DNA of 46,528 nucleotides from Octopus sinensis (Eukaryota): assembly GCF_006345805.1 (NCBI RefSeq), contig NW_021834614.1, positions 1 to 46,528 on the forward strand, written 5' to 3'. The stretch's first letter is position 1. Every line of letters begins with the position of its first letter. Positions 1 through 46,528 of the stretch are shown here, in pieces. The translations under genes were made by a program, and so were the position numbers. The notes under the pieces were generated by a model, which worked only from the letters and a program-made list of their open reading frames with translations, did no database searches and was not told where the DNA came from.

Positions 1-210
1 AAAGAGATAGATACATAGATGGACAGACAGACAGATAGATAGATAGATATTATATAGATAGATAGATAGATTTGTGTGTGAGACGACGAATGTTTATTTA
101 ACCCAGCTCAATAAGACGTCGGAGTTATATGTCTGACCTTATCATAACTAACATCAACAGGAGCAGCCTTTGTATGTAATCCAATAGCTAAGAGTACTTA
201 AATCTTAACC

Positions 211-915
211 GCAGGAGTGGCTGTGTGGTAAGTAGCTTGCTTACCAACCTCATGGATCCGGGTTCAGTTCGAATGTGTGACACCTTGGGCAAGTGTCTTC
301 TGCTATAGCCTCGGGCTGACCAAAGCCTTGTGAGTGGATTTTGGTAGACAGAAACTGAAAGAAGCCTGTCGTATATATGTATATTATATATATATATCTA
401 TATATTATATATATAGGTGAATTGAAGAAATGGAGCTGAACGCAGATTGAACAGAAATCGTTTTATTTCATTCTACGTGTGTTCGAAGGCACAATTTACC
501 AAAATCCGATTGAATAATGGGACCATATTGTGTCTTTCTCTTCAGGAAGAAATAGGAAATCCGATTTTTGCTACCAAGGTATCGGTTAAACTTTTGATTA
601 ATCTACTACAAGATTATTCATCTTTCTATTTCACATATATATATGTATGTGTGTGTGTGTGTGTGTGTTGTGTGTGTGTGTGTGTGTGTGTGCGTGTGTG
701 TGTTTGTGAGTCTGTGTTTGCCCCTTCGCCCCACATCGCTTGACAACCGATGGTGGTGTGTGTACGTCCCCACAACATTAGCAGTTCGGCAAAAGCGAAC
801 GATAGAATAAGTACTAGGCTTACAAAGAATAAGTCCTGGGGTCGATTTGCTCGACTAATGGCTGTGCTCCAGCATGGCCACAGTCAAATGACTGAAACAA
901 TAAAAGAGAGTAAGA
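211..915 (+). mobile_element. tRNA-derived SINE (family A) whose internal (TA)/(TG)n tract is interrupted by a PLE fragment
   Basis: Pol III A-box-like TGGCTGTGTGGTAAG and B-box-like GGGTTCAGTTC; body CACCTTGGGCAAGTGTCTTC; 3' tail CCAGCATGGCCACAGTCAAATGACTGAAAC; homologous copies at 9055, 14657 and elsewhere in the window. Confidence 0.85.
416..635. mobile_element. Internally deleted derivative of the palindromic Penelope-like element at 17215-19405
   Basis: 416-563 matches 17227-17377 and 563-635 matches 19332-19405; flanked by (TA)n. Confidence 0.85.
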
Positions 916-989
916 GAGATTACTCTCACCAGCACATACGTTTGACAATACATATTCTAACGCACATACACTGTGTTTTATATTCTTTC

Positions 990-1262
990 TTTTACGTGTT
1001 TCTGTCATTTGACTGTGGCCATGCTGGGGCATCGCTTTTAGTCGAGCAAATCCACCCCAGGACTTATTCTTTGTAATCCTTGTACGTGTTTTATCGGTCT
1101 CTTTTGCCGAGCCGTTAAGTTACGGGAATGTAAACACATCAACATTGGTTGTTAATCGATGGTGGACACACACACTGGTGGCCCAAGGTGCCTCGCAGTG
1201 GGACTGAACCCGGAACCATGTGGTTGAGAATCAAGCTTCTAACTGCACAGCCACGCCTGCGC
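990..1262 (-). mobile_element. SINE family A, internally deleted copy
   Basis: Reverse complement of the head (GGCGTGGCTGTGCAGTTAGAAGC...GGTTCCGGGTTCAGTCCC) and tail (CCAGCATGGCCACAGTCAAATGACAGAAAC) of family A. Confidence 0.85.
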
Positions 1263-1349
1263 TCATATGTATATATATATCAGAGTATTGACCAGACTAT
1301 TAGATGTTGTTATACAACGCTGCTCACGATGCATTTCAACTTGTTTTAG

Positions 1350-1553
1350 CTTTCGAGTGATACTAGCCCATGGCTACGCGAACAGACCATCATCCACCCC
1401 AGATCGGAAGGTATCCCGTCGCAAGGTATACTCACCTACAGCTGAGCGGACTGGAACAACCTGAAAGTTGTGTTTGGCTCTGATCCCGGAATCGAACCTA
1501 CGGTCTAGCGATCGTAATTGCTGTACCCTAACCACTAGGCCTCGCACTTTCAC
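1350..1553 (-). mobile_element. Degenerate tRNA-head SINE (other family)
   Basis: Minus strand reads GGCCTAGTGGTTAGGG (A box) and GGTTCGATTCC (B box), followed by TGTTCCAGTCCGCTCAGCTGTA; similar head at 2620-2765. Confidence 0.6.
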
Positions 1554-1574
1554 GTATGTATAATATAATATATA

Positions 1575-1612
<38 letters not shown>

Positions 1613-1639
1613 TCGAGAAATATATATGGAAAAGTCTGA

Positions 1640-2480
1640 TAATATAAGCTTTCTCGTACTCAAATATTTCCTTGATTTAAGTTCTGACCACTTTTCGTAA
1701 CACTCCTTGGTTTGCCGAAATTGTTCTTTCTTTGAATAGCTTTTCATCTGAAGGGGAATTTTCCAACAGGCCCCTAGAGTGGATATAGCAAAGAGAGCGG
1801 GCCTCAACGATGCCAACTTGTTCGTCAGCTATGTTGAGGTTCAGATAGTCTTGCAGTCCACGGATCGCATGCTTGAGCTACACGTCTGGCACGTCGACGA
1901 CTGTTTCGGCGAACCTCAATGTCCAGCGAATAATTCAACATCTCTATTTCATCCACCTTTCACTCCGTCTTTGAATTCTTCTCTGTCTCCAACACCATCA
2001 CTAACTTCCTCCACATTTTCGTTCCAATCAAGCATTCCTGTCTTCCCACCTCCATCCATGACAATCCTATAGACTCCCACTCCTAACTCAACATCTCCTC
2101 CATTCAACCTACCCACCACACTAAGCTGTAGGTCCCTTCTCTCAATTCCTCCGTTTCCGTCGGCTCTGTAGTCACGACACTACTTCGAAACACAGTTCCA
2201 TCCCACGGCCCGCGACTTTACTCAACGGGGATATTTGCCCCTGTTACCCCAGTCGCTCTTTCTCGTGTTCTGTCTTTTAACCGCGAATCGGCCCTTTCTG
2301 CCCGCAACCGCCCCACATTTATTCGCATCTCCTGACCCTTTATCTAAACTCACACCACTCCACCCATGAAACGCAGGCGCTTTCTTCCAAGTCCCTTCTG
2401 AACCCTCCACATCTTGCATTTCCTTCCAATCCATTTCTCCGCAGCCGCAGCCGACGTAGCCTACTATGTTTAAATAGGAT
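1640..2480 (+). pseudogene. Degenerate Penelope-like (Neptune-type) reverse transcriptase fragment
   Basis: Frameshifted translation gives LKYFLD, FAEIVLSLNSFSSEGEF, AGLNDANLFVSYVE (GPxYANLFVGYVE), WHVDDCFG (RYIDD), TSIHDNPIDSHS (YKPTDSHSYL), SQFLRFRRLCS and QRGY, motifs typical of PLE RT and thumb. Confidence 0.8.
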
Positions 2481-2489
2481 CCACATGTT

Positions 2490-2765
2490 CCTTTCCAAGG
2501 CACAAGTCTGGGCAAGGCTGTCTGATGGTAGACCAGCAGTCGCCCGTCCATACAAGTCTCGCCTCTCGACGCCACCGATGTTATTCAAGGGAAAGACAAA
2601 TGCCGATTCAGCTTGGCAGGGAACTGGAGCAACAGGAAATAGTGTCTTGCTCAAGAACATAACACAATAGAATACAATAGATAGACAGCGCGGTCAGGGA
2701 ATCGAACTCCTTACCTCATGAACGTAAGCCCGACGCTCTAGCCACTGAGCCATGAGACTTCACAA
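2490..2765 (-). mobile_element. tRNA-head SINE, degenerate
   Basis: Minus strand has TGGCTCAGTGGCTAGAG (A box) and GAGTTCGATTCCC (B box), then TGTTCTTGAGCAAGACACT. Confidence 0.65.
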
Positions 2766-3059
2766 ATGCACAAATGTATGTCTGTATAAAAATGTATATA
2801 ATACACTTGTGTGTGGATGGATCATTATGATATAAATCTGATCTGGTGTAATCCGGAGGTGGGAATCAGTGTCAGAGAGGTAATGATGTCTAAAACATTT
2901 CTAAAAATTAATTACGAGAAAAAAATACATAAATAAAAAGTAATTAGGCATACAAATGAATTAACTAGGAACAAAGAGTAGATTACGTTAACTAATTTAG
3001 GCAACTAATTACTAATTATGTAATTTAGTAATCCCATGCAACAACAAAGGTGGCGAAAT

Positions 3060-3715
<656 letters not shown>

Positions 3716-3962
3716 AGTTGTATGCTTGTGTTGAAAATTAATAGGCATTGAATTCGAATGAAATGGTGAATGTGAGAATGTCATAAATACCAATTGCTAA
3801 CCCTTTGCATTCATTAAATGCGTTTATTGCAGAAGCGGGGACGCGCGGCAGGGTCGGGTCCTGTTTTAACCTTAACCGATTTTGAACAGAGATTTATATG
3901 TAATCGAGAAACAGCAAGCGAATCTATTTCTGTCCGTTAATAATGGTGGTATTTCAGCTTGT

Positions 3963-3993
<31 letters not shown>

Positions 3994-4061
3994 TTTGCTT
4001 GTATGTGTCACTTTATGCCTAAAATATAAATCTATAGACAGATATCTGTAGATAAGAGAGT

Positions 4062-4109
4062 ATATATATATATATATATATATATAGAGATAGAGAGAGA
4101 GAGAGAGAG

Positions 4110-4152
<43 letters not shown>

Positions 4153-4153
4153 C

Positions 4154-4210
<57 letters not shown>

Positions 4211-4225
4211 CATTGATAGATAGAT
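4062..4225. repeat. (TA)n-(GA)n-(TAGA)n microsatellite
   Basis: Directly visible. Confidence 0.95.
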
Positions 4226-4621
4226 CCCTATGTATGTGTGTACGTGTGTATGTAATTGATATTTAAATTGTGTTTGAAAATGTTGGGTGAACCTATTATT
4301 TACTCAATATTATGTGTTTAAATATTTTCAGGTTCAAATTACCTCCTATTCCTCGTGTAACGCCGCCGTCTCCTGGGGTCAGGTCACTAATAGTTTTCAC
4401 CTATTGTATAATATTTTGCGAGCATGGATCATAGACCATAGGTCATTTCTGATAGAGCAAGGGGCCGTGCCTACAGGGAGTGGGAAACTAGCAGACGCAA
4501 TAGTGTGGTTGATTAAATTCGAGCACTTTGAGCTAATTATGTTTTGTTTCGATTGAAGCAGTGGTTCTGAGTTCAAAACTTAGTAAAGACATCATTGACA
4601 TCTGTTGGGAATGAAATATTA

Positions 4622-5420
4622 GTTTGAAAATTTGTTACAAGGTCAGCTATTTCGGGTGGGGATAATAGGTCATTTACATTGACCCCAGTGCTCAACTGGT
4701 ACTTATTTTATTGACCCTGAAGCGATGAAAGGCAAAGTCGACTTCAGCGGAATTAGAACTCAGAAATTAAAACCGGACGAAAGACCGCCAAGCATTTCGC
4801 CCGATGTGTTAACGATTTTTCTTCTACTCTAGGCACAAGGCCCGAAATTTGTGGGGAGGGGGGCAGTTGATTAGATCGACCCCAGTACACAACTGGTACT
4901 TAATTTATCGATCCTGATACGATGAAAGGCAAAGACGATTCTGCCATCTCACCGCCTTAATCAATAATAATAATAATAATGGTTTCAAATTTGGGCACAG
5001 GGCCAGGAATTTCAGAGGAGGGAGTAAGTCATTTACATTGATCCCAGTGCTCAACTGGTACTTATTTTATCGACCCTTAAGCGATGAAAGGCAAAGTCGA
5101 CCCCGGCGGAATTAGAACTCAGAACGTAAAGACGCTTGAAATACTGATAATTTTTTACCCGGTGTACTGAAGATTCTGTCACCCCGTCGCCTTATGTTGA
5201 AGAAGAAATATAGATTTCAAATTTTGGCTCATGGCCAGCAATTTCGGGGAGGTGGTAAGTTGATTAGATCGACTCCAGTCCTCTACTGGTACTTATTTTA
5301 TTGAACCCGAAAGTAAGAAAGGCAAAGTCAATCTCGGCAGAATTTGAACTCAGAACTTAATTGCGGACGAAATGGAGCTGTTTTGCCAGGCGTGCTAACG
5401 TTTCTGTTAGCTCAGCGCCT
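4622..5420 (-). mobile_element. Cluster of four Nin-domain SINE copies (family B), one nested
   Basis: Each carries the reverse complement of GACTTTGCCTTTCATC..GGGGTCGATAAAATAAGTACCAG (Nin/Deu-type domain); copy 4818-4934 is nested between ACGATT duplications. Confidence 0.85.
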
Positions 5421-5469
5421 ATATATATATATATGTTTGTGTATATATATATGTATATATTATGTATAT

Positions 5470-5515
<46 letters not shown>

Positions 5516-5536
5516 TGTGTATATATATATGTATAT

Positions 5537-5591
<55 letters not shown>

Positions 5592-5617
5592 CTTAATCCA
5601 AACGGAAAAACAGAAAA

Positions 5618-5648
<31 letters not shown>

Positions 5649-5649
5649 C

Positions 5650-5680
<31 letters not shown>

Positions 5681-5689
5681 GACAAGCAA

Positions 5690-5853
5690 GTACAGACATC
5701 GACTCCAGTGTGTAACTGGTACTTATTTAATCGACCCCCGTAAGGATGAAAGCAAAGTCGACCTCGTCGTAATTTGAACTCAGAACGTAACGGCAGACGA
5801 AATATCGCTAAGCATTTCGTCCGGTTTGCTAACGATTCTGCCAGCTCGCCGCC
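5690..5853 (-). mobile_element. Nin-domain SINE (family B)
   Basis: Reverse complement of GGCGGCGAGCTGGCAGAATCGTTAGC...GAGTTCAAATT...TAAATAAGTACCAG. Confidence 0.85.
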
Positions 5854-6869
5854 CTTTGGTGACGACGCGAAGGTCATAGGTGGAACCCTTTTTTAACATA
5901 AGTGTGTTCAGTAGTAGGTGGCCTGGTCATAAACGGTAACAACAATATTAACAGCACGTAAAAGAAAGAAAGAGATCAAGTTTACATTACCAGAAATTAA
6001 TATTCCCCACGTTTCATTATACCACATTAAAGAGAAATGAAAGGGCACACTGTAATAATGTGGTCCTTGATTAACAGAAAAGACAGTATGGTCATGGTTG
6101 GAACGCCTTTCATCATGACTTTATTCAGTCCCATTTACCCTTTTGCCTGTCCTGTGTATCCTTTGTAATACACAAGACACAGTTCTTTGGTGTTAATGCA
6201 TTTTATATAATACATATTGTCAGTTTTTACAACCACAAGAGTAACTCAGGGCGTATGAAATATGAAGGCGTTATGTTACTCAGAAGGTATGAAACAAGAG
6301 CTAATTACAAAGGTGAAAACAAATATGGACATTTAGGACAAACTTATAAAAGTGCTTTCGACAAGGTTTTAGAGTGGTGAAACCTCAATCTTAGTCTAAC
6401 CCCTTGCCTGTCCTGTGTATCTTATGTGATATACGGGACATATTTCCCCGGTATCCATACATTATATATGATACACATTCTCAATTTTTCTCAACTTTTG
6501 TAATACAGGAAATTTCCCATGTATTATTTTTTCACAAATATTCCCTATTCTTCTCTCACTCAGCTTCCATGCATTTTTCCCGATCGAATCTCCTGCGATG
6601 ACAAATGTAAACTTCATTTGATCAAGATATCTTTTGTCCGACAGGTAGCTAGCAGATTACCCTTCGTTTGTGTAATTATAACTTCCGAGGTTCTGTTAGA
6701 TACGAAACATATATAGCCTGGATTTTATCTACTCCACTACATAATGTTGCATGTATATCGTTCATCATATATCATACATTTTAATTATTAGATATTAATT
6801 TGGTTTAGTTTGTGAGTATACTCATATGGGACCGCAGAATACATCTCACAAGAGCGTGTGTATCATATA

Positions 6870-7418
6870 CGAGGGTGAGCCATAAAGTAATGCCATTTTG
6901 TTTAGGACAGGTATAATTATCAACACAGGAACATGTATCATACATCAAAATGAAGCTGGTCCTCTGTGGATCACATCCCTACTTCTCAACATAGCCACCG
7001 TTTCTCTCAATAGCAATGTTCCACCTTCGAATGAGAGCATGTATCCCTGCCCTGTAAAATTCTGTTGACTGTTCTTTGAGCCATTTCTTCACTACAGTTT
7101 TCACTTCCTCGTCACTGGAATAATGTTTGCCTCTCAAACCCTCTTTCATGGGGCCGAAGAGATGATAGTCCAGTGACGAGGAAGTGAAAACTGTAGTGAA
7201 GGAGTGGCTCAAAGAACAGTCAACAGAATTTTACGGAGCAGGGATACATGCTCTCATTCAAAGGTGGAACATTCCTATTGAGAGAAACGGTGACTATGTT
7301 GAGAAGTAGGGATGTGATCCACAGAGGACCAGCTTCATTTTAATGTATGATACATGTTCCTGTGTTGGTAATTATACCTGTCCTAAACAAAATGGCATTA
7401 CATTTTGACTCACCCTCG
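6870..7418. mobile_element. Mariner-derived palindromic non-autonomous element (two transposase 3' ends, ~250-bp arms)
   Basis: TA|CGAGGGTGAG...CTCACCCTCG|TA; arms 6870-7119 and 7169-7418 are reverse complements; the minus-strand ORF encodes the mariner C-terminus DYHLFGPMKEGLRGKHYSSDEEVK...RWNIAIERNGGYVEK. Confidence 0.92.
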
Positions 7419-7524
7419 TACAATATGCGCATTTTTTGTAATTAAATATAATTTATAAAGCTCTCTCAGGATCACATATGGTACACGTTTTTATTTTTTT
7501 TTATATATCCCGTCTTTTATCTTT

Positions 7525-7840
7525 TATTTTTTACTTGTTTAAGTCATTAGACTGCTGCCATGTTGGGGCACCGCCTTGAAGAATTTTTAGTCCAATGAAT
7601 CGACCCCAGGACTTATTTTTTTGGTTTTTAGTCTGGTAATATCCTGTCTGTCCCTTTTGCCGAATCGCTACGATACGGAGACGTAAAGACACCAAGAACT
7701 GCTATCAAACAATGAGGTGGGGTGGAGGGAGAAACAGGGACATGTCGGCCCAAGGTTGTAGTAGAAAACATTTGCCCAGTGAGACTGATCGCAGAACCCT
7801 GTGGTTGAGAAGCAAACTTCTTACACACAACCATGCCTCT
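7525..7840 (-). mobile_element. SINE family A, internally deleted copy
   Basis: Reverse complement of the family A head and tail. Confidence 0.75.
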
Positions 7841-7861
7841 GTCTATATATTGCATATCATA

Positions 7862-8265
7862 TAGGCGGCGAGCTGGCAGAAACGTTAGCACGCCCGGGCG
7901 AAATGCTTAGCGGTATTTCGTTTGCTGTTACGTTCTGAGTTCAAATTCCGCCAAGGTCGACTTTGCCTTCTATCCTTTCGGGGTCGATTAAATAAGTACC
8001 AGTTACACACTGAGGTCGATATACTCGATTTAATCCGTTTGTCTGTCCTTGTTTGTCCCCTCTGTGTTTAGCCCCTTGTGGGTAATAAAAAATAGGTATT
8101 TCGTCTGTCTTTACGTTCGCCGAGGTCACTTTTCCTTTCATCCTTTCAGGGTCGATCAAATAAGTACCAGTTACGCACTGGGGTCGATTAATCAGCTTAA
8201 CCCCTTTTTCTGTCCTTGTTTGTTCCCTCTCAGTTTAGTCCCTTCCTGTGGGCAATAAAAACATA
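7862..8265 (+). mobile_element. Dimeric Nin-domain SINE (family B)
   Basis: Head AGGCGGCGAGCTGGCAGAAACGTTAGC; Nin domain twice (7955-8020 and 8120-8190), each followed by the same tail. Confidence 0.85.
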
Positions 8266-8419
8266 AATGTATTGCATATCATAATATCAACGAAACCAAA
8301 CCAGGCTCCAATTATTGGAAGCATGAGAAGAAGCATGGACGTTAAGGACAAACCATTGGACAGGCAAAGCGTTAACATAAAACCAGACACAACAATGAAG
8401 GAATGTTTATATGGAAATT

Positions 8420-8940
8420 AGACCAGCTAGAAATAGAAGCCAAATTATATCGTGCATCTACAAAAATGGAAGTACGCAATGGCTTAATTTATGTTATCGT
8501 GAAACATAGTTTACTTATAAAAGACATGACGGTCACATCTTAGTTTTTGATCATAAAGTTTGTCACTTAAACAGAAATGAAAACAACAACAACAACAACA
8601 ACAACACTAATGACAATAACGACTATAACAACATAAAATTAGTACAAAAAGAACCCCAAAACAACAACAGCAACAAGGAAGCCAACAACAAAGTAGAGCG
8701 TTGAGTTTATCATTAAACGTAGAGACACTACATAATGGTATAACTAGCTAGAAATAACAGCTAAAACTACTTCAAATCTCTCAGGCAGTCTTCAGATAAA
8801 ACTAGAAACGGATACGTTAGATGCGGTAAATCTAGATGTAGATTATACATGGTTACAGCTGGAATCACTGGAGTGTAAAGTGTATGGTATTTCTCAGAGT
8901 TTAGCCAACTGAAGCGGAGCTTGGTGTGCTTTTAAACAAC
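8420..8940 (+). mobile_element. Two old, highly decayed SINE-like relics
   Basis: Both start AGCTAGAAATA(G/A)..GC.AAA and end in AAACAAC; a related GATGGTCAYGG.TGGAA motif occurs at ~6085 and on the minus strand at ~35385 and ~36610. Confidence 0.35.
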
Positions 8941-9054
8941 ATCGCTGATAAAAATAAAGGAACTGGCATTTAAAAACCCTGATTGTATTTCTGCGACAGA
9001 TGTTAATATGTGAATGCATAAATTCGTTGAATATTCATAAAGAGAATTTAAGAG

Positions 9055-9462
9055 AGGCGTGGCTGTGTGGTAAGAAGCTTGCTTTCCAACCACATGATTC
9101 CGGGTTCAGTCTCACTGCGTGGCACCTTGGAAAAGTGTCTTCTACTATAGCCTCGGGCATCAAAGGCTGTGGTGATTGGTAACGGAAACTGAAAGAAGCC
9201 TGTCGAATGTGTATGTATATATGTGTTTGTGTCTTTGTGTCTCTGTTTATCGACATACCGCCATCGCTTGACAAACGATGTTGGTGTGTTTATGTCTCCG
9301 TAACCTAGCGGTTTCGCAAAATCGCCAGATAGAATAAGTAGTGGGTTTACCAAGAATAAGCCCTGAAGTCGAACTCTTTGACAAACAAACAAAAAAAGAC
9401 ATTTTAAGGCAGAGTTCCTAGATGGCCGCAGCCAAATGGCTGAAACAAATAAGAGAATGAAA
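9055..9462 (+). mobile_element. SINE family A
   Basis: GGCGTGGCTGTGTGGTAAGAAGCTTGC...GGGTTCAGTC...tail ATGGCCGCAGCCAAATGGCTGAAAC. Confidence 0.85.
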
Positions 9463-9554
9463 GAACAAAATAATATATTATTATATATTATGTATTTGCA
9501 AACGTAGATAACAAAAGAAAGAAAGAGACCTCAATATTCGGTTTCAAATAGCCA

Positions 9555-9613
9555 GATAACCGAAGAGATACCGTGGATTCCCACTTCGGCATCTGAAACT
9601 CAGAGTTTTATTT
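9555..9613 (+). ncRNA. Hammerhead ribozyme-like motif (type I, variant core CCGAAGA)
   Basis: ATAA-CCGAAGA-GATACC...GGCATC-T-GAAAC-TC-A-GA-GTT-TTAT; stems I, II and III can all be drawn. Confidence 0.55.
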
Positions 9614-9654
9614 TGACTATCGAGTAATGTAACTTATTATTGTATAGATATATA

Positions 9655-9673
9655 TATGTATATGTATATATGC

Positions 9674-9706
<33 letters not shown>

Positions 9707-9785
9707 TGTATGTATGTATGTATGTATGTATGTATGGATGGATGGATGGATGGATGGATGGATGGATGGATGTATGTATGTATGT
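9655..9785. repeat. (TATG)n-(GGAT)n microsatellite
   Basis: Directly visible. Confidence 0.95.
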
Positions 9786-9970
9786 GCCATGGTTTCAAAT
9801 TTTGGCATAGGTCTAGTAGTTTTCACCGACCCCAGTATTTAACTGGTACTTATTTTATCGAGACCGAAAGAATTTGAATTGAGAGCGTAAGCACAGACGA
9901 AATGTCGCTTATCATATTGTCCGGCATGCTCACGATACTAACGGCTCCCTATAACATCTGATATATATAT

Positions 9971-10603
9971 ATAATTGAAAAAGTTTGGGGGTCAACAAGA
10001 AGGGGCACGGTTGGACTTTCATTTTTCAATCACTACAATTGTTTCTGCATAACGTAGTTCTCCGGGTATGCAGGTGCTTGATTCTGCAACTGTTTCCCTG
10101 CATTATGATATCTAGTTGTGTTTCCTCAAGCGATATGTAAACATTCTTTTCTACTCTTAGCACAAGGCCCGAAATTTTCGGGGAGGGACCCCGTCGATTT
10201 GATCGACCCCAATACGCAACTGGTACTTAATTTATCGACCCCGAATGGATAAAAGGCAAACTCGATCTCGGGGGAATTTGAGCACAGAAGCTGATGCTTC
10301 TGCCAACTCGCCACCTTAGCGATATGTAACTATTGTCTCCGTAAGTTTAAAATCCTCAGCTTCAAGAACATCCACTCTGTCTGTCATGGACTGAATTTAG
10401 TAGCAGTCACTATCTTCTGTTGTTGAAGGACTGTTTCCTGGACCGAGGAAACACAATTAGATCACAACATAATGCAGGAAAACTGTTGCATAATGAAATA
10501 GCTGCACGCATGGAGAACTAGGTTGCGTGGAAACAATTGTAGGGATTAAAACCTAAATAGCCAACTGTACACGTTCTTATTAACACCAAATTTTTCAGTT
10601 ATC
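9971..10603. mobile_element. Old MITE-like element with ~155-bp degenerate terminal inverted repeats
   Basis: 9971-10127 aligns to the reverse complement of 10445-10603 (e.g. CTACAATTGTTTC, TAGTTCTCC, CCTGCATTATG, TTGTGTTTCCTC). Confidence 0.75.
10141..10317 (-). mobile_element. Nin-domain SINE inserted in the MITE with a 12-bp target-site duplication
   Basis: AGCGATATGTAA at 10129-10140 and 10318-10329 flanks the family B copy. Confidence 0.88.
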
Positions 10604-10736
10604 TGTTCACACAGGACAGACGCCCAAAGGCAAACCTGGAAGTACGTATAAATCTATTACTGGATAGCATGAAGTGAAATCCGAAGGTGAACGAGCTTTA
10701 TACTGTACTCTACTACGTTCTGAACAGAATATACCA

Positions 10737-10794
<58 letters not shown>

Positions 10795-10799
10795 ATATA

Positions 10800-11658
10800 T
10801 GCGGTGAATAAACAGTCGTCAAAATTACGCAAAGATGAAGATAACACTAACATCTCATTTTAGCAGACATATTTACCAAAATTACATAGAAATATCTTCA
10901 GATACTAAAGAGTAAATTTATTCAGTAAAATCGCCATTGGCTTCAACCACGGCCTTTGCACGACTACGGAATCTTCTGCAACTCTTCTGGTGAATGCTGC
11001 CATAATCCTTGCCTTCAGTTAATCTTTGGTGTTACAAGGAGTTTTGTTGGACGCTCGATCAACTGCACCCCACAATGATAATTAAGCGGGTTGCAGTCTT
11101 GGGAGTTAGGTGGCCAGATGTTAGGGGTGATGTGGTCGTAGAAATTGTCTGACAGCCATCACTGGGTTCTCCTTCTTGTGTGACATGGTGCAGTGTCCTG
11201 TTGCCAGACATGGAGTCTCCCAGCAGCGACCCTCTTGACCCAGGGTAGCACTACCTCCTCCAGGCACTTGATGTAGGCCTTCATTTTCTATCTGAGTTCG
11301 TATGGGAAGATGAATCGCAGTATAATGTCGCCATCACTAGTTAGCACTCCAAATACCAGGATGTTGACTGGATGTTTGATTTTCATCATTGTTCGGTACA
11401 TGTCCTGAGATTGCACTGTCCTCAGAATGACATACAAACCCTCTGAAATGCTCGCACTGGAGCCTTTCTACGCAAATGTCAAGCAGTACAGCATGTCGTT
11501 CCCAATTTTCTGGCAAAGTGAATTGCGTCAGGGTGCTGGTTTTGTCGCAGACGGTGCCCATCTGACCCAACTATACTGTGTAGTCGACAACATCAAAGAA
11601 CGTAAACGCGCGAAATTAAATTTATAAAACGGCGGCAGTTTACCCATCTCACTCAGTA
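10800..11658 (-). mobile_element. Decayed, internally deleted Tc1/mariner element of DD37D (maT) type
   Basis: Minus strand: KHPVNILVFGVLTSDGD...EVVLPWVKRVA...WQQDTAPCH...IWPPNSQDCNPLNY...AVVEANGDF; 37 residues lie between the QQD Asp and the PL(D>N)Y position; degenerate TIRs in TA context. Confidence 0.82.
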
Positions 11659-11939
11659 TATATATGTTAGTGTGTGTGTGTGCATGTGTGTGCGTGCATG
11701 TGTGTGTGTGTCATCATCTACAGGTGTACGAAATACTATACAACATAAAAATTCTTTATTAAACTTCTGTCCGGCTCTTGAGGATGTGTGTAATTACTAA
11801 ATGCTAGTCGAGACCAGCTCCAATTGAGAAGAGGTAGGTGTATATACGTTTAGGCATATATGCAGATATCTCTCCTATACGATCATGCACCTACATTATG
11901 AGAGCATACTATTTTCATAAATAAGCACAGACATGCGCA

Positions 11940-11975
<36 letters not shown>

Positions 11976-12012
11976 TCCAATTCAACGTATGCACACAGAT
12001 ATTTGTGTATAT

Positions 12013-12077
<65 letters not shown>

Positions 12078-12507
12078 TATATACATATGTATGTGTATGT
12101 ATGTATTTGTACGTATGTATATATATATATATAATATATACCACACATACCCACACATACACACGCGCACACACACAGAAGCACTCACACAGGCACACAC
12201 ACACATATATATTTGCATTTCCAAGTAAGAATATATATAGGCATGTATGCAGTATGTATATATGTATATATACTCATATAAGCATTTTCATATAGGTATA
12301 AGCCTGTACGTATATGCGAACAGATATGCGTGCATTCTGTGTATAGATATGTATACACACATATATGCATGTTTGTATGTATGTATGTTTTTATGTATGT
12401 ATACTCAAATAAGCATATACATATATTTCGTGTATGTGTGTATACAAATACATGTGTGCGTATACTCCGAAGATATATATATATATATACACACGCACAC
12501 ACACGCA

Positions 12508-12545
<38 letters not shown>

Positions 12546-12565
12546 CACACACACATATATACACA
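11940..12565. repeat. Compound (TA)n/(CA)n/(TATG)n microsatellite
   Basis: Directly visible. Confidence 0.9.
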
Positions 12566-12765
12566 CTAGCAGTGATGAAACGTAGATGATAATACACTGG
12601 TTATATAGAGAACACTCCGAAATGTCAACGTTGAATTTGACTAATTCAATTAACATATGTTGTAACTTAACAAAGTTCACCCATGTTATTTAGGTCTGGG
12701 GTCGCAGTCGTCGCTGTCGTCGTCATCGTCGTCACCGTAGTGATAGCTACTGCTGTTGCTGTTGT

Positions 12766-12799
<34 letters not shown>

Positions 12800-12944
12800 A
12801 CAGTTCATGCTGTCCCTGTTGTTATATATTTAATGCCGTGCTTGTTATTTTGATGATGATGATGATGTTGATGATGATGTTACAATCATTGACATTTGTT
12901 GTTACAAATCTTCGTTGCTGTTGTTATTATTAAGGGCGGTGGAT

Positions 12945-13350
12945 AAGGCGGCGAGCTTGGCAGAATCGTCAGCACGCCGGGCGAAATGCTTAGAAGTATT
13001 CCGTCTGTCTTTACGTTCTGAGTTCAAAATCCGCCGGGGTCGACTTTGCCTTTCATCCTTTCGGGGTCGATTAAATAAGTACCAGTTACGCATTGGGTTC
13101 GATATAATCGACTTAATCCGTTTTTCTGTCCTTGTTTGTCCCCTTTGTGTTTAGCCCCTTGTGGGTAGTAAAGAAACAGGTATTTCGCCCGTCGCTACGT
13201 TCTGAGTTCAAATTCCGCCGAGATCGACTTTGCCTTTCATCTTTTCGGGGGTCGATGAATTAAGTACCAGTGAAATACTTTGGTCGAGGTAATCGACTAG
13301 CTCCCTTCCCCCCAAATTTTTTTGGCCTCATGACTTGAGTAAAAATAATT
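12945..13350 (+). mobile_element. Dimeric Nin-domain SINE (family B)
   Basis: One head and two Nin domains with two different tails. Confidence 0.85.
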
Positions 13351-13499
13351 ATTAAGGGTGGTGGATATGATCGGAATCTCCGAATCGTTAGAGCATCGGT
13401 GTTTTAGCTTCTGATATCGAACCCCGCCTCTGTCGACTTTGAAGACCGAGTTTTGTGGATATTCCTCTTTAAGTTGCTGAAAGAATTATGAATGAAATA

Positions 13500-13801
13500 T
13501 TCTTTTCTACTCTGGTAGGCACAAGGCCCGAAACTTTTGGCGGGGAGGGGACCAGTCGATTAGTTCGACTCCAATACACAACTGGAACTTAATTTATCGA
13601 CCCACCGAAAAGATGGAAGGCAAAGTCGACCTCGGCGGTTTTTGAACTCAGAACGTAAAAACAAATTCCGCCAAGGTCGACTTTGTCATTCATCTATTCG
13701 GGGCTCGATAAATTATGTACCAGTTGTGCACTGGGTCAATCTAATCGACTGGCTCCCTCCCTAAAGATTTCGGGCATTGTGCCTACCAAAGTAGAAAAGT
13801 A
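13500..13801. mobile_element. Palindromic head-to-head pair of 5'-truncated Nin-SINE 3' halves
   Basis: 13500-13647 is the reverse complement of 13662-13801; flanked by AATGAAATATT at 13491-13501 and 13807-13817. Confidence 0.85.
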
Positions 13802-14402
13802 TGAATAATGAAATATTAATATTTAAATTTATTTTTTGACATACCGCCATTTTGTCCGTTCGCGTCATACAGATTATTTCTTCTGAAGACAACATAGGGT
13901 TCTTATATAATTGCTTCAGTATAGTATGAATAATTGAGAGCAAAAATTAAAGTTTTGGGATATAAATGAGTTAATATACGGTTCCTAATTTAGTTGCCTT
14001 AATTATAATTATAATTTGTATGTTTATTTTACAACTACGTTTAAGGTTTGAATAGTTTCGATTAAGTTTCAGTTTCCTCACACGGTCGTTGACAGCGTGT
14101 TGTTCATTTAGTAAGCCTAAAACTATATTTTGAGCTATGGTAAATTTAATATTTAACGAGAAAGGGGTATTAAACCAAATGATTTTCAGACATACTTTTA
14201 CATTAATGATTTAATTGTAAGACTAAGCATGATAGTCCTCAGTGCCTGGGTATTGATTATATGGAACACCGCGTTTTATATTGGACTATATTAGATATTC
14301 TTCTAGCAATAGACTTCAGGAGGATTTTGAAAGTTGTGGCAGTGAAGCGGAATCTGTTAATATACTTAAAATTTAACAGTTTGTAATCTAGCTTATATAT
14401 AT

Positions 14403-14605
14403 GACCTCGTGTGTACCGTTGGCAATTTTTTTCCCTCTGTCTTCCCTTCTCTGGATCTTTCCTTCTCCTATGTTTCCGACGAAGAGCTCCGCTCGAAACG
14501 TTAAACCCCACTTCTTTCCTTCTTTCCTGAGCGTCCAATAATAATATATTTGTTCCACGTCCTCGTGTTGTTGTGTTTTTTTGTGCTTTCTTGTTTGGAT
14601 TAACT
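14403..14605 (+). mobile_element. PLE pLTR-like fragment containing a minimal hammerhead motif, abutting (TA)n
   Basis: GTTT-CCGACGA-A-GAGC-TCC-GCTC-GAAAC-GTT-AAAC at 14472-14506; a second copy lies on the minus strand at 44125-44334. Confidence 0.7.
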
Positions 14606-14656
14606 TTATATATATATATATATATTATATATATAATATATACCTGTATATAAAGT

Positions 14657-14817
14657 CGCAGGAGTGGTGTGTGTGGTAAGTAGCTTGCTTACCAACCACA
14701 TGGTTCCGAGTTCAGTCCGACTGCGTGGCACCTTGGGCAAGTGCCTTCTATTATAGCCTCAGGCCGACCAAAACCTTGTGAGTGAATTTGGTAGACAGAA
14801 ACTGAAAGACGGCCGTC

Positions 14818-14852
<35 letters not shown>

Positions 14853-15022
14853 TGTCTGTGCTTGTCCCCCCATCATCGCTTGAAAACCGATGTTGGTGTG
14901 TTTATGTCTCCGTAACCTAGCAGTTTGGCAAAAGAGAGACAGAAAAAATAAGTACTGGGTTTACAAATAATAAGTCTTGTGGTCGATTTGTTCGACATGG
15001 CCGCTGTCAGATGACTGAAACA
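14657..15022 (+). mobile_element. SINE family A
   Basis: Same head, internal (TG)n and tail as 211-915. Confidence 0.85.
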
Positions 15023-15514
15023 CACACACACACACTCGTGTGTGTGTGTGTGTGTGTGTGTGTCTACTTTTACCGAAATTAAACAAGATATCTTAGGAAT
15101 TGATTATATTCAGTTTGTGAATATTGTTATTACAAAGTTCAAGTTTTCAACGTTCGAAGCTCGTCAAATACGTTTCATCCAATTTATGCAGATCAAACTC
15201 GATCACATAATTCTTCGTCCTTCGCTCATGAACTATCCACTGCTGACATATAATGAAGCTGTTAGACTTTGCCTTCCTTGCCTTTAAACAAACAATATCA
15301 CAGCATCGTGACCGGAAATTAAATATTTATGTAATTGTCACCTGTAGCACTACATGAATTCAAAAAATCTAAAACGCCGTGACAGGACAATGTAGGATAA
15401 AATTTGATAATCTCAAAGAGCAAGAATTTTCTTTTAAAGTAAATATACTAAGTAAATGAAGAACTAAATTTATTTTAAAATTTTAATTCATTTCATCCTT
15501 TCTTTCTCATATTA

Positions 15515-15650
15515 GGTTGTGTCTGGGGAGAGTCATTTTCTTTTTGTGCCTTGTGATTTAACACACGCACCGGTAAAATTTCCACTTATTTCTTATTTTT
15601 ATTCTCATAACATTTTCGTTGAGTCTTGCAACTTTTTCAATAGTTTTGAC
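15515..15650. mobile_element. Unclassified 136-bp insertion with 10-bp flanking duplication
   Basis: TCTCATATTA at 15505-15514 and 15651-15660. Confidence 0.55.
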
Positions 15651-15771
15651 TCTCATATTAATTTAATTGATATGTCTTCTGTATTATAAATGTATCTACC
15701 TTTATGGTCTTTGAACGTTATATACGGTTTTATTAAGCTAAGCATTTGAATACATTTAGTTTATGATAGTG

Positions 15772-16045
15772 AACACACAGCTCTTCACTATCGTTCCAAA
15801 ATGCCTGAGAGACCTGCATGGTGTGGATGTAGGTGCCTTCAAAACAAAACTGGGTCTCCTTTTGTTAAGGGTTCCAGGTGAGCTTACCTCACGGCAGGAA
15901 ACACAGATGAGGGCAGCGGCATCAAACTCCTTCATTCACCAAATGCCACATATCAGAGGAGGTTTCAAATAATGGTGTAGCTCAGTCAACGGTGGTGCTC
16001 CAGCGTGACCGTAGCTGTGAAGCTGAAACATTTTAAAGAATTTAA
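15772..16045 (+). mobile_element. 3' end of a CR1-group LINE
   Basis: Translation QLFTIVPKCLRDLHGVDVGAFKTKLGLLLLRVPGE...AASNSFIHQ resembles the CR1-type ORF2 C-terminus (LFNxLP...FKxKLDxxLxxVPD.P); short 3' UTR with a stem-loop. Confidence 0.72.
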
Positions 16046-16089
16046 ATATATATATATAATAATGAAATTATTGTATATATATTGCCACC

Positions 16090-16430
16090 ATTTTATACAC
16101 ACATACATACATATACACATACATATACACACGTACATACATACACACATACGAAATACTTACATACATATTAGACATACATAGATACACTCATAAACAC
16201 ATACATACAAACATACATACACACATACATACATATACACATGCATATACACACATACATACATACACATATACGGAATACTTACATACATATTAGACGT
16301 ACATAGATACACACATAAACACATACATACAAACATACATACACACATACATGCCTATCACACATATATATGCGTAGTGTGTGTGCATTTGTGTGTGTAT
16401 GCATATGCGCGCGTGCATGCGTGTGTTAGT
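16090..16430. repeat. (CATA)n/(CA)n low-complexity tract
   Basis: Directly visible. Confidence 0.9.
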
Positions 16431-16936
16431 ATCAGGTACTTAACATATGTGTGTTGTTAAGCGTTTGAAGCTGCAGAATTATGTCTAAATGAGGTCCCTT
16501 TAAAGACAAATGATTTTAATAAACACAATATGCTTCAAAGCTAGAGGAAACGAAATCGTTCCGGAAATGAAGGAAAATGGGAGATATCAATAATTTGCAC
16601 TTTCTGACGTCCATCCGTGTCGTGTACTCGCTCCACTTCGGAAACGAATTCCAGTTAGCCAGCTGGAAATACATATAAATAGTGTAAAATCTACTTACTG
16701 ATGTGCGAAAGTTCCTCACAAGTAGAACAAAATTCAAATTTTGCGTCAGAAGCAACTGAATACTGAAAGCATTAGATTTATAGATAGACAGCTTGAATAA
16801 TAGAATGTATATATGCACGCACACACACACGCATGCATGCGGAAAAACATATCCATATCCATATCCATATACACATGTATATATATATGTGCGTCCATAT
16901 ACATACATATATGCTTATATATATATATATATAAAC

Positions 16937-16988
<52 letters not shown>

Positions 16989-17039
16989 TATATACATATA
17001 TATATATACATACATATATATACATACTTATATATATAC

Positions 17040-17082
<43 letters not shown>

Positions 17083-17192
17083 GCATATATTTGTCTAATG
17101 TGTATACATGTATGTGTATATCAATGTGTTAATAGTATTAGTGTGGTTGTGTGATTGTCTATGTGTGAATCTGTATGAAATATATTCTAGAG

Positions 17193-17223
<31 letters not shown>

Positions 17224-17274
17224 ATTGGTGAATTGAAGAAATGGAGCTGAACGCAGATTGAACAGAAATCGTTT

Positions 17275-17368
17275 TATTTCATTCTACACGTGTTTCGAAA
17301 GGCACAAATTACCAAAATCCGATTGAATAATGGGACCATATTGTGTCTTTCTCTTCAGGAAGAAAATA
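17275..17368 (-). ncRNA. Type I hammerhead ribozyme (left-arm copy)
   Basis: Mirror image of 19106-19199. Confidence 0.8.
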
Positions 17369-17955
17369 GGAAATCCGTTGGAAAAACAAAAACAGAACAG
17401 AGGCGGAGCAAAAACAAATCGAACTATGCTCTAAGAGCCCATGCCGAAACTGTTTATCAGTGTATGTTGAGAACGGTGGCTGAAGAATTTAACGGGTCAG
17501 GCATCGGTCAACCATGTGGGTGAGGGGTGTGTGGGTGTTCTTTCTGACCGAGAATAAGGTTCTGACTATTAAGGAATATTGGATGTTTTATAAGGGGCGA
17601 GAAAAAAATCTACTTAGAGACGTGTGTGTGTGTATACTGTTCTATATAGTGTGTGTTGGCGTAGGGGTAGAAAACATTTTTTGTGTACGTGTGTGCGTTT
17701 GATCGTTCGGCTGTCAGTGGCTACTGCCGCGAGAACCGTTGGGTGGCAGAAAAAAAAAATATATATATATTATGTTTTATGTGTGTGTGTGTTCATCTAA
17801 GCCTGCCTTGTCAAGGAAGCCCCCCGCTGTGAAAAAACCAAGCCCCGTTTGTCTTACAGGAGTAATTCCCCTTGCAGTGGTTAATCGTAGATATCTTAAA
17901 GGCTATTTCAGAATTTGTTACCAAGGGCTATGGGTGCCGGTATTATTTATAAACG

Positions 17956-18232
17956 CTATTTAAAAGCCAGATAAGTGTAACGCCGCCAATGGGGGGCATC
18001 GAAAAGCCGACTGTAAAAGCCCGTTTACCATCCGGCCTCTGGCAAACAAAATATGGAAGAGTTCGGAGACACAAGGGTTGCACTGCCTTCTGCCCCTATC
18101 AAATGGGAGGGCCACCGACAAAATTGACCATTCCAGCCTGTAGCTTAAGTTCGTATCCTTCAGTCGCCATATTAGCTTACTGAGTCCGTGGTCTGGCGCT
18201 TGTTCATGTCCCGAAAAGTTGCGTAATGGTTG
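17956..18232 (-). pseudogene. PLE GIY-YIG endonuclease C-terminal fragment (left arm)
   Basis: GLSKLIWRLKDTNLSYRLEWSILSVALPFDRGRRQCNPCVSELFHILF...FRCP. Confidence 0.8.
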
Positions 18233-18238
18233 GAGACA

Positions 18239-18513
18239 CAACCATTACGCAACTTTTCGGGACATGAACAAGCGCCAGACCACGGGACTCAGTAAGCTAA
18301 TATGGCGACTGAAGGATACGAACTTAAGCTACAGGCTGGAATGGTCAATTTTGTCGGTGGCCCTCCCATTTGATAGGGGCAGAAGGCAGTGCAACCTTTG
18401 TGTCTCCGAACTCTTCCATATTTGTTTGCCAGAGGCCGGATGGTAAACGGGCTTTTACAGTCGGCTTTTCGATGCCCCCATTGGCGGCGTAACACTTATC
18501 TGCTTTTAAATAG
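18239..18513 (+). pseudogene. PLE GIY-YIG endonuclease C-terminal fragment (right arm), Naiad-like CxLC...CxH
   Basis: NHYATFRDMNKRQTTGLSKLIWRLK...EWSIL...CNLCVSE; combining both arms restores ...FRCPHWRRYTYLAFK*; fits the NH..SF...T.LSK.IW.LK...W.I...C.LC..E...C.H pattern. Confidence 0.8.
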
Positions 18514-19105
18514 CGTTTATAAATAATACCGGCACCCATAGCCCTTGGTAACAAATTCTGAAATAGCCTTTAAGATATCTACGATTAACCACTGCAAGGG
18601 GAATTACTCCTGTAAGACAAACGGGGCTTGGTTTTTTCACAGCGGGGGGCTTCCTTGACAAGGCAGGCTTAGATGAACACACACACACATAAAACATAAT
18701 ATATATATATTTTTTTTTTCTGCCACCCAACGGTTCTCGCGGCAGTAGCCACTGACAGCCGAACGATCAAACGCACACACGTACACAAAAAATGTTTTCT
18801 ACCCCTACGCCAACACACACATATATAGAACAGTATACACACACACACACGTCTCTAAGTAGATTTTTTCTCGCCCCTTATAAAACATCCAATATTCCTT
18901 AAATAGTCAGAACTTTATTCTCGGTCACAAAGAACACCCACACACCCCTCACCCACATGGTTGACCGATGCCTGACCCGTTAAATTCTTCAGCCACCGGT
19001 TCTCAACATACACTGATAAACAGTTTCGGCATGGGCTCTTAGGAGCATAGTTCGATTTGTTTTTGCTCCGCCTCTGTTCTGTTTTTGTTTTTCCAACGGA
19101 TTTCC

Positions 19106-19199
19106 TATTTTCTTCCTGAAGAGAAAGACACAATATGGTCCCATTATTCAATCGGATTTTGGTAATTTGTGCCTTTCGAAACACGTGTAGAATGAAATA
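19106..19199 (+). ncRNA. Type I hammerhead ribozyme (right-arm copy), predicted cleavage after A19189
   Basis: Stem I TATTTTCTTC/GAATGAAATA; core CTGAAGA 19116-19122; stem II GAAAGACACAA/TTGTGCCTTTC; GAAAC 19178-19182; palindromic loop III ACGT; GTA cleavage triplet. Confidence 0.82.
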
Positions 19200-19749
19200 A
19201 AACGATTTCTGTTCAATCTGCGTTCAGCTCCATTTCTTCAATTCACCAATAATGTTTTAATTCATTATCCGCACCAACGCACGTTTGCAACACCATATGG
19301 TTGTACCTCCAACCGTGCTGTTTACTGCTGTGATTTTTGCTACTAAGGTATCGGTTAAACTTTTGATTAATCTACTACAAGATTATTCATCTTTCTATTT
19401 CACATTATATATATATATATATATAATCAAAATAAGCAATATATTTATATATATACATATGTATATATATCGATTGCTTATGTGTGTGTGTGTGTACACG
19501 TATTAATGTGCTTGTGTATATGTATGCGAACGTCGCAGTTGTGTGTTTGGGGGTATTTCTTCGCTTTCAATAAGATTGCGGCAGAAGACATTAATATCGC
19601 ATTGGAGACGCTTTTAGAAATATTGAAAAATATTGATAAATGCCATTTAGAATTACTCGGTCTCGCCTGTTGTCCAACTTTTCTATCCTATCTTGTGATG
19701 GAAATAGATATATTGGTGATGACCTACTATGTATCACTTAATGTATACA

Positions 19750-20215
<466 letters not shown>

Positions 20216-20273
20216 CAGACATAAACATACATACACATACGTTTAGGCTCATATATACATACACAAAAAGACA

Positions 20274-20496
20274 TACGATGGGGCGCTGATTGAAAAGTTC
20301 CTGGTTTGGGGTAAAAGAAAATAGAGGAGGATGAGTTAATTATGATTTTATTCAACAAATTCTCTTCAGATATACACGCTTATTGCAGCGGTCCTTCAGT
20401 TTTTCTAAGCCATGTGAAACAACTCAGAAGGTAGGGCCTCCAGCCACAGGATTTTCGTGATATCCTTAAGGCCAGGAACTTTTCAGCACCCCTTCA
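20274..20496. mobile_element. Mariner-type MITE
   Basis: TIRs TACGATGGGGCGCTG..TGAAAAGTTCCTGG and CCAGGAACTTTTCAGCACCCCTTC. Confidence 0.7.
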
Positions 20497-20531
20497 AACA
20501 TACAATAATTGATGTATATATATATATATTA

Positions 20532-20597
20532 CAGCGGTGGTGCCCCAGCATGGCCGCGGCCTTCGGGCTAAAACACTTTTAAGGATTTTAAGGATTT
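20532..20597 (+). mobile_element. Extreme 3' tail of a CR1-group LINE
   Basis: CGGTGGTGCCCCAGCATGGCCGCGGCCTTCGGGCTAAAAC plus (TTTTAAGGA)n; homologous to 15990-16045. Confidence 0.6.
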
Positions 20598-20805
20598 ATA
20601 TATATATATATATATATATATCTATATGTATATATATATATAATATAAATTAAAAAGGACATACTGAGTATGTCTACCTGATGGAAATACCAGTCAAAAC
20701 TTTTATTTAAACTGCTAAAATACACTGATGATAACTACAGAAATCAACCGAAGGTAGATCAGGTTAATAAAATCTCCTAACGTACATTTAAGTATTTGGG
20801 CTCAG

Positions 20806-20853
20806 GTGGACCGGTTTCTGCATTGGCAAAAATCTATTTGCCTTCTTCAGCAC
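20806..20853 (-). ncRNA. Minimal hammerhead-like motif in a (TA)n-flanked fragment (~20645-20925)
   Basis: GTG-CTGAAGA-AGGCAAA...TTTGCC.AATGCA-GAAAC-CG-GTC-CAC; palindromic ACCGGT. Confidence 0.55.
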
Positions 20854-20944
20854 GCGTTACCAAGATGGAGAGACCCAACCTATCGTTCTGAAGTCTGCGC
20901 CTTAATCATTGCAGCCACCAGTGTTTATATATGCAAACATATAA

Positions 20945-20955
20945 GTATGTATGTG

Positions 20956-21006
<51 letters not shown>

Positions 21007-21036
21007 TATATCTATATATATATATATATATATATA

Positions 21037-21134
<98 letters not shown>

Positions 21135-21160
21135 ATGTATATATATTATATATATGCGTG
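20945..21160. repeat. (TA)n microsatellite
   Basis: Directly visible. Confidence 0.97.
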
Positions 21161-21269
21161 TCCTTATATGTGTTTGACGGTGCCTGTGGGAGTGTGGCGT
21201 GTGTGTGCGTGTGTATTTGCAACTGTCACCTTCCAGCATGGAAGCTAAAGCTTACTGAGACAGACATTC

Positions 21270-21485
21270 ATTTCAAATTTTGGCACAAGGCCGGCAACTT
21301 TCGGGAAGGGTGTAAGTGGATTACATCGGCCCTAGTGCTCAGCTGACACTTATTTCATCGACCCCAAAAGACTGATAAGCAAAGTCGACCCCTGCGGAAT
21401 TTGAATCCAGAACGTACAAACGGACGAAATGCTGCTAAGCATTTCGTCCGGCGTGCTAAATGCTCTGCCAATTCTCCACCCTTAA
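21270..21485 (-). mobile_element. Nin-domain SINE (family B)
   Basis: Homologous to the copy at 4980-5195. Confidence 0.8.
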
Positions 21486-22207
21486 AGAAATAAACATTTA
21501 CATCTTAAAACATTTCTTTCTTTCGCCTCCACTTTTGGAGATCAAACCTCCATGACCATTTCTCGTTTGTGTGACGAATGACTGGGACTTATTTTTCATC
21601 GACGCCAAGAAGAGCAAAGAATGGAAAATATTCCAACCAATACTCAAACGATTCTGCTAATTCTCTCTGTAACTGTCACGTCTATTTTCAGACACACCGA
21701 CCGCTGAAACTTTGCTTTCAGAAGAATTAGACAGACCTTCACACTTTGCTAATACTATAAGGCAAATAATGACTGTCTGTTGTTGTTATTGACGTTGTTG
21801 ATTTAAATTTTATTTACAGAGAATAACTATAATGAAGATTAAAAACCACACTCTCATTATTATTTGTACATATAAGGAACACTCCGTCAGTTATAACGAT
21901 GAGGGTTCCAGTTGATCCGATCAACGGAACAGCCAGCTCGTGAAATTAACGTGCAAGTGGCTGTTTCAGAGAACACTTTGAATCGACGTCGCCCCAACGC
22001 AGCCCCTTTTGGTTGAAGTTGTTTCGTCTGCGAGTAAAAGAAAAAAGACAAAAAAAAACCAACTAAATCTCCTGCTAATGCGGAGACCTTCAAATAAATG
22101 GTTTCGTTTCCTTTTAATTCGTTGATAACCAATAAGTAAATGAATATTAATGTGTCATCATCAATGATTCTGGTCACCATCAATACCCACCGCATCAGCA
22201 GTAGCAG

Positions 22208-22350
22208 CAGCCGTTCAAGAATTTGGACCCTCGACTACAACAAGACGACCAGATTTTTTTTTTTCCGAAGGTCTGGGGTCTCCCGCCCCTAGGCCCTAGA
22301 CCATCACCTAATCACCCTTACCCGTCTTGTTGCTTAATAACAACAACAAC
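22208..22350 (+). repeat. Short dispersed duplicate (copy 1) ending in (AAC)n
   Basis: Matches 26839-27040 apart from indels. Confidence 0.75.
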
Positions 22351-23515
22351 AGCAGTAGCAGCAGCGACAGCAATATCAACGGCAGAAGCAACAGAGGCAG
22401 CACCACCACCAGCAACAACAACAACAACATCGTCCTCACTACCAGAGAAACCATTATCACCAACACCGCCGCATTCAAATCCAGCGCCACCAACATCACC
22501 ACAACTGCCGTACGACACCGGCACCACCACCACATCCATCATCGTCACCATCGCTACTGTCATTAAAACGACGACCACCACCGCCCCCGCAGTTTCCCCC
22601 CCCCCCACCATCGCAACCACCCTACAACATCAGTAACTCAATCATAATCGTCTTTACTACCGCAAACGCCTTCACCCCGTGGCCACCACAACCATCACCT
22701 TCACCACCATCACCACCAAGAACAACGAGATGGTCGTCACCATTATCGCCAATGCTAAGACCATCACCACCACCACCACCACCACCACCACCACCACTAA
22801 CACTACCATCGCCCCTACAGCTGCCGCCAACACCAATACCACCAACACCACGACAGCGACACCGAAAACCACCACCAGCGCCACCACCACCAACAACAAC
22901 AGTAACACAACCATCACTACCAGCCAGCATCATCACCCCTCCCGCCATTATCACTACCACCAGAATTATCATCAGTCCCACCATCACCGTCACCATTATT
23001 ATCATCACCACCATCGTCACAATTATCTCCACCACCACCACCATTATCATTACTACCGTCATTATCATCACATCTCCACCATTATCACGGCTATTGCCAC
23101 AACCACTACCACTACCACTACCACCACCATTGCCACCACCACCGCCACCACCATCCTTCCACTACCACCACGACTATCACCGCCATCGTTACCACCACCA
23201 CTGACGCCACCACAACCACCAACATCACCAGTACCACCGCTATCGGCGCCACCACCATTACCACCAGCACCATCACCACCACTACCTCCACAATCATCAT
23301 CACCTCCATCCGTCCACTACCACCCCCACTATCACCCCCATCGTTACCACCACCACAACCACCACCGATGTCTCCACAACTACCACCATCACTACCACCA
23401 CTATCAGCACCACCACCACTACCACCACTGTCACCACTACATCTACCACCACTATCTCCACCACTGTCACCACCACCATTGCCATCACCACCACTACCAC
23501 CACCACAACAATACC
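22340..23515. repeat. Degenerate (CAC)n/(CAA)n/(CAT)n trinucleotide tract
   Basis: Directly visible; yields spurious poly-Thr/His/Pro ORFs. Confidence 0.9.
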
Positions 23516-24144
23516 TCAATCACGCAAGAACCATTTACCGGCACGCCGCCATCTCTCGTAGAAACGCAGAGAATCAGTTTGAAGTAGTTTAGTTGGTCAA
23601 TTCCATCGGCCAACGTCATTTTCGCATCAACCGTCTTCAAATATCCATTTACGGTGCTGAAAGGTGAACGAAGGACTGTGCCTCACCTATGAACCAGACG
23701 CTCTTTATTTACCAAATACTTCTTCAGACTCCCACACCACTTCTTCCATTCCATTCCATTTCTTTAAAGTCTCACACTTTGGCTTTCTCGCTATTTTTCT
23801 CTTTTCTGCGATTTTTGCATCTATTTCTTAACTTTCTTCTATATTTTGTATTTCATGTGCTTTCTCCATACATACATACATACATACATACATACATACA
23901 TACATACATACATACATACGTATACGCATACAATATACATACATACATACATATATATACACATACAATATACATACATATATGTACATATATACACATA
24001 CATATACACACATATATTTATTTATATATATGTAAGCATATATGTATATATATATACACACAATCACACATAGATATACCCATATATGTATATATTTGTG
24101 TATGTGTGTGTTTGTATGTGCGTGTATGTGTACATGTACACATA

Positions 24145-24194
<50 letters not shown>

Positions 24195-24624
24195 CATATG
24201 CGTCTGTCTATCAATAGCTATATCTATGTGTATGCATGCATATATATATGTACACTAGTTATGTATGCGATGTGTATATGTGTGTTTACACTCACACGTA
24301 TTCATCTAAGTATGAATAGGATGCAACCATCTTTTAAAAAGTGTTTGATCCCCATTTTTTTTCTACGCTTTCATATTTGTCAACCATCCTGCATTCTCCC
24401 TTTTTTTCCCTTCGCTTTAAATGTTGGTTGAAACGGTCACCATCACTCTCTCTCTCTCTCTCCCTCTGCCTCTTTTAATCTCTTTTATTACCTGTGACTT
24501 TCTCATACCTACTTACTCATGCTTATTGCCTTCCTTAGTATACATACAAACCCATTTACATACCAAGAATCCAATACACACACACAAATACCCATATACA
24601 CACACATAGGCATATACATTGACA

Positions 24625-24802
24625 GCTAAATCCGCAAGCTTTTATTTATTCGCTCCCTGTTCATTTCCTCATATTCCTTTCTGTTGAAGAGCGTAGGCTC
24701 GAAGCGTAAAAGACTTTCTCACCCGCCAGAGCGTCAAACTAGTACACCGACTTGTTGTTTATACACCTGTCTTCATCTTTTGTTTTTCTGTAAATTTCAC
24801 CT
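24625..24802 (+). mobile_element. PLE pLTR-like fragment with a degenerate minimal hammerhead
   Basis: CTTT-CTGTTGA-A-GAGC-GTAG-GCTC-GAAGC-GTA-AAAG at 24677-24712 (two core changes); same layout as 14403-14605, including downstream GAGCGTC; ends at (TA)n. Confidence 0.5.
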
Positions 24803-25542
24803 ATATATATATATATATGTGTGTGGTGTGTGTGTGTGTGTGTGTGTGTGTATGAGGACGATTGTTTGTAGCTATCTGTGAACATCTCCCTTTAGGTGAC
24901 GTGTTTTCATAAAACGCCTAATTCGCCAATGATCAGTGACTTTCAGACTTGCTACTTTCAGAGTTGTTTCGATCTTATTTTGTGTCTCCTCAGCCAAAGC
25001 TACCGAGCATTCTTTTCATTTCCGATACGTTGAGGCAGAGACACACGCGAATATCCGTCACTGTTGTTATTTGTTTTCTTTTTTCTGTTGTTTTCCATTC
25101 ATCTTATGACCAGTTATTTGTTTTGCAAACATCAGCTTATTCCAAGAATGATCTCGTTCTTCTTTTCGATCCCTCACTCCTCTGTAGTTGTTTTCTCTCA
25201 GATGGCACACATTTGGTTGAAAGATTATGTGGTGTCCGAAAGAACCTCTACATCAGTCAATTTACCGTGCTACGAACGCTTGTCTTCTAAAGAGAGGATG
25301 TATTCTCCGACGACGGAGAACAATAGTGATCGTTATTGTTTTCGATGTTCTCTTCTCTGCGTGCAACCCATGAATTGCTGGATAATTATTTAAGCTACGT
25401 GTATATACCGTTATAATATTTCTTCTACTGTAACTAGGTGTTTTGTTTCCAAAATGAAAACAAAACCAGACTACGCACTAAATTATAGTTTCAAATACAA
25501 TTTTTCATTGTTTGTTTGTTTTGTTTTTTAATATATTAATTT

Positions 25543-25700
25543 AAGACGGCAAGCTGGCAGAATCGTTACCATGCTGGCCAAAATGATTAAGGCCATTTCG
25601 TCCCTCCCTACGTTCTCAGTTCAAAATCCTCGGAGGTCGGCTTTGCCTTTCAATATTTCGAGATCGATGAAATAGTTATCATTTGAACATCTCTACCCCC
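25543..25700 (+). mobile_element. Nin-domain SINE, decayed
   Basis: AAGACGGCAAGCTGGCAGAATCGTTA...CTTTGCCTTTCA. Confidence 0.75.
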
Positions 25701-25961
25701 TTATACCAAACTTAGAAGCAAATATCTTAAGTATGATAAGATCTCGGACTGTAAAATGTCTGACAGTAACATTTTAGGGCAAAAAATAGCAATAACAAAA
25801 GTGCTTAAAGCAAAAATCTTTTCAGTTTTCCTTACAAAAATATTTTCGACTAAAATACTTACCGTCAAATTTAATGACAGGTTGTCTTTATGATACAGAT
25901 TTAATCGATTCCCATGAATCGGTACGAACCATTTCCATCTCAACTCTACCGCACTGTCCTG

Positions 25962-26120
25962 TTTTCAAATTTAGGCACAAGGCCAGCAATTTTGGATGGA
26001 GGTGATAAGTTGATTACGTGAATCCCAATGCTCAAATTGTACATATTTTATCAACTCCCAAAAAGATTAAAGGCGAAGTTGACTTCGATGGAATTTGAAC
26101 TCAGAACGTAAAGATGGACA
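25962..26120 (-). mobile_element. Nin-domain SINE, truncated
   Basis: Homology to family B. Confidence 0.7.
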
Positions 26121-26483
26121 TCTTAATATAGTGCCCTGCCGAACTATATTAATACGATGATGAAATATTTTTGTGAGGAAACATTAGTAATATTCCATCA
26201 TTGATCAAAATCAATATACCACGATACAACATGATTACAACCCACCACAAACAATGGTATCACATGACGATGCATCAGACAAAATCACAAGCGAATAAAA
26301 TTGATGAAAGTACAACACATAATATATTTCAACACATCACATCTTTGGAGATCAGGACCCGTCGCAAGACAGCATGTCATATACCTGTACACCAAAGTAC
26401 ATCACAAAACACGTGATTGTTCAACACATTACAAGATTTCACATCAGGGCACATAAGACCACTCGATGTCACATAAGATTATA

Positions 26484-26682
26484 CTTTTCCACTCTAGGCA
26501 CAAAGCTCGAAATTATTGGGAAGGGAGGCCAGTCGATTAGATCGACCCCAGTAAGCAACTGGTACTTAATTTATCGACACCGAAAGAATGAAAGGCAAAG
26601 TCAACCTCGGCGGAATTTGAACTCAGGATGTAAAGACAGACGAACGCCTGGCGTGCTAACGCTTCTGCCAGCTCGCCGCCTT
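26484..26682 (-). mobile_element. Nin-domain SINE
   Basis: Homology to family B. Confidence 0.82.
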
Positions 26683-26838
26683 ATAAGAGTTTAACGCATC
26701 AAAGATCAACGCCGTATGCAAAGTTTCATAAGAAAATATCCCAGCGTCTTCATACATCGCCACAGATCACATAACAGCACAACACACATTGCTTCACATT
26801 CATTCAAAACACCTCACAACCGTTCACAACACAAACAC

Positions 26839-27045
26839 CAGCCGTTCAAGAATTTGGACCTGGATATCTCCATTTCCAGCGACTTCCAGGGCCACCTCCC
26901 AGTGGTGTCGGGCGTCAACGAAAAGCCCTCAACTACAACAAGACGACCAAAGTTTTTTTTTTCCAAGGTCTGAGGTCTCCTGCCCCTAAGCTCTTAATCA
27001 CCCTTACCCGTCTTGTTGCTTAACAACAACAACAACAACAACAAC
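26839..27045 (+). repeat. Short dispersed duplicate (copy 2) ending in (AAC)n
   Basis: Matches 22208-22350 with ~67 extra bp (26861-26927). Confidence 0.75.
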
Positions 27046-27129
27046 ACAAACACCAACACATCACATCAGTCCTCTCTTTCTCTCTCTCTCTCCCTCACAC
27101 AGACACACATGCACATTCATATATCATAC

Positions 27130-27430
27130 CCTTTCAAAACAAATCACATCACAACACAACAAATTACAACACAGCATAATATATTACAACATATAACAAC
27201 ACATCACAATACATCACAAGACATTACAATACATCACATCACATCACCACGTATCACAACATACCACAACACATCGCATCACAATAACACACTTCATAAT
27301 GTATCGCATCACCACAGAACATATCACAACACGTCACAACACACCGTAGAAAATTAGCCAAGTTGCATCACAACAAAATGTCGCAATGCAGCAAATCGCA
27401 TCACGGCACATCACAAGAATTAACAACACA
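27130..27430. repeat. Degenerate pentanucleotide (CACAT/CACAA)n tract
   Basis: Directly visible. Confidence 0.7.
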
Positions 27431-27956
27431 TCGCCACGCTTAGCAACGTACCAGCTTGTGTCAGAAGACTTTATGAGACAGAGCTAAACAGCTTAGCGAA
27501 AAGTAAAGAGTAACAAAATTTTCCTCGCAAAAAAAAGAAAAACAGAAAAAAGGAAGAACGATGCCATTATGGCAATGAAAGAATCTCAGACATCGATTAG
27601 GTTAAGTATATTTCGTCTTGAGACGGATAGGGATTAAAGATCAATGGAGGAGGAAGGAGAGGAAGGAATATATATATATATATGCAGTAAACTCACAAAT
27701 GCGATAATGATGATGATGATGATGATGGATGATGATGATGATGATGATGAATGATAATAAAGGTAGTAATGATAATAATAATAAATAATAATGATAATAA
27801 TAACAATAATAATAATAACACCAACAACAACAATAATAATAATAATAATAATAATAGTTACAGAAAAAAGTTAAAAGATTTATTCCTACATACGTCGGTG
27901 TGTTTTTACATAGAGAGGTTACATAAATACATACATACAGACACACACACACACAC

Positions 27957-27984
27957 AGATAGATAGATAGAAATATAGATAGAT

Positions 27985-28074
<90 letters not shown>

Positions 28075-28095
28075 AGATAGATAGAAGATAGATAG

Positions 28096-28130
<35 letters not shown>

Positions 28131-28175
28131 GAGATAGATAGATAGATAGAAGATAGATAGATAGGAGATAGATAG

Positions 28176-28223
<48 letters not shown>

Positions 28224-28245
28224 CACACACACACACACACACACA
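27957..28245. repeat. (TAGA)n plus (CA)n microsatellite
   Basis: Directly visible. Confidence 0.95.
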
Positions 28246-28568
28246 GGGATGGATGCTGTGTTTGTGTGCTTGGTGTTTGTATATCTCTCTATGGCCGTTC
28301 ATAGATATGTCTATTCATGTATACGTCAGTGTGGTATGGCAGGAATTTTCAAGTAATACTTTATATAATGGACAGGAAGATGTAAGTACAAGAGAGGGGC
28401 AATAGCGTGTCGGAAGTGTTGACATGGTGGTGGGGGGATAGGCTGGACACCGACGCGCTTGTGTGTATGGAGAAAGTAAAGGGAAAATATATCATATGAA
28501 AATAAATAAATAATAACAACAACAACAACAACAACAATAATAATAATAAGAATAACAATAACAAAATG

Positions 28569-28607
<39 letters not shown>

Positions 28608-28611
<4 letters not shown>

Positions 28612-28816
28612 CTCTCTATGTAATCCCAAGGTTTAAAACAAACTTTTTTTTTAAAATCTATGTATTAGACATTCACTAGTACAACACAAAAACCCCCCAA
28701 ATATATGGCACACTAGGCATAACAACAACGGGAACTTCCAACCTGTTGTCTCTTGAGGTCTCTGGGTGAGACTTGGAGCCAACGTGTACAAATATAAAGC
28801 AATAGTCAAACATAGA
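28608..28816 (+). mobile_element. Probable 3' end (ORF end plus UTR) of another Dong/R4-like family, in (TAA)n
   Basis: Starts ATACTCTCTATGTAA (ILSM*, compare RRALSM*/RRALSL* in the other copies); UTR motif GAGGTCTCTGGGTGAGACTTGGA; (TAA)n on both sides. Confidence 0.55.
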
Positions 28817-28839
28817 ATAATAATAATAATAACAACCAC

Positions 28840-31800
28840 TAATTTGTTTTGTTTTTTTTTTATGAAAACTTAATAATAATTTAACTTTACTTGAAAAGAA
28901 AATTTCTAACAGTGACACCGAATCGCTTGTCCAATGGTTATAAAGGAAGCGCGCCTGTCAGGAGGCTGCCAGCCCGATGGCGAAAAATTTTCAAATGGCA
29001 GAATATCTTCCCCGAATACGAACCTGGAAGGTCACTTAAACGTGATTTGTCCCAAATTAAGCCCCCAAATTTCACCACCACAACGACTAGAAAATCAAAA
29101 AAGTGAAAGAACTAAATGGAACCGGGGAGAATATAAAGAAGTAATATATGTTTATTACTTTGCATTAAGTAGGCCAAACCAAGAGAAACACACAGCAAAC
29201 TCCTTCAGAATTTGGAGGAGCCGGAATCCAGCCAGCAGACCAAACCTGGATGAAAACAGATTAGCAAAGGTTAGAAGAGATATCTTCAGAAATACCAGAC
29301 TCACAGATGCAGAATTAACCTCTATTAAAAAAGTGGTAGAGAATGACCTAAATGTAAGTCAGGAAAGAAATAACGAAGCTGAGGAGAGGAATGTTGAGTC
29401 ACAAGCATTGACTGAAAGGCGACCATCTGCCGAAACGACTCAAGATCCTGAAGAAGAAGGAAAATATAATGACCCTAGAAAAAACAGCCAGGAAAATGAT
29501 GTCGAAACAGAATTTGAAGACCACATATTTGCTGAACAATACAGAAAATCTATCATTGAAATGAAGCAAGAAGTTCTGAATGAGCTTGCAGTTGTCGGCC
29601 ATACAACTATGAATGATAGGGAACCACTCCATAAACTCTCAAATGCACATCAACATAAAACAGAAATAAAAATTGGCAACTGCATTACACAGGAAATCAT
29701 ACAACAACTAAAACCCGATCTTAATAAATTAAATGAAATTATTTACTCTGTCGCTAAGGTAATCGAAAGACGCTGTTTAACACCCAAAAAGCCAACAATA
29801 CCAAATTACAAAAAGAAAATCAAACTGAAGGAGTAGAATTGAAACTGAGATTGAATCATTGCGAAGGGAGATATCAATATTAACTGAGCTAATCTCTGGA
29901 AATGATGTAAGATCAAGAAAAGGTAGGAAGATTGTGAGAAAAGATGGACACTCAACAAGAGAAGAACTAATGTCAGCGAAAGAAACACTTAAACAAAAAG
30001 TTCAAGCAAAAGCTCAGAGAATACGCAGATTTGAGAAAAGAATCAAATTCTACAAACAAAATAAGATGTTCAAATCCAATGCCAAATCATTTTGCAGGGA
30101 AATAGGGAAAGAAAAAATAACCATTGAAAATCCACCCCTAATGGAAGAAGTTGAAAACTTTTGGAAGGGGATCTGGAGTGATGAGAAACCATACAATGAA
30201 AATGCAGAGTGGATCAAACGCACCCAAGATGACTACAAAAGTTTACAAGAACAGGTATGGGGAGACATCTCAATCGCCGACCTAAGGAGGGCACTAACGA
30301 AGGCTCACAAGTGGAAATCCCCTGGTATTGATAGAGTACCAAATTTCTGGCTCTCATCGCTCTCGTCCGCACACAAAATGTTAGTAATACTATTTAATAG
30401 TATTATGAAAGACCCGAAAAAAACATCCCATTGGATGGCATATGGTATTACTTACCTCCTCCCCAAAATAACAAAACGAAAGAACCAAAAATCTACCGGC
30501 CTATAACATATTTATCTACTACCTATAAGATTTTGACATCTATTCTAGTAGAGAAATCATATACGTTTATGGAAGAGAATAACCTCTTTCCCACTGAACA
30601 AAAAGGATGCAGACGGGGCTCATACGGATGCAAAGATCAGCTCCTAATTAACCGCATGATCCTTGAGAACTGCCATAATAAGCGCAGGAATCTCAGCTCT
30701 TCTTGGATTGATTATAAAAAAGCCTTTGACAGCATACCACATTCGTGGATTCTGAAATCGCTGGACATTTTCAAAATTTCTCCTGTGATTTCAGATTTTT
30801 TAAAGTATAATATGTCACTATGGAACACGATGCTCCAATTATAACATTCTAATGGAATATTGCGCTCAAACAATATTAGCATAAACTGTGGAATTTTCCA
30901 AGGTGACTCACTTTCACCACTAATTTTCTGAATAGCACTAATACCACTCTCAAGTGAACTGAATAGAACAGGATATGGCTCCAAAATTGACAACAGGGGA
31001 ATAAGCCATCTATTTTATATGGATGATTTAAAGCTATATGGTAAAAATGATGAAGAGCTTGAAGAATTATTACATACTGTGAAAGGATTCAGTGACGATA
31101 TCGGGATGGGGCTTGGCCTTGAAAAGTGTGCCAAAGCCAATTTTAAGAAAGGGAAATTGGTAAAGTCTAGTTCAATCGAATTAGATGTCGAAACAGTAAT
31201 AAAGGAACTTGAGCAGGAACAAACCTATAAATACCTAGGAATAAATGAAGGCTCTGGTATCCAGCATGCAAGCATGAAAGAGGTTAGGAAGGAATGTTAT
31301 AGAAGAGTTCGATCAGTCCTGAAGTCTGAGCTGAATGCATATAATAAGGTGTTAGCCATAAATTCCTTAGCAGTACCAGTTGTTTTCTATAGCTTCAATG
31401 TGCTTAACTGGAATACCAGTGAAATAATGAAAATTGACAGAAAAATCCGCAAGCTACTGACTTATGATAAGATGCACCTTCTAAAGGCAGACGTGGATCG
31501 CCTTTACCTTCCCAGAGCTCAGGGAGGTCGAGGTTCGATCCAGCTTGAACTTACATACAAAACCACCACAATCGGACTGGCCAAATACCTTCAAGCAACC
31601 AACGATTGGATGCTAAACTTGTTGAAAAACATGAAAGACTGAAAAAACTTCATTCTATTCTCAAAGAGAGCAAAAAATTCGCTGCTGGTCTCTTAGATAC
31701 CCACCAGATTGAGCAGGCTGAAGGAAATACGCCAACTGCAGCTGCAAAGAAAAGAAAATTAATTGCAAAGACAAAAGCACATGAAAATTTAGCTAGCAGA

Positions 31801-32718
31801 TGGGAACAGAAACCTCTCCATGGCAAGTATGTGGCCCGTAGCAAACCAGCTGATGTCGACCAGAAACACACGCACAAATGGTTTCGAAGCTCAGGGCTAA
31901 AAGCAGAGAGTGAAGGTTTCATATTAGCTGCTCTAGACCAAAGCTTATTAACCCGGAACTACCAAGCCAGTGTGATAAAAAATGGAGCTGACCCAAAATG
32001 CCGATTCTGTAACAATGATATTGAAACATTAGACCACCTAATCTCAGGGTGTAGAGTCTTAGCGCCTGCAAAATATAAAGTAAGACATGACAGAGTCGGC
32101 CAGTATTTACATTATAAAATCGAAACCGCTGTCAAATGGTATAAACACCATCCTGAAGCTGTGACTGAGGGAGAAAATGTGTCGATTCTACGGGACTTTC
32201 CCGTACAGACCGATAAGACTATAAAAGCTAATAAACCGGATTTTATTATAAAAGATCAGACAAAAAAGATGTGTTTATTAATTGACATGAGTATTCCTTG
32301 CGATCACAATATAGCGGCGAAAGGATTTGACACGATTAGTAAATATAAAGACTTGCTAATAGAAATTGAAAAAATGTGGCATCTCAAGACGACTACAGTA
32401 CCAGGGATTGTAGGATCTCTAGGAATGATAAAAAAAGGTACTGAAACCTATTTGAAAATGATTCCAGGCTTACCATCCCTACAGGAAGTGCAAAAAATCG
32501 TATTACCTGGAACGGCTCATGTACTGAGAAGAGCATTATCGCTGTGAAAACAACATCCATCCATGAATTTATTTATTTATTAATTTTTAAATACATATTT
32601 TATCTGTGAATTTGCGCGTGTAATCTGGGAATGCACACAATGAAGTTCTCTACCCTAGGTGTACGGAAAACACTCGGCGAGAAACGGAAGAAAATTTGAA
32701 GAAAGAAGTAAAAAAACA
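28840..32718 (+). mobile_element. Near full-length Dong/R4-clade non-LTR retrotransposon (RT plus restriction-like endonuclease), disrupted
   Basis: Coding motifs as in the next feature; 3' UTR 32548-32718 followed by (TAA)n; 5' flank is also (TAA)n; exact 5' boundary uncertain. Confidence 0.9.
28934..32547 (+). pseudogene. Single RT-REL polyprotein broken by stops and frameshifts (track ORFs 28934-29836, 29859-30506, 30431-30844, 31019-31642, 31606-32547)
   Basis: N-terminal RTKWNRGEYKEVIYVYY; WKSPGID; YRPIT; EQKGCRRG; WIDYKKAFDSIPH; GIFQGDSLSPL; HLFYMDDLKLY; CCHC knuckle CRFC...HLISGC; RHD; KPD...IDMSIP...KYKDL endonuclease. Confidence 0.93.
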
Positions 32719-32898
32719 TAATAATAATAATAATAATAATAATAAACAATTTCATTTATTAGCCACAAGGGCAAAGGATGAGGGGGGACAATACAAAGAC
32801 AGATATAAAAGTGTGGGTGTTTACATATAATGAAAGGATAAATAAATGAAAGAAAGTATACACGGTATATAATGAAGAAACCATGGGACAAATGCATA

Positions 32899-32967
32899 AA
32901 GAAGAAGAAGAAGAAGAAGAAGAAGAAGAAGAAGAAGAAGAAGAAGAAGAAGAAGAAGAAGAAGAAG

Positions 32968-32999
<32 letters not shown>

Positions 33000-33145
33000 G
33001 AAGAAAAAGGAGAAGAAGAAGGAAGAAAAAGAATCAGGAGGAGGTGAAGAAGAAGTACAGAAGAAGAAGAAAAAAGAAATAGAAGAAAAGGAGGAGAAGA
33101 AGAAGAACGAGGAGGAAGAAGAAAGGGAAGAAGAGGAGGAGGAGA
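32899..33145. repeat. (GAA)n and purine-rich tract
   Basis: Directly visible. Confidence 0.95.
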
Positions 33146-33516
33146 TTTACCGACCCTTTCTTCCTTTTCCTTATCGCCAACAGTAAAAATGTATCACGTT
33201 TTTTAATCATCGACGTCGTTGAAAAAGGCCCCAGGCGAAAGGCAAAGGCCCACTTTGTATTAATGAGGCGTGAATGAATTGGTGTAGGTGTGTTTCTTCA
33301 TTACTGTGTGTGTGTGTGCGTGTGTGTGTGTGTGTGTTTGATTCAGCATGCACTACTGAGCGTCTGTACCACTCTGTGGTTTATATTTATCCACTGCACG
33401 TCTGTACGCCCGTTATCTCACCTTATTTCGGTTATCTTTGAGATTTGTCACTAGACTAAAATATTCTTCACTGACGAGATACGACAACATTGAAACAGTT
33501 TTGTTACTGTTACATA

Positions 33517-33610
33517 GTCAAATGTCTTCTATCATCATAGCCCCGGTCTGACCAGAGCCTTTTGAGTGGATTTGGTAGAAGGAACCTGTAAGCAGCCCAT
33601 CGTTTGTGCG

Positions 33611-33641
<31 letters not shown>

Positions 33642-33808
33642 GTCGTTGTGTGTGTATGTGTGTGTGTGTATGTGTGTGTGTGTATGTATGTGTCGTTGTG
33701 TGTGTGTGTGTGTGTGTATGTGTGTGTGTGTATGTATGTGTCGTTGTGTGTGTGTGTGTGTGTGTATGTGTGTGTGTGTATGTATGTGTCGTTGTGTGTG
33801 TGTGGTGT

Positions 33809-33849
<41 letters not shown>

Positions 33850-33965
33850 GTTGTGTGTGTCGTTGTCTTTCACTACCTCTTGCCAACCGTGTTGGCGTGT
33901 TTGCGTCCGCCAAAAATTAGCAGTTCGGCAAAATATACCGATAGAATAAGTATCAATCCTTAAAA
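33517..33965 (+). mobile_element. Truncated SINE family A with an expanded internal (TG)n carrying a ~48-bp higher-order unit
   Basis: ATAGCCCCGGTCTGACCAGAGCCTTTTGAGTGGATTTGGTAGA...TTAGCAGTTCGGCAAAA; TATGTATGTGTCGTTG recurs four times. Confidence 0.75.
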
Positions 33966-33967
33966 AA

Positions 33968-35072
33968 TGTGGTTGTGGTTGTGGTGGCGTTAGCGGTTGT
34001 GGGGTTGACAATGGTAGTTTGTGGAGGTGGTGGTGGTAGTGGTTGGGTTTGTGGTTGTGGTGGTGGTAGTGGTGGTAGTGATTGTGGTGGTGGTGGTGGT
34101 AGTGGTCAGGTTTGTGTTTGGGGTGGTGGTGTTAGTGGTTTTGATAGTGGTAGTTTTGGTGTTGACGATGGTGGTTTGTGGTGATGGTGGTGGTGTTGGC
34201 GGTGTTAGTCGTTGTTGTGGTGGTAGTAGTGATGGCGGTTTGGATGGTTGTTGTTGGTGGTAGTAGTGGTAGTGGTGGTCGCGGTGGTCGCGGTCGTGGT
34301 TGTTGCGGTGGTGGTGGTTGTGGTGGTGGTCGGAGTTGTGGTGGTAGTGATGGTGGTATAGCATGGTGGTTTCGATGGTTGTTGTTGTTGGTGGCGGTGG
34401 TGGTGGTGGTGGTGGTGGTGGTGGTAGTGGTGGTGGTGGTGATGGCGGCGGTGTTGGTGTTGGCAAAAGTGTGTGTTTAGGCTGAACTTGTATTTCTCTC
34501 TAAGAAGCTATTCAATTAGTGAATTACTTATAATTGTGGCTTTTCAGAATCGTTCAAAAATGGCCGCCAGAACAAGGGACAAACGGACAGACAGAGAGAA
34601 TTCATGTAAGGGTACTTCAGCTGCATTGAGAAACAGGATGGTGCTGGTAGTGATGGTGGTGGTGGTGGTGGTGGCAACAGAAGCGGCTTCACTAAGGTGT
34701 CGTCGTCGTCGGTGGTGATGATAATAGTGGTGGTGGTGGTGGTAGTAGTGGTGGTGGTGGTGGTGGTAGTAATGGTGGTAGTGGTAGTGGTGGTGGTGGT
34801 GGTAGTGGTGGTGGTGGGTCTTGTAAAACTAAAGGGGAAAGATGGTGGTGGTGACTGTGGTGATTGTGATGTTGTTGGAGGTGGTGGTGGTGGTCGTGGT
34901 CGTGGTGGCGTTGGTGTTAGTGGTGGTGATAGTGCTGATGATGGTGGTGATTGTGGTGGAGGTGGATGTAGATGTGGTGCAGTCGGAGTTGGTGGTTGTG
35001 TTGGTATCAGGGATGGTGGTTTCTTGCATTTGATGCGATACTGGCGGCGGCGGTAGTGGTGGTGGCGGCGGT

Positions 35073-35103
<31 letters not shown>

Positions 35104-35862
35104 GTGATGGTGGAGATGGGGATGGTGATGATGGTGCAGTTAGTAGAGATGATCTTGGCGGTGGAGGTAGAGGTGGTGGTGATGGCGTGGTGTTAGTGGC
35201 GACTGTGGTGATTAAACGATGCTGATGATGTGGCTTAGCTGCTCAAATCTGTGTCTGTTGAAGTGGTGGCCTTGATGCTGGTGATGATGTTGCTGTCAGT
35301 GAGGCCTGGCTCTCTGTCACGATTGCGACGGTATTATTACTGGCTGTCCTTTGCTGTTGTATTATACAACCGATGACGTTCCACCGTGACCATCCACACC
35401 TTTTATTACGAGCCAGTTGTGGTTTGTGCCATGATGAGACTGTGTTGGTGGTTGTGATGGTTGTGCTGATTATGATGGTGGCGGTGGTGGTGGTGGTGGG
35501 GTGATTGAGATAATGGTGGTGTTGGTTGTGATAGTTTGTAATGATGCTGATTTTGATGGTTGTGGTGTTATGATGGTGGTGATGGTATAGTCATATTGGT
35601 ATTGTGCTAGTGGTGGTGCTGGTGGTGTTGGTGGTGGTGGTTGTGGTAGGATCGTGGTCATCGTCGATGTGGTGGTGATGGTTGTGGAAGTTGTAATGAT
35701 GATGGTGGTGGTAGTGGTGATTGTGATGGCTGTGATCGCTATGATGGTGGCAGTGGTGGTAGTATTAGTATGGTAGTGGTAGTGATGGTGGTGGTGGTAG
35801 TGGTGGTGGTGGTGGTGGTGATGGTAGTAGCCGTGGTAGTAGTGTTGGTAGCGGTAGTGGTT
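33968..35862. repeat. Degenerate (GGT)n-rich trinucleotide tracts
   Basis: Directly visible; yields spurious poly-Val/Gly ORFs. Confidence 0.9.
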
Positions 35863-35950
35863 AAGTGAGGGTGATTCTGTGTAACAATTATCTATTTTTT
35901 CCCTTTTCTTTGTCTTCAGTCAGTAAATGGTATTTCCTATTTGCTCCTAT

Positions 35951-36312
35951 CTAGAAATCAAAGGAAATGGCTACTATTCCTTTTAAACTTTGCTTTTGTC
36001 ACCTAGACATCAAAGTTTTGAAGCAGACTTATTTTCCATTACATTTCAGACAGATTCAGTGATGAGTTGCTGAAGCAGAAATATCGTTATAGCAAATATT
36101 CTGCTCAATACCACAGATTTGCTTGTCAGCTGCTTGACTTTAAACCACTTGAGAATGATCCTTATCGCCTGAAAGTATGTGCATCTCTGGTCATGAGCAG
36201 CAGTAATGGGGGAGCATCATAGTCATGTGTTGAGAGGAATTCTTTGAGGTTTGAATGAATGTAACAAAAGCAGAGTTTGAAGGAAATATTAACCATTTTT
36301 GATACTTTCTAG
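35951..36312. mobile_element. MITE-like element with ~50-bp TIRs enclosing a fragment of the 41465-42125 repeat
   Basis: 35951-36002 is the reverse complement of 36261-36312; 36088-36257 is the reverse complement of ~41752-41920. Confidence 0.7.
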
Positions 36313-37084
36313 GGGTAAGCAAACAGTTACACCGTGTAATCATTGTGTCCTTCATTTTTAGAGATCGTTGGGTGTGATCGCAAGGAGAAAATTAGCTATC
36401 ATTATTAGCAGATCAAGAAAAAACTTACAGGCTCCTTTCCTATCTCGATTCATGAAATACCATGGCTGCTCTTGTTATTGCGGTTCTCGTCATAATTGTT
36501 GTTGTTATGGTTGTGGTTATTGTTTTTTTTTTGTTTGTTGTTGTCCTTAATGGTTTTGGGAACAAGACCAGTTCTAACCGAGCTGATCAATGATCAGGGA
36601 TATTCCATATATGACCATCCAAACTATAATTTCACAAATAGTTTATCTTGGCGTACCTTATCTATGTCTATTTTAGTTCATGGGATTGTCTTCGCTTTGC
36701 TGCACGCTGTACTCTATGAGCAAACGCGATATGTTCAGGTGGAGGGGACTTTGAATATGAGCCATTGTTCGAAACGAGCCATTGAAGATCCATCAGAAAA
36801 TGAAACAATAAAGATTCGACTTTTGAAAGTTCTAGAAGTTATTTTTAAACCAATGGGGGACTAAACCGATTATCAAAGCTGTGCCAGCCCAGGCAATCTC
36901 TTTTTTTTACAACGTATTGAGAACGCATTATGTAAAGTAATTTTCTTTTTAAGACAGTAGCATTTTAAACACAGTAAGATTTTTTTTTCTAGCTGATCGA
37001 ATTACCACAAAGAGGTTCCATGAATGAATAACTGCTAAACATATAAATGATGCTATGTTTGTGAATATATTATATCATTTACCT

Positions 37085-37295
37085 TTCTCTTGCTTCTGTC
37101 ATTAGACAGCGGCCATGCTGAAGCACCACCTTGAAGAATTTCAGTCCAACGAATTGACACTGCTTCTTCAGATTTTTCTTAAACTTGATACTAATTCTGT
37201 CTGTATCTTCCGCCGAACGGCTGAGTTACGCGGCCCTAAACACAAACTTTAGTTATCATAGGTAGTGGAAGATAAAAAAAGACATAGAGACACAC
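37085..37295 (-). mobile_element. SINE family A 3' part, decayed
   Basis: GTCATTAGACAGCGGCCATGCTGAAGCACC is the reverse complement of the tail. Confidence 0.65.
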
Positions 37296-37303
37296 GAACA
37301 ATC

Positions 37304-37367
<64 letters not shown>

Positions 37368-37371
<4 letters not shown>

Positions 37372-37575
37372 TATACAAAATAAGAAAATGGAGGAATAGA
37401 TTTCTTTCAATCATCAACTACTAGATAATACCAATTCATATAATCTATTAACTAATTATTTAGGAACATCCAGATCAAACCGAATAATACAGAATAAAAC
37501 AGTACAGATCAATAAGTAAGATAATACCATAAGAACAATACATATAAAATGGATCTTACAGCTGTTTCAGCCTGT
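37368..37575 (-). mobile_element. (TA)n-embedded probable PLE end truncated within a hammerhead
   Basis: Minus strand begins ...GCT-GAAAC-AGCT-GTA-AGATCC (3' half of a hammerhead with palindromic loop); (TA)n on both sides. Confidence 0.45.
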
Positions 37576-37651
37576 ATATATTATATATATATATAATATA
37601 TATATATTATATATATATATATATAAATATGTGTGTGTGTGAGTGTATATA

Positions 37652-37757
<106 letters not shown>

Positions 37758-37769
37758 ATCTATGCATGT

Positions 37770-37885
37770 ACAGGAAAGGAAAGAAAGCGGATTTAACGTT
37801 TCGAGTAAAGCTCTTCTTCAGAAATAGAGGAAAATCCAAAAGAAGGGAAGACGGAAAGAGAAAATCGCCAACGATCCATATGTGG
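37770..37885 (-). mobile_element. PLE pLTR-like fragment with a minimal hammerhead (canonical core)
   Basis: Reverse complement of 37791-37825: ATTT-CTGAAGA-A-GAG-CTTTA-CTC-GAAAC-GTT-AAAT; related to 14403-14605. Confidence 0.65.
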
Positions 37886-38129
37886 TTATATATATATATA
37901 TAATAAGGGGTAAAATGAATTAATCAATTAATAATTAATAATATTACCAAGTAGTTCGGTATGTTAAAATACTTTTCCACTACTACCATAAGATATCTCC
38001 CAGACACATCTTATGGAAGTAGAACAGTATTTAAACTGCTATTTCTAAATTCCGGTATGTGGTGAAGCAAATTTTACTGAACCCTAATTATAATTATACT
38101 CATAATTACAGAATTTTTGTATATATATA

Positions 38130-38627
38130 TTAGCAGTATCGCCCGGCGTTGCTCGGGTTTGTAAGGGAAATAACTATATAAGCATTTTTAGAGAGTTACT
38201 TCCCTTATAGATGCCAATTCGGGCTTTCTTAGCCATTTCTGTTTTGGTGTCTTCAAGCCATGAAGTCGTTGTTCTAAAAAAACGCTGGTCTCCTTGACAA
38301 CGCTTTACGACGTTGATTTTCTTACACTCCCTTCCCCACAGCTTCACGAGGGAGGGAAGAAGGGTGAGAACACAGGTGCAGGTGTGACCATGGACGCCAA
38401 CTCCGCCGCCATCGACACACAAAACATTATGCATTAAAATGGAATAAAAAATGATGTTAAATTATTTTTAAAATCGTTGACTCATCGTAGACGCACTCTA
38501 ATACTCAGACGGGCTCGATATGAATCACGACTGTAAGATACCCGAATTTGGTTAAACTGCACCGCAAAATGTGGGAGTAGTTAGGAATCTAAATCGAAGG
38601 GGACAGACACTCACACAACTACAGTTT

Positions 38628-38638
<11 letters not shown>
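38130..38638 (-). mobile_element. Non-autonomous Helitron-like element (copy 1)
   Basis: Minus strand ends CCCGAGCAACGCCGGG hairpin-CGATACTG-CTAA; 5' and 3' parts shared with copy 2. Confidence 0.8.
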
Positions 38639-38660
<22 letters not shown>

Positions 38661-38986
38661 TTAATCAATGAAATTTCAACAAGGTCTGCTTTTCCCGTTA
38701 TATTATTTGCAATTTCTACAATTTCACAAGATTGAAACAAACTGGTACTTTCTGTGCCATCATCAGATTTATGTAGTGACAGTCCAGTTGGTGGACTCTG
38801 CACACAGTTTCTAAATACTAAAGTCACTCATAAGACGCTGATCGACAAGGAGCTATAGTAGAAGACTCTCGCCCAAAATGTCGCCCAGCGGGATACTGAA
38901 TCCGATACCACAGACCAGCAAATCCATATCCTTAACCACACAAACATGTCTCCGATGTAAATACAATTGGAAAGAGCGCAACGATA

Positions 38987-39384
38987 TCTTTATATATAAA
39001 AGTAAGGTTGTGTGTCCGTCTCCTACGATTTAGATTCCTAACTACTCCCACATTTTGCGGTGCAGTTTAACCAAAACCGGGTATCTTATAGTCGTGATTC
39101 ATATCGAACCCTTCTGGGTACTAGCGCGCGTCTACGATGAGTCTACGATTTAAAAAAAAATTCGCCTTCATTTTTTTCCATTTTAATGCATTTTTTTCGC
39201 TATTATATAAGGGAAGTACTCTCTAAAAATGTCTACGATGAGTCAACGATTTAAAAAAAAATTTACCATCATTTTGTTTCCATTTTTAATGCATTTTTTT
39301 GCTATTTTTTGGCTATAACTCTCTAAAAATGCTTATATAGTTATTTCCCTTACAAACCCGAGCAACGCCGGGCGATACTGCTAG
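38987..39384 (+). mobile_element. Non-autonomous Helitron-like element (copy 2)
   Basis: A|TC 5' end, subterminal hairpin 39357-39372, CTAG|T 3' end, no TSD; internal ~75-bp duplication (39130-39203 and 39231-39306). Confidence 0.87.
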
Positions 39385-39684
39385 TATTTTCTAAAGCAAA
39401 TAGTTGGGTTTATTTCTTTATGCGCCACATGCAGACATATCGACAAACACACGTAAGTACATATTCTGAACATTTAGAGCGCGCATAAAGGATGTTTCTG
39501 GTGTTAATGTCTTTCTCACCATGATGCACGCTCTCATGCACCTATGCTAGATATTACGGGAGATATTTTCTTAATTTATTTCATAATTACACTTTAATTA
39601 CAAAGATGTTCATACACCATCGCCAGATTAATCAAGGAGCATGATGAAGAACTGGTCATTTACATCAATTTTTAAACAACAACA

Positions 39685-40278
39685 TTATTATTATTATCAT
39701 CATCATCATCATCATGATTATTATTACTATTATTATTATTATAACTATTATTATTAATATTATTATTATTATTATTATCATTATTATTATTATTATTATT
39801 ATTACATTATTATATTATTATTATTATTATTATATTATTATTATTATTACTTTTTTTTTTTCTTCTTTCAAATTTTCTTCCATTTCTTGCCGAGTGTCTT
39901 CCCGACTCCTAGGGCAAAGAAACTCATAGTGTATATTGGTAGGCCATTAAACCAAACTCAGAAGTTCGTTCATTTTTTAAATTTTTTATTTTTTTAAAGT
40001 TAGATTAAAATACATGAGCAGCAACAGTTCTCACATCGACAATGCTCTTCTCAATACGTGTGATGTACCAGTTAAGACAATCTTTTGCACTTCTTGCAGG
40101 GATGGTAAGCCAGGGATCATTCTCATATAATTTTCGGTTCCCTTCTTGATCATTCCTAGTGCTCCTACGATCACTGGTATTGTAACCGCCTTGAGATGCC
40201 ACATTTTCTCAATTTCAATGAGTAGGTCTTTATATTTTCTGAGCTTGTCAAACTCTTTCGCTGAGATTATTATTATTA

Positions 40279-40313
<35 letters not shown>

Positions 40314-40333
40314 TATTATTATTATTATTATTA

Positions 40334-40369
<36 letters not shown>

Positions 40370-40389
40370 CATTATTATTATTATTATTA

Positions 40390-40426
<37 letters not shown>

Positions 40427-40832
40427 ATTATTATTATTATCTTTGTCATCATCATCACCATCATCATCATTATTATTACTATTATTATTATTATAATTAT
40501 TATTATTAATATTATTATTATTATTATTATTATTATCATTATTATTATTATTATCACATTATTATTATTATTATCTTTATCATCATCATCATCATCATCA
40601 TCATCATTATTATTATTATTACTATTATTATTATTATAATTATTATTATTAATATTATTATTATTATTATTAATAATAATAATTATTATTATTATTGTTG
40701 TTGTTATTATTATTATTATCATTATCTTTATCCTCCTCCTCATCATCATCATCATCGTCATTATTATTATTATTATTATTATTATTTATTATTATTATTA
40801 TTATTATTAATATTGTTGTTATTATTATTATT
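39685..40832. repeat. (TAT)n/(CAT)n array interrupted by a Dong fragment
   Basis: Directly visible; includes a ~135-bp higher-order duplication near 40425-40670. Confidence 0.93.
39851..40265 (-). mobile_element. 5'-truncated Dong/R4 copy (sister subfamily of 28840-32718)
   Basis: KYKDLLIEIEKMWHLK...IPGLPSLQEVQKIVLTGTSHVLRRALSM*; shared UTR motif CCCTAGG..GGAA.ACACTCGGC.AGAAA.GGAAGAAAATTTGAA; (TAA)n on both sides of the sense strand. Confidence 0.92.
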
Positions 40833-41464
40833 CGTTATTTGATAGTTTCAGGCAAACTGCTGCTGTATGAACCTGCTACACCTCGGTATTGCTGAGATAT
40901 GTGCAGCATTGTGTGTTCCCTTTGTTGCTGTTGTTGTCGTTGTTGTTGCAGGGGTGCAAGTTCTTCACGGTAACGTAATGCATCGTTCAGCTTTTGTTAT
41001 GGAGTTTGGTTGCAGTTTTTTGTTGTTGTTGTTGTTGCTGCATTCTTGTTTGTATTGTGCGTTGTATGCTTAACGCGAGTTGTCTCCTCCTCTTGGGTAT
41101 CCGACCCGTGGAATACGTCATGGCCGTTGCCTATTTCATTGAATATTTACCCTGTATAGTGTGTCTTGTGTTTGTGAATTGTTTTATCGCGGTTTGACTA
41201 TTGAATTGGTTGTATCAAGCGTTGGATATAGATTGCTTCATGTTGATTTACTTTTCGGATAGAATGTAGTGTTGCAAGCCCAGGTACGGCTTCTACGCTT
41301 TTTTTTTATCATACTCACTGGTATCCTTTTCCTTTTCATGCCCCACAATCTTGAATACTTCAATTTCGTGGTTTTTACACATTGACAATTTCTCTTGGGG
41401 CAATATTTTGCTGGGAAAGGTCTATCAGTTAGCAAGTGTTTTTCTTTTTTTCTTTTCTTTCCTT

Positions 41465-42125
41465 GTGAGTGAGAGAGCAGTGCATGCCATCAAAGTGACA
41501 CTGGGGTAAAATATAAGAAGCCCAGTATAACCATCATGACTACCCGTCCGATAAGGGTACACTAGGCACATGCATCACAACCATACGTGATTGACATGGT
41601 GATCCCATATCAAGATAAACAGTACATGACCTTGCAGGTGGGGCCCAGTTAGAATTTTCTTCTGGTCGAGTAACCCATCCCGCTCTAAAGGTCCCTGAAT
41701 AAGAGCTGTTTAAGGATATTGAACGAAACATCCATGTTTCCAAAGGTGAATTATTCAAGCCCCAAAGAATCCCTCTCAACACACGGCTATGATGCTGCCC
41801 CACTACTTCTGCTCGTGATCAGAGATGCACATATCGTCAGCCAATAAGGAACATGCTCAACTGCTTATGGTCAAACAACTGACAAGCAAATCTATGGTAT
41901 TGAGCAGAATATTTGCTGTAGTCGATCTTTTATACCAAGACAAAACAATGTACATGATAGCACTTCCAATCAGTTAAGATCAGAAGCCATGAGAGCCACA
42001 GTTTGGTATTGCATCAGGGTGTTGTGGTATTGAGCAGAATATTTGCTGTAGTCCATATTTCATACCAAGACAAAACATTGTATATTCCAATCAGTTTTAG
42101 ATGAGAAACCAGGAGAGCCAGTGCC
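41465..42125. mobile_element. Unclassified interspersed repeat with a partial internal duplication
   Basis: 41895-42000 is repeated at 42025-42120; second partial copy on the minus strand at 36088-36257. Confidence 0.6.
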
Positions 42126-42143
42126 AAGTCGGCGAGTTGGCAT

Positions 42144-42144
42144 A

Positions 42145-42182
<38 letters not shown>

Positions 42183-42369
42183 AGTAGTAAGTAGTAGTAG
42201 TAGTAGTAGTTGTTGTTGTTGTTGTAAAGGAAAACAAGTAAAACACAACGTGCAACAACCAATACTACCAGTACAATAGTATTACACCTCCTCCTCCTCC
42301 TCCTCCTCCTCCTCCTCCTACTACTACTACTACTAATAATAATAATAATAATGATAATAATAATAATAA

Positions 42370-42420
<51 letters not shown>

Positions 42421-42440
42421 TAGTAATAATAATAATAATA
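42144..42440. repeat. (TAG)n/(CCT)n/(TAA)n microsatellites
   Basis: Directly visible. Confidence 0.93.
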
Positions 42441-42877
42441 TCAACAATAAGATCAATGATAACAGTAATAATCGTAATAATAAAAAACGGAAGAACAGCT
42501 TATAAAGCAGATATCAATCCAATTGTACCATTTAGGAATCGTTATTATTGTTGTTGGAAGTGGTTATTTCAACAACAACAGCAACAACAATAATGATAAT
42601 AATAATAATATCTAAATAACCACTTAATTTGGCATTAAGACATCTAGAAGATATTTGAATGTATTTCGTTTATTCATCTCTGTCCTTTTTATAGTTTTTG
42701 GGTGATTTTGTTTGTAGCGAATTAAAATTGAAAATTTGCTTATAATAGGCAGCGTTCGGTCGGTTCTTTGTGTTAGCGACTGCAATGAAAGGCCCCGTAA
42801 TTATGCATTCACCGTATACAAAGGGTTGTTTTAAATTGGTCTCTCGTTTTGAAGGCGTACAGCCGGCATGTGCATAA

Positions 42878-43159
42878 ATATATATATATGCGGAAACACA
42901 CACGAATACACTGATACATACACGCACACACACGTACATACTCACACAAACACATATATGCACACACACACATATATGTGTGTGTGTGCGTCTGTGTCTG
43001 TGTTCTCACGCATATATATGTTAATGTACGTTTGGGCATATATTAATGCCTAAATAATTATGTTTATATACACATATATACAAAGAAATTACATTTACAT
43101 GCGTGTGAATGTATGCATGTACATATATACTCATATTCATATATATGTATTTGTGTGAG

Positions 43160-43190
<31 letters not shown>

Positions 43191-43809
43191 TTTCATATAT
43201 ATTTTGTCATATATATATGATTGTACGCATATATAAATATGGCTACATATATTTACATGTATTATGTGTGTATATATATATATATATGCACACACATATA
43301 TATATATATATACACATATATATAGACATACATACATATACATATATATGTACACACTCACACACGCACACACAATATTATCCATATTTTTGTAACAAAC
43401 TATATAATTCCATGCATATATATATGTGCATATAATATATACATACATATATATATAAATGATATATATATATATATATATATATGAGAAAGAGTGAGAG
43501 GGACAGAGAGGGGAGAAGACAGAGATAGATTGGTAGATATATATATAGATATATAGACAGATGGAGAGACAGAGATGTATGCATGTATATATGGTGACAT
43601 AGATATACACAGCTGCACACATTTACACATTTATGCTCACTTGTCGACGCATATGAATGCATTAGCAGTATTTGTGTTCACAATTGTGTTTGCATATAAC
43701 CTGTAAATAAGCGTTTTACGTTTCTCTCCGTCTGTGCTCATTTGTGGCAGTTTCCGTTTTTATACGTGTTTGTATATGTGTATGTATGTATGTATGGTGT
43801 ATATATATA

Positions 43810-43845
<36 letters not shown>

Positions 43846-44042
43846 TATATGTATATATATATATATATACATGTATATGATATGCTGTCTGTGTAATATA
43901 TATATATATATATCTATAATATATATATATCTGTATATTTATATAACGTATGTATATATATATACATATATATGAGGTCTGAGTATATATATTATAATAT
44001 ATATATTTATTATATATATATAATGTCAAGTATGAGTGTCGA

Positions 44043-44086
<44 letters not shown>

Positions 44087-44124
44087 TATAATTATATATA
44101 TATATATAATATATATATATATAT
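42878..44124. repeat. Extended (TA)n/(CA)n low-complexity region
   Basis: Directly visible. Confidence 0.88.
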
Positions 44125-44332
44125 AGTTAATCTAAACAAGAAAGCACACAAAAAACACACAACAACGCGAGGACGTGGAACAATTATAGTATTATTGGAC
44201 GCTCAGGAAAGAAGGAAACAAGGAGGGCTTAACGTTTCGAGCGGAGCTGTTCGTCGGAAACATAGGAGAAAAAAAGATCCAGAGAAGGGAAGACAGAGGA
44301 AAAAATTGCCAACGGTACACCGGGTCACATTT

Positions 44333-44334
<2 letters not shown>
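44125..44334 (-). mobile_element. PLE pLTR-like fragment with a minimal hammerhead motif (second copy of 14403-14605)
   Basis: Reverse complement: GTTT-CCGACGA-A-CAGC-TCC-GCTC-GAAAC-GTT-AAGC; (TA)n on both sides. Confidence 0.7.
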
Positions 44335-44376
<42 letters not shown>

Positions 44377-45141
44377 TATATGGGTACAGAACGTCAAAGC
44401 AACGTGAACAAAATGAAAACAACGAAAGAAACAAATAAAGAAACGAGACAGGCAACATAAAGAACATTCCCTTCATCAGTTGTCTCCTGTTTTATCTACT
44501 CCGCGTTTCGAAGGTAGCGAGAAGACGTGACTTCGTTAAAACAGTCCTTTCCCCAAAACAAATTAAAGAAAATTTGGGATTTTTGCGGAGGGGTTAAAGT
44601 GGTAAGAAAAACAGGACAATATGTGTGTGTGTGTGTGTACGTGTGTGTGTGTACGTGTGTGTGTGTGTGTGCTTACACTCTCTCACCTACATACAGACAC
44701 GTAAATGCTGACAGAGGCACATCTAGAAGAGAGAGAGAGAGAAGGATGGGAAGGGCGAGAGGGACATGTATAGATTATGGTATACATAGAGAGAGAAAGA
44801 GAGACAAACAGACAGACAGACATACTGATTAATTGGTTGTTTGATCGATTGATCACCGTTTTAAGCTCCAGTACTCACGAGCGTCATTTTGTAGATGTCT
44901 ATTTTTTATGCTAATTAACAATTAGACCGACACATAAATGCATACCTACCAGATAGCAATTATATGGATAAATAGATTTAGAGATTTAGATAGGTATAAA
45001 GCTAGCTAGCTAGCCCTCTATCTTTGGTTCAAGTCACGTGCTATTTTTACGCCCGCTTCGCTTTCAGAGGAGTAGGGTGGAGGAGAGTTGTGTGTTTCTA
45101 ACAATTATAATAGATAAAATAATAATAACGATAATAACAAT

Positions 45142-45786
45142 GATCTATGGATCTTTGAATACTAGGTTGGCGCCCAGCGCAGGATAGCTCACTTAAACGT
45201 CTAAAGATAGACGGGCCCTTTTGAGTCTTTTCATACAAACCCATCTAGAGATGGTCTCGATAAAAAGACTGGCGGTTGTGAGACCTTATCAACACTTTCC
45301 TCTGTGTGAGAGTAATGAATAACAGAATTAACACAAAGAACAGCATACATGAGGACAGAACCACCAGTGACGGACTTTCACCTGGGATGTGCCCCGTGGG
45401 TGAGCAGCACAGGTCCAATCGTCATTAGACGGCTGCTAGAAGAAAATGGACAAAGAGGATGAATACAGCTGTCAGGGAATGTTTATTTTTTGAGTAGACT
45501 CACTGGTAATGAAAGTAGTTTTAGGGGTACTCGGAACACAAACAACCAAGTTCGAGAAATATGTCAGAGAAATCAGAATTGACATGAGAGCAGAGCAAGC
45601 TGAAAAAAACTGCTTTGTTTGGGACAGCTTGGATTTTGAGATTGGTACATTGGTTTTGAACGTTTTCCACGACGATTAACAGCCAAGTCTCAAAGCCTAT
45701 CATGTACGGAAGGAGACCCTGTGAGACCTCTGACAGCAGGCTGATGTCCGCTCTCGCAGAATCTACAAGAACAAACAAGAAGTAAA
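45142..45786 (+). mobile_element. Internally deleted (bipartite) Dong/R4-like element between (TAA)n
   Basis: 5' part encodes RRKWTKRMNTAVREC(Y)FLSR; from ~45541 it encodes TTKFEKYVREIRIDMR...K-TALFGTAWILRLV*, then a UTR and (TAA)n. Confidence 0.68.
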
Positions 45787-46528
45787 ATAATAATAATAAT
45801 AATGATATGTCTATGATAAATTCATGATAGGTATATACACGGTGGAAACATTCATGGGGGCTCATAGCCGTAATTCCTCAAAGCTTGACAATCATTCAAA
45901 GACTCAAGCACAAACACAAACACGCACACACACAAACACACGTGCATACGTTTGTATGTATGTATACAGACATAATAGCTCTAACCCTGGCTTCCAGTTA
46001 GAGATTAGCTATAATGAAAAATAGACGTTCCAACTTTTCTAGTTGCTTTCCTGTATTAGAGTACCCTGGGCTTCATTTTGTGAACAGTCAATTGCTAAGG
46101 TTTTCTCTACAGATATTCTATACAAATATAGTCAGTACTTATTTTCGTTACGACGTGTCGCAACAAAAACTACCTGATGAAGGAGCAATGACTCCTGAAA
46201 ACAGTATATACGCACATTATCCTTTTTTATCTTCGATATCATTGTTTGCTTATATTGTTTTGCTATTATGCATAATGTTGATTTTGTTGCTGTTGCTGTT
46301 GCTTTTTTCCTTACTATATTCCCTGCTGTTGTTGTTGCCATGGAGGTTATTGTTGTTACTGAAATTATTATCAATGTTGTTGCAATTACTGCTTCAGATG
46401 TAATTGTTGTTGTTGTTGTCTTTGTGATTGTGGACATGCTTGTTAACACTTGTTGCTCTTATCGCTGCTGCTGCTGCTATACTAGTTGCTATTCTGATGG
46501 TTACTGCTGTTGCTATTATGGCTGTTGT

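What the first reader, a model, noticed from the sequence alone, without database searches (positions are those of the whole stretch)
17215..19405. 2-kb near-perfect palindromic Penelope-like element with a ribozyme in each arm
Seen: ~1.02-kb arms, a 6-nt spacer (18233-18238) falling inside the endonuclease coding region, a ~600-nt non-coding stretch, a hammerhead near each outer end, a 146-bp tail on one side only, and (TA)n flanks. The arms differ mostly by 1-bp indels. Known: inverted pLTRs and 3' tails are PLE hallmarks, consistent with hairpin-primed synthesis. Inference: transcription from either direction gives a ~1-kb hairpin RNA with one sense hammerhead able to define its 3' end, so this could act as a non-autonomous self-processing hairpin element. 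It is the best candidate in the window for an undescribed system.
Basis: partly seen in the sequence, partly recalled or inferred. Interest (0 to 1): 0.75.

Follow-up and report, generated by a model that had tools for sequence, protein, structure and literature searches.

The report
Ordinary back-to-back Penelope retrotransposon insertion
The 2-kb mirror-image sequence with a predicted self-cutting RNA motif in each half is real, but it is one of many back-to-back truncated insertions of a young Penelope-type jumping-gene family whose fold point differs from copy to copy, so it is ordinary in kind; only the long 146-base tail and the strict pairing of two fixed ends are worth a note.

Summary
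Observation confirmed: arms 17215-18232 and 18239-19259 (15 differing columns of 1025), hammerhead motif in each arm, 146-nt tail, (TA)n flanks. The 'self-processing hairpin element' reading is not supported. Of 66 insertions of this family mapped in G000, 53 are head-to-head inverted; their junctions range over the whole 3.6-kb unit, this junction occurs once in the genome, and larger near-perfect palindromes exist (arms 2.1 and 2.6 kb). Outer ends are fixed: 52 of 53 pair one short end with one tailed end. The 6-nt spacer is family sequence belonging to the tail-less arm, which a simple fold-back of one cDNA cannot make. The predicted ribozyme cut lies 70 and 216 nt inside the two ends, and in a hairpin RNA the motif would be locked in duplex. 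Full-length copies encode an RT plus C-terminal GIY-YIG-type endonuclease with several Hydra-clade motifs. Inverted truncated copies, one-sided tails, hammerheads and TA targets are published PLE hallmarks; this scan noted such stumps before for other families in this genome. Residual interest: a 146-nt tail (published 30-40) and end pairing that suggests two cDNAs primed from both target strands.

The parts
17215..18238 (-). Tail-less arm: 5'-truncated 3' end of the element (unit positions about 2448-3468), ending at the family's fixed short end; includes the 6-nt spacer
18233..18238 (-). 6-nt 'spacer' = the family's own next six bases upstream, on the left arm; head-to-head junction with 1-nt overlap
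   Evidence: natural copy L035 has the same six bases before the arm start; unique in G000
18239..19259 (+). Tailed arm (unit positions 2454-3468)
19260..19405 (+). 146-nt tail up to the fixed long end; in full-length tandem copies it continues into the 5' UTR, 48 nt before the likely start codon
18240..18513 (+). C-terminal remnant of the GIY-YIG-type endonuclease (H, E, N, CNLC, CPH), broken by 1-nt indels; stop 18511-18513
17956..18238 (-). Mirror copy of the endonuclease remnant, also broken by 1-nt indels
19106..19199 (+). Predicted type I hammerhead: CUGAAGA 19116-19122, helix II 19123-19177, GAAA 19178-19181, ACGU loop 19183-19186, predicted cut after 19189
   Evidence: not detected by Rfam
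17275..17368 (-). Mirror copy of the hammerhead motif in the left arm
   Evidence: arms 17215-17431 and 19043-19259 are 100% complementary
17193..17214 (.). (TA)n target, left
19406..19425 (.). (TA)n target, right
412..636 (.). Second, miniature insertion of the same family in the window: inverted short-end arm 412-563 joined to a 74-nt piece of the tail 563-636

Best explanation
This is one 5'-truncated, head-to-head insertion of a young, multi-copy Penelope-like retrotransposon family, set in a (TA)n tract, and it is likely a dead product rather than an element in its own right. Shown: full-length copies elsewhere in G000 (3.6-kb unit) encode an RT followed by a GIY-YIG-type endonuclease; inverted insertions end at two fixed sites 146-148 nt apart, one at each outer end; the inner junction varies. 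Inferred mechanism: the element's protein nicks both strands of a TA tract; each nick primes a cDNA on the element RNA, one starting at the short site and one at the tail site; both run toward the RNA 5' end, stop early, and are joined head-to-head through short overlaps. When both stop at nearly the same place (same broken RNA or same stall), a near-perfect palindrome results, as here; when they stop apart, the arms are unequal. The hammerhead is the family's ordinary terminal-repeat motif, carried along twice.
For: 53 of 66 mapped insertions are head-to-head; 52 of 53 pair a short with a long end, also 30 of 31 in the subset found with a tail-less query. Junctions span unit positions 25-3559; 38 of 53 differ by more than 100 nt between arms. 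Exact junction found at 1 locus in 2.72 Gb. Near-perfect palindromes (10 of 53) have centres near 895, 1354, 2450, 2700, 2870 and 3228-3272. Either arm may be the longer one (22 tail arm, 20 short arm, of 42), which one folded-back cDNA cannot give. Overlaps at 38 of 53 junctions; (TA)n on both sides in 50 of 53. Arms differ by 0.54% substitutions (50 of 9321 sites, 17 loci) against 1.03% between loci (136 pairs), fitting a shared template. Protein: 63 homologues at E<=0.001, aligned RT and endonuclease motifs. Two RT start sites bracketing the tail, both-strand cleavage and a predicted dimer were reported for an Anolis PLE (PMC11167929, parts 1-2 of 4 read).
Against: The two-cDNA step is inferred from end patterns only. 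[quoted passage not shown] PMC3846280 (Discussion read) explains junction palindromes by self-priming instead, and near-symmetric junctions are in excess over chance here (10 observed, 1.6 expected, p 5e-5; 5 of 47 against 1.0, p 0.002, after dropping 6 pairs with both ends in the 3200-3300 hotspot). The sample is the best-scoring part of 1370 and 536 candidates, so young and long or tailed copies are favoured. Junction overlaps come from local alignments and may be overstated. Pfam recognised neither domain in the family or in 6 homologues. No read evidence for this copy's junction.
Confidence: 0.9

Rival explanations
1. Same ordinary PLE insertion, but made by fold-back self-priming of one reverse transcript (or self-priming on an antisense template), with later trimming explaining unequal arms.
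For: Excess of near-symmetric junctions with loops of 1-27 nt (10 of 53); arms more alike than copies; self-priming proposed in PMC3846280.
Against: A cDNA begun at the tail end and folded back must leave the loop on the tailed arm; here the spacer belongs to the tail-less arm, and the tail-less arm reaches further 5' in 20 of 42 unequal cases. A cDNA begun at the short end holds no template for the tail.
Confidence: 0.25
2. A non-autonomous, self-processing hairpin element that is transcribed, cut by its sense hammerhead and re-mobilised as a unit.
For: Palindrome and intact hammerhead cores are real; near-perfect palindromes are commoner than chance.
Against: Junction single-copy; centres differ among near-perfect copies; predicted cut 70 and 216 nt inside the ends and no truncation cluster at the cut; hammerhead region folds alone at -16 kcal/mol but pairs with the antisense arm at -170 kcal/mol; its minimal helix III with palindromic loop is of the type reported to need a second ribozyme copy (PMC4209133, parts 1-2 of 4 read), and a hairpin transcript holds only one sense copy.
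Confidence: 0.03
3. Fold-back chimera of a long read in an unplaced contig.
For: The window is a whole 46.5-kb contig; arm differences are mostly private 1-nt indels; no contig was listed across the junction.
Against: The palindrome stops exactly at the family's short end and does not run into the flanks; one side carries the tail; the spacer is family sequence; the same architecture is seen at 52 other places, most on chromosome-scale contigs; short-read contigs show (TA)n joined at 19259 and at the tail end.
Confidence: 0.04

Closest known systems
Insertion units of endonuclease-positive Penelope-like elements: inverted 5'-truncated copy, pseudo-LTR, one-sided tail (PMC8557442 passages and section 11; PMC3846280 passages and Discussion)
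   Same: Adjacent inverted 5'-truncated copy at the 5' end, tail at one end only, partial tandems (L035, L086, L089), palindromes at the inverted junction, AT-rich targets.
   Different: Tail is 146-148 nt, not 30-40; in this sample the tail is not optional in inverted copies (52 of 53 pair one short with one long end).
Hydra clade of C-terminal-endonuclease PLEs (Craig et al. 2021, PMC8557442 section 11)
   Same: DKT in place of DKG, no CCHH in the endonuclease, CxxC and CxH around the conserved E and N, (TA)n targets, hammerhead present.
   Different: Linker CxCX5C is lost in this family though present in 8 of 8 aligned homologues; RWK reads RWL; unit is 3.6 kb, not under 3 kb, with low-complexity inserts in the ORF and about 740 nt of 3' non-coding DNA; no tree against reference Hydra sequences was made.
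Poseidon of Anolis carolinensis (PMC11167929, parts 1-2 of 4)
   Same: Two fixed ends bracketing the tail; hammerhead upstream of both; AT-rich targets.
   Different: Short tail; there the ORF starts inside the hammerhead, here about 260 nt downstream of the cut; different clade motifs.
Non-LTR retrozymes (PMC4209133 parts 1-2; bioRxiv 10.64898/2026.07.22.740005 part 1 of 5)
   Same: Non-coding units with a type I hammerhead related to PLE pseudo-LTRs.
   Different: Retrozymes are head-to-tail tandem repeats that form families; this is a single head-to-head insertion with a coding remnant and a unique junction.

Membership tests
C-terminal EN+ Penelope-like element | RT followed by C-terminal GIY-YIG endonuclease in one ORF | tested here: met
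   Copies L035 and L041 align end to end with single 713-803-aa homologues, with RT motifs and VY..YVG plus R, H, E, N; the two copies are broken at different places. Pfam gave no domain call, so this rests on motifs.
C-terminal EN+ Penelope-like element | Partial tandem pseudo-LTRs and inverted 5'-truncated copies | tested here: met
   53 of 66 inverted; tandems in L035, L049, L083, L085, L086, L089
C-terminal EN+ Penelope-like element | Tail extension at one end | tested here: met
   52 of 53; length 146-148 nt, longer than the published 30-40
C-terminal EN+ Penelope-like element | Hammerhead motif in the terminal repeat | tested here: met
   Core intact at 113 of 125 anchored sites, overlapping loci counted more than once; fold drawn; cleavage not testable
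Hydra clade | DKG changed to DKT | tested here: met
   SDKT in L041 and 7 of 8 homologues carry DKT, one DKS
Hydra clade | CCHH motif absent; CxxC and CxH around E and N | tested here: met
   One cysteine only between VY and YVG; CNLC and CPH present
Hydra clade | Linker CxCX5C motif | tested here: not met
   Only the first cysteine remains in L035 and L041; intact in 8 of 8 homologues. Filed as Hydra-like, not as a member.
Hydra clade | RWK motif | tested here: inconclusive
   RWL in L041; RWK, RWR, RWA or RWE in homologues
Hydra clade | Insertion into (TA)n | tested here: met
   50 of 53 on both sides
Hydra clade | RT groups with reference Hydra families in a tree | not tested
Non-LTR retrozyme or dedicated non-autonomous element | A fixed unit repeated as a family | tested here: not met
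   Junction at 1 locus; centres differ
Non-LTR retrozyme or dedicated non-autonomous element | Unit ends set by the hammerhead cut; head-to-tail copies with two sense ribozymes | tested here: not met
   Ends 70 and 216 nt past the cut; one sense ribozyme per strand

The most novel reading that the evidence does not exclude
In this Hydra-like family every inverted insertion is made of two cDNAs primed from the two target strands, one always from the short start site and one always from a site 146-148 nt further on: an obligatory asymmetric twin-priming rule, rather than the self-priming with an optional 30-40-nt tail now in print. The widely spaced sites and the many young copies would make the unsolved origin of PLE inverted repeats directly testable.
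Probability: 0.45. Interest if true: 0.45.

Novelty: new member of a known kind. Interest (0 to 1): 0.17.

Why it matters
As an object the palindrome matters little: it is a textbook Penelope-type insertion product. The family data add one useful constraint on how these elements insert, a step that PMC8557442 and PMC11167929 both call unresolved: the two outer ends never match (52 of 53) and either arm can be the longer. If that reflects paired priming at two fixed RNA sites, it would explain tail, inversion and palindromes in one model. Such insertions would also be a source of long double-stranded RNA if transcribed.

Tried and rejected
Rfam, whole window and 19040-19420: no hammerhead match; free fold not better than shuffles. 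Pfam on 5 family peptides and 6 homologues: no RT or GIY-YIG call. ARAGORN: 0 tRNA genes in the window, so no sign of the tRNA-headed repeat noted earlier for another family. A genome search with the 130 nt before the short end returned nothing although the window holds them (common words are skipped), so no third, tail-independent sample of short copies was obtained. Sequencing runs: no RNA holder on record. Four DNA-like runs as contigs covered the unique right flank 19504-19730 (0, 1, 1 and 4 differences) but listed no piece across 18233-18238; no verdict on this junction. Idea that the long tail hides an intron: four runs guessed to be RNA showed no splice joint, and 3 of 4 gave the tail as one unbroken 147-148-nt contig; not supported, contigs only. 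Two apparent segment starts at a splice-like site (L045, L049) proved to be a separate small insertion and a rearranged junction. My first recalled label, Neptune clade, was dropped after the motif comparison. Target-site duplication could not be read in (TA)n. No model of paired priming for PLEs was seen in the listings (listings only; most subscription papers are not held). Supplements of PMC8557442 (Hydra sequences and tails) were not opened and may bear on whether a long tail is new. One hit (C1:129940093) was not fetched.

Full report
Observation. The window is a whole 46.5-kb contig of a 2.72-Gb animal genome, G000. Arms 17215-18232 and 18239-19259 are 1018 and 1021 nt and differ at 15 of 1025 columns, or 14 events: 10 indels, 4 substitutions. 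A 146-nt tail follows the right arm only, and (TA)n flanks both ends. In 13 of the 14 events one arm has the allele common in 40 other loci (39-58 occurrences) and the other an allele seen 0-1 times; these are likely consensus errors or private mutations and carry no signal.

Hammerhead. Each arm holds a type I motif: CUGAAGA at 19116-19122, a 55-nt helix II region closed by 10 pairs, GAAA at 19178-19181, C-ACGU-G, then UA with the predicted cut after 19189, and a 9-pair helix I with one mismatch. The core is intact at 113 of 125 anchored sites in fetched loci, overlapping loci counted more than once. Rfam did not detect it and the free fold gives only helix II, so it rests on the conserved core. 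Small palindromic helix III motifs of this kind are described in PLE terminal repeats, are thought to work as dimers and cleave poorly (PMC4209133, parts 1-2 of 4).

The family. A 453-nt arm query gave 1370 candidates (40 scored) and a 316-nt end-plus-tail query 536 (40 scored), at 98-99% identity. Locus L035 is a full-length natural copy with a 3616-nt unit and was used as ruler (U). It encodes an RT and a C-terminal endonuclease; 63 homologues were found (best 46% identical), and the alignment shows RT motifs, DKT, VY..YVG with R, H, E, N, CNLC and CPH, and no CCHH. These match the Hydra clade description (PMC8557442 section 11), but the linker CxCX5C is lost and the unit is over 3 kb, and no tree was made; I call it Hydra-like. 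The window's arms are U2447-3468 and U2454-3616: the last 90 codons or so, about 740 nt of non-coding DNA, and the tail, which in tandem copies runs into the 5' UTR 48 nt before the likely start codon.

The decisive test. I mapped 66 insertions from 65 non-redundant loci (duplicates dropped, one hit not fetched). 53 are head-to-head inverted and 13 single-armed. Junction positions run from U25 to U3559; 38 of 53 differ between arms by more than 100 nt and 10 of 53 by 15 nt or less. The near-perfect ones are centred near U895 (arms about 2.6 kb), 1354 (2.1 kb), 2450 (this copy), 2700, 2870 and five at 3228-3272. The exact junction of this copy occurs at one locus. A second, 225-nt insertion with the same plan lies at 412-636 of the window.

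What is fixed. 52 of 53 inverted insertions have one end at the short site (U3457-3470) and one at the long site (U3615-3616); the other is interrupted by foreign sequence. In the subset found with a tail-less query it is 30 of 31. Both flanks are (TA)n in 50 of 53. Short-read contigs independently show (TA)n joined at both sites. 27 of 106 truncation points fall in U3200-3310, possibly the RNA 5' end (inferred); only 1 lies within 12 nt of the ribozyme cut at U3398.

Mechanism. The spacer is the family's own next six bases on the tail-less arm. One cDNA begun at the tail and folded back would leave the loop on the tailed arm; one begun at the short site has no template for the tail. The tail-less arm also reaches further in 20 of 42 unequal cases, the tailed arm in 22. 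Two cDNAs primed from the two nicked target strands, one per start site, and joined through short overlaps (38 of 53 junctions) fit all of this; arms are twice as alike as separate copies (0.54% against 1.03%), as expected from one template, and the excess of near-symmetric junctions (10 against 1.6 expected, p 5e-5; 5 of 47 against 1.0 outside the hotspot, p 0.002) would arise when both stop at one RNA break. This step is inference. In its favour, an Anolis PLE cuts both strands, starts reverse transcription at two sites that bracket the tail, is predicted to be a dimer and does not need ribozyme cleavage in vitro; against it, no strand preference of start sites was seen (PMC11167929, parts 1-2 of 4). 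Self-priming is the published proposal for junction palindromes (PMC3846280 Discussion) and may account for some.

Hairpin-element reading. The cut would fall 70 and 216 nt inside the two ends; the motif folds alone at -16 kcal/mol but pairs with the opposite arm at -170; a transcript has only one sense ribozyme; and no second copy exists. Not supported.

Artefact reading. The palindrome stops at the family end and not in the flank, and the plan recurs at 52 other places. Contigs from four runs confirm the unique right flank but gave no verdict on this junction. Unlikely, not excluded.

Known context. [quoted passage not shown] Earlier notes of this scan reached the same reading for other families in this genome; none matched this family's end by sequence. 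I had formed the reading before that look-up.

Verdict. Real, ordinary in kind: a new Hydra-like family member showing a known architecture. Interest 0.17. What remains is the long tail and the strict end pairing, which point to a testable paired-priming model.

Noticed in passing
window 412-636: Miniature insertion of the same family (inverted short-end arm plus 74 nt of tail) in a TA tract; same one-short-one-long plan.
   Followed up: yes
L090 618-5880 and L091 657-5016: Near-perfect palindromes of the same family with arms of about 2.6 and 2.1 kb, larger than the finding.
   Followed up: partly
unit positions 3200-3310 (window about 18990-19100): Hotspot holding 27 of 106 truncation points just upstream of the hammerhead; may mark the transcript start. 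Some junctions there show short slippage repeats (L056, L068).
   Followed up: partly
L035 6450-7400, run X1: 32 of 55 listed changes in contigs of a run guessed to be RNA are A>G; may be A-to-I editing of double-stranded element RNA, but copies and alleles look the same and no matched DNA was laid.
   Followed up: no
L035 and L041, between RT thumb and endonuclease: Low-complexity Asn/Ser-rich inserts and loss of the linker cysteines relative to homologues, in a family that still targets (TA)n; recalls the Asn-rich inserts described in PMC3846280.
   Followed up: no
window 6868-7420: A 550-nt palindrome (91% alike arms) with a short transposase-like C-terminal reading; looks like a fold-back mariner derivative (name recalled, not from a call); no hammerhead pattern.
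   Followed up: no
window 28916-32547 and 39824-40312: Broken non-LTR retrotransposon (RVT_1 E 2.4e-7, weak zf-RVT) and an inverted, 74% alike 3' fragment of a relative.
   Followed up: partly
window 38127-39387: Nested inverted repeats (38127-38198 with 39316-39387; 38429-38642 with 38984-39191), likely DNA-transposon derivatives.
   Followed up: no
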